DNA of 64,000 bases from Yuukianura sp. NJ FZ-2021 (taxonomy: Eukaryota), in the NCBI GenBank assembly GCA_046563655.1, contig CM102290.1, positions 2,294,001 to 2,358,000 of the forward strand, in the 5' to 3' direction. The position numbers and the translations under genes were made by a program. Position 1 is the stretch's first letter, and each line of letters opens with the position of its first letter. Below the pieces are notes generated by a model that did not search any database, was not told where the DNA came from, and was given only the letters and a program-made list of their open reading frames with translations. This document shows positions 1-64,000 of this stretch, in pieces.

Positions 1-3000
1 TTTAGTAGGAAAATCACTTTTTTTAAATAACATAATTCCAAATTCCAAAAAGTTAAAAGTTTAGTAGGAAAATCACTTTTTTTAAATAACATAATTCCAA
101 ATTCCAAAAAGTTAAAAGTTTAGTAGGAAAATCACTTTTTTAAATACCATAATTCCAAATTCCAAAAAGTTAAAAGTTTAGTAGGAAAATCACTCTTTTT
201 AAATAACATAATTCCAAATTCCAAAAAGTTAAAAGTTTAGTAGGAAAATCACTTTTTTTAAATACCATAATTCCAAATTCCAAAAAGTTAAAAGTTTAGT
301 AGGAAAATCACTCTTTTTAAATAACATAATTCCAAATTCCAAAAAGTTAAAAGTTTAGTAGGAAAATCACTTTTTTTAAATACCATAATTCCAAATTCCA
401 AAAAGTTAAAAGTTTAGTAGGAAAATCACTCTTTTTAAATAACATAATTCCAAATTCCAAAAAGTTAAAAGTTTAGTAGGAAAATCACTCTTTTTAAATA
501 ACATAATTCCAAATTCTAAAAAGTTAAAAGTTTAGTAGGAAAATCACTCTTTTTAAATACCATAATTCCAAATTCCAAAAAGTTAAAAGTTTAGTAGGAA
601 AATCACTCTTTTTAAATAACATAATTCCAAATTCCAAAAAGTTAAAAGTTTAGTAGGAAAATCACTCTTTTTAAATAACATAATTCCAAATTCCAAAAAG
701 TTAAAAGTTTAGTAGGAAAATCACTCTTTTTAAATAACATAATTCCAAATTCCAAAAAGTTAAAAGTTTAGTAGGAAAATCACTCTTTTTAAATAACATA
801 ATTCCAAATTCCAAAAAGTTAAAAGTTTAGTAGGAAAATCACTCTTTTTAAATAACATAATTCCAAATTCCAAAAAGTTAAAAGTTTAGTAGGAAAATCA
901 CTCTTTTTAAATAACATAATTCCAAATTCCAAAAAGTTAAAAGTTTAGTAGGAAAATCACTCTTTTTAAATAACATAATTCCAAATTCTAAAGAGTTAAA
1001 AGTTTAGTAGGAAAATCACTCTTTTTAAATAACATAATTCCAAATTCCAAAAAGTTAAAAGTTTAGTAGGAAAATCACTCTTTTTAAATAACATAATTCC
1101 AAATTCCAAAAAGTTAAAAGTTTAGTAGGAAAATCACTTTTTTTAAATAACATAATTCCAAATTCCAAAAAGTTAAAAGTTTAGTAGGAAAATCACTTTT
1201 TTTAAATAACATAATTCCAAATTCCAAAAAGTTAAAATTTTAGTAGGAAAATCACTCTTTTTAAATAACATAATTCCAAATTCCAAAAAGTTAAAAGTTT
1301 AGTAGGAAAATCACTCTTTTTAAATAACATAATTCCAAATTCCAAAAAGTTAAAAGTTTAGTAGGAAAATCACTTTTTTTAAATAACATAATTCCAAATT
1401 CCAAAAAGTTAAAAGTTTAGTAGGAAAATCACTTTTTTTAAATAACATAATTCCAAATTCCAAAAAGTTAAAAGTTTAGTAGGAAAATCACTCTTTTTAA
1501 ATAACATAATTCCAAATTCCAAAAAGTTAAAAGTTTAGTAGGAAAATCACTCTTTTTAAATAACATAATTCCAAATTCTAAAAAGTTAAAAGTTTAGTAG
1601 GAAAATCACTCTTTTTAAATAACATAATTCCAAATTCCAAAAAGTTAAAAGTTTAGTAGGAAAATCACTCTTTTTAAATAACATAATTCCAAATTCCAAA
1701 AAGTTAAAAGTTTAGTAGGAAAATCACTCTTTTTAAATAACATAATTCCAAATTCCAAAAAGTTAAAAGTTTAGTAGGAAAATCACTCTTTTTAAATAAC
1801 ATAATTCCAAATTCCAAAAAGTTAAAAGTTTAGTAGGAAAATCACTCTTTTTAAATAACATAATTCCAAATTCCAAAAAGTTAAAAGTTTAGTAGGAAAA
1901 TCACTCTTTTTAAATAACATAATTCCAAATTCCAAAAAGTTAAAAGTTTAGTAGGAAAATCACTCTTTTTAAATAACATAATTCCAAATTCTAAAGAGTT
2001 AAAAGTTTAGTAGGAAAATCACTCTTTTTAAATAACATAATTCCAAATTCCAAAAAGTTAAAAGTTTAGTAGGAAAATCACTCTTTTTAAATAACATAAT
2101 TCCAAATTCCAAAAAGTTAAAAGTTTAGTAGGAAAATCACTCTTTTTAAATAACATAATTCCAAATTCCAAAAAGTTAAAAGTTTAGTAGGAAAATCACT
2201 CTTTTTAAATAACATAATTCCAAATTCTAAAAAGTTAAAAGTTTAGTAGGAAAATCACTCTTTTTAAATAACATAATTCCAAATTCCAAAAAGTTAAAAG
2301 TTTAGTAGGAAAATCACTTTTTTTAAATACCATAATTCCAAATTCCAAAAAGTTAAAAGTTTAGTAGGAAAATCACTCTTTTTAAATAACATAATTCCAA
2401 ATTCCAAAAAGTTAAAAGTTTAGTAGGAAAATCACTTTTTTTAAATACCATAATTCCAAATTCCAAAAAGTTAAAAGTTTAGTAGGAAAATCACTCTTTT
2501 TAAATAACATAATTCCAAATTCCAAAAAGTTAAAAGTTTAGTAGGAAAATCACTCTTTTTAAATAACATAATTCCAAATTCTAAAAAGTTAAAAGTTTAG
2601 TAGGAAAATCACTCTTTTTAAATACCATAATTCCAAATTCCAAAAAGTTAAAAGTTTAGTAGGAAAATCACTCTTTTTAAATAACATAATTCCAAATTCC
2701 AAAAAGTTAAAAGTTTAGTAGGAAAATCACTCTTTTTAAATAACATAATTCCAAATTCCAAAAAGTTAAAAGTTTAGTAGGAAAATCACTCTTTTTAAAT
2801 AACATAATTCCAAATTCCAAAAAGTTAAAAGTTTAGTAGGAAAATCACTCTTTTTAAATAACATAATTCCAAATTCCAAAAAGTTAAAAGTTTAGTAGGA
2901 AAATCACTCTTTTTAAATAACATAATTCCAAATTCCAAAAAGTTAAAAGTTTAGTAGGAAAATCACTCTTTTTAAATAACATAATTCCAAATTCCAAAAA

Positions 3001-6000
3001 GTTAAAAGTTTAGTAGGAAAATCACTCTTTTTAAATAACATAATTCCAAATTCTAAAAAGTTAAAAGTTTAGTAGGAAAATCACTCTTTTTAAATAACAT
3101 AATTCCAAATTCCAAAAAGTTAAAAGTTTAGTAGGAAAATCACTCTTTTTAAATAACATAATTCCAAATTCCAAAAAGTTAAAAGTTTAGTAGGAAAATC
3201 ACTTTTTTTAAATAACATAATTCCAAATTCCAAAAAGTTAAAAGTTTAGTAGGAAAATCACTTTTTTTAAATAACATAATTCCAAATTCCAAAAAGTTAA
3301 AATTTTAGTAGGAAAATCACTCTTTTTAAATAACATAATTCCAAATTCCAAAAAGTTAAAAGTTTAGTAGGAAAATCACTCTTTTTAAATAACATAATTC
3401 CAAATTCCAAAAAGTTAAAAGTTTAGTAGGAAAATCACTTTTTTTAAATAACATAATTCCAAATTCCAAAAAGTTAAAAGTTTAGTAGGAAAATCACTTT
3501 TTTTAAATAACATAATTCCAAATTCCAAAAAGTTAAAAGTTTAGTAGGAAAATCACTCTTTTTAAATAACATAATTCCAAATTCCAAAAAGTTAAAAGTT
3601 TAGTAGGAAAATCACTCTTTTTAAATAACATAATTCCAAATTCTAAAAAGTTAAAAGTTTAGTAGGAAAATCACTCTTTTTAAATAACATAATTCCAAAT
3701 TCCAAAAAGTTAAAAGTTTAGTAGGAAAATCACTCTTTTTAAATAACATAATTCCAAATTCCAAAAAGTTAAAAGTTTAGTAGGAAAATCACTCTTTTTA
3801 AATAACATAATTCCAAATTCCAAAAAGTTAAAAGTTTAGTAGGAAAATCACTCTTTTTAAATAACATAATTCCAAATTCCAAAAAGTTAAAAGTTTAGTA
3901 GGAAAATCACTCTTTTTAAATAACATAATTCCAAATTCCAAAAAGTTAAAAGTTTAGTAGGAAAATCACTCTTTTTAAATAACATAATTCCAAATTCCAA
4001 AAAGTTAAAAGTTTAGTAGGAAAATCACTCTTTTTAAATAACATAATTCCAAATTCTAAAGAGTTAAAAGTTTAGTAGGAAAATCACTCTTTTTAAATAA
4101 CATAATTCCAAATTCCAAAAAGTTAAAAGTTTAGTAGGAAAATCACTCTTTTTAAATAACATAATTCCAAATTCCAAAAAGTTAAAAGTTTAGTAGGAAA
4201 ATCACTCTTTTTAAATAACATAATTCCAAATTCCAAAAAGTTAAAAGTTTAGTAGGAAAATCACTCTTTTTAAATAACATAATTCCAAATTCTAAAAAGT
4301 TAAAAGTTTAGTAGGAAAATCACTCTTTTTAAATAACATAATTCCAAATTCCAAAAAGTTAAAAGTTTAGTAGGAAAATCACTTTTTTTAAATAACATAA
4401 TTCCAAATTCCAAAAAGTTAAAAGTTTAGTAGGAAAATCACTTTTTTAAATAACATAATTCCAAATTCCAAAAAGTTAAAAGTTTAGTAGGAAAATCACT
4501 TTTTTTAAATAACATAATTCCAAATTCCAAAAAGTTAAAAGTTTAGTAGGAAAATCACTCTTTTTAAATAACATAATTCCAAATTCCAAAAAGTTAAAAG
4601 TTTAGTAGGAAAATCACTTTTTTTAAATAACATAATTCCAAATTCCAAAAAGTTAAAAGTTTAGTAGGAAAATCACTTTTTTTAAATAACATAATTCCAA
4701 ATTCCAAAAAGTTAAAAGTTTAGTAGGAAAATCACTTTTTTTAAATAACATAATTCCAAATTCCAAAAAGTTAAAAGTTTAGTAGGAAAATCACTTTTTT
4801 TAAATACCATAATTCCAAATTCCAAAAAGTTAAAAGTTTAGTAGGAAAATCACTCTTTTTAAATAACATAATTCCAAATTCCAAAAAGTTAAAAGTTTAG
4901 TAGGAAAATCACTTTTTTTAAATACCATAATTCCAAATTCCAAAAAGTTAAAAGTTTAGTAGGAAAATCACTCTTTTTAAATAACATAATTCCAAATTCC
5001 AAAAAGTTAAAAGTTTAGTAGGAAAATCACTCTTTTTAAATAACATAATTCCAAATTCTAAAAAGTTAAAAGTTTAGTAGGAAAATCACTCTTTTTAAAT
5101 AACATAATTCCAAATTCCAAAAAGTTAAAAGTTTAGTAGGAAAATCACTCTTTTTAAATAACATAATTCCAAATTCCAAAAAGTTAAAAGTTTAGTAGGA
5201 AAATCACTCTTTTTAAATAACATAATTCCAAATTCCAAAAAGTTAAAAGTTTAGTAGGAAAATCACTCTTTTTAAATAACATAATTCCAAATTCCAAAAA
5301 GTTAAAAGTTTAGTAGGAAAATCACTCTTTTTAAATAACATAATTCCAAATTCCAAAAAGTTAAAAGTTTAGTAGGAAAATCACTCTTTTTAAATAACAT
5401 AATTCCAAATTCCAAAAAGTTAAAAGTTTAGTAGGAAAATCACTCTTTTTAAATAACATAATTCCAAATTCCAAAAAGTTAAAAGTTTAGTAGGAAAATC
5501 ACTCTTTTTAAATAACATAATTCCAAATTCTAAAGAGTTAAAAGTTTAGTAGGAAAATCACTCTTTTTAAATAACATAATTCCAAATTCCAAAAAGTTAA
5601 AAGTTTAGTAGGAAAATCACTCTTTTTAAATAACATAATTCCAAATTCCAAAAAGTTAAAAGTTTAGTAGGAAAATCACTCTTTTTAAATAACATAATTC
5701 CAAATTCTAAAGAGTTAAAAGTTTAGTAGGAAAATCACTCTTTTTAAATAACATAATTCCAAATTCCAAAAAGTTAAAAGTTTAGTAGGAAAATCACTCT
5801 TTTTAAATAACATAATTCCAAATTCCAAAAAGTTAAAAGTTTAGTAGGAAAATCACTTTTTTTAAATAACATAATTCCAAATTCCAAAAAGTTAAAAGTT
5901 TAGTAGGAAAATCACTTTTTTTAAATAACATAATTCCAAATTCCAAAAAGTTAAAATTTTAGTAGGAAAATCACTCTTTTTAAATAACATAATTCCAAAT

Positions 6001-9000
6001 TCCAAAAAGTTAAAAGTTTAGTAGGAAAATCACTCTTTTTAAATAACATAATTCCAAATTCCAAAAAGTTAAAAGTTTAGTAGGAAAATCACTTTTTTAA
6101 ATAACATAATTCCAAATTCCAAAAAGTTAAAAGTTTAGTAGGAAAATCACTCTTTTTAAATAACATAATTCCAAATTCCAAAAAGTTAAAAGTTTAGTAG
6201 GAAAATCACTCTTTTTAAATAACATAATTCCAAATTCCAAAAAGTTAAAATTTTAGTAGGAAAATCACTCTTTTTAAATAACATAATTCCAAATTCCAAA
6301 AAGTTAAAAGTTTAGTAGGAAAATCACTTTTTTTAAATAACATAATTCCAAATTCCAAAAAGTTAAAAGTTTAGTAGGAAAATCACTTTTTTTAAATAAC
6401 ATAATTCCAAATTCTAAAAAGTTAAAAGTTTAGTAGGAAAATCACTCTTTTTAAATAACATAATTCCAAATTCCAAAAAGTTAAAAGTTTAGTAGGAAAA
6501 TCACTCTTTTTAAATAACATAATTCCAAATTCCAAAAAGTTAAAAGTTTAGTAGGAAAATCACTCTTTTTAAATAACATAATTCCAAATTCCAAAAAGTT
6601 AAAAGTTTAGTAGGAAAATCACTTTTTTTAAATAACATAATTCCAAATTCCAAAAAGTTAAAAGTTTAGTAGGAAAATCACTCTTTTTAAATAACATAAT
6701 TCCAAATTCCAAAAAGTTAAAAGTTTAGTAGGAAAATCACTTTTTTTAAATAACATAATTCCAAATTCCAAAAAGTTAAAAGTTTAGTAGGAAAATCACT
6801 TTTTTTAAATAACATAATTCCAAATTCCAAAAAGTTAAAAGTTTAGTAGGAAAATCACTTTTTTTAAATAACATAATTCCAAATTCCAAAAAGTTAAAAG
6901 TTTAGTAGGAAAATCACTTTTTTTAAATAACATAATTCCAAATTCCAAAAAGTTAAAAGTTTAGTAGGAAAATCACTCTTTTTAAATAACATAATTCCAA
7001 ATTCCAAAAAGTTAAAAGTTTAGTAGGAAAATCACTCTTTTTAAATAACATAATTCCAAATTCCAAAAAGTTAAAAGTTTAGTAGGAAAATCACTCTTTT
7101 TAAATAACATAATTCCAAATTCCAAAAAGTTAAAAGTTTAGTAGGAAAATCACTCTTTTTAAATAACATAATTCCAAATTCCAAAAAGTTAAAAGTTTAG
7201 TAGGAAAATCACTTTTTTTAAATACCATAATTCCAAATTCCAAAAAGTTAAAAGTTTAGTAGGAAAATCACTCTTTTTAAATAACATAATTCCAAATTCC
7301 AAAAAGTTAAAAGTTTAGTAGGAAAATCACTCTTTTTAAATAACATAATTCCAAATTCCAAAAAGTTAAAAGTTTAGTAGGAAAATCACTCTTTTTAAAT
7401 AACATAATTCCAAATTCCAAAAAGTTAAAAGTTTAGTAGGAAAATCACTTTTTTAAATACCATAATTCCAAATTCCAAAAAGTTAAAAGTTTAGTAGGAA
7501 AATCACTCTTTTTAAATAACATAATTCCAAATTCCAAAAAGTTAAAAGTTTAGTAGGAAAATCACTCTTTTTAAATAACATAATTCCAAATTCCAAAAAG
7601 TTAAAAGTTTAGTAGGAAAATCACTCTTTTTAAATAACATAATTCCAAATTCCAAAAAGTTAAAAGTTTAGTAGGAAAATCACTCTTTTTAAATAACATA
7701 ATTCCAAATTCCAAAAAGTTAAAAGTTTAGTAGGAAAATCACTCTTTTTAAATAACATAATTCCAAATTCCAAAAAGTTAAAAGTTTAGTAGGAAAATCA
7801 CTCTTTTTAAATAACATAATTCCAAATTCCAAAAAGTTAAAAGTTTAGTAGGAAAATCACTCTTTTTAAATAACATAATTCCAAATTCCAAAAAGTTAAA
7901 AGTTTAGTAGGAAAATCACTCTTTTTAAATAACATAATTCCAAATTCTAAAAAGTTAAAAGTTTAGTAGGAAAATCACTCTTTTTAAATAACATAATTCC
8001 AAATTCCAAAAAGTTAAAAGTTTAGTAGGAAAATCACTTTTTTTAAATAACATAATTCCAAATTCCAAAAAGTTAAAAGTTTAGTAGGAAAATCACTCTT
8101 TTTAAATAACATAATTCCAAATTCCAAAAAGTTAAAAGTTTAGTAGGAAAATCACTTTTTTTAAATAACATAATTCCAAATTCCAAAAAGTTAAAAGTTT
8201 AGTAGGAAAATCACTTTTTTTAAATACCATAATTCCAAATTCCAAAAAGTTAAAAGTTTAGTAGGAAAATCACTCTTTTTAAATAACATAATTCCAAATT
8301 CCAAAAAGTTAAAAGTTTAGTAGGAAAATCACTCTTTTTAAATAACATAATTCCAAATTCCAAAAAGTTAAAAGTTTAGTAGGAAAATCACTCTTTTTAA
8401 ATAACATAATTCCAAATTCCAAAAAGTTAAAAGTTTAGTAGGAAAATCACTCTTTTTAAATAACATAATTCCAAATTCCAAAAAGTTAAAAGTTTAGTAG
8501 GAAAATCACTTTTTTTAAATAACATAATTCCAAATTCCAAAAAGTTAAAAGTTTAGTAGGAAAATCACTCTTTTTAAATAACATAATTCCAAATTCCAAA
8601 AAGTTAAAAGTTTAGTAGGAAAATCACTTTTTTTAAATAACATAATTCCAAATTCCAAAAAGTTAAAAGTTTAGTAGGAAAATCACTCTTTTTAAATAAC
8701 ATAATTCCAAATTCCAAAAAGTTAAAAGTTTAGTAGGAAAATCACTCTTTTTAAATAACATAATTCCAAATTCCAAAAAGTTAAAAGTTTAGTAGGAAAA
8801 TCACTCTTTTTAAATAACATAATTCCAAATTCCAAAAAGTTAAAAGTTTAGTAGGAAAATCACTTTTTTTAAATAACATAATTCCAAATTCCAAAAAGTT
8901 AAAAGTTTAGTAGGAAAATCACTCTTTTTAAATAACATAATTCCAAATTCCAAAAAGTTAAAAGTTTAGTAGGAAAATCACTCTTTTTAAATAACATAAT

Positions 9001-12000
9001 TCCAAATTCCAAAAAGTTAAAAGTTTAGTAGGAAAATCACTCTTTGTAAATAACATAATTCCAAATTCCAAAAAGTTAAAAGTTTAGTAGGAAAATCACT
9101 TTTTTTAAATAACATAATTCCAAATTCCAAAAAGTTAAAAGTTTAGTAGGAAAATCACTTTTTTTAAATACCATAATTCCAAATTCCAAAAAGTTAAAAG
9201 TTTAGTAGGAAAATCACTCTTTTTAAATAACATAATTCCAAATTCCAAAAAGTTAAAAGTTTAGTAGGAAAATCACTCTTTTTAAATAACATAATTCCAA
9301 ATTCCAAAAAGTTAAAAGTTTAGTAGGAAAATCACTTTTTTTAAATAACATAATTCCAAATTCCAAAAAGTTAAAAGTTTAGTAGGAAAATCACTCTTTT
9401 TAAATAACATAATTCCAAATTCTAAAAAGTTAAAAGTTTAGTAGGAAAATCACTCTTTTTAAATAACATAATTCCAAATTCCAAAAAGTTAAAAGTTTAG
9501 TAGGAAAATCACTTTTTTTAAATAACATAATTCCAAATTCCAAAAAGTTAAAAGTTTAGTAGGAAAATCACTTTTTTTAAATAACATAATTCCAAATTCC
9601 AAAAAGTTAAAAGTTTAGTAGGAAAATCACTCTTTTTAAATAACATAATTCCAAATTCCAAAAAGTTAAAAGTTTAGTAGGAAAATCACTTTTTTTAAAT
9701 AACATAATTCCAAATTCCAAAAAGTTAAAAGTTTAGTAGGAAAATCACTTTTTTTAAATAACATAATTCCAAATTCCAAAAAGTTAAAAGTTTAGTAGGA
9801 AAATCACTTTTTTTAAATAACATAATTCCAAATTCCAAAAAGTTAAAAGTTTAGTAGGAAAATCACTCTTTTTAAATAACATAATTCCAAATTCCAAAAA
9901 GTTAAAAGTTTAGTAGGAAAATCACTCTTTTTAAATAACATAATTCCAAATTCCAAAAAGTTAAAAGTTTAGTAGGAAAATCACTCTTTTTAAATAACAT
10001 AATTCCAAATTCCAAAAAGTTAAAAGTTTAGTAGGAAAATCACTCTTTTTAAATAACATAATTCCAAATTCCAAAAAGTTAAAAGTTTAGTAGGAAAATC
10101 ACTCTTTTTAAATAACATAATTCCAAATTCCAAAAAGTTAAAAGTTTAGTAGGAAAATCACTCTTTTTAAATAACATAATTCCAAATTCCAAAAAGTTAA
10201 AAGTTTAGTAGGAAAATCACTCTTTTTAAATAACATAATTCCAAATTCCAAAAAGTTAAAAGTTTAGTAGGAAAATCACTCTTTTTAAATAACATAATTC
10301 CAAATTCCAAAAAGTTAAAAGTTTAGTAGGAAAATCACTCTTTTTAAATAACATAATTCCAAATTCCAAAAAGTTAAAAGTTTAGTAGGAAAATCACTCT
10401 TTTTAAATAACATAATTCCAAATTCCAAAAAGTTAAAAGTTTAGTAGGAAAATCACTCTTTTTAAATAACATAATTCCAAATTCCAAAAAGTTAAAAGTT
10501 TAGTAGGAAAATCACTCTTTTTAAATAACATAATTCCAAATTCCAAAAAGTTAAAAGTTTAGTAGGAAAATCACTCTTTTTAAATAACATAATTCCAAAT
10601 TCCAAAAAGTTAAAAGTTTAGTAGGAAAATCACTCTTTTTAAATAACATAATTCCAAATTCCAAAAAGTTAAAAGTTTAGTAGGAAAATCACTCTTTTTA
10701 AATAACATAATTCCAAATTCCAAAAAGTTAAAAGTTTAGTAGGAAAATCACTCTTTTTAAATAACATAATTCCAAATTCCAAAAAGTTAAAAGTTTAGTA
10801 GGAAAATCACTCTTTTTAAATAACATAATTCCAAATTCCAAAAAGTTAAAAGTTTAGTAGGAAAATCACTCTTTTTAAATAACATAATTCCAAATTCCAA
10901 AAAGTTAAAAGTTTAGTAGGAAAATCACTCTTTTTAAATAACATAATTCCAAATTCCAAAAAGTTAAAAGTTTAGTAGGAAAATCACTCTTTTTAAATAA
11001 CATAATTCCAAATTCCAAAAAGTTAAAAGTTTAGTAGGAAAATCACTCTTTTTAAATAACATAATTCCAAATTCCAAAAAGTTAAAAGTTTAGTAGGAAA
11101 ATCACTCTTTTTAAATAACATAATTCCAAATTCCAAAAAGTTAAAAGTTTAGTAGGAAAATCACTCTTTTTAAATAACATAATTCCAAATTCCAAAAAGT
11201 TAAAAGTTTAGTAGGAAAATCACTCTTTTTAAATAACATAATTCCAAATTCCAAAAAGTTAAAAGTTTAGTAGGAAAATCACTCTTTTTAAATAACATAA
11301 TTCCAAATTCCAAAAAGTTAAAAGTTTAGTAGGAAAATCACTTTTTTTAAATAACATAATTCCAAATTCCAAAAAGTTAAAAGTTTAGTAGGAAAATCAC
11401 TTTTTTTAAATAACATAATTCCAAATTCCAAAAAGTTAAAAGTTTAGTAGGAAAATCACTCTTTTTAAATAACATAATTCCAAATTCCAAAAAGTTAAAA
11501 GTTTAGTAGGAAAATCACTTTTTTTAAATAACATAATTCCAAATTCCAAAAAGTTAAAAGTTTAGTAGGAAAATCACTCTTTTTAAATAACATAATTCCA
11601 AATTCCAAAAAGTTAAAAGTTTAGTAGGAAAATCACTTTTTTTAAATAACATAATTCCAAATTCCAAAAAGTTAAAAGTTTAGTAGGAAAATCACTTTTT
11701 TTAAATAACATAATTCCAAATTCCAAAAAGTTAAAAGTTTAGTAGGAAAATCACTCTTTTTAAATAACATAATTCCAAATTCCAAAAAGTTAAAAGTTTA
11801 GTAGGAAAATCACTCTTTTTAAATAACATAATTCCAAATTCCAAAAAGTTAAAAGTTTAGTAGGAAAATCACTCTTTTTAAATAACATAATTCCAAATTC
11901 CAAAAAGTTAAAAGTTTAGTAGGAAAATCACTCTTTTTAAATAACATAATTCCAAATTCCAAAAAGTTAAAAGTTTAGTAGGAAAATCACTCTTTTTAAA

Positions 12001-15000
12001 TAACATAATTCCAAATTCCAAAAAGTTGAAAGTTTAGTAGGAAAATCACTCTTTTTAAATAACATAATTCCAAATTCCAAAAAGTTAAAAGTTTAGTAGG
12101 AAAATCACTCTTTTTAAATAACATAATTCCAAATTCCAAAAAGTTAAAAGTTTAGTAGGAAAATCACTCTTTTTAAATAACATAATTCCAAATTCCAAAA
12201 AGTTAAAAGTTTAGTAGGAAAATCACTCTTTTTAAATAACATAATTCCAAATTCCAAAAAGTTAAAAGTTTAGTAGGAAAATCACTCTTTTTAAATAACA
12301 TAATTCCAAATTCCAAAAAGTTGAAAGTTTAGTAGGAAAATCACTTTTTTTAAATAACATAATTCCAAATTCCAAAAAGTTAAAAGTTTAGTAGGAAAAT
12401 CACTCTTTTTAAATAACATAATTCCAAATTCCAAAAAGTTAAAAGTTTAGTAGGAAAATCACTCTTTTTAAATAACATAATTCCAAATTCCAAAAAGTTA
12501 AAAGTTTAGTAGGAAAATCACTCTTTTTAAATAACATAATTCCAAATTCCAAAAAGTTAAAAGTTTAGTAGGAAAATCACTCTTTTTAAATAACATAATT
12601 CCAAATTCCAAAAAGTTAAAAGTTTAGTAGGAAAATCACTCTTTTTAAATAACATAATTCCAAATTCCAAAAAGTTAAAAGTTTAGTAGGAAAATCACTC
12701 TTTTTAAATAACATAATTCCAAATTCCAAAAAGTTAAAAGTTTAGTAGGAAAATCACTTTTTTTAAATAACATAATTCCAAATTCCAAAAAGTTAAAAGT
12801 TTAGTAGGAAAATCACTCTTTTTAAATAACATAATTCCAAATTCCAAAAAGTTAAAAGTTTAGTAGGAAAATCACTCTTTTTAAATAACATAATTCCAAA
12901 TTCCAAAAAGTTAAAAGTTTAGTAGGAAAATCACTCTTTTTAAATAACATAATTCCAAATTCCAAAAAGTTAAAAGTTTAGTAGGAAAATCACTCTTTTT
13001 AAATAACATAATTCCAAATTCCAAAAAGTTAAAAGTTTAGTAGGAAAATCACTCTTTTTAAATAACATAATTCCAAATTCCAAAAAGTTAAAAGTTTAGT
13101 AGGAAAATCACTCTTTTTAAATAACATAATTCCAAATTCCAAAAAGTTAAAAGTTTAGTAGGAAAATCACTCTTTTTAAATAACATAATTCCAAATTCCA
13201 AAAAGTTAAAAGTTTAGTAGGAAAATCACTCTTTTTAAATAACATAATTCCAAATTCCAAAAAGTTAAAAGTTTAGTAGGAAAATCACTTTTTTTAAATA
13301 ACATAATTCCAAATTCCAAAAAGTTAAAAGTTTAGTAGGAAAATCACTCTTTTTAAATAACATAATTCCAAATTCCAAAAAGTTAAAAGTTTAGTAGGAA
13401 AATCACTCTTTTTAAATAACATAATTCCAAATTCCAAAAAGTTAAAAGTTTAGTAGGAAAATCACTCTTTTTAAATAACATAATTCCAAATTCCAAAAAG
13501 TTAAAAGTTTAGTAGGAAAATCACTCTTTTTAAATAACATAATTCCAAATTCCAAAAAGTTAAAAGTTTAGTAGGAAAATCACTCTTTTTAAATAACATA
13601 ATTCCAAATTCCAAAAAGTTAAAAGTTTAGTAGGAAAATCACTCTTTTTAAATAACATAATTCCAAATTCCAAAAAGTTAAAAGTTTAGTAGGAAAATCA
13701 CTCTTTTTAAATAACATAATTCCAAATTCCAAAAAGTTAAAAGTTTAGTAGGAAAATCACTTTTTTTAAATAACATAATTCCAAATTCCAAAAAGTTAAA
13801 AGTTTAGTAGGAAAATCACTTTTTTTAAATAACATAATTCCAAATTCCAAAAAGTTAAAAGTTTAGTAGGAAAATCACTTTTTTTAAATAACATAATTCC
13901 AAATTCCAAAAAGTTAAAAGTTTAGTAGGAAAATCACTTTTTTTAAATAACATAATTCCAAATTCCAAAAAGTTAAAAGTTTAGTAGGAAAATCACTCTT
14001 TTTAAATAACATAATTCCAAATTCCAAAAAGTTAAAAGTTTAGTAGGAAAATCACTCTTTTTAAATAACATAATTCCAAATTCCAAAAAGTTAAAAGTTT
14101 AGTAGGAAAATCACTCTTTTTAAATAACATAATTCCAAATTCCAAAAAGTTAAAAGTTTAGTAGGAAAATCACTCTTTTTAAATAACATAATTCCAAATT
14201 CCAAAAAGTTAAAAGTTTAGTAGGAAAATCACTTTTTTTAAATAACATAATTCCAAATTCCAAAAAGTTAAAAGTTTAGTAGGAAAATCACTTTTTTTAA
14301 ATAACATAATTCCAAATTCCAAAAAGTTAAAAGTTTAGTAGGAAAATCACTTTTTTAAATAACATAATTCCAAATTCCAAAAAGTTAAAAGTTTAGTAGG
14401 AAAATCACTTTTTTTAAATAACATAATTCCAAATTCCAAAAAGTTAAAAGTTTAGTAGGAAAATCACTTTTTTAAATAACATAATTCCAAATTCCAAAAA
14501 GTTAAAAGTTTAGTAGGAAAATCACTTTTTTTAAATAACATAATTCCAAATTCCAAAAAGTTAAAAGTTTAGTAGGAAAATCACTTTTTTTAAATAACAT
14601 AATTCCAAATTCCAAAAAGTTAAAAGTTTAGTAGGAAAATCACTCTTTTTAAATAACATAATTCCAAATTCCAAAAAGTTAAAAGTTTAGTAGGAAAATC
14701 ACTTTTTTTAAATAACATAATTCCAAATTCCAAAAAGTTAAAAGTTTAGTAGGAAAATCACTCTTTTTAAATAACATAATTCCAAATTCCAAAAAGTTAA
14801 AAGTTTAGTAGGAAAATCACTCTTTTTAAATAACATAATTCCAAATTCCAAAAAGTTAAAAGTTTAGTAGGAAAATCACTTTTTTTAAATAACATAATTC
14901 CAAATTCCAAAAAGTTAAAAGTTTAGTAGGAAAATCACTCTTTTTAAATAACATAATTCCAAATTCCAAAAAGTTAAAAGTTTAGTAGGAAAATCACTGT

Positions 15001-18000
15001 TTTTAAATAACATAATTCCAAATTCCAAAAAGTTAAAAGTTTAGTAGGAAAATCACTCTTTTTAAATAACATAATTCCAAATTCCAAAAAGTTAAAAGTT
15101 TAGTAGGAAAATCACTCTTTTTAAATAACATAATTCCAAATTCCAAAAAGTTAAAAGTTTAGTAGGAAAATCACTTTTTTTAAATAACATAATTCCAAAT
15201 TCCAAAAAGTTAAAAGTTTAGTAGGAAAATCACTCTTTTTAAATAACATAATTCCAAATTCCAAAAAGTTAAAAGTTTAGTAGGAAAATCACTCTTTTTA
15301 AATAACATAATTCCAAATTCCAAAAAGTTAAAAGTTTAGTAGGAAAATCACTCTTTTTAAATAACATAATTCCAAATTCCAAAAAGTTAAAAGTTTAGTA
15401 GGAAAATCACTCTTTTTAAATAACATAATTCCAAATTCCAAAAAGTTAAAAGTTTAGTAGGAAAATCACTTTTTTTAAATACCATAATTCCAAATTCCAA
15501 AAAGTTAAAAGTTTAGTAGGAAAATCACTCTTTTTAAATAACATAATTCCAAATTCCAAAAAGTTAAAAGTTTAGTAGGAAAATCACTCTTTTTAAATAA
15601 CATAATTCCAAATTCCAAAAAGTTAAAAGTTTAGTAGGAAAATCACTTTTTTTAAATAACATAATTCCAAATTCCAAAAAGTTAAAAGTTTAGTAGGAAA
15701 ATCACTCTTTTTAAATAACATAATTCCAAATTCCAAAAAGTTAAAAGTTTAGTAGGAAAATCACTCTTTTTAAATAACTTTTAAAATAACATAATTCCAA
15801 ATTCCAAAAAGTTAAAAGTTTAGTAGGAAAATCACTCTTTTTAAATAACATAATTCCAAATTCCAAAAAGTTAAAAGTTTAGTAGGAAAATCACTCTTTT
15901 TAAATAACATAATTCCAAATTCCAAAAAGTTAAAAGTTTAGTAGGAAAATCACTTTTTTTAAATAACATAATTCCAAATTCCAAAAAGTTAAAAGTTTAG
16001 TAGGAAAATCACTCTTTTTAAATAACATAATTCCAAATTCCAAAAAGTTAAAAGTTTAGTAGGAAAATCACTCTTTTTAAATAACATAATTCCAAATTCC
16101 AAAAAGTTAAAAGTTTAGTAGGAAAATCACTCTTTTTAAATAACATAATTCCAAATTCCAAAAAGTTAAAAGTTTAGTAGGAAAATCACTCTTTTTAAAT
16201 AACATAATTCCAAATTCCAAAAAGTTAAAAGTTTAGTAGGAAAATCACTTTTTTTAAATAACATAATTCCAAATTCCAAAAAGTTAAAAGTTTAGTAGGA
16301 AAATCACTCTTTTTAAATAACATAATTCCAAATTCCAAAAAGTTAAAAGTTTAGTAGGAAAATCACTTTTTTTAAATAACATAATTCCAAATTCCAAAAA
16401 GTTAAAAGTTTAGTAGGAAAATCACTCTTTTTAAATAACATAATTCCAAATTCCAAAAAGTTAAAAGTTTAGTAGGAAAATCACTCTTTTTAAATAACAT
16501 AATTCCAAATTCCAAAAAGTTAAAAGTTTAGTAGGAAAATCACTCTTTTTAAATAACATAATTCCAAATTCCAAAAAGTTAAAAGTTTAGTAGGAAAATC
16601 ACTCTTTTTAAATAACATAATTCCAAATTCCAAAAAGTTAAAAGTTTAGTAGGAAAATCACTTTTTTTAAATAACATAATTCCAAATTCCAAAAAGTTAA
16701 AAGTTTAGTAGGAAAATCACTTTTTTTAAATAACATAATTCCAAATTCCAAAAAGTTGAAAGTTTAGTAGGAAAATCACTCTTTTTAAATAACATAATTC
16801 CAAATTCCAAAAAGTTAAAAGTTTAGTAGGAAAATCACTCTTTTTAAATAACATAATTCCAAATTCCAAAAAGTTAAAAGTTTAGTAGGAAAATCACTCT
16901 TTTTAAATAACATAATTCCAAATTCCAAAAAGTTAAAAGTTTAGTAGGAAAATCACTCTTTTTAAATAACATAATTCCAAATTCCAAAAAGTTAAAAGTT
17001 TAGTAGGAAAATCACTCTTTTTAAATAACATAATTCCAAATTCCAAAAAGTTAAAAGTTTAGTAGGAAAATCACTCTTTTTAAATAACATAATTCCAAAT
17101 TCCAAAAAGTTAAAAGTTTAGTAGGAAAATCACTCTTTTTAAATAACATAATTCCAAATTCCAAAAAGTTAAAAGTTTAGTAGGAAAATCACTCTTTTTA
17201 AATAACATAATTCCAAATTCCAAAAAGTTAAAAGTTTAGTAGGAAAATCACTTTTTTTAAATAACATAATTCCAAATTCCAAAAAGTTAAAAGTTTAGTA
17301 GGAAAATCACTCTTTTTAAATAACATAATTCCAAATTCCAAAAAGTTAAAAGTTTAGTAGGAAAATCACTCTTTTTAAATAACATAATTCCAAATTCCAA
17401 AAAGTTAAAAGTTTAGTAGGAAAATCACTCTTTTTAAATAACATAATTCCAAATTCCAAAAAGTTAAAAGTTTAGTAGGAAAATCACTTTTTTTAAATAA
17501 CATAATTCCAAATTCCAAAAAGTTAAAAGTTTAGTAGGAAAATCACTCTTTTTAAATAACATAATTCCAAATTCCAAAAAGTTAAAAGTTTAGTAGGAAA
17601 ATCACTCTTTTTAAATAACATAATTCCAAATTCCAAAAAGTTAAAAGTTTAGTAGGAAAATCACTCTTTTTAAATAACATAATTCCAAATTCCAAAAAGT
17701 TAAAAGTTTAGTAGGAAAATCACTCTTTTTAAATAACATAATTCCAAATTCCAAAAAGTTAAAAGTTTAGTAGGAAAATCACTCTTTTTAAATAACATAA
17801 TTCCAAATTCCAAAAAGTTAAAAGTTTAGTAGGAAAATCACTCTTTTTAAATAACATAATTCCAAATTCCAAAAAGTTAAAAGTTTAGTAGGAAAATCAC
17901 TCTTTTTAAATAACATAATTCCAAATTCCAAAAAGTTAAAAGTTTAGTAGGAAAATCACTCTTTTTAAATAACATAATTCCAAATTCCAAAAAGTTAAAA

Positions 18001-21000
18001 GTTTAGTAGGAAAATCACTTTTTTTAAATAACATAATTCCAAATTCCAAAAAGTTAAAAGTTTAGTAGGAAAATCACTTTTTTTAAATAACATAATTCCA
18101 AATTCCAAAAAGTTAAAAGTTTAGTAGGAAAATCACTCTTTTTAAATAACATAATTCCAAATTCCAAAAAGTTAAAAGTTTAGTAGGAAAATCACTCTTT
18201 TTAAATAACATAATTCCAAATTCCAAAAAGTTAAAAGTTTAGTAGGAAAATCACTCTTTTTAAATAACATAATTCCAAATTCCAAAAAGTTAAAAGTTTA
18301 GTAGGAAAATCACTCTTTTTAAATAACATAATTCCAAATTCCAAAAAGTTAAAAGTTTAGTAGGAAAATCACTTTTTTAAATAACATAATTCCAAATTCC
18401 AAAAAGTTAAAAGTTTAGTAGGAAAATCACTTTTTTTAAATAACATAATTCCAAATTCCAAAAAGTTAAAAGTTTAGTAGGAAAATCACTCTTTTTAAAT
18501 AACATAATTCCAAATTCCAAAAAGTTAAAAGTTTAGTAGGAAAATCACTCTTTTTAAATAACATAATTCCAAATTCCAAAAAGTTAAAAGTTTAGTAGGA
18601 AAATCACTTTTTTTAAATAACATAATTCCAAATTCCAAAAAGTTAAAAGTTTAGTAGGAAAATCACTTTTTTTAAATAACATAATTCCAAATTCCAAAAA
18701 GTTAAAAGTTTAGTAGGAAAATCACTCTTTTTAAATAACATAATTCCAAATTCCAAAAAGTTAAAAGTTTAGTAGGAAAATCACTCTTTTTAAATAACAT
18801 AATTCCAAATTCCAAAAAGTTAAAAGTTTAGTAGGAAAATCACTCTTTTTAAATAACATAATTCCAAATTCCAAAAAGTTAAAAGTTTAGTAGGAAAATC
18901 ACTCTTTTTAAATAACATAATTCCAAATTCCAAAAAGTTAAAAGTTTAGTAGGAAAATCACTTTTTTAAATAACATAATTCCAAATTCCAAAAAGTTAAA
19001 AGTTTAGTAGGAAAATCACTCTTTTTAAATAACATAATTCCAAATTCCAAAAAGTTAAAAGTTTAGTAGGAAAATCACTCTTTTTAAATAACATAATTCC
19101 AAATTCCAAAAAGTTAAAAGTTTAGTAGGAAAATCACTCTTTTTAAATAACATAATTCCAAATTCCAAAAAGTTAAAAGTTTAGTAGGAAAATCACTCTT
19201 TTTAAATAACATAATTCCAAATTCCAAAAAGTTAAAAGTTTAGTAGGAAAATCACTCTTTTTAAATAACATAATTCCAAATTCCAAAAAGTTAAAAGTTT
19301 AGTAGGAAAATCACTCTTTTTAAATAACATAATTCCAAATTCCAAAAAGTTAAAAGTTTAGTAGGAAAATCACTTTTTTTAAATAACATAATTCCAAATT
19401 CCAAAAAGTTAAAAGTTTAGTAGGAAAATCACTCTTTTTAAATAACATAATTCCAAATTCCAAAAAGTTAAAAGTTTAGTAGGAAAATCACTCTTTTCTA
19501 AATAACATAATTCCAAATTCCAAAAAGTTAAAAGTTTAGTAGGAAAATCACTTTTTTTAAATAACATAATTCCAAATTCCAAAAAGTTAAAAGTTTAGTA
19601 GGAAAATCACTTTTTTTAAATAACATAATTCCAAATTCCAAAAAGTTAAAAGTTTAGTAGGAAAATCACTCTTTTTAAATAACATAATTCCAAATTCCAA
19701 AAAGTTAAAAGTTTAGTAGGAAAATCACTCTTTTTAAATAACATAATTCCAAATTCCAAAAAGTTAAAAGTTTAGTAGGAAAATCACTCTTTTTAAATAA
19801 CATAATTCCAAATTCCAAAAAGTTAAAAGTTTAGTAGGAAAATCACTCTTTTTAAATAACATAATTCCAAATTCCAAAAAGTTAAAAGTTTAGTAGGAAA
19901 ATCACTCTTTTTAAATAACATAATTCCAAATTCCAAAAAGTTAAAAGTTTAGTAGGAAAATCACTCTTTTTAAATAACATAATTCCAAATTCCAAAAAGT
20001 TAAAAGTTTAGTAGGAAAATCACTCTTTTTAAATAACATAATTCCAAATTCCAAAAAGTTAAAAGTTTAGTAGGAAAATCACTTTTTTAAATAACATAAT
20101 TCCAAATTCCAAAAAGTTAAAAGTTTAGTAGGAAAATCACTCTTTTTAAATAACATAATTCCAAATTCCAAAAAGTTAAAAGTTTAGTAGGAAAATCACT
20201 CTTTTTAAATAACATAATTCCAAATTCCAAAAAGTTAAAAGTTTAGTAGGAAAATCACTCTTTTTAAATAACATAATTCCAAATTCCAAAAAGTTAAAAG
20301 TTTAGTAGGAAAATCACTTTTTTTAAATAACATAATTCCAAATTCCAAAAAGTTAAAAGTTTAGTAGGAAAATCACTCTTTTTAAATAACATAATTCCAA
20401 ATTCCAAAAAGTTAAAAGTTTAGTAGGAAAATCACTCTTTTTAAATAACATAATTCCAAATTCCAAAAAGTTAAAAGTTTAGTAGGAAAATCACTCTTTT
20501 TAAATAACATAATTCCAAATTCCAAAAAGTTAAAAGTTTAGTAGGAAAATCACTTTTTTTAAATAACATAATTCCAAATTCCAAAAAGTTAAAAGTTTAG
20601 TAGGAAAATCACTCTTTTTAAATAACATAATTCCAAATTCCAAAAAGTTAAAAGTTTAGTAGGAAAATCACTCTTTTTAAATAACATAATTCCAAATTCC
20701 AAAAAGTTAAAAGTTTAGTAGGAAAATCACTTTTTTTAAATAACATAATTCCAAATTCCAAAAAGTTAAAAGTTTAGTAGGAAAATCACTCTTTTTAAAT
20801 AACATAATTCCAAATTCCAAAAAGTTAAAAGTTTAGTAGGAAAATCACTCTTTTTAAATAACATAATTCCAAATTCCAAAAAGTTAAAAGTTTAGTAGGA
20901 AAATCACTCTTTTTAAATAACATAATTCCAAATTCCAAAAAGTTAAAAGTTTAGTAGGAAAATCACTCTTTTTAAATAACATAATTCCAAATTCCAAAAA

Positions 21001-24000
21001 GTTAAAAGTTTAGTAGGAAAATCACTCTTTTTAAATAACATAATTCCAAATTCCAAAAAGTTAAAAGTTTAGTAGGAAAATCACTCTTTTTAAATAACAT
21101 AATTCCAAATTCCAAAAAGTTAAAAGTTTAGTAGGAAAATCACTCTTTTTAAATAACATAATTCCAAATTCCAAAAAGTTAAAAGTTTAGTAGGAAAATC
21201 ACTCTTTTTAAATAACATAATTCCAAATTCCAAAAAGTTAAAAGTTTAGTAGGAAAATCACTCTTTTTAAATAACATAATTCCAAATTCCAAAAAGTTAA
21301 AAGTTTAGTAGGAAAATCACTCTTTTTAAATAACATAATTCCAAATTCCAAAAAGTTAAAAGTTTAGTAGGAAAATCACTCTTTTTAAATAACATAATTC
21401 CAAATTCCAAAAAGTTAAAAGTTTAGTAGGAAAATCACTTTTTTTTAAATAACATAATTCCAAATTCCAAAAAGTTAAAAGTTTAGTAGGAAAATCACTC
21501 TTTTTAAATAACATAATTCCAAATTCCAAAAAGTTAAAAGTTTAGTAGGAAAATCACTTTTTTTAAATAACATAATTCCAAATTCCAAAAAGTTAAAAGT
21601 TTAGTAGGAAAATCACTCTTTTTAAATAACATAATTCCAAATTCCAAAAAGTTAAAAGTTTAGTAGGAAAATCACTTTTTTTAAATAACATAATTCCAAA
21701 TTCCAAAAAGTTAAAAGTTTAGTAGGAAAATCACTCTTTTTAAATAACATAATTCCAAATTCCAAAAAGTTAAAAGTTTAGTAGGAAAATCACTTTTTTT
21801 AAATAACATAATTCCAAATTCCAAAAAGTTAAAAGTTTAGTAGGAAAATCACTCTTTTTAAATAACATAATTCCAAATTCCAAAAAGTTAAAAGTTTAGT
21901 AGGAAAATCACTTTTTTTAAATAACATAATTCCAAATTCCAAAAAGTTAAAAGTTTAGTAGGAAAATCACTCTTTTTAAATAACATAATTCCAAATTCCA
22001 AAAAGTTAAAAGTTTAGTAGGAAAATCACTCTTTTTAAATAACATAATTCCAAATTCCAAAAAGTTAAAAGTTTAGTAGGAAAATCACTTTTTTTAAATA
22101 ACATAATTCCAAATTCCAAAAAGTTAAAAGTTTAGTAGGAAAATCACTCTTTTTAAATAACATAATTCCAAATTCCAAAAAGTTAAAAGTTTAGTAGGAA
22201 AATCACTCTTTTTAAATAACATAATTCCAAATTCCAAAAAGTTAAAAGTTTAGTAGGAAAATCACTCTTTTTAAATAACATAATTCCAAATTCCAAAAAG
22301 TTAAAAGTTTAGTAGGAAAATCACTTTTTTAAATAACATAATTCCAAATTCCAAAAAGTTAAAAGTTTAGTAGGAAAATCACTCTTTTTAAATAACATAA
22401 TTCCAAATTCCAAAAAGTTAAAAGTTTAGTAGGAAAATCACTCTTTTTAAATAACATAATTCCAAATTCCAAAAAGTTAAAAGTTTAGTAGGAAAATCAC
22501 TCTTTTTAAATAACATAATTCCAAATTCCAAAAAGTTAAAAGTTTAGTAGGAAAATCACTCTTTTTAAATAACATAATTCCAAATTCCAAAAAGTTAAAA
22601 GTTTAGTAGGAAAATCACTCTTTTTAAATAACATAATTCCAAATTCCAAAAAGTTAAAAGTTTAGTAGGAAAATCACTCTTTTTAAATAACATAATTCCA
22701 AATTCCAAAAAGTTAAAAGTTTAGTAGGAAAATCACTCTTTTTAAATAACATAATTCCAAATTCCAAAAAGTTAAAAGTTTAGTAGGAAAATCACTCTTT
22801 TTAAATAACATAATTCCAAATTCCAAAAAGTTAAAAGTTTAGTAGGAAAATCACTTTTTTTAAATAACATAATTCCAAATTCCAAAAAGTTAAAAGTTTA
22901 GTAGGAAAATCACTCTTTTTAAATAACATAATTCCAAATTCCAAAAAGTTAAAAGTTTAGTAGGAAAATCACTCTTTTTAAATAACATAATTCCAAATTC
23001 CAAAAAGTTAAAAGTTTAGTAGGAAAATCACTCTTTTTAAATAACATAATTCCAAATTCCAAAAAGTTAAAAGTTTAGTAGGAAAATCACTCTTTTTAAA
23101 TAACATAATTCCAAATTCCAAAAAGTTAAAAGTTTAGTAGGAAAATCACTCTTTTTAAATAACATAATTCCAAATTCCAAAAAGTTAAAAGTTTAGTAGG
23201 AAAATCACTCTTTTTAAATAACATAATTCCAAATTCCAAAAAGTTAAAAGTTTAGTAGGAAAATCACTCTTTTTAAATAACATAATTCCAAATTCCAAAA
23301 AGTTAAAAGTTTAGTAGGAAAATCACTCTTTTTAAATAACATAATTCCAAATTCCAAAAAGTTAAAAGTTTAGTAGGAAAATCACTTTTTTTAAATAACA
23401 TAATTCCAAATTCCAAAAAGTTAAAAGTTTAGTAGGAAAATCACTCTTTTTAAATAACATAATTCCAAATTCCAAAAAGTTAAAAGTTTAGTAGGAAAAT
23501 CACTCTTTTTAAATAACATAATTCCAAATTCCAAAAAGTTAAAAGTTTAGTAGGAAAATCACTCTTTTTAAATAACATAATTCCAAATTCCAAAAAGTTA
23601 AAAGTTTAGTAGGAAAATCACTTTTTTTAAATAACATAATTCCAAATTCCAAAAAGTTAAAAGTTTAGTAGGAAAATCACTCTTTTTAAATAACATAATT
23701 CCAAATTCCAAAAAGTTAAAAGTTTAGTAGGAAAATCACTCTTTTTAAATAACATAATTCCAAATTCCAAAAAGTTAAAAGTTTAGTAGGAAAATCACTC
23801 TTTTTAAATAACATAATTCCAAATTCCAAAAAGTTAAAAGTTTAGTAGGAAAATCACTCTTTTTAAATAACATAATTCCAAATTCCAAAAAGTTAAAAGT
23901 TTAGTAGGAAAATCACTCTTTTTAAATAACATAATTCCAAATTCCAAAAAGTTAAAAGTTTAGTAGGAAAATCACTCTTTTTAAATAACATAATTCCAAA

Positions 24001-27000
24001 TTCCAAAAAGTTAAAAGTTTAGTAGGAAAATCACTCTTTTTAAATAACATAATTCCAAATTCCAAAAAGTTAAAAGTTTAGTAGGAAAATCACTCTTTTT
24101 AAATAACATAATTCCAAATTCCAAAAAGTTAAAAGTTTAGTAGGAAAATCACTCTTTTTAAATAACATAATTCCAAATTCCAAAAAGTTAAAAGTTTAGT
24201 AGGAAAATCACTCTTTTTAAATAACATAATTCCAAATTCCAAAAAGTTAAAAGTTTAGTAGGAAAATCACTTTTTTTAAATAACATAATTCCAAATTCCA
24301 AAAAGTTAAAAGTTTAGTAGGAAAATCACTTTTTTTAAATAACATAATTCCAAATTCCAAAAAGTTAAAAGTTTAGTAGGAAAATCACTCTTTTTAAATA
24401 ACATAATTCCAAATTCCAAAAAGTTAAAAGTTTAGTAGGAAAATCACTCTTTTTAAATAACATAATTCCAAATTCCAAAAAGTTAAAAGTTTAGTAGGAA
24501 AATCACTCTTTTTAAATAACATAATTCCAAATTCCAAAAAGTTAAAAGTTTAGTAGGAAAATCACTCTTTTTAAATAACATAATTCCAAATTCCAAAAAG
24601 TTAAAAGTTTAGTAGGAAAATCACTTTTTTTAAATAACATAATTCCAAATTCCAAAAAGTTAAAAGTTTAGTAGGAAAATCACTCTTTTTAAATAACATA
24701 ATTCCAAATTCCAAAAAGTTAAAAGTTTAGTAGGAAAATCACTCTTTTTAAATAACATAATTCCAAATTCCAAAAAGTTAAAAGTTTAGTAGGAAAATCA
24801 CTTTTTTTAAATAACATAATTCCAAATTCCAAAAAGTTAAAAGTTTAGTAGGAAAATCACTTTTTTTAAATAACATAATTCCAAATTCCAAAAAGTTAAA
24901 AGTTTAGTAGGAAAATCACTTTTTTTAAATAACATAATTCCAAATTCCAAAAAGTTAAAAGTTTAGTAGGAAAATCACTCTTTTTAAATAACATAATTCC
25001 AAATTCCAAAAAGTTAAAAGTTTAGTAGGAAAATCACTCTTTTAAATAACATAATTCCAAATTCCAAAAAGTTAAAAGTTTAGTAGGAAAATCACTCTTT
25101 TTAAATAACATAATTCCAAATTCCAAAAAGTTAAAAGTTAGTAGGAAAATCACTCTTTTTAAATAACATAATTCCAAATTCCAAAAAGTTAAAAGTTTAG
25201 TAGGAAAATCACTCTTTTTAAATAACATAATTCCAAATTCCAAAAAGTTAAAAGTTTAGTAGGAAAATCACTTTTTTTAAATAACATAATTCCAAATTCC
25301 AAAAAGTTAAAAGTTTAGTAGGAAAATCACTTTTTTTAAATAACATAATTCCAAATTCCAAAAAGTTAAAAGTTTAGTAGGAAAATCACTCTTTTTAAAT
25401 AACATAATTCCAAATTCCAAAAAGTTAAAAGTTTAGTAGGAAAATCACTCTTTTTAAATAACATAATTCCAAATTCCAAAAAGTTAAAAGTTTAGTAGGA
25501 AAATCACTTTTTTAAATAACATAATTCCAAATTCCAAAAAGTTAAAAGTTTAGTAGGAAAATCACTCTTTTTAAATAACATAATTCCAAATTCCAAAAAG
25601 TTAAAAGTTTAGTAGGAAAATCACTCTTTTTAAATAACATAATTCCAAATTCCAAAAAGTTAAAAGTTTAGTAGGAAAATCACTTTTTTTAAATAACATA
25701 ATTCCAAATTCCAAAAAGTTAAAAGTTTAGTAGGAAAATCACTCTTTTTAAATAACATAATTCCAAATTCCAAAAAGTTAAAAGTTTAGTAGGAAAATCA
25801 CTTTTTTAAATAACATAATTCCAAATTCCAAAAAGTTAAAAGTTTAGTAGGAAAATCACTCTTTTTAAATAACATAATTCCAAATTCCAAAAAGTTAAAA
25901 GTTTAGTAGGAAAATCACTTTTTTTAAATAACATAATTCCAAATTCCAAAAAGTTAAAAGTTTAGTAGGAAAATCACTCTTTTTAAATAACATAATTCCA
26001 AATTCCAAAAAGTTAAAAGTTTAGTAGGAAAATCACTCTTTTAAATAACATAATTCCAAATTCCAAAAAGTTAAAAGTTTAGTAGGAAAATCACTTTTTT
26101 TAAATAACATAATTCCAAATTCCAAAAAGTTAAAAGTTTAGTAGGAAAATCACTTTTTTTAAATAACATAATTCCAAATTCCAAAAAGTTAAAAGTTTAG
26201 TAGGAAAATCACTCTTTTTAAATAACATAATTCCAAATTCCAAAAAGTTAAAAGTTTAGTAGGAAAATCACTCTTTTTAAATAACATAATTCCAAATTCC
26301 AAAAAGTTAAAAGTTTAGTAGGAAAATCACTCTTTTTAAATAACATAATTCCAAATTCCAAAAAGTTAAAAGTTTAGTAGGAAAATCACTTTTTTTAAAT
26401 AACATAATTCCAAATTCCAAAAAGTTAAAAGTTTAGTAGGAAAATCACTCTTTTTAAATAACATAATTCCAAATTCCAAAAAGTTAAAAGTTTAGTAGGA
26501 AAATCACTCTTTTTAAATAACATAATTCCAAATTCCAAAAAGTTAAAAGTTTAGTAGGAAAATCACTTTTTTTAAATAACATAATTCCAAATTCCAAAAA
26601 GTTAAAAGTTTAGTAGGAAAATCACTCTTTTTAAATAACATAATTCCAAATTCCAAAAAGTTAAAAGTTTAGTAGGAAAATCACTCTTTTTTAAATAACA
26701 TAATTCCAAATTCCAAAAAGTTAAAAGTTTAGTAGGAAAATCACTCTTTTTAAATAACATAATTCCAAATTCCAAAAAGTTAAAAGTTTAGTAGGAAAAT
26801 CACTTTTTTTAAATAACATAATTCCAAATTCCAAAAAGTTAAAAGTTTAGTAGGAAAATCACTCTTTTTAAATAACATAATTCCAAATTCCAAAAAGTTA
26901 AAAGTTTAGTAGGAAAATCACTTTTTTTAAATAACATAATTCCAAATTCCAAAAAGTTAAAAGTTTAGTAGGAAAATCACTTTTTTAAATAACATAATTC

Positions 27001-30000
27001 CAAATTCCAAAAAGTTAAAAGTTTAGTAGGAAAATCACTCTTTTTAAATAACATAATTCCAAATTCCAAAAAGTTAAAAGTTTAGTAGGAAAATCACTCT
27101 TTTTAAATAACATAATTCCAAATTCCAAAAAGTTAAAAGTTTAGTAGGAAAATCACTCTTTTTAAATAACATAATTCCAAATTCCAAAAAGTTAAAAGTT
27201 TAGTAGGAAAATCACTTTTTTTAAATAACATAATTCCAAATTCCAAAAAGTTAAAAGTTTAGTAGGAAAATCACTTTTTTTAAATAACATAATTCCAAAT
27301 TCCAAAAAGTTAAAAGTTTAGTAGGAAAATCACTCTTTTTAAATAACATAATTCCAAATTCCAAAAAGTTAAAAGTTTAGTAGGAAAATCACTCTTTTTA
27401 AATAACATAATTCCAAATTCCAAAAAGTTAAAAGTTTAGTAGGAAAATCACTCTTTTTAAATAACATAATTCCAAATTCCAAAAAGTTAAAAGTTTAGTA
27501 GGAAAATCACTCTTTTTAAATAACATAATTCCAAATTCCAAAAAGTTAAAAGTTTAGTAGGAAAATCACTCTTTTTAAATAACATAATTCCAAATTCCAA
27601 AAAGTTAAAAGTTTAGTAGGAAAATCACTCTTTTTAAATAACATAATTCCAAATTCCAAAAAGTTAAAAGTTTAGTAGGAAAATCACTCTTTTTAAATAA
27701 CATAATTCCAAATTCCAAAAAGTTAAAAGTTTAGTAGGAAAATCACTCTTTTTAAATANNNNNNNNNNNNNNNNNNNNNNNNNNNNNNNNNNNNNNNNNN
27801 NNNNNNNNNNNNNNNNNNNNNNNNNNNNNNNNNNNNNNNNNNNNNNNNNNNNNNNNNNAAATCACTTTTTTTAAATACCATAATTCCAAATTCCAAAAAG
27901 TTAAAAGTTTAGTAGGAAAATCACTCTTTTTAAATACCATAATTCCAAATTCCAAAAAGTTAAAAGTTTAGTAGGAAAATCACTCTTTTTAAATACCATA
28001 ATTCCAAATTCCAAAAAGTTAAAAGTTTAGTAGGAAAATCACTCTTTTTAAATAACATAATTCCAAATTCCAAAAAGTTAAAAGTTTAGTAGGAAAATCA
28101 CTCTTTTTAAATAACATAATTCCAAATTCCAAAAAGTTAAAAGTTTAGTAGGAAAATCACTCTTTTTAAATAACATAATTCCAAATTCCAAAAAGTTAAA
28201 AGTTTAGTAGGAAAATCACTCTTTTTAAATAACATAATTCCAAATTCCAAAAAGTTAAAAGTTTAGTAGGAAAATCACTCTTTTTAAATAACATAATTCC
28301 AAATTCCAAAAAGTTAAAAGTTTAGTAGGAAAATCACTTTTTTTAAATACCATAATTCCAAATTCTAAAAAGTTAAAAGTTTAGTAGGAAAATCACTCTT
28401 TTTAAATAACATAATTCCAAATTCCAAAAAGTTAAAAGTTTAGTAGGAAAATCACTCTTTTTAAATAACATAATTCCAAATTCCAAAAAGTTAAAAGTTT
28501 AGTAGGAAAATCACTCTTTTTAAATAACATAATTCCAAATTCTAAAAAGTTAAAAGTTTAGTAGGAAAATCACTTTTTTTAAATACCATAATTCCAAATT
28601 CCAAAAAGTTAAAAGTTTAGTAGGAAAATCACTCTTTTTAAATAACATAATTCCAAATTCTAAAAAGTTAAAAGTTTAGTAGGAAAATCACTCTTTTTAA
28701 ATACCATAATTCCAAATTCCAAAAAGTTAAAAGTTTAGTAGGAAAATCACTATTTTTAAATACCATAATTCCAAATTCCAAAAAGTTAAAAGTTTAGTAG
28801 GAAAATCACTTTTTTTAAATAACATAATTCCAAATTCCAAAAAGTTAAAAGTTTAGTAGGAAAATCACTCTTTTTAAATAACATAATTCCAAATTCCAAA
28901 AAGTTAAAAGTTTAGTAGGAAAATCACTTTTTTTAAATACCATAATTCCAAATTCCAAAAAGTTAAAAGTTTAGTAGGAAAATCACTTTTTTTAAATACC
29001 ATAATTCCAAATTCCAAAAAGTTAAAAGTTTAGTAGGAAAATCACTTTTTTAAATAACATAATTCCAAATTCCAAAAAGTTAAAAGTTTAGTAGGAAAAT
29101 CACTCTTTTTAAATAACATAATTCCAAATTCCAAAAAGTTAAAAGTTTAGTAGGAAAATCACTTTTTTTAAATACCATAATTCCAAATTCCAAAAAGTTA
29201 AAAGTTTAGTAGGAAAATCACTTTTTTTAAATACCATAATTCCAAATTCCAAAAAGTTAAAAGTTTAGTAGGAAAATCACTCTTTTTAAATAACATAATT
29301 CCAAATTCCAAAAAGTTAAAAGTTTAGTAGGAAAATCACTTTTTTTAAATACCATAATTCCAAATTCCAAAAAGTTAAAAGTTTAGTAGGAAAATCACTC
29401 TTTTTAAATACCATAATTCCAAATTCCAAAAAGTTAAAAGTTTAGTAGGAAAATCACTTTTTTTAAATACCATAATTCCAAATTCCAAAAAGTTAAAAGT
29501 TTAGTAGGAAAATCACTCTTTTTAAATAACATAATTCCAAATTCCAAAAAGTTAAAAGTTTAGTAGGAAAATCACTCTTTTTAAATAACATAATTCCAAA
29601 TTCCAAAAAGTTAAAAGTTTAGTAGGAAAATCACTCTTTAAATAACATAATTCCAAATTCCAAAAAGTTAAAAGTTTAGTAGGAAAATCACTCTTTTTAA
29701 ATAACATAATTCCAAATTCCAAAAAGTTAAAAGTTTAGTAGGAAAATCACTTTTTTTAAATACCATAATTCCAAATTCCAAAAAGTTAAAAGTTTAGTAG
29801 GAAAATCACTCTTTTTAAATAACATAATTCCAAATTCCAAAAAGTTAAAAGTTTAGTAGGAAAATCACTCTTTTTAAATAACATAATTCCAAATTCCAAA
29901 AAGTTAAAAGTTTAGTAGGAAAATCACTCTTTTTAAATAACATAATTCCAAATTCCAAAAAGTTAAAAGTTTAGTAGGAAAATCACTCTTTTTAAATAAC

Positions 30001-30590
30001 ATAATTCCAAATTCCAAAAAGTTAAAAGTTTAGTAGGAAAATCACTTTTTTTAAATAACATAATTCCAAATTCCAAAAAGTTAAAATTTTAGTAGGAAAA
30101 TCACTTTTTTTAAATAACATAATTCCAAATTCCAAAAAGTTAAAAGTTTAGTAGGAAAATCACTCTTTAAATAACATAATTCCAAATTCCAAAAAGTTAA
30201 AAGTTTAGTAGGAAAATCACTTTTTTTAAATAACATAATTCCAAATTCCAAAAAGTTAAAAGTTTAGTAGGAAAATCACTTTTTTTAAATAACATAATTC
30301 CAAATTCCAAAAAGTTAAAAGTTTAGTAGGAAAATCACTTTTTTTAAATAACATAATTCCAAATTCCAAAAAGTTAAAAGTTTAGTAGGAAAATCACTTT
30401 TTTTAAATAACATAATTCCAAATTCCAAAAAGTTAAAAGTTTAGTAGGAAAATCACTCTTTTTAAATAACATAATTCCAAATTCCAAAAAGTTAAAAGTT
30501 TAGTAGGAAAATCACTCTTTTTAAATAACATAATTCCAAATTCCAAAAAGTTAAAAGTTTAGTAGGAAAATCACTTTTTTTAAATAACAT
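1..30590. repeat. 59-bp tandem satellite array, left part (consensus TTTAGTAGGAAAATCACTCTTTTTAAATAACATAATTCCAAATTCCAAAAAGTTAAAAG), ~515 monomers, contains a 100-N gap
   Basis: Directly visible: the unit shifts by 1 nt per 60-nt line. Only a few recurrent variants occur (CACTC/CACTT, TAACAT/TACCAT, TTCCA/TTCTA, AAAGAG, AAAATTTT, T-run length). Confidence 0.99.
27759..27858. other. Assembly gap (100 N), true size unknown
   Basis: Exactly 100 N with the same satellite in the same orientation on both sides. Confidence 0.99.
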
Positions 30591-30929
30591 TTTTTTTCAT
30601 TTCATTTTCATTTATTCTCCTGTTTCTGGCAGGCTTTTCAGAATAAGTATTAATGATAGTTCTAATAGCTTGTAATTAATGTTAGCAATATATTTAGCGT
30701 ATATGTATCAGTTGTAATTTAAAGAAAGGTGCGTATATTAATCGTTACTAGGATTATTGTTGGGAAGTGGAGTTTCTAAATGGTAATTTTTTTTTAAAAT
30801 GTTGTAAAATTATGTTTTTTTTTCCTTTAAATTTGTGATATATTATGACTTACATATAATTATTTTGCTTTAAATCTTTCGTTGCTAAAATAAGTATTTT
30901 TACGTATTGTTAATATGCATATTCAATAT

Positions 30930-33785
30930 TCAATCCTCTTCCTCAACATCATTTCGGCGTTCGAGTTCATTGTGTTGAGCTTTCATAAAATGGTCCTTAA
31001 GCTTCATTTTTATTGCAATTGGATTGGTAAGACGTCGTACATCCTCTTCCGTCTCCATCCACTTGCGAAAACCACTTGCTTTGAAGGATTGAGGATGAAT
31101 TTTCCGGTTTAAATTTGCTACATGAGTTTTCTTTCTAGTAGTTGTGCTTGATTGAGTAGACTGGATTTCGCTGAAGTAATTTGTAAAGTAATTTGGGCAG
31201 TTTCCTGAGATGATAGTCGAAACTAAATATGTAGTACGGAAATCAGTTAGGTGTTTGGGGAAGAGCCAGTTCAATTCGGTCGTAACCTTCGCTTTCACTG
31301 GATCATATTTCTTCACGTTGAGTACAAATCTTCCTGCCGAACGTATAACTTTTTCCATAGTTTTAAGGTGTTGCTTGTTTGCTTTTCCCCAGATCTCACA
31401 CATATATGTAACTTTGGAGAGAACGTAAGCTTCCATCATAGTTTTCCTGTTTTTCATATTGAGAAATCTTTGCAGAGGATAGAGTGACGCTATGACACTG
31501 CGTGCTTTCTTAGAAATGGATGTAATGTGAGCGTCCCATTTCATTGAACTGTCAATAATTAATCCTAAGCTGGTAATTTGTTTACTTGATTTAACACTTT
31601 CTCCGCAAATTAGAAAGTTCATTTCGCCGACACTTTTTAGGATGCTGGGTTTAGCGCATAATAGAATTGCACTTTTAGTTGGGTTAATGTTCAACTGATT
31701 TTCAGTCATCCACTTAACAACAAATTCCACACTTTCTTCAACTTCTTGTTTAAACTGTTGCAGGGTGCTTGGGTCTCCAGTAACTACCATAGTGTTGTCG
31801 TCAGCAAACATGATGAGGAGATTTTTGCTACGTTGTTGGAATTTCAGTAGAAGATCGTTGACCATGATGGTGAAAAGTAGAGGTGAAAGTATTCCGCCTT
31901 GAGGAGTTCCACGTTTAATGTATATGTTTCCGGATCTTTCCCCGCCCAGTGAGACGAATTGTTTCCGTGCGGATAGATAGGAGGAAAACCATTTGCTTTC
32001 GATTTCGTACCATGACAGCTTTTCCAGTAGGACGTTCCGGTTGACCGTGTCGAAAGCCTTGGATAAATCTAGAGTTATGACAGCGCAGACTTTGTTTCTA
32101 TGAAAGCCATCATATAAGGCATCGGTTACTGCAAGTTGGGCGTGAACTGTTGAACTTCCTTTGATGAACCCAAATTGATTTTTGTGCATTACATTATTAT
32201 CTTCCAAATGTTTCAGCAGTTGAGATTGTGCGCACTTTTCAATGATTTTAGAAAGTACAGGAAGTATTGATATGGGTCTGTAATCCTTAAGACCACAGGG
32301 CTTCCGGCATTTGGGAATTGGAATAATTTGTGCTTGCTTGAGAGAGTCTGGAACCACTGACGATTTGAAACTTTCGTTGATTATGTCCGTCACACTGTAG
32401 AGTATGTTAGGAGCACGTAAAGTTAGTTCAATCATGTATGCACATAGTCCAGTAGTGTCGGTTGTAGTTGAATTCTTTTTTTTCATTTTGTTCCATGATG
32501 TAGCCACCTCTCGTGTTGTGACGTTTTTAAGGTGAAACTTTTTGTTAATTGTTGGCAGACATTCGGGTTTATTTAGAGTTGGCGAGTCATTAGACCAATT
32601 TGTAGGGACGGATGCAAAAAAGTTGTTCAGTTGGTCTGCATTAAATTTGGTCTCGTTTGGTTGTAGTTTCTTCTTGTTTACTTGACAAAACTTATCGATG
32701 GCCTTATGAACTCCTAAATGTTTAATTTCGTTATTTAAATGATTTGTTGTGTCCGTTTTTACTGCGGAATTGACCAGTTTTTTAAAAGCCTTTAGCTTTT
32801 GGTTGTAGAATGGTTCCCCCAGCATGTAGCGTTTGAAGTGGTCCCTCTTTTTCATCAGATCCCGAGTTGCCTGGGTGATGAAGCACTTATTTGGTCGTTC
32901 CCTGATTACAATTTTTTGAACTGGGGCATAAACATCAAAATTTTGTAATAATTTTTCTGTAAGAAAGTCTAATTTGGACTCGACAGTATTGAGCGATGAA
33001 GTTTCTTGAATGTTGATGATAGAACTCGCCAGTTGCTCGTAATTAATTTTTTTGAAATTTCGGGAGCGAATAGTTGATCTCAGTTTCTGTGGCTTGTAAG
33101 AGTGAATTTCTGCGAGAAGTAGGTCATGGTCGGAAATGTTGCATTCGGTAACTTTGCAATATGTGATTGTAGTAGGTGAATTGGTCAGAAACAGATCGAG
33201 CATGTTCTCACCTCGAGTCGGTTCATTGATTAATTGTTTGAATGAATGTATTTTTGCAATTCTAGACAGTTCTTTGTACTCCGATACGGCTGGGAGGTTG
33301 AAATCACCAATTATGTAATGAGGAGAACCACCATGTTGATTTTCTGCCAGAAGGTCTTCAATTTTATTGAAATCATCATGTAGCACTTGACTGAGTTTAT
33401 TGGGTGGGCGATAAGCACATGACACTACAAAACTTTTGTTGAAGTTTACTTGTACTTTTAATGTGATTAATTCTAGCGAATGATCTGTTGTAGAAGGAGA
33501 TTTTGATTCACTTAGCACTTTAATAGTATTTTTAATTAAGATTCCGACGCCACCGCCACGTTTATGGATGCGATCATTTCTATAGAGCAGGAATCCTGGA
33601 GGTATGATTGCTTGGATACTTGCGTTAAGCCACGTTTCACTTAGGCACAATATGTCAATCTGATGTTCATCTAGAAGATTACAGATTTCGGGCAATTTAT
33701 TTGAGTATGAGCGTATGTTAAGATGGCCAATTTTTAATTGGAATTTGGCTTTTACGTGTGTCTGTTGAGAAGTCTGTTGAGATAG
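30930..33785 (-). CDS. LINE ORF2: AP-like endonuclease + reverse transcriptase (951 open codons; no initiator AUG; the ORF track starts it artificially at a TTG at 33695)
   Basis: EN motifs LKIGHLNIRS (upstream of the track start), LCLSETW, YRPP, GDFN, SDH. RT motifs YRPISILPVLSKIIEK, QFGF, DLSKAFDTV, PQGGILSPLLF, FADD, LGLIID. No internal stops or frameshifts. Confidence 0.95.
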   Translation of the reverse strand, partial: LSQQTSQQTHVKAKFQLKIGHLNIRSYSNKLPEICNLLDEHQIDILCLSETWLNASIQAIIPPGFLLYRNDRIHKRGGGVGILIKNTIKVLSESKSPSTTDHSLELITLKVQVNFNKSFVVSCAYRPPNKLSQVLHDDFNKIEDLLAENQHGGSPHYIIGDFNLPAVSEYKELSRIAKIHSFKQLINEPTRGENMLDLFLTNSPTTITYCKVTECNISDHDLLLAEIHSYKPQKLRSTIRSRNFKKINYEQLASSIINIQETSSLNTVESKLDFLTEKLLQNFDVYAPVQKIVIRERPNKCFITQATRDLMKKRDHFKRYMLGEPFYNQKLKAFKKLVNSAVKTDTTNHLNNEIKHLGVHKAIDKFCQVNKKKLQPNETKFNADQLNNFFASVPTNWSNDSPTLNKPECLPTINKKFHLKNVTTREVATSWNKMKKKNSTTTDTTGLCAYMIELTLRAPNILYSVTDIINESFKSSVVPDSLKQAQIIPIPKCRKPCGLKDYRPISILPVLSKIIEKCAQSQLLKHLEDNNVMHKNQFGFIKGSSTVHAQLAVTDALYDGFHRNKVCAVITLDLSKAFDTVNRNVLLEKLSWYEIESKWFSSYLSARKQFVSLGGERSGNIYIKRGTPQGGILSPLLFTIMVNDLLLKFQQRSKNLLIMFADDNTMVVTGDPSTLQQFKQEVEESVEFVVKWMTENQLNINPTKSAILLCAKPSILKSVGEMNFLICGESVKSSKQITSLGLIIDSSMKWDAHITSISKKARSVIASLYPLQRFLNMKNRKTMMEAYVLSKVTYMCEIWGKANKQHLKTMEKVIRSAGRFVLNVKKYDPVKAKVTTELNWLFPKHLTDFRTTYLVSTIISGNCPNYFTNYFSEIQSTQSSTTTRKKTHVANLNRKIHPQSFKASGFRKWMETEEDVRRLTNPIAIKMKLKDHFMKAQHNELERRNDVEEED

Positions 33786-34631
33786 TCAGAATGACGAGGG
33801 TACACTACTTGCACCCGAGTTTGCTTGTCGATTCGCCATCTTCGGAGGGGAACGTAATGTTAAACTGCTTCGCGAAAATCCGGAAGTGGCATCGTAGGTT
33901 GTAGTTGGGACTGCAGCAGGAATCGTCGTTCTTTGAATGGGGTTGCTCATCGGTGGAATTGTTTCGGTGCGTTGTCTACGTGCGGCGATTTTCTTTCGCG
34001 TGGCTAGTGGTAAATCTTGTGTGATATTGATGTTCGGAACAATACTTTTTATAGTATTTTTGGCTGTCCAGATGGCATTGCGGGCTTCCAGTGACTTGAA
34101 TGTGATCTTTATGGGCTTCGACGGATTTTGTGTAGTCGGACGTCCTAGACGATAAAGATCATCGATTATTGGGTAGGCGAGCATTGGCACCGCTTGGGAA
34201 AAAATTCTTTCCATTTCTGCTTTAACAGATTCCATCGTCTCATTGTTTGAATGTAGGACACCGTGTATAATCAAATTGCTTTTGTTGATTGTAATTTGTA
34301 GCCTTTCCAGATCATCTTCATGCGTGTGGATATGAGTAATAAGCAGTTTTTGTTGGTCTTCGGTAGCATAAACTCTGTCTTTGATATGAGATACTTCGGC
34401 ACTCAGAGATTGGAATTGTTGAGTCAGTTCAGAATGATTTGCAGTGACAGTGTCGTTGAGGGTCGATACTTTGTTGGCGAGTAGGTTTACAGTTTGATTG
34501 AGGGTATTTAAAGCTGCTAGTATGGATGCTGATTCTGTTTCCCCCATTTTCAGTGATTTATTCGAAGGTGATTCGTCGTTTTTGGACTTCCGTTTCCTTC
34601 CACGAGTCTTCGGTTCATCTACTGAGCTCAT
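33786..34631 (-). CDS. LINE ORF1 protein (281 aa): basic NLS-like N-terminus, coiled coil, RRM-like domain, Pro/Ser/Thr-rich tail
   Basis: KTRGRKRK, a heptad-rich segment, and the NLIIHGV...YRLGR...PIKITF...ITQDLP pattern typical of LINE ORF1p. It lies directly 5' of ORF2. Confidence 0.88.
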   Translation of the reverse strand: MSSVDEPKTRGRKRKSKNDESPSNKSLKMGETESASILAALNTLNQTVNLLANKVSTLNDTVTANHSELTQQFQSLSAEVSHIKDRVYATEDQQKLLITHIHTHEDDLERLQITINKSNLIIHGVLHSNNETMESVKAEMERIFSQAVPMLAYPIIDDLYRLGRPTTQNPSKPIKITFKSLEARNAIWTAKNTIKSIVPNINITQDLPLATRKKIAARRQRTETIPPMSNPIQRTTIPAAVPTTTYDATSGFSRSSLTLRSPPKMANRQANSGASSVPSSF

Positions 34632-35218
34632 TAGACGTCATCAATAACTGGTTCTAGATATACACGAAATTGGGTGCCAGTATCTTTTTTACTTCGTACA
34701 TAACATGAGTTATAGCTCCTTCGGGCTAACATTTACTATAAGTAAGAAGGAACTTACTTCTGTATGTTCCGACAGCTGATTATTCAGTTTCTAGTTTCTG
34801 TTCTTCAGTAGCTCCAGTTGTCCAGTAGTCCAGTAGTCCAGTGTACCTTGATAGTATTTGGCAGTTGGAGGTTGAAAAACAATCTTCAGTATTCAAAAGT
34901 TTTGAAAAATTCAACGATGTCAAGGTAAGTTTTTTGTTCTGTTTTTTTCTCGTGTCCATCGAACGCAATTTGAAAATTATTTGCACATTATTTGATTAAT
35001 TAAAACAATGTGTGGAAAAATTGTGTGAGGTATGAATTGTTAGTGGAAATTTTACGGTATCTGATATTGTTTTTGGACAATGTTAGAGACAGATCTCGAG
35101 ACAAAGTAGTGAACAGAGCTCCTTATTGGCTGGTCATGGACAGAAATTGGGGTCAGACTGTAAGCCTGTTACATATGAACTGCTTCCTTTATGGCTTTTA
35201 ATCGTTAAGTTTAATCGT

Positions 35219-38200
35219 TAACATAATTCCAAATTCCAAAAAGTTAAAATTTTAGTAGGAAAATCACTCTTTTTAAATAACATAATTCCAAATTCCAAAA
35301 AGTTAAAAGTTTAGTAGGAAAATCACTCTTTTTAAATAACATAATTCCAAATTCCAAAAAGTTAAAAGTTTAGTAGGAAAATCACTCTTTTTAAATAACA
35401 TAATTCCAAATTCCAAAAAGTTAAAAGTTTAGTAGGAAAATCACTTTTTTTAAATAACATAATTCCAAATTCCAAAAAGTTAAAAGTTTAGTAGGAAAAT
35501 CACTCTTTTTAAATAACATAATTCCAAATTCCAAAAAGTTAAAAGTTTAGTAGGAAAATCACTTTTTTTAAATAACATAATTCCAAATTCCAAAAAGTTA
35601 AAAGTTTAGTAGGAAAATCACTTTTTTTAAATAACATAATTCCAAATTCCAAAAAGTTAAAAGTTTAGTAGGAAAATCACTCTTTTTAAATAACATAATT
35701 CCAAATTCCAAAAAGTTAAAAGTTTAGTAGGAAAATCACTTTTTTTAAATAACATAATTCCAAATTCCAAAAAGTTAAAAGTTTAGTAGGAAAATCACTC
35801 TTTTTAAATAACATAATTCCAAATTCTAAAAAGTTAAAAGTTTAGTAGGAAAATCACTCTTTTTAAATAACATAATTCCAAATTCCAAAAAGTTAAAAGT
35901 TTAGTAGGAAAATCACTCTTTCTAAATAACATAATTCCAAATTCCAAAAAGTTAAAAGTTTAGTAGGAAAATCACTCTTTTTAAATAACATAATTCCAAA
36001 TTCCAAAAAGTTAAAAGTTTAGTAGGAAAATCACTCTTTTTAAATAACATAATTCCAAATTCTAAAAAGTTAAAAGTTTAGTAGGAAAATCACTCTTTTT
36101 AAATAACATAATTCCAAATTCCAAAAAGTTAAAAGTTTAGTAGGAAAATCACTCTTTTTAAATAACATAATTCCAAATTCCAAAAAGTTAAAAGTTTAGT
36201 AGGAAAATCACTCTTTTTAAATAACATAATTCCAAATTCCAAAAAGTTAAAAGTTTAGTAGGAAAATCACTTTTTTTAAATAACATAATTCCAAATTCCA
36301 AAAAGTTAAAAGTTTAGTAGGAAAATCACTCTTTTTAAATAACATAATTCCAAATTCCAAAAAGTTAAAAGTTTAGTAGGAAAATCACTTTTTTTAAATA
36401 CCATAATTCCAAATTCCAAAAAGTTAAAAGTTTAGTAGGAAAATCACTCTTTTTAAATACCATAATTCCAAATTCCAAAAAGTTAAAAGTTTAGTAGGAA
36501 AATCACTTTTTTTAAATAACATAATTCCAAATTCCAAAAAGTTAAAAGTTTAGTAGGAAAATCATTCTTTCGTTCTTTTAAAATAACATAATTCCAAATT
36601 CCAAAAAGTTAAAAGTTTAGTAGGAAAATCACTTTTTTTAAATAACATAATTCCAAATTCCAAAAAGTTAAAAGTTTAGTAGGAAAATCACTCTTTTTAA
36701 ATAACATAATTCCAAATTCCAAAAAGTTAAAAGTTTAGTAGGAAAATCACTTTTTTTAAATAACATAATTCCAAATTCCAAAAAGTTAAAAGTTTAGTAG
36801 GAAAATCACTCTTTTTAAATAACATAATTCCAAATTCTAAAAAGTTAAAAGTTTAGTAGGAAAATCACTCTTTTTAAATAACATAATTCCAAATTCCAAA
36901 AAGTTAAAAGTTTAGTAGGAAAATCACTCTTTCTAAATAACATAATTCCAAATTCCAAAAAGTTAAAAGTTTAGTAGGAAAATCACTCTTTTTAAATAAC
37001 ATAATTCCAAATTCCAAAAAGTTAAAAGTTTAGTAGGAAAATCACTCTTTTTAAATAACATAATTCCAAATTCTAAAAAGTTAAAAGTTTAGTAGGAAAA
37101 TCACTCTTTTTAAATAACATAATTCCAAATTCCAAAAAGTTAAAAGTTTAGTAGGAAAATCACTCTTTTTAAATAACATAATTCCAAATTCCAAAAAGTT
37201 AAAAGTTTAGTAGGAAAATCACTCTTTTTAAATAACATAATTCCAAATTCCAAAAAGTTAAAAGTTTAGTAGGAAAATCACTTTTTTTAAATAACATAAT
37301 TCCAAATTCCAAAAAGTTAAAAGTTTAGTAGGAAAATCACTCTTTTTAAATAACATAATTCCAAATTCCAAAAAGTTAAAAGTTTAGTAGGAAAATCACT
37401 TTTTTTAAATACCATAATTCCAAATTCCAAAAAGTTAAAAGTTTAGTAGGAAAATCACTCTTTTTAAATACCATAATTCCAAATTCCAAAAAGTTAAAAG
37501 TTTAGTAGGAAAATCACTTTTTTTAAATAACATAATTCCAAATTCCAAAAAGTTAAAAGTTTAGTAGGAAAATCACTTTTTTTTAATCAACATAATTCCA
37601 AATTCCAAAAAGTTAAAAGTTTAGTAGGAAAATCACTCTTTTTAAATAACATAATTCCAAATTCCAAAAAGTTAAAAGTTTAGTAGGAAAATCACTCTTT
37701 TTAAATAACATAATTCCAAATTCCAAAAAGTTAAAAGTTTAGTAGGAAAATCACTCTTTTTAAATAACATAATTCCAAATTCCAAAAAGTTAAAAGTTTA
37801 GTAGGAAAATCACTTTTTTTAAATACCATAATTCCAAATTCCAAAAAGTTAAAAGTTTAGTAGGAAAATCACTCTTTTTAAATAACATAATTCCAAATTC
37901 CAAAAAGTTAAAAGTTTAGTAGGAAAATCACTCTTTTTAAATAACATAATTCCAAATTCCAAAAAGTTAAAAGTTTAGTAGGAAAATCACTCTTTTTAAA
38001 TAACATAATTCCAAATTCCAAAAAGTTAAAAGTTTAGTAGGAAAATCACTCTTTTTAAATAACATAATTCCAAATTCCAAAAAGTTAAAAGTTTAGTAGG
38101 AAAATCACTCTTTTTAAATAACATAATTCCAAATTCCAAAAAGTTAAAAGTTTAGTAGGAAAATCACTCTTTTTAAATAACATAATTCCAAATTCCAAAA

Positions 38201-41200
38201 AGTTAAAAGTTTAGTAGGAAAATCACTCTTTTTTAAATAACATAATTCCAAATTCCAAAAAGTTAAAAGTTTAGTAGGAAAATCACTTTTTTAAATAACA
38301 TAATTCCAAATTCCAAAAAGTTAAAAGTTTAGTAGGAAAATCACTCTTTTTAAATAACATAATTCCAAATTCCAAAAAGTTAAAAGTTTAGTAGGAAAAT
38401 CACTCTTTTTAAATAACATAATTCCAAATTCCAAAAAGTTAAAAGTTTAGTAGGAAAATCACTCTTTTTAAATAACATAATTCCAAATTCCAAAAAGTTA
38501 AAAGTTTAGTAGGAAAATCACTCTTTTTAAATAACATAATTCCAAATTCCAAAAAGTTAAAAGTTTAGTAGGAAAATCACTCTTTTTAAATAACATAATT
38601 CCAAATTCCAAAAAGTTAAAAGTTTAGTAGGAAAATCACTTTTTTTAAATAACATAATTCCAAATTCCAAAAAGTTAAAAGTTTAGTAGGAAAATCACTC
38701 TTTTTAAATAACATAATTCCAAATTCCAAAAAGTTAAAAGTTTAGTAGGAAAATCACTTTTTTTTAAATAACATAATTCCAAATTCCAAAAAGTTAAAAG
38801 TTTAGTAGGAAAATCACTTTTTTTAAATAACATAATTCCAAATTCCAAAAAGTTAAAAGTTTAGTAGGAAAATCACTCTTTTTAAATAACATAATTCCAA
38901 ATTCCAAAAAGTTAAAAGTTTAGTAGGAAAATCACTTTTTTTAAATACCATAATTCCAAATTCCAAAAAGTTAAAAGTTTAGTAGGAAAATCACTCTTTT
39001 TAAATAACATAATTCCAAATTCCAAAAAGTTAAAAGTTTAGTAGGAAAATCACTCTTTTTAAATAACATAATTCCAAATTCTAAAAAGTTAAAAGTTTAG
39101 TAGGAAAATCACTCTTTTTAAATAACATAATTCCAAATTCCAAAAAGTTAAAAGTTTAGTAGGAAAATCACTCTTTTTAAATAACATAATTCCAAATTCC
39201 AAAAAGTTAAAAGTTTAGTAGGAAAATCACTCTTTTTAAATAACATAATTCCAAATTCCAAAAAGTTAAAAGTTTAGTAGGAAAATCACTCTTTTTAAAT
39301 AACATAATTCCAAATTCCAAAAAGTTAAAAGTTTAGTAGGAAAATCACTCTTTTTAAATAACATAATTCCAAATTCCAAAAAGTTAAAAGTTTAGTAGGA
39401 AAATCACTCTTTTTAAATAACATAATTCCAAATTCCAAAAAGTTAAAAGTTTAGTAGGAAAATCACTCTTTTTAAATAACATAATTCCAAATTCCAAAAA
39501 GTTAAAAGTTTAGTAGGAAAATCACTCTTTTTAAATAACATAATTCCAAATTCCAAAAAGTTAAAAGTTTAGTAGGAAAATCACTCTTTTTAAATAACAT
39601 AATTCCAAATTCCAAAAAGTTAAAAGTTTAGTAGGAAAATCACTCTTTTTAAATAACATAATTCCAAATTCCAAAAAGTTAAAAGTTTAGTAGGAAAATC
39701 ACTCTTTTTAAATAACATAATTCCAAATTCCAAAAAGTTAAAAGTTTAGTAGGAAAATCACTCTTTTTAAATAACATAATTCCAAATTCCAAAAAGTTAA
39801 AAGTTTAGTAGGAAAATCACTCTTTTTAAATAACATAATTCCAAATTCCAAAAAGTTAAAAGTTTAGTAGGAAAATCACTCTTTTTAAATAACATAATTC
39901 CAAATTCCAAAAAGTTAAAAGTTTAGTAGGAAAATCACTCTTTTTAAATAACATAATTCCAAATTCCAAAAAGTTAAAAGTTTAGTAGGAAAATCACTCT
40001 TTTTAAATAACATAATTCCAAATTCCAAAAAGTTAAAAGTTTAGTAGGAAAATCACTCTTTTTAAATAACATAATTCCAAATTCCAAAAAGTTAAAAGTT
40101 TAGTAGGAAAATCACTCTTTTTAAATAACATAATTCCAAATTCCAAAAAGTTAAAAGTTTAGTAGGAAAATCACTCTTTTTAAATAACATAATTCCAAAT
40201 TCCAAAAAGTTAAAAGTTTAGTAGGAAAATCACTCTTTTTAAATAACATAATTCCAAATTCCAAAAAGTTAAAAGTTTAGTAGGAAAATCACTCTTTTTA
40301 AATAACATAATTCCAAATTCCAAAAAGTTAAAAGTTTAGTAGGAAAATCACTCTTTTTAAATAACATAATTCCAAATTCCAAAAAGTTAAAAGTTTAGTA
40401 GGAAAATCACTCTTTTTAAATAACATAATTCCAAATTCCAAAAAGTTAAAAGTTTAGTAGGAAAATCACTCTTTTTAAATAACATAATTCCAAATTCCAA
40501 AAAGTTAAAAGTTTAGTAGGAAAATCACTCTTTTTAAATAACATAATTCCAAATTCCAAAAAGTTAAAAGTTTAGTAGGAAAATCACTCTTTTTAAATAA
40601 CATAATTCCAAATTCCAAAAAGTTAAAAGTTTAGTAGGAAAATCACTCTTTTTAAATAACATAATTCCAAATTCCAAAAAGTTAAAAGTTTAGTAGGAAA
40701 ATCACTCTTTTTAAATAACATAATTCCAAATTCCAAAAAGTTAAAAGTTTAGTAGGAAAATCACTCTTTTTAAATAACATAATTCCAAATTCCAAAAAGT
40801 TAAAAGTTTAGTAGGAAAATCACTCTTTTTAAATAACATAATTCCAAATTCCAAAAAGTTAAAAGTTTAGTAGGAAAATCACTCTTTTTAAATAACATAA
40901 TTCCAAATTCCAAAAAGTTAAAAGTTTAGTAGGAAAATCACTCTTTTTAAATAACATAATTCCAAATTCCAAAAAGTTAAAAGTTTAGTAGGAAAATCAC
41001 TCTTTTTAAATAACATAATTCCAAATTCCAAAAAGTTAAAAGTTTAGTAGGAAAATCACTCTTTTTAAATAACATAATTCCAAATTCCAAAAAGTTAAAA
41101 GTTTAGTAGGAAAATCACTCTTTTTAAATAACATAATTCCAAATTCCAAAAAGTTAAAAGTTTAGTAGGAAAATCACTCTTTTTAAATAACATAATTCCA

Positions 41201-42782
41201 AATTCCAAAAAGTTAAAAGTTTAGTAGGAAAATCACTCTTTTTAAATAACATAATTCCAAATTCCAAAAAGTTAAAAGTTTAGTAGGAAAATCACTCTTT
41301 TTAAATAACATAATTCCAAATTCCAAAAAGTTAAAAGTTTAGTAGGAAAATCACTCTTTTTAAATAACATAATTCCAAATTCCAAAAAGTTAAAAGTTTA
41401 GTAGGAAAATCACTCTTTTTAAATAACATAATTCCAAATTCCAAAAAGTTAAAAGTTTAGTAGGAAAATCACTCTTTTTAAATAACATAATTCCAAATTC
41501 CAAAAAGTTAAAAGTTTAGTAGGAAAATCACTCTTTTTAAATAACATAATTCCAAATTCCAAAAAGTTAAAAGTTTAGTAGGAAAATCACTCTTTTTAAA
41601 TAACATAATTCCAAATTCCAAAAAGTTAAAAGTTTAGTAGGAAAATCACTCTTTTTAAATAACATAATTCCAAATTCCAAAAAGTTAAAAGTTTAGTAGG
41701 AAAATCACTCTTTTTAAATAACATAATTCCAAATTCCAAAAAGTTAAAAGTTTAGTAGGAAAATCACTCTTTTTAAATAACATAATTCCAAATTCCAAAA
41801 AGTTAAAAGTTTAGTAGGAAAATCACTCTTTTTAAATAACATAATTCCAAATTCCAAAAAGTTAAAAGTTTAGTAGGAAAATCACTCTTTTTAAATAACA
41901 TAATTCCAAATTCCAAAAAGTTAAAAGTTTAGTAGGAAAATCACTCTTTTTAAATAACATAATTCCAAATTCCAAAAAGTTAAAAGTTTAGTAGGAAAAT
42001 CACTCTTTTTAAATAACATAATTCCAAATTCCAAAAAGTTAAAAGTTTAGTAGGAAAATCACTCTTTTTAAATAACATAATTCCAAATTCCAAAAAGTTA
42101 AAAGTTTAGTAGGAAAATCACTCTTTTTAAATAACATAATTCCAAATTCCAAAAAGTTAAAAGTTTAGTAGGAAAATCACTCTTTTTAAATAACATAATT
42201 CCAAATTCCAAAAAGTTAAAAGTTTAGTAGGAAAATCACTCTTTTTAAATAACATAATTCCAAATTCCAAAAAGTTAAAAGTTTAGTAGGAAAATCACTC
42301 TTTTTAAATAACATAATTCCAAATTCCAAAAAGTTAAAAGTTTAGTAGGAAAATCACTCTTTTTAAATAACATAATTCCAAATTCCAAAAAGTTAAAAGT
42401 TTAGTAGGAAAATCACTCTTTTTAAATAACATAATTCCAAATTCCAAAAAGTTAAAAGTTTAGTAGGAAAATCACTCTTTTTAAATAACATAATTCCAAA
42501 TTCCAAAAAGTTAAAAGTTTAGTAGGAAAATCACTCTTTTTAAATAACATAATTCCAAATTCCAAAAAGTTAAAAGTTTAGTAGGAAAATCACTCTTTTT
42601 AAATAACATAATTCCAAATTCCAAAAAGTTAAAAGTTTAGTAGGAAAATCACTCTTTTTAAATAACATAATTCCAAATTCCAAAAAGTTAAAAGTTTAGT
42701 AGGAAAATCACTCTTTTTAAATAACATAATTCCAAATTCCAAAAAGTTAAAAGTTTAGTAGGAAAATCACTCTTTTTAAATA
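35219..42782. repeat. 59-bp tandem satellite array, right part (~128 monomers), same orientation as left part
   Basis: Same unit resumes at TAACATAATTCC right after the LINE 5' end and stops abruptly at ...CTCTTTTTAAATA|CTAACATT. Confidence 0.99.
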
Positions 42783-43629
42783 CTAACATTTGGACACTGG
42801 GGATAGTTGACTGATCCGTAAGTAGCAATAAGAAATGAGATAATTGTACGCTTTAAAACATTTCAATGTTACGGGTTTTTAAAAAAAATTGTCAAAACTA
42901 GATATTGTCAAAATACAGTAAAAAATTGCAATTTTCCAAACCTTCAGCCCATGTTAAGCTTAATTTTCTGAAATTTTCCTGGAATCACTGAAATATTGAT
43001 CTAAATATTTAATTTTTTTTGTTAAATATTTAATATTTTGCATCAATATTTCATATTTTTGATTTCTTTGAAATATTTATAAAAAAAAGTAAAGAAATAT
43101 TTAATATTTAAGAAAATATTTTTTCAATGTATAGATAGATTTTATTAGGCATAAGATACCTTTCAGAAATTAATTTGCCTTGGTACTACTGACTCAGAAA
43201 ATTTCATTTAGGTAGTTGAAATATTTTACATTGTGGAAACCAAATTATATTCTAAGTACTATCTCAAAGACGGCTGAAGATTGCGTAATATGTGGACTTG
43301 TTTGGCAATGGTGCAGGTGCAGTATAGCAAGTGTTAAGGGAGACATTGGATATACCTAATTTGATTTTTACTATATGCATATCTCATTGCTTTTAGCATT
43401 GGATGGAATTGGAGGTAAAACATTAAACTGAGGGAAAGATCTCTTGATTTTTGTTAGTGTTTACTTTTAGGTTTTATTAGAGCTCGCTAGACGCACTAAT
43501 AACGGGTAATCTTATAATTGAATCGATAATTAGTTACGTACTAATCTGATCCTATGGTGACCAGTAAACACGGAGCTAACAACATTCCTTCTAGGTTTTG
43601 CATTTTCCAAGGTCTAAAAATTCGGAGTC

Positions 43630-46619
43630 ATGGGTGATCACATTGACCAAGGAGAACCTATTGAGCCATCTCTGGAAGCGGAGTAAGTTATTGTCAATTA
43701 GTTTAGGTTGGGTTAAAAGTTGTCGACAACTTCTCCGTAACTGTATGGATATTGAATACAATTTAATTTAGCTAGTTCTTCTATTTTTAGGTCAACTGGA
43801 TTAGCTACTGAAGGGTCTCCTAACAATGTGAAAGTCGTTTATCCGGTTTTGAGAGAACTTAATCCCAACGCTAAGCCATTTCGTTTTCGTACCGTCAAAG
43901 ATGAGTTACGATACCGCCTGCTTGGACGTGGAGAAGAATCCTCCGCTAATCCTCCTGGACCGGGAAGTTTGGCTGGTGCTACGTCAGTGGTGAACGGTAC
44001 AAATTACAAGGAATTGTTTCTAGTCGGTATCAATTAACACTTTGTTTTATGACACATTGTTCTCTTCCATTTGACATAAAGGTGAAGGAGCACAGGAGGA
44101 AATAGGGGCAATTGGAGGCAGTTTACCAAGAACCAGTAGCAACTCCCGGATAAACCATAATGATTCTTCAGAAGAGGAATACTTCTTTGGAAAACTTGGG
44201 AGGTCAAAAGGTTAACGACTTTGTGAATTGGCATATAAACTCGTTCAAATTCCATCTTTAACAACTGGATTGTACATTCAGGACTTCCTTATTACTTACC
44301 GTTAGGGGAACCTCCAACTCCGTACGTATGGACTCCTTATAGTACCCATCGTATTGTAAGTTTCTGGTTTTAGAAACACATTTAAGATTGAGCCAACCAA
44401 GATTATTTTGTCTCCTAAGCAGTTCCAGCAACCTGCCCCTGGAAACTACGTCTCTGCTCGTCCACAAGAAGATTCTGTCAACAATATGCCAGGAGCACCG
44501 TGGAGCGGTGGGTTTGACAATCGTCATTTGCATTCCCTAAGCTCAACTGAAATGCTGCAGAGGATCAACAGCAAATTAGAAGAACATTCTTACTTCCAGA
44601 GTCGATGTGCTCGATACATGTTCTATTTGAATCAAAAACTGAACGAGGCAAGTGGGTTACTGTCAATCACTCTTATAACATTGGAAATCTTATTTATTGG
44701 AAATCATATAACATTTACCAACCGTAACTATATGAATTTTCACTTTGCAGGTTTCCACACGCTTAGACGTTGTTGATGAAAGACGCGGAGATGTCAACTC
44801 TTCCGTTGGCGCAGAATTTCGTGAGCCGGAGTTACTCAATTACTGGAAAAATTTTGGTTCCGCAGGGAGTAAAGCCTATTATGGTCGGCAACCACCAGAC
44901 AACGAATTCTGGCAAGGCGAAACTGGTTTCAATGCTACAATGTCTGCTGCTCCAACCCAAGAGTCTTATGCAGTTGGGACTGAGACGTTGATGAACAACA
45001 ACCTGATGTTGAACAACAAAGTTCCTCCCGGATCAAGGGCAAATAACTTTTACGACAACTTCCGCAGGTTACAACCAAACTTAAGGCGGACAGTATTTAG
45101 TTTGTTAGTATTTACTTACAGTTTTTTTTTTTACGTTTCAGTTATACACAGCAGAACATGTTGTCTATTCCTAAGAATATTCCGCCAGGGGGACTGGGGT
45201 CATCTGCCGCTGCTGCTACTAACTGGTACCCACCATCGGCCGAGTCTCGTCAACGGGAGGTTTCCACCACATCCTCTGGAAATACTCTCCGAAATTCTGG
45301 AAATCAAAGGAATTCATTTGCTCGAACTGAGTTCGTTGAGAATATTGGCACAAAATTGAGGAATCAAGAGAACGAAGCGCAGCCCAGACCTCCACCACAG
45401 CAGGAGAGTAAGTTTTCCACGGTTACAGCCGTTGCAAATTGCAACTTGCAATTTCAAATCACACTTTGTTTGGTATTGCAGCAGCAAGGGCTCGGAAGAA
45501 CGACACAGCAGGGACTAGTGGTATTGGAAGATCTTCGCGGAGGAGGGAATCAGCAGGAACATCCGTTTTTGAAGCGTAAGATAAATATAAAGCCTTTGCA
45601 CATTTGATTGATTTATGCATGTACACCCCATTCTCTAAATAAGAAACTAAAAACCTCAACCTCAGCCCTTTCTCCATTTCTTGTCGTGGGCCTCAGTGAG
45701 GCTTCCTTTAACGCCGCACTGAGGCCTCATTGAAAAGAAATGGAGAAAGGTTTGAGGTTTTTAGTTACTTATTTACAGAATGCACTGCAACTTTATATGG
45801 TTGTCCTATTTCAATTTTAGTGGCGTCGAGGGAGATGAAACGGCCAGATCCATTATCGATGTCATTTCTGTATTCCTTGAAAACAACGGTGATTACCCAG
45901 ACTTCATTTTCTCGTTGTTTGAGAAGCTTGGCAACATCCGCTCCGATTCAGACAGAAACAGGGTCCTGTCCATGTTCAGTCAATTGATTCCGAACTCTCC
46001 AAGTGCTGCAGCACCCGTCAAAGGAACTCGAATGTCAATTCCGTCAGTTGCAGATCCTTTGATATCCCATGAGCTACAGGGCCAAGCAGCCTCACTCAAC
46101 TACAATGAACAATCCTCTTCTTCTCGTCAATCCTCGGCTTCTAACACTTCTCGCCGTAGCAACCAAGCAACGAAACAAACTGAACTTGAAGGAAGGCAAA
46201 ACATTCGGCCAGGGCAAGGACTCTTTGGAGACAAATCCTCTGGAACAGCATCAGCGAGTGGGCAGTCTTTGCAGCGATCTGTGACCGAGTCCATGGTGCC
46301 TCTTGGTCCAAACCAGGATGAACCAATGCTGCAGAAGAGCTGCTGGGCACCTACGTTGGGTGCAGACGACGGTTGGGCCAACTGTCGCAAGGAATCTTCA
46401 ATGGTGACTTCATTTTTTTTTATCATGTAGTACTTACTAGTCCTCAATGTAGAATACTTATTTTGGTTTGACTTTTAGGAGCTGAATAACAAGGACTCGT
46501 GGTTTCTGAAGTCTGGGACAAATGAGACTGCTGCCGCTGCCAGTAGTCCTGCTGCAGCAGCAGCACCGCCGCTCGAATATGGTCCACCCGTGATTGATGT
46601 AAGTTTTTTAGATGACTGA
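43630..46619 (+). CDS. Multi-exon gene (~10 exons, roughly 700 aa), PCM1 (pericentriolar material 1)-like
   Basis: Spliceable frame from ATG 43630. The motif LNNKVPPGSRANNFYDNFR|SYTQQNMLS across intron 45069-45141 and IIDVISVFLENNGDYPDFIFSLFEKLGNIRSDSDRNRVL resemble conserved PCM1-family segments (from recall, not searched). AATAAA at 46831. Confidence 0.6.
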
Positions 46620-47996
46620 TCTTGAAACTAACTCAATACCATGATCCTGCGTAAAAGCCTGCACTGCCTCCTCCTCCGCCTGCCTCCGTCCAGTCCATCC
46701 AAACGCTTGTCACTCACTCAAGATCTTTACCTCTGCTTTTTAGTACGTAGTGCCTTATTTTTCAGTAGTTTTTGCAATTATGAGTTCTTTCCTGGCCTGG
46801 GTCACTTGCAATCTATTTCTATATATTTATAATAAAAATTTAAGTGTTACTTTAATGTTATTTTTTTACATGTCCAGTCTGACTCAAATGAGGACTGAAA
46901 ACGATTGATCCGGGTCCTGATTTATTCCATTTCCACTGCAATCACGAACACTAAATCAACACCATGTAAAATGGGAGTGCAGATTACCAACGATTTTAGT
47001 ATAACAATTTAAAGTTAGTTGGTTTTGGCTTCGACTTAATTTGAAACCTTAAGTCTAGGCCCAATCATGTTTTGTAAAGGTTTGTGAACTACGTAATTGT
47101 TATGCCTGTTATTTATTTTATTCCATTCTAAGTTATTTGTTAATTTATTTATTATTTATGGGGAGTGATCGGAGCGATAGTTCGGAAGTTTTGTCGCTAA
47201 GTAACTATGGTTTTAAACATTAAGTTAGTATTTTAAACACTACGCATTGGGTATTAAATGTCTACGTTAACGTTGAATCTAACTATCAGCCAATGGAAGT
47301 TAACTAATTAAGTTAAAATTGTGGTATAAACCCAGAATTTCGTTGGGGGAACGACATGACTTTTTAGTCGCTCTCGCACATGCGTAAAGCGTAATAAAAC
47401 AAATTTGAACGTTAACTTTTCTTTTGGTTGTCTATTTTTTCTTCTCATCACTGGCAAATTACTGCTAATACTAGATAGATGGAAATGAGGTAGTGATGAT
47501 GTGATGAAGAATTTATAACTTATACATATCAAAAACTGTTCATGAAATAATTAAATGTTTGCTGCCTATTGTTTTAAACTTTTGTCTCAATTTATGTGAC
47601 TTTTGCGTTTGTGAGATTTTGATGTAGTTTGAATTTCCCCCTCTCCGCCAGGAATACGGTCAGCTGATTGGTGGAGGCGGATGAGTGGGAGACAGCAGTG
47701 GAAGGCTGTAAACATTTAATTTTTCCTTCATTCTCTTGGGAACTGTCGGAGTGGAAGGTTGTTGACCTCGTTTCATCCTGCTTTTTCTCGGAGGTGAAGA
47801 CTTCTGGGAGAACTTGACATTCAGACACTCAGATACTATCCCTTTGCCGGTGATCAATTCGGGGTAGCTAACTGGTGGACGACAAACCTACGTTTTGGTA
47901 AGTGATTGGATACTCTATTAACAATGGTTTACAAGATATGGAGGGTTGCTACAACTGATCAGTCATTTTCGTTTTTAGTGAAACACTGACCTGACT

Positions 47997-48982
47997 ATGG
48001 ACGGTGAAGAAGAACAGGGACAGGTTCCTCCTCAGGATAACAACGAAGGTGACATGGACATGGAAGGTGACGTTGGTACAGACGATGGCAACTCGGCTGT
48101 GTACTATCCACTGGTGCAGTATCCTCGCTTGGAGACCAATGGACTCGGGGTCCAAGAGTGGCACTACCATGCTCGCCGCAGTTGTCAAGAAATTATTCCT
48201 GGTCTCTACTTGGGTTCGTTGACCGTTTGTTCAGTTTGACAAAGCTGTGGTAATCATCATGAAAATGTGTTTTTAGGGCCTTACTCCGCTGTGACGAAGA
48301 ACTCTCGTGAAAATCTTGCGAACATGGGGATCACCCATATTGTTTGTGTCCGAAGTCCAGTTGAAAGTGCAGTCATCCGAACTAATCATCCCGAGTCATT
48401 TCAATATCTCGTTGTCGAAATTAATGGTAAGGTAACGGCTTCATAATAAATTTTGAAAGAGGTTATGATTGGTTTTGTTTTGTCGGTTAGATTCACCCTT
48501 CCAGGGCATCATTCCTGAGATCAAGCGAGTCATTACTTTTCTGGATGGGTGCTTCAGCAATGGCGGGAAGGCATTGGTCCACGGAACTGTGGGCTTGACT
48601 CGATCTGCAGCCATGGTTGTCGGCTACGTCATGTGGCGGTGAGCTTTTCTAATACTATGAAAAATCATACTATAATAAACTGAACAAAGTCTTTCTTTTT
48701 AGGTACGGCGTCACTGCTAAGGAAGCCAAGAACTACGTCCAAAGTAAACGCTTCTGCGTTAACGTCACTGAGCACTTCATGAATCAACTGGTTGACTTCG
48801 AGGCCTGCGTTCGGGCGATGCATGACGTACCGGCCAGTTGCAGCGGAGCTCAAAATCCACACAAGCGTCAGAACGAGGGAGACGGGGACGACGATGACGA
48901 AGGAAGAGACAACGGTGGCAAACGACATGCAGGAGAAGTCGAATCAAGTGAAGTCAACATGGCCAACCCTGTGGCCATGTAA
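47997..48982 (+). CDS. STYX: Serine/threonine/tyrosine-interacting protein (STYX pseudophosphatase), 4 coding exons
   Basis: EWHYHARRSCQEIIPGLYLG|PYSA...GITHIVCVR...GGKALVHGTVGLTRSAAMVVGYVM...KRFCVN...FMNQLVDFEA. This is a DUSP fold with Gly in place of the catalytic Cys (HGxxGxxRS), diagnostic of STYX. Confidence 0.9.
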
Positions 48983-49283
48983 TGCGCAAGTAATCTCAGA
49001 CACTACAAGCAATCAAATCACTATACACACATTCTAAATAATAATCAAAATAATCCTAATTGAAATTGAAACCAATTAAAAATGTTAGTATAAGGTAAAA
49101 CGACACTGTGTTCCTCCTGAGAGGTAAGACTGTTCCTCCTCAAAGAGTATTAGTTAACTTTGTTATTATATTTTTTACGTTAACTTTAATAAAGTGGATC
49201 TCGTCAACTGCACAAATTGTAACCGTTTTAGTTGTATTTTGATTTATTGGATCCGTAAGTTAGATTAAAAAGGATGACACTGC

Positions 49284-50001
49284 CTAATCTTCCTGTTCCA
49301 CTGTCGTTTTCTCTGAGACGTAGAGACCATCCAAGAACTTACGGATATCCTTGTTCTTCACTGTGGTAGACTGTTGAATCAGAGCGGCTAAAAACGAAAG
49401 AGTCAATTGATTCGGTGACCTCGTATGACATAATTAGTTAATGTTGATTATGAACTTACCGGAACGAGATACAGCTTCTAGAGAATTACCCTCAAGGATC
49501 AGTTCATCCTTCTGTTTCTGAGAGTTGACAACGGTGACACCCTTTGACATTCGGACTTGTCGGATGTACTTCTCTCCAAGGAAGTTTCGCACCTCAATCA
49601 ATGAGTTGTTTTCAGTAGTGACACAGTTGATTGGAAAGTGAGCGTATACGCTACGCATTTTGTATTGAAATCCCTGTAGCAAGTAAATAAATTACATAAA
49701 TAAGGTGTTAAGTGCGAACCAATAATGATTAACGTTTAAATTAACTTACCTTAGTGACACCTTTGATCAAGTTCTCAATGTGAGAGCAGACAGTTCGTAC
49801 AGCAGCAATTTCCTTCTTAGTTCCAAACCATTTCTCGACCTTCAGTGTCTTCTTGTCCACAACGTTGATGTCAATGGACAAGTGACGGAAGGCTCTACGC
49901 AGAACTCCTCTTGGTCCTCGCACAACAACTCTCCTACCCTTGGCAGACACGATGACTCCATCAGGGATTTTGACAGTCTGATTAATTACGATCTGCTTCA
50001 T
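49284..50001 (-). CDS. RPL9: 60S ribosomal protein L9 (uL6), 3 coding exons
   Basis: [16 protein letters not shown]...GPRGVLRR...[43 protein letters not shown]...[10 protein letters not shown]...|[26 protein letters not shown], with GT-AG introns. Confidence 0.97.
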
Positions 50002-50167
50002 GATTACCTTTAAACAAAGAGAAAAACAATTTAAACCACAACCATACCTAGGGGAAAATATGTTCAAACAAAACTAAATCCTACACAACTCACTTGTATC
50101 AAAATCTATAGATCCCTATACTTTAGTCACTAACCAATTAACTCAACTTAATATTGTAGTGCTTACC

Positions 50168-50255
50168 TCGTGGGATAACCTAGGTCACCAAAACGTTGAT
50201 CAGTCTGGTGCCAAACTAACGAAACCTTGACTTGTTTAGAAGAGTTGAACTGAAT
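50168..50255 (-). promoter_or_regulatory. Probable RPL9 start region and non-coding first exon
   Basis: Minus strand TTCAGTTCAACTCTTCT (Inr/TCT-like pyrimidine start), then a strong donor GAG|GTAAGC near 50167 and an acceptor just before the ATG. Confidence 0.5.
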
Positions 50256-51395
50256 TTAATTTGTACAGGAGTTTACATGAGCATGCCGCTAGTACAGGGG
50301 CGACTGGCCAAAAAACCTCATTGGGTGATTCTGCATGTGGGTTACGGAATTTACCGCATGGTTATTTGGCTCTATTCGGAATTTACCGGCAGTTTTTAAC
50401 TTGACATACTTTTCACCCATTTGTTTCACACAAAGACATGGGAAATTATGCAGCAAGTGAGGCTGGTTTTTAACAAAATGAAAGTACATATGTGTTTAAA
50501 GTGAAATAGATTTTACACCGCACCTTTTAGCACGGAAAATCTATGAATCATAGGTGTTAAAAGCAAATTAAATGTAAAGATCAAAGAGAATCAAATACAA
50601 TCATGTAAGTACATTACAATTACGTAACGAAACGTATTTAAGTATTTTCAGCAAAAACAAGATGAAAGGCTATACAACTTTTACTATTCATGTCAACGAA
50701 TTATGGTTCAATCCGTTTGGCCAATTTTGTTTTAATAACCGGTTAACCGTACCGCGCTTATTTTGTACCACTGTGCGTCAATTTATTATGAAACTGGTGA
50801 GTGTTAAAAGTTGCTTTTGTGAGATGAGAGATGTCGGTGCATACACAATGTTAAAGAACTTCGAAATGAAGCATTTTTTTTAATTCATTGAGGTGTTATT
50901 GCCTGCTTATACAGGGTACTTTCAGAATAAATAAACTAAACTAAACTAAATTAACTACGTTTACTTCACTTTCATTTAGTACTTGTTACATTTATTTCTT
51001 AAGTTAAGTTATGGTCATTCTTTATAAACGTCAAGATTTGCAAGTATGAGGGTTGTAAACTTCAATGTATGCAAACTTTAAAGTTTCGATAAAAATTAAC
51101 AAATCAATTTCTAATTACTAACTAAGGAAGAGCGTAACTTTACATTTAGGATTCTATTAGATGTGCCAAATGCCCAGCTGCGTCGTGGGTGAAGTACCGA
51201 TCATTTGTTTTTTTTTAAATTGTGTAAACTCCCGCCAAGTAGAGACTACTTACGGGTGCCTGTCTTGAGCACTGAATTTCTAGATTTTTCTTTTCCTTTT
51301 GTAATTTTAGTTTCATTGATATTAATTAGAATAATTAACGTAAATTGAACTAATTACTTTCATCTGGGGAAGAAAAGAAATCGATCTTAACTGAA

Positions 51396-52616
51396 ATGAA
51401 CACGGAAGGAACCCTGGACCCTAATCCGCAGTGTAGTAACTACGGCTGTTCTGCGGTAAGATGAAGATAAACTTACGCGAAACGGAAATTGTTCCAATAC
51501 ATTCAATGTCTAAATTGGTCATTCTTTGAAAATCTAAAGAAAAAGCTAGACGCTGACCTTAGTGAGGAGTGTGTATTTCATCCTGGACCTCCAGTTTTCC
51601 ACGAAGGGTACAAGTACTGGGGATGCTGCAAACGCAAGTCGTTGGCATTTGATGATTTTCTGAAGCAGAAGGGATGTACGACCGGTGAACACTGCTGGAC
51701 TCCGAAACCTAAACCATTGAAAGAAATTATTGAAAATGAAGAAATCCCGATGTCTATTCCAGAACCGGAACAAATCCGTTCTCCCATTACTGTCAAACTT
51801 CGTCCGGATCACAATGCTCCATTGGTAAAACAAAGTTTCCAACCATCCATTCCTTAAATAGTGCATTGTAAGTAATCTAGTGAATTCAAAATATTTTCTA
51901 GGTGCCACTAGAAGTAGAAACTAGCCCGAGCTTGAAGAAGCAAATTACAGAAGGAAAACTGCCACCGGAAGAAGTACCTACAATAAAGAAGTGTCAGAAT
52001 ACGGGCTGTTCTGTGGTAACTTAGAATCTTCAGTCTTTATCTTTTTTGATAAACCTTGAAAAGTTTATGTATGATATTTTTAGCAAATTGAAGACGCAGC
52101 AAACAATCCAGTGTGTCACTATCATTCTGGTGAAGCTGTATTTCATGAAGGCCTCAAATTTTGGTCATGTTGCAAGAAAAAGGCTCTCGAATTTGAACAG
52201 TTTCTGAAACAAAAGGGATGTCAAGAAGGAGAGCATCGGTGGGAAGCTGATCCGAAGATTGATTGTCGTTTCGATTGGCATCAAACTGGAAGTCATGTTA
52301 TTATGGCAATTTATGCCAAAGGATACAATCCGTCGAGTGTGAGTGTCAAAGCTAATGATGTTCGTCTTCAAGTTTCCTTTTCTCAATCAACCGGTGTCTA
52401 CGACAAGGATTGGATTCTGTTTGGCGTAAGCGTTACTTCTGATTCTTATCAAGTTTAGAATAATAGAAATCATCTTTCAATTATCAATTATAGGTCATCG
52501 AAGGAAGCAATTGCACCGCTTGCCTATTTTCTACCAAAATTGAAATCAAGCTCAAGAAGGGGGAACCTGGGTATTGGACAGATCTCGAACACAAAGAGAC
52601 TCCTGAAACTAATTAA
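51396..52616 (+). CDS. CHORDC1: Cysteine and histidine-rich domain-containing protein (CHORD-CHORD-CS; Morgana/CHP-1), 5 exons
   Basis: Two CHORD domains (CSNYGC...[26 protein letters not shown]...[20 protein letters not shown]...KGC..GEH) and a CS domain ([12 protein letters not shown]...[14 protein letters not shown]). Confidence 0.93.
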
Positions 52617-53429
52617 TTTACATGTGTATTTCATTTATAAAGTCTTTGTACTATAAATCATACCAAAAAGGTTATTGCCGTTGCTCTGATGTATTAAACT
52701 AAACCCTTTCATCACAATCGTGGATGTTTGTGTTTGAATCCAGTAAATGCTTAATTTACATAACAAATTACGGTTATTTATTTATTTTACCCACATTATA
52801 TTGCGTTGGCCGCCAATTTAAGTGAATAGACAATTATCAATCAATTGTAAACTTAACGTTATACCAGTGAGTTCATTTGATATTTAAAATAAGCTTATTG
52901 TTTTTTTTTAATTGTCCGACCCGGCGACCCGGGGCAATTTTAAATTTTGAGTTTCCTTTGCTTGCGATTCGGTTAAAATGCCTTCGTTGTACCCACGCAA
53001 TATAACCACAGCTTTCATATTTTTAGTCACTCTTTGTGCAATAGGATTTGTACGTTTGTTAATACTGTTTCTTTTTAAAAACCGCTTTTGTTTAGCAGCG
53101 CATGCATTGCTTATTGCTGTAACTAGTTTTTCTTTTTGTAGGTGGTGGAACGCCAGGTTAATCTATTTAATGTATTATTTTCAGTACACACAAACTAACC
53201 GAGGTATACCTGATATAAAATGATGATTAGTCTTAATAAGAAAACGGGAAAGTTGAAGTTTGATAGAAGTGAATCTCTGATTTTTACCGTAACAAAAACT
53301 CAAGGAATTGGAAACGCGAAAAATATAAAAAATATGAGCATATTTAAAAAAAATATAAATACTTACAGCAAATACTTAGTAAAAATATTTATTTACATAT
53401 TTATTGATAATAATATGCCTATGTGCATA

Positions 53430-53600
53430 ATAAATATTCAAGTATTTCTAACATATATGCAAATATATTGATAATAATGCAAATACTCGACAAATATGCA
53501 AATATGTATTGAAAATGATATGCAAATACTCAACAAATATGCAAATATGTATTGATAATAATGTGCAAATATTTGTTGATAATACTTTGAAAATATGTTG
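53430..53600. repeat. Degenerate AT-rich minisatellite (~42-43-bp period) containing ATGCAAAT repeats
   Basis: Recurring AAATATGCAAATATGTATTGATAATAATGCAAATACTC-like units. Confidence 0.7.
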
Positions 53601-53913
53601 ATTATAAGTTCAAAGTCATTAATCCTCTTCAGTAATAACCACTGCTTGGTTCTGTTTTTAAAGGCAAGAAAAAGGAGGATTTTTTTTGGAGCACTATGTG
53701 GTTACAAGTAATGGAATTCATCCTTACTGCAACATCTGTCACCGTGTTGTGTCTTTTTTTTTCTTCTTCTATCGTTCTCGGAACGTCATTTGTTTTTCTT
53801 TTTATAAATGTTAAATTAAGTCACTTACTAAGCGACCCGACGATACACATTCAATTACCGATTGATTAGTGATTACTGACTACCTTAGGCTACTGCTGAA
53901 GCTATTCTCCACA

Positions 53914-54975
53914 ATGCCGAACGCCAATATCTTCACCCCAACGAATCAGATACGTCTAACCAACGTTGCTGTTGTCCGAATAAAGAAATGTGGGAAACGT
54001 TTTGAAATCGCTTGCTACAAGAACAAGGTGATGTCTTGGAGAAACAAAGTGTAAGTCTCTCTTCTTATAGATTAAGTCGATTAGTTTATCAAGTATCGAT
54101 TGCTGTGAATTCCATAGTACTGATCGTGGTAAGGTCATGTTTGCTGTTTGCTAAACCTGAGCAGCTGATCGATTCATTGGTTGTGTACAGGGAGAAAGAC
54201 ATTGACGAAGTTCTACAAACACATTCAGTGTTTACAAACGTTGGCAAAGGACAAGTGGCGAAGAGGGAAGATCTCATTGCCGCATTCGGATCAGAGGATA
54301 GTACAGCTATTTGCAAAGAGATCTTAGAAAAAGGCGAACTTCAAATTTCGGAGCGAGAACGACAGACACAACAGGAGTCTACTCAAAAGGAAATCTCTAA
54401 TATCATTGCCGGTAAGTTCTATTAGTGAGCTTATATGCAATGTAGGTTGTTATTATTAAGTGCTACGTTAATAAGCATCTATCAATTTTCCAAGGGTTGT
54501 GCGTGAATCCGGATACGAAGCGGCCATATCCGGTGTCAATCATCGAAAAGGGCCTGAAAGACGTCCATTTCTCAGTGAAACAAGGTCGGAATCCAAAGCA
54601 GCAAGCACTGGAAGGTATGCAGCTCCTAAAATCCGTTATTCCAATTGAAAGAGCACAGATGAGGGTAAAGGTATCTGCTAGTGGAGTACAAGGGAAGACG
54701 GTAGTGGAAAAACTGGAGAAGTTGGGTGTAGTAATCGAGGAAAAGGATTTCAGTGGAAATGGACTAAACTTGGTAAGTACTTCTACTCATACTTACTATT
54801 ATTATTGGATAGTATTGAACAGTGGTTTGCTTATTTCCTTCGGGAGGTTGTTCTAACGGATCCTGGAAACTATCGAGAGATAGACGAGTTTATTCGAGCT
54901 GAAACGAAGGGGAAAGGACTAATTGAAGTTCTGAATCTAAAAGAAATTAAAGAAGGAGAAGATACTTTGGAATGA
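53914..54975 (+). CDS. SBDS: Ribosome maturation protein SBDS, 4 exons
   Basis: [34 protein letters not shown]...[24 protein letters not shown]...[17 protein letters not shown]...KQQALE...IPIERAQMR...[20 protein letters not shown]. Confidence 0.97.
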
Positions 54976-55213
54976 AGTCTTCTACTTCAGTTCTCCATTA
55001 CCCAGAATATCCAAGTCGTTTTGATACTCACGAATTGTAGAACAGGTTCTTATATAAGTGTCAATTTATTTTTGATCAGCTTCGTAAATACTATCACGCT
55101 ATCGTCATAAAAAAATAATTGCAATTTCAGCCCCCGTAAAAGTATCTTTCCGTAGTAAGTCCCAATACGATTGATTGTTAACCATTTCGTTCTTTTGTGT
55201 AGTGAGTTCTCAA

Positions 55214-56429
55214 TCACAATGAGTGTGTAGGTTGGGGCCGAACGTATATTGTTTCCTCTCGATTATCTAACTTCGCTGCTAGTCGAGCTACAGTGAAGAG
55301 AAAGTCTGAGAGCCTAAAACAAGTAAACATTGTCAATTAGTTACTTGATTAACTCAACTAATTATGCTGTTTATCATAAGTAAGTACTATATAAGTACCC
55401 AATGTACCTGTTCAAGTAAATGAGTGCTTGCTCATTGACTTCCCCCGATTTTACTAATGGCGCCACCCGCCTTTCTGCCCGTCGGCAAATCGTTCTGGCC
55501 AAGTGTAAAGCTGCACTGGCCTCACCACCTCCCTTGTAATTTTCAAAAGAATTAGTTAAAAAATTAAGTAATTTAATCAATTACTACCAGTGAATTGAGT
55601 AAAAACGTTTGGTCAATGAAAACTCACGGGTAGAATAAAATTTTCTAAGGGTGGTAGCATTACAGTGTATTCATCTATCCATTGTTCAAGTTCAGTCGCG
55701 TAGCTTTCCGAGAACGCTGTCTTCTTTAGATGAGTTTCTCGAGCAGATGACTTAGGTGTGGCTACTAGAGCGCTCAAGTCCTTAAATACAAAAACGTTTT
55801 TAAATCGTTTGCAGATCATCAATGATTCCTTCCTTTTAATGCCGACTCCAGAACAAGCATTTCCCACTTTAACGTTTCTATTCCCATTATTATTTTTTCT
55901 AGCTTCACTCCAACAAAGGGACAACGATGGAAGTGCTTGTCTTTGCAATCGACACCGATATCATCACTAAGGACATTTCATTCACCTGGATGACACATTG
56001 AACTCGACATAGTCTCTCTACGTAAGGATGACCCGCCTTGATAGCATACTCTTTGGCCAGTCCTAGAGACGACGACAACTCATCGGTAGTGCCAAGGGCT
56101 TCGAAAAATTCGTCGTTCTTCGGACGTCGTTCTCCAGTGAACAGAGACGAGGTCCCTTTGTCGCCAGTCTTCGTGTAAATCTTCATACTTCTCCAGGAAC
56201 TGATGGATAACAACCTGGACACGCTGCCACTGGATCTACATATAAAAAGGTACGTAACTAATTTCATAACTAACTAGTGTTTGCTTATACGCTTTTCCTG
56301 GAAGAAGATCTTACTTTAGCACTTATACAATTGGTAATGAATTTACCCAGGCAAAATAGGTCTGCTAGTTTCCTTCCAGGTTGTGGGGCCTAGCAGTCGT
56401 AAATGCCTTGAGATTACCGTTCTTATCAT
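55214..56429 (-). CDS. MMAB: Mitochondrial cob(I)alamin adenosyltransferase (PduO-type), ~5 exons
   Basis: Arg/Ser-rich presequence, then [82 protein letters not shown]. The start codon is tentative. Confidence 0.93.
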
Positions 56430-59400
56430 AACTAAGCAATAAGATTTAAGCGATTAATTAACTCATAAACCAATCGTGAATGTGTGAACTTCTGACGACT
56501 AGATTATACGGAAGTCCAAAAAATCAATGTGTGTTGCCATCACGTGGTTTTGTTTTTCTTTTCAAATTTCGCGCCTTTTTTGAACAACAACTCCAATGGT
56601 AGCGTCGTGCACTCCGTATTCAAATGAAAATATTACCGGATACTTTAACACATTTTCTTTGCTGTTATGCAGGTGAAAGTTAGTCGATTTTCCTGGTCAA
56701 AAAATCTAAAATCTAAATCCCCCTTATGTCCTGATCAAGTATCTGTTGAGGGAAAATTTGTTAGTAATTTTTTGAAATTTTCAAACTTGACCCCCAAGCT
56801 TTTCGTAACCGAAAAAGAAACTTTTTTGTCAGTTTTTTTCGAAAAAATTATCATTTTTGTTCCTTTTCTCTTTTTACCGATCTTTCATCAAAAGATCGGT
56901 ACCGATCTTTTGGTCTACCGCCGCTCCAATCCGTCTTTGTGTGAGAGCATATGGTGGATTGCACTGTACTATTGCAAAGTTTCGAGCTTTTGGGGAAAAG
57001 TAGGAAATTGGAGTAAAAAATAGAATAGTTGCACACTTTGAGACTGCTACTACTGTGTATTTATCAAATGCAGCCAAGATTACCCGCGTGTTGTTGTGAG
57101 TTGATATCGTCATTGGATTTTTACCTTTCTCTTAAGGTTTATTTTATTTCACACGGAGTTGAGTAGATCCCAAATTGACAATTTCTCACTGACTTGGAAA
57201 TTGGGCAGGGACATGGGGAAAGTGCGGGCGGAAGGCCACAGGAGACTCCACCGGCCGCCGAAGAAGAATGTCTCCGATTTTTCAAACTTTTTTTTTCAAG
57301 TCTTATATCCCATCTGAGCTTTCACTTTTTTATTACTCTCCCCTCTTCCACGACTGTTTCGTGGGAAACGGGAGAAAGTCTCAAGGCGAATCAGTTATGG
57401 AACAGAGCTCGTCGTGACAGGACCAAGCCAAACCGTGGAGTTGGAGTCTAATGGACTCCACTTTTGGTCTAACAATTGATTCCAAGGAAGGCTATTGTTC
57501 TTGTTGATGAAAATTCTCCTCAAAATGACTTTTTAAGTTTGTGTTTTATTTTCTCCCTGTGGAAATGCTACATTTGTGTCTTTGGTTAGGTTTAAATCAG
57601 GTTAAGTTAAGACTAAATCTTTCTGTTGATGTCATGTTTGACACGGGAAAGTCCAAGTTCCGAAGGCGGATTGCTAAAAGATGGAATGAGGAGGTTGACC
57701 CCGTTTGCTTGTGTTGTTTATCCCTTCGGCATTCAGTTTGGGAGAAAGTTGATTTGAAAATTGGAGCCATCGAAAGTCATAGTTTTGAATTTTGGCGGGA
57801 AAGTTATTCCTCCTCCTCGTTTTGCGAAAATAGAGTGGAAAGTAAAGTTCATAAATTGGGAAAAGTGGTTCATTTGAAGAGGGTTTTGGATGTTGCAGAG
57901 GAGAGGCTGGAGAAAGTCCCAGCAGTGCTATCCCTTTCCCCTGAATAATCAACGTTTAATTTCTTATCTACTTCCTATGCAAAGGCTCCCTGATCGAACT
58001 TTCTTCCCAGAGGAGATATAACGCAGTATGCACTCTTTCCTGGTCCAACTTTAAAGCTGCAACTGGAGCTACTAGTAATACTAACTGTTGGAGCTCTTCA
58101 ATTTCAAACCCTCCCACTACCATGATTTCCATTTTGGAGAATTAAGTATTAGTACAGGCTTCAGTGGAGGATAAACGAAAGGAAGAGCTGGGAAGGAGAT
58201 GTGTCTCGGAGTTTAAAATTCAGAATTGGACGGAAGTTGGATTTAATTGCTTTCGCCTACGGAGTTTGAGAGGGCTCATAAGCAGAATTTATCCATTCAA
58301 ACCTAATACTGTGTATTTCTAAGAATTGCTCATTTCCTTACCGGGTTTCTCTTTTTTAGGATGATTTTTCAATTTTTGATACTTTTTTTTTGTTCAGAAT
58401 CGGATAAAGAAGTGGGCAGTTTTGGTTGAAAATTAGGTTGGCATTTGGACAAGGTAGACAGACCTTCGCTGCACTTCTTAGAAGAAAGTTTTGGATTTTT
58501 TAAAAAAGAATTCTGAGATTTTTTTTATTTTAGTGTTGAAATTCACATTTTCTGAAATCTGAGAGAAAGTTACGCTCCGCACGGAAAACTGGTTTGTACG
58601 GAAAGTTTCAGTTTCAACATCCTCTCGCGAATTTTCTTCAAATGTTTGAATTAGTTTGCATTTTTCGGATATACACCAGTTGTGGAATCTGATTTTTTTA
58701 TAGAGAAAAAACCCGAGCTTTCGGACACGGTACTCTGTCTTTCAGGGGATAACACTTTTTTTTCCTTTTTTCAAATGTTTAAAACTGGTAACAAATTTTT
58801 TGAAATACTCGGAAAAATGTGTTCAACTGAAATACCTGAAATTTTGTTAGATTGACTCTGAAAGTGTGGGAATTTGTGGAGATGAAGGTTGGAGATTAGT
58901 CTTGGCAGAATAAAGTGAAAGGACAAGTTTTTTGGTCAACTGGAGGTAGAATTTCTCTTGGACGTTGTAAGCCGTTGGACCGAAGTGGTTAATGAGCTAA
59001 TTGTGTGACTCCGATTGAAGTGTGCGTTTGGTTGGGAGGTAATCTGGTTGATCTGCGTTAGTTAGTTATGTTAGGAGTCCCTATGTTAAGGCCGTGGAGT
59101 CCCTATGTTAAGGTTGTGGTGAGCCCTTTAATTAGAAGGAGAGAGAGGTCACGCCAACTAAGGATTAGGAGTGGGAAAGTGATTGCGGACAAAGTGAAAT
59201 TGGAACATGTTCCCCCAGCACCAGCCTCCGTTCCATAAAGTATCGATCTCCAATTGGATAGGAGCCATGGCCACTTTCTCTTAGAATTATGCAAATCAAC
59301 TTTCTTTTAATTGTTTCTTGCCATGCTGCATTTCAAAAGTTTCACACACTCCGGGTTTTAGAACCCATTTTGTTTTAAATTTACACTGAATGTCAAATTT

Positions 59401-62400
59401 GCTGGTAGAATAAGCTGAATGGAATATCGGAGCGTTTTTGCTGATGTGGAGAGTGGAACAAAAAGTAGAGGTTTCGCAGTATTTTACTTTACGTGGAAGC
59501 AGTTTTGATTGATTTGTCACAAAATGGAGAACTACGAGAAGTTTCATAATTTCGAAAAATTAAGTTGATTTCGTAAAACACAAATTTCCGAGGCTTCTGT
59601 CGACCAATGACAGCCAATCGCCGCATCCCACTTTTAGCTCCGATTTTTCAAGTTCTTGTTTTCAATTAAAAAGTTTTTTTTTTTTGAAAAGTAAAAATCA
59701 ATTCAAAATTAATTAAATATTAAAATAGTTGAATGACTGTTTTTGAAAGCGTGCTGTGTAATTTGTATGAAATCAAAGCTAGGAAAAGTCGTGGTGTATC
59801 TGCATGCTTATTGATTATTCCGTTTCGTATGGATATTGATTAATTTTTGATTAACGCCTGCCCGCCCGTGCTCCATGTCGCATGCACTCTTTAATTTTTT
59901 TGTTTGACTCGTACTAGTGAAAGTTAGGTTTGGTTGTCAGAGCGCCATGTCTCTGTCCACCGACTGGATTGAAGCATGGTACTACGATGAGGGAGTGTTA
60001 TAGACAGACATGCCAAAAAATATTTACTAAAAATAGCGAAATATTTAAATAGATATAATATTTACTGAATAAGCTCGAATATTGACGAAGTTAATATTAA
60101 GGGCATAGGTAAATAAATAAGTATTTAGTAACGAAATATTGATTTTGTTAACATTACAGCCATTGGAACTAAATATTTTTGGCCAGTCTGGGTATAGAGC
60201 CTCATTGTGGTGGTAATTTGTTACATTTGATATATTTGAGACTCTGTGCCTTGAGCTGCATATGCATATCTTGGCAGCAGGGAAGATATGGACTCTGAGG
60301 GCGTCATGGTCCCCTTTCTCCTGCATCTTCCCCCTTTATCTCCGATTGTCACTGATAATTATCATGAGAGGATCGATACGCTTATTCGGTTCCACAAGAG
60401 CCAATAGTCCTCAATCCATTTGTAGGAACAGTTCCCGGCTATGGGAACGACAACGAGTTTTTGAGTCATGGGAAACATTTGAATTTGGCCGCCTGTCTCG
60501 CCCTACACTTCACCCGTCGCTTTCTCCGCGCTAGTCAACTTTGTTATGTCGCAAAACACATGAGTTTGAGTCCTAATTAGCATCTCTCTACCTAGTCGCT
60601 TTCTGACTTGGGTTTAGGGTAAATACGGCCCAACGCAGGAATTCGGCCTGGTTTTTAGTTTTAATCGATTAAGAAGTTAGTATGTTTTATTCGGTCATTC
60701 GCTTCCTCTGTGTTTTTCAGGTTAACTTTCAACTAAAGTTGGAATATAAAGATTTCGTTCGGTGTGAAGTAAGAAAGAGAAACGAATCTTTGTTGGTGTG
60801 GAGAAATTCGGTGGAGAAAGAGAAAGTCGGTTTTTGAAGAAAAATTTCAGGGATAAGTCTCTTAAAAAATTCGGCGAAAAACGTTTTAACAACAAAAAAT
60901 TGTGAGACGATTTCAATGAAAAATAGTTTCAAAGTTGATTGGAGATTTCAAAATTTCAAACCTGAATTCCGAATTTCTAAAATTTACTTTCTTTATACTG
61001 TTGGTTTATTAAAACTGTGTGTAAGGTTGCAGGTGTAGGCTGTAAGTTAATTTGTTAAGGTTATAATATGTTGCAAGTACTAGTTAAGTTAGTTGAGTGT
61101 GAGTAGTTAATAAGTTAGTTTGTTAAGGTAGATGCTTTTTCAACTAACCATAACTTAGTTGAGTGTAAGTTGGTAGTAGGTTAGGTTGTTAAGTTGTTGG
61201 GTTAGACTCTGATGGAGTAGAGTGAGATGTATGGAGAGTGTAACTGTAGTTTTTGTGTGGAGAGGAGAAAGTGGGGATGATTTAGAGTCATTTGCTCCTG
61301 CCCTTCCGTCAGATCTGACGAAAGAGTGAAGTGAATCTGGGAGAAAGTAGGAAACATCATTTACTTTCTCCGTATGCTTCTGCTGGGTCCAAGAGAGAGA
61401 GAGCTGGAGTTGGAAGGCTATGGCTCATTGTAGTTATAGTGAGACTTGCGCGATTGATTGGTATCGGCAATCAATACTATTCAGCCTATTATTGATTAGT
61501 TTGAGATGAGAGAGAGAGTTATCACAGACAGGACTGGGAAAGGGAAAGCCTTGTACCCAACACTTCTTCGTCAGATTCATATACGCCAAAGCCTGCTTTT
61601 CCCTCTCCTGTTTATTTTAGACCTCCACATACACACTGCCTCAACTGCACCGCCATTCCGCTCCATGCTTTCCCTCCATCAACGTCTCCTCATTATCACG
61701 GGAGTCACTAAGCACATTGTGTCCAATTGTCAAGTGAAAGTGAGGCTAACGTGGGGCGAATGGACGAAGGCACACGTAGAGAGGAGCAGGAGAGACAGCA
61801 CTACTGCCTTGGACCCCTTCCACAGCGTGAGTGACTTATTTTGGTGGGTTCCTTTTGGTCGTTCGTGGCGTGTGTGTGTTATGTGTGTGTTAACCTGTTG
61901 AACTCATGTGTAGAAGACTAAAAGTAAGGAAAAGAAAGCGATCCAGAGGCACAAGCGGAGAGAAAGGAAAAAGGAGGGAATTTTTCAAAGGTTTCCAAAC
62001 TGTGAGGAAGTTCGTGTCTTAAGACTTGTGCGAAGAAGGCAGGAGGATGATAGGCTGGGAACAGGGCTCAAATGCTGCCTTCTGCTGGCTCCTGCTCTGC
62101 TGGAGAAAGTTCTCGTCCTGCCAAGTGTCATTTTTGGCTACAAACACTTTCTCAGTCTGCTTCTCCCGCTTTCACTTTAAAATTTCCTTCACTCTTTTGG
62201 CGATTTTACTGAAAATGAGCTTTCACTTGCCCGAAACTTGGTTTGAGAATGTCTTCGATTTGTATTTTTTACCGAAATGCTTACATATTTAAGTCAACGT
62301 TTTTTTTTTATTAATTTTTGCCACAATCTTGTTTTGTTTTGTTTTGTGGTTTTTTATTTGTTACTGATTGTGAGTTGTTATTTTTTGTATTGACAAAATG

Positions 62401-63012
62401 GTTGGCGATTTTTTGGAATGAAAGAGCTGTGGAGAAGATTTTTCGAAATTTTGGAGCTTTGGAAGTCAATGGATTTTTTTTTGGATTCACAATGTGGTTA
62501 GAATTTTGATTTGTTGATTCCATTTTTTTTGTTATGTTTATTTTTTTATGTTCGTTTCTTTTGTTTTTCGAAGTTCGAATTTGTAGTACCGATTTTGGAA
62601 TGTTGTACAAACTTTTTTTTAAAGCAGTTGCATACTTGGCTTTCTCCGCTTTTTCTTTAGTCCAAGAAAAAGCACGGGAGGGTTGTTGAGAAGATGTATG
62701 TATTTCCTTCGATTCCTCTTACTACTATCCTTTTGATCTCCCATTCTTCCAAGTTGTAAGAATGAGCTCTAATGCACTCCCAATTGCATCAGAATCCTCC
62801 TCCTCTTGTAACAAAGACAACAGGCAACTGCATTCCCCACAACCACCGCTGTCTCTCCTTCCTTTTCACTCCAGAAATGTTCTCCTGAGCCAAAGAGACT
62901 TTGTACTTTCTATTTTTATGTAGAACGACATCCCACCAACAGCCACAAATCTTCCGCCTTTGGATTTCCCCACTTTCTCTCCATACCAAGTGGGATCCAT
63001 TTCAAAAGTTCC

Positions 63013-63031
63013 CTCTCTCTCTCTCTCTCTC
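63013..63031. repeat. (CT)n microsatellite
   Basis: CTCTCTCTCTCTCTCTCTC seen directly. Confidence 0.9.
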
Positions 63032-63227
63032 GGGAAGACGATAGGCGAAGGAGAGCGGGAGGATTTGAATGCTCGTTTACTTTATCATGTCTGTAGATCA
63101 ATGGATTTGGCCTTATTGAGCTAAAATATTGACAAATCAAAAACCTCTTTCAGACATAAACTACTTTCTTTGTTGTGCCCCTTCCAAGCTTTCCATGCTG
63201 TTTTTTACAGCGGAAAAAATCACTGAC

Positions 63228-63298
63228 TGTTTTTCATTTTATGATTTTCGAACAGTATTATAACAAAATACTGTTCGAAAATAGTGAAATGAAAAACA
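63228..63298. repeat. Inverted repeat with 32-bp arms and a 7-nt loop (MITE-like or hairpin)
   Basis: Left arm TGTTTTTCATTTTATGATTTTCGAACAGTATT versus reverse complement of right arm TGTTTTTCATTTCACTATTTTCGAACAGTATT (3 mismatches). Confidence 0.8.
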
Positions 63299-64000
63299 TT
63301 TAGTAATTCTTCAGCGGTGTGTTACTTATATTTGTGAAAAATTGGCGTCCAAACTATTTTTAAAAGAAAAAAAATTGTGTTAAAAAGTTGACTCATGTTC
63401 AGGGCAGTAGGTGAGAGGAAAGTTTAGGTCCAGGCGGAGTATTTCGGTTGTGACTTTTTTGGTGAAGGTTTTGAATTGGGGACGACGAGTCCTCCACACC
63501 TCAACTTCCCAATTAAGAATCTTAATTAATTTGTAAACTAATTAGTAATTAGTTTTCACTTAATTGAAATAATCGAGAAGTTAAGGCAGAGAGGGAGGCT
63601 GTGGTGTTGGTGCAGAAGGGGAAAATTGAGTTCAGGTGAAAGTTCACGATGAGTTCTCCTCTTCCTCCACAGTCGAACTTTCTCTTCCTCAATTCCTAAT
63701 GCTCTGATTGAGTGGTAGATGGCAGGTCGTTAGGTAAACTGAATTCGCCAAACACTCTTGATTCAAATACGAAAGAAACGCAAGAAGGTAGACATGATAA
63801 TAATTTCAACAGTCCATATAAGCAAGAAGTTGTGGTTTGTTTTGTTATTTTGTCTGTGGTTAGGGTCAAGATAGCTGTTTAGCAAAATGATGTTGGCCTG
63901 TTATGTTTTTGCCAGTATGATTTATAGCTAAACGGGTACTTTAGCAGTGCTTAGCGTGGAGGTTCTGACGAGGCAGAATGACAAATGAGGTCGTCAATAG

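Follow-up and report, generated by a model that had tools for sequence, protein, structure and literature searches.

How ORF2 is translated from a bicistronic LINE RNA is a long-standing puzzle, and the locus studied here raises it in a particular form. Its ORF1 and ORF2 make up one reading frame split by a single TGA, and no ATG stands at the beginning of ORF2. The original prediction was that this UGA-CUA stop is leaky and that ribosomes reading through it make a fusion of ORF1 with the endonuclease and reverse transcriptase (ORF1-EN-RT). We analysed the window, i.e. the whole 64-kb stretch of DNA that contains the element, together with relatives of the element and its other copies. What was found is probably best explained by programmed readthrough that yields an ORF1-EN-RT fusion.

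The element and its open reading frames

A full-length copy of a LINE (non-LTR retrotransposon) of 4628 bp was located at 30591..35218, on the minus strand like all features described below. It is inserted in a 59-bp satellite, which is broken only at this place in the window. At the 5' junction the sequence is ...ggaattatgtta/acgatt, and at the 3' end it is ...atgaaaaaaa/atgttattta. The target-site duplication ATGTTA was read directly on both sides (5' copy 35219..35224, 3' copy 30585..30590), and beyond the 3' copy the satellite phase resumes. The 5' untranslated region upstream of the ORF1 ATG has 587 nt (34632..35218), and the 3' untranslated region (30591..30929) terminates in ATGAA-like repeats and A7. 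The element has the properties of APE-type LINEs in both domains and structure. By Pfam, a single ORF encodes an endonuclease of the apurinic/apyrimidinic type and, after it, a reverse transcriptase; the copy has no LTRs, is flanked by the ATGTTA duplication and ends in (ATGAA)n A7. No second copy was found within the window and no relative among viral contigs; the nearest sequences were contigs at 24-39% identity.

Only two stop-to-stop frames of at least 80 codons were present in 29500-36500 under the standard code. These frames (33786..34637 and 30930..33785) abut each other on a common strand and in a common frame. ORF1 (33789..34631, 281 aa) starts with the ATG at 34631, three codons downstream of an in-frame TGA, and ends at the TGA at 33788-33786. 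It consists of a basic N-terminus, a coiled-coil-like stretch, an RRM-like core (NLIIHGV ... YRLGRP ... PIKITF ... ITQDLPLATR) and a Pro/Ser/Thr-rich tail, and gave no Pfam match above the cut-off.

The ORF2 frame (30930..33785) has 951 codons and the stop TGA at 30930-30932. It encodes an apurinic/apyrimidinic-type endonuclease at residues 22-220 (33126..33722; PF03372 Exo_endo_phos, E 7e-12) and a reverse transcriptase at residues 494-743 (31557..32306; PF00078 RVT_1, E 1.5e-37). As originally described, an in-frame ATG does not occur until codon 195 (33201..33203), downstream of the NIRS, SETW, YRPP and GDFN motifs. It lies near the end of the endonuclease domain, 178 codons past its start. 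We found no AUG overlapping or near the ORF1 stop in the ORF2 frame, as in a stop-start of the SART1 type. The 2A (StopGo) motif D(V/I)ExNPGP is known from the N-terminal side of ORF2 in non-LTR elements (PMC3708506, available part of the text), and NPGP is absent from the 1233-residue translation of the window element.

The other copies show that the family is not confined to this locus, being multi-copy in four public sequencing runs from two organisms and two studies. In run X1, 103 of 308 contigs were at least 99% alike, and the family is therefore young and multi-copy. As a rough guide, the summed contig depth in X1 was ~300-450 over 32602-34757 and 1200-2300 over 30908-31677, rising toward the 3' end in the way taken to mark 5'-truncated copies. 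Positions 33783-33788 do not appear among the differences (40 of 1014) and indels (12 of 44) listed for the copies. One diverged contig (X3 record 16; 334 nt, 33690-34023) has 42 differences and 0 gaps and spans the junction without indels. We conclude that the element is a young, intact LINE.

The stop junction

Re-reading of the minus strand gave the junction exactly as it had been quoted, TCG TCA TTC TGA CTA TCT CAA CAG ACT TCT CAA CAG ACA CAC GTA AAA, continuing with GCC AAA TTC CAA TTA AAA ATT GGC CAT CTT AAC ATA CGC TCA. It was also correct that ORF1 and ORF2 share a frame, that one TGA lies between them and that 951 open codons follow it. The TGA (33786..33788), the proposed readthrough site, forms the hexanucleotide UGACUA with the CTA codon right after it (33783..33785). 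A linker of 16 codons (33738..33785) leads from the stop to the first endonuclease motif, LKIGHLNIRS, whose predicted position at codon 17 past the stop was borne out. The linker holds an in-frame 12-nt tandem duplication (33759-33782, SQQT SQQT) and has no in-frame AUG or codon one base off AUG; the first near-cognate codon in the ORF2 frame is ATT at codon 19, within the first endonuclease motif. The predicted read-through product has 1233 residues.

Two features of type II readthrough, a long coding frame past a single stop and a UGA-CUA context, are present at the junction. That this context is leaky, as the prediction assumed, agrees with the listing of UGACUA among the type II readthrough hexanucleotides. 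This motif needs a downstream structure only conditionally, and the form measured in human genes is UGACUAG (PMC13517186, in the portion of the text available). The context here is UGA-CUA-U, and this difference from the human genes counts against readthrough. No RNA structure 3' of the stop was more stable than in shuffled sequences in the window (z -0.5). The values for nine TGA relatives ranged from z -2.0 to +1.0, with L206 alone reaching -2.0, and those for the TAG group from z -1.7 to +2.4.

Relatives with the same ORF1 family

A shared frame by itself is a 1-in-3 chance event, and the layout of the window element is raised above this level by the comparative pattern in its relatives. 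A first pass over LINEs with any ORF1 type gave 7 of 20 in frame, which is the chance level, and it was set aside as a test; the frame test was then restricted to the ORF1 family of the window element. The set consisted of 53 non-redundant LINEs, no pair of which had ORF1 identity of 80% or more. They were drawn from metagenome contigs and from host contigs binned into bacterial MAGs, and their eukaryotic origin was judged from their content. They are distant from the window element, the identity over 190 columns of the endonuclease being 34% or less. Three decayed loci with several stops (L166, L169 and L165), which also had the ORF1 family and an endonuclease, were filtered out.

In total 39 of the 53 were in frame (binomial test against 1/3, p 2.5e-9), 37 with a single stop, 25 of them from one record (G007), and 2 with several stops; 14 were out of frame. 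Counted by 50% clusters, 29 of 43 were in frame (p 5e-6). Among the 37 single-stop in-frame elements all 30 TAG stops were followed by G and all six TGA stops by C, and one element had TAA-G (L196). The out-of-frame elements had TAA in nine cases and TAG in five (G next in two), and never TGA. TAG-G or TGA-C was thus found in 36/37 in-frame and 2/14 out-of-frame elements (p 7e-9; 26/27 and 2/14 by clusters). An ATG at or before the endonuclease was present in two in-frame elements (2/37) and in 11 of the 14 out-of-frame elements (p 5e-7). Of the two, L119 has an ATG two codons past its in-frame TAG, where its relative L112 has AAG, and L241 has one just before the endonuclease; a further exception is the decayed L275, with TGA-A. 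The codons after TAG in the TAG-G relatives encode E, D, A, G and V, and it is therefore the nucleotide, not the residue, that is constrained. Among ten distinct in-frame junctions with TGA, seven have CTA as the next codon (at least four sources: window, G008, G014, L152), while CTA makes up 1.5% of the codons in the ORFs of the relatives, the window element left out.

Within this ORF1 family, relatives with one in-frame stop are thus linked to certain stop contexts and to a missing ORF2 start. The resulting signature, which can be tested, combines a shared frame and one stop with a TGA-C or TAG-G context and the absence of a start codon for ORF2; it separates the 37 in-frame from the 14 out-of-frame relatives. 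Conservation of the stop and its context while the flanks diverge, proposed as a check of the prediction, was seen among the distant relatives, with TGA-C or TAG-G in 36/37 in-frame elements, no ATG at or before the endonuclease in 35/37 and a sense codon at the stop in none. Likewise, the frame, stop context and ATG absence of the relatives fit readthrough at UGA-CUA, while the fusion itself is predicted from comparison.

In a quick tree of the endonuclease, one clade of 28 contained 27 TAG-G elements, and TAG-G arose again in the other clade. In the same tree L248, an in-frame TAG-G element, forms a sister pair with the out-of-frame L264 (TAA-A) at a support of 98. Judged from this tree, the layout has changed repeatedly. 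In mammals, termination at UAG is usually favoured when a purine stands at +4; if this is so, an additional signal may be needed by the TAG-G elements.

Proposed mechanism

In the mechanism that we propose, most ribosomes would terminate at the UGA and release the ORF1 protein. A minority would decode the UGA with a near-cognate tRNA, carry on in frame through the 16-codon linker and translate the endonuclease and reverse transcriptase, giving the ORF1-EN-RT fusion of 1233 residues. This fusion would be the sole route to a complete endonuclease, and the leakiness of the stop would determine how much enzyme is made relative to ORF1 protein, as with retroviral Gag and Gag-Pol. We infer the occurrence of readthrough, its efficiency and the fusion as an active protein from sequence. 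The layout recurs in many distant relatives, and this suggests that the copying enzyme of the window element is made via readthrough of the stop. We lean slightly towards a broader view, in which an old, large group of animal LINEs with a coiled-coil/RRM ORF1 would make EN-RT only as a readthrough fusion. Two interchangeable signals, UGA-C (mostly UGA-CUA) and UAG-G, would have arisen repeatedly in this group from out-of-frame, AUG-bearing ancestors.

Alternative explanations

The first matter to settle is whether the TGA is a genuine stop. One base change suffices to make it and the site was read in one copy only, as would fit a private nonsense mutation in a family that otherwise has a single long ORF. 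However, all 142 ORF1 homologues (151-649 aa) found in a search of 1.84 billion representatives are stand-alone. Homology to ORF1 ceases near residue 215-250, and the stop codon falls precisely in the interval from there to the endonuclease. None of 144 ORF1-family frames from related loci runs into an endonuclease; one also matches ORF2 (L224), with the RRM joined to the reverse transcriptase and no endonuclease. A protein search centred on the junction gave ORF2-like matches only, at 26-39% identity; 17 matches of 678-2158 aa to this region cover the endonuclease side only, with no fused form among them. A sense codon at the stop, which would have spoken against the prediction, was thus absent among the relatives, and their stop at the same place has a conserved context. 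The private mutation is close to refuted and we consider it very improbable; by these homologues the TGA is the natural end of ORF1 and not damage. It is still harder to believe that the host decodes TGA as an amino acid, by a variant code or as selenocysteine, so that no stop exists. The end of ORF2 would be no obstacle to such decoding, as ORF2 would extend by nine codons only, to a TAA. Against it, TGA occurs once in the 1233 codons and Trp is always encoded by TGG, in DNA of about 71% A+T. No Rfam family, SECIS included, was found at E up to 1 in 30500-35300, and the relatives, which come from several sources, have TAG or TGA at this place and end ordinary ORFs with either codon as well.

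With the TGA taken as a stop, ribosomes could terminate there and ORF2 could be made separately, by AUG-independent reinitiation at a codon shortly after the stop, as has been proposed for mammalian L1, or by another unconventional start, the shared frame being incidental. The missing AUG alone is no proof of readthrough, since translation of human L1 ORF2 is reported to be AUG-independent (PMC5009743, PMC5972666), and SART1 uses a UAAUG stop-start (PMC5009743, PMC5972666, PMC3708506; all in the available parts of these texts). The ORF1 stop of most relatives lies inside or adjoins the open ORF2 frame, whichever frame this is, which fits coupling generally, and so do the ATG of L119 and the AAG that L112 has there. 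Yet reinitiation does not need the shared frame seen in 39 of 53 relatives, and it predicts neither the TGA-C or TAG-G of 36/37 in-frame elements nor the scarcity of TAA among them (1/37, compared with 9/14 out of frame). In addition, neither an AUG nor a near-cognate codon lies between the stop of the window element and the first endonuclease motif, and no structure was found 3' of its stop, where SART1 is described with one in the available text. We regard reinitiation as unlikely, but as a serious possibility. The copy could also be defective for ORF2, making no enzyme, or only a reverse transcriptase without endonuclease from the ATG at codon 195, with the open frame reflecting youth. A single copy was read, and in any genome the majority of LINE copies are no longer active. 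No RNA run with the element was among the public runs listed, which weighs in neither direction. This reading is nevertheless improbable against ORFs that are intact over 281 and 951 codons, the target-site duplication and 3' tail, the young, multi-copy family, and the start-less in-frame layout in 35/37 diverged relatives with a long open ORF2.

Comparison with known systems

Programmed readthrough, the preferred reading, would liken the element to gammaretroviral Gag-Pol (MoMLV), in which an RNA-binding structural protein and a polymerase share one frame with one stop and a minority fusion is made. The MoMLV context is UAG-GGA (PMC13517186, available portion), and the TAG-G relatives share UAG-GGN with it. 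MoMLV readthrough uses a pseudoknot, whereas neither this nor a stable 3' structure was found in the window element. The window element is moreover a non-LTR element with UGA-CUA as its stop and no protease, and the fusion would stay uncleaved. The UGACUA of alphavirus nsP3/nsP4 and of Plautia stali intestine virus is, in the source material available, identical to that of the window element. Those are RNA viruses in which extended 3' stem-loops raise efficiency, whereas the window element is a cellular retrotransposon in which none was detected.

SART1 and mammalian L1 also have a bicistronic LINE RNA, with ORF2 dependent on ribosomes that have translated ORF1 (PMC5972666, PMC3708506, PMC5009743). 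The available parts of these reviews describe only the stop-start coupling of SART1 and an unexplained AUG-independent mechanism for L1. The AUG overlaps the stop in SART1 and a 63-nt spacer is present in L1, and neither yields a fusion protein. In contrast, the first 194 codons of ORF2 in the window element include no AUG, and the frame and stop context of its relatives are constrained. Full-text literature searches gave no description of readthrough between ORF1 and ORF2 of a LINE. A possible precedent is ATLN of Arabidopsis, for which Noma, Ohtsubo and Ohtsubo (2000, DNA Res 7:291) reportedly had orf1 and orf2 in one frame with an amber codon between them and suggested readthrough. As a LINE precedent ATLN would come from L1-type elements of plants, whose ORF1 is different, and neither context statistics nor an experimental test for it are known to us.

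If readthrough takes place, termination efficiency would govern the ratio of ORF1 protein to enzyme, and LINEs would own an expression strategy of the Gag/Gag-Pol type. The enzyme would be fused to ORF1, an RNA-binding module, which would readily account for cis preference, and this module would tie the active enzyme to the ORF1 coat on its own RNA. Annotation pipelines requiring an ORF2 ATG would mis-call such elements, and cellular retroelements would form a natural panel of readthrough contexts.

The layout was also observed in LINEs with unrelated ORF1 types, namely L025 and L044 (in-frame TGA) and L054 (TAG-G). L025, in which TGA is exceptionally followed by T, and L044 are 43% identical in ORF2, and both are without an ATG before the endonuclease.

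Anatomy of the element

The window carries on its minus strand a LINE insertion of 4628 bp (35218 to 30591), with ATGTTA on either side and a 3' end consisting of ATGAA-like repeats and then A7. On all features tested it is a LINE, full-length and apparently intact. Direct reading of the minus strand at 33696-33800 agreed exactly with the sequence quoted in the original prediction. With the standard code, the only stop-to-stop frames of at least 80 codons in 29500-36500 were 33786..34637 and 30930..33785, which adjoin each other in the same frame, so that the ORF1 stop is indeed followed by 951 open codons. ORF1 starts at the ATG at 34631 (minus strand, 281 aa) and ends with a TGA at 33788-33786, the next codon being CTA. 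ORF2 has Pfam matches to an endonuclease (EN; residues 22-220, E 7e-12) and a reverse transcriptase (RT; residues 494-743, E 1.5e-37), and the predicted readthrough product has 1233 residues. The translation also confirmed that the first EN motif, LKIGHLNIRS, lies at codon 17 past the stop and that the first in-frame Met of ORF2 is residue 195. Neither AUG nor a one-base neighbour of AUG was found in frame between the stop and codon 19.

An in-frame 12-nt tandem duplication was observed right after TGA CTA (33759-33782, minus strand; TCTCAACAGACT TCTCAACAGACA, peptide SQQT SQQT). Through this duplication the linker is 16 codons long; the median distance from stop to EN in the relatives is 13 codons (39 nt).

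The stop between ORF1 and the endonuclease

HMMER scanning of the ORF1 against 1.84 billion representatives recovered 142 homologues (E ≤ 0.001), with Folsomia candida hypothetical proteins among the named ones. All 142 were 151-649 aa long and the top identity was 35%; homology stopped at about query residue 215-250, beyond which the tails were variable and of low complexity. A junction-centred search returned 17 matches (proteins of 678-2158 aa), every one on the EN side only, and among 144 stop-to-stop frames of the ORF1 family (coiled-coil/RRM type) in the collected loci a single one was also matched by the ORF2 profile. As the homologue, junction and locus-frame searches agree, a stop between ORF1 and EN is the rule in this family, and a private nonsense mutation at the window stop, named at the outset as a finding that would undo the readthrough proposal, is very unlikely. 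The one joined frame (locus L224, G014:C64:84645-87995; minus frame 1353-2547 of the locus, 398 codons) links profile positions 100-211, the ORF1 RRM, to 472-649 in the RT, with the endonuclease absent, and may represent either a LINE with an internal deletion or a derived gene.

Sampling of related LINEs

Relatives of ORF2 were collected from metagenome contigs (365 among 532 pattern matches, 80 kept) and from a prokaryote genome collection (178 among 226 matches, 80 kept); zero were found in viral contigs. Every relative from the genome collection was on a contig binned into a MAG. Many bacterial and archaeal MAG records carry LINE contigs (L081-L160, G001-G025), with 54 ORF1-profile matches in record G007 alone, which points to eukaryotic host DNA binned there; these contigs presumably come from eukaryotic hosts. 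In a first pass on LINEs of any ORF1 type, 7 of 20 were in frame, equal to the chance expectation. The six single-stop in-frame LINEs had TGA or TAG and never TAA, five of them without an ATG before EN, and the in-frame layout was common to L025 and L044, with ORF2 only 43% identical.

A second search ran a profile built from the ORF1 family of the window against 25 of the genome-collection records, giving matches in 16, and every listed ORF1-profile place in G007 was taken in. An HMM pipeline requiring an ORF1-family frame and then a same-strand EN reduced 272 sequences to 70 non-duplicate loci. Filtering for an ORF1 of at least 200 codons, an ORF2 open for at least 200 codons and the presence of the EN N-terminus left 53 LINEs, no pair of which was 80% identical in ORF1 (43 clusters at 50%, 18 at 35%).

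Frame, stop and start codon vary together

ORF1 and ORF2 were in frame with a single stop in 37 of these 53 LINEs, in frame with several stops in 2 and out of frame in 14. The in-frame share (39/53) was higher than the expected one third (p 2.5e-9), also when counted by 50% clusters (29/43, p 5e-6). The 37 came from G007 (25), G006 (4), G008 (3), G011 (2), L152, L075 and the window. The relatives used for comparison are distant; a single record (G007) supplies two thirds of those in frame, and their host origin is presumed. All 30 TAG stops in this group were followed by G and all 6 TGA stops by C, the remaining one being TAA-G. Out-of-frame elements had TAA (9) or TAG (5, two of them with G next) and never TGA. 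TAG-G or TGA-C was thereby present in 36/37 in-frame versus 2/14 out-of-frame LINEs (p 7e-9; by 50% clusters 26/27 versus 2/14, p 1.4e-7), whereas TAA was found in 1/37 versus 9/14 (p 6e-6) and an ATG at or upstream of the EN start in 2/37 versus 11/14 (p 5e-7).

The codons after TAG in the in-frame LINEs (GAA, GAC, GAG, GAT, GCA, GCC, GGA, GGG, GTG) stand for five different amino acids and have the first base alone in common. After TGA, CTA was found in 7 of 10 distinct junctions (window, L145, L190, L194, L206, L220, L152) and CTC, CAA and CAT in the other three; among the codons of the relatives' ORFs overall, CTA has a share of 1.5%. The context rule is broken by L025 (TGA-T, a different ORF1 type), L275 (TGA-A, decayed) and L196 (TAA-G). 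In four out-of-frame loci (L068, L264, L267, L272) the ORF2 frame overlaps the ORF1 end by 34-170 nt without an ATG before EN, and for these loci ribosomal frameshifting is the candidate mechanism instead of readthrough.

A quick maximum-likelihood tree of the 53 LINEs (240 endonuclease residues) had a clade of 28, with 27 TAG-G elements and one decayed relative, and a clade of 25, with the 14 out-of-frame elements, 6 TGA-C elements including the window's, 3 TAG-G elements, one in-frame element with several stops and L196. The TAG-G label requires at least four changes on this tree. L248 (in frame, TAG-GAT, without an early ATG) and L264 (out of frame, TAA-A), both in G007, were sisters with support 98; the pair is well suited to studying how one layout gives way to the other. 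The window's branch was long; its best identity, 34% over 190 columns, was with L194, a TGA-CTA element.

Proposed readthrough and alternative explanations

Frame, stop type, next base and missing ORF2 start change together, and more than once, among proteins 20-45% identical. This is the pattern expected if in-frame elements need inefficient termination to reach ORF2. UGACUA is described as one of two type II readthrough hexanucleotides, for which downstream structure is only conditionally needed (2026 review, PMC13517186), in line with the earlier view of UGA-CUA as a leaky context; UAGGGV, UAGGUA and UAGGAU are given there as type III motifs. Based on the co-varying features and this motif, we consider it likely that in the window element termination yields ORF1 protein and readthrough yields a minor ORF1-EN-RT fusion, an interpretation for which the related LINEs provide independent comparative support. 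Most ribosomes at the window UGA would terminate and release ORF1 protein and a minority would continue into the fusion; the out-of-frame relatives would terminate tightly and begin ORF2 at its own AUG. By analogy with Gag-Pol, the fusion may be the functional enzyme, its ORF1 part anchoring it in the ribonucleoprotein. The proposed mode of action is like retroviral Gag/Gag-Pol readthrough, and the element also carries the alphavirus-type UGA-CUA signal. Judged from these sequences, ORF1/ORF2 readthrough is probably widespread in one LINE group.

Reinitiation after ORF1 termination could instead give ORF2. It stays a live rival because L1 ORF2 translation, which involves unconventional initiation, is described as AUG-independent (PMC5009743, PMC5972666), and it may occur in some lineages, as L119 has an ATG two codons past its TAG (AAG in its relative L112) and L241 has one immediately before EN. 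For the window element we regard reinitiation as rather improbable and prefer readthrough. A variant genetic code or selenocysteine at the window TGA is unlikely, as TGA occurs once in the 1233 codons and an Rfam search returned neither a SECIS nor any other match.

Other LINEs are described as using stop-start coupling of ORF2 (SART1; PMC5009743, PMC5972666, PMC3708506) or, in single-ORF elements, 2A skipping (PMC3708506). In Zorro3 the ORF2 ATG is required. Full-text searching, with few subscription journals covered, turned up no description of LINEs that read through from ORF1 into ORF2. Amber readthrough was reportedly suggested for Arabidopsis ATLN elements by Noma et al. in 2000.

RNA structure after the stop

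Downstream of the stop, neither the window (z -0.5) nor 8 of 9 TGA relatives showed a stable structure, and the whole-region z of the TAG-G loci was unremarkable (-1.7 to +2.4). Many in-frame TAG-G loci have a G-rich run and a short G/C hairpin in the first 30 nt past the stop (among them L188, L192, L198, L204, L207, L212, L231 and L243), for example GGG CAT GGCCGAGGCC and GGG GGC GTGGGGAAAGCCACGC, with peptides such as GHGRG, GAGRGP and GHTGKA. This stretch resembles the purine-rich spacer of MoMLV.

Genomic setting and copies

Window positions 1 to about 42782 consist of a 59-bp satellite (98% matches), interrupted only by the LINE and a gap of 100 N (27759-27858). Over 35219-42782 there are 128 copies with 98% matches, and the array makes up nearly all of the left two thirds of the window. 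The right part of the window is non-repetitive, and its plus strand has three open frames (168-221 codons) just past the array, at 44736-46430. The element's family was multi-copy in four public sequencing runs (two coded organisms, two studies), with contigs ranging from at least 99% alike (103/308 in X1, one of the runs with contigs matching the LINE) to less than 90% alike. The summed contig depth climbed toward the 3' end of the element.
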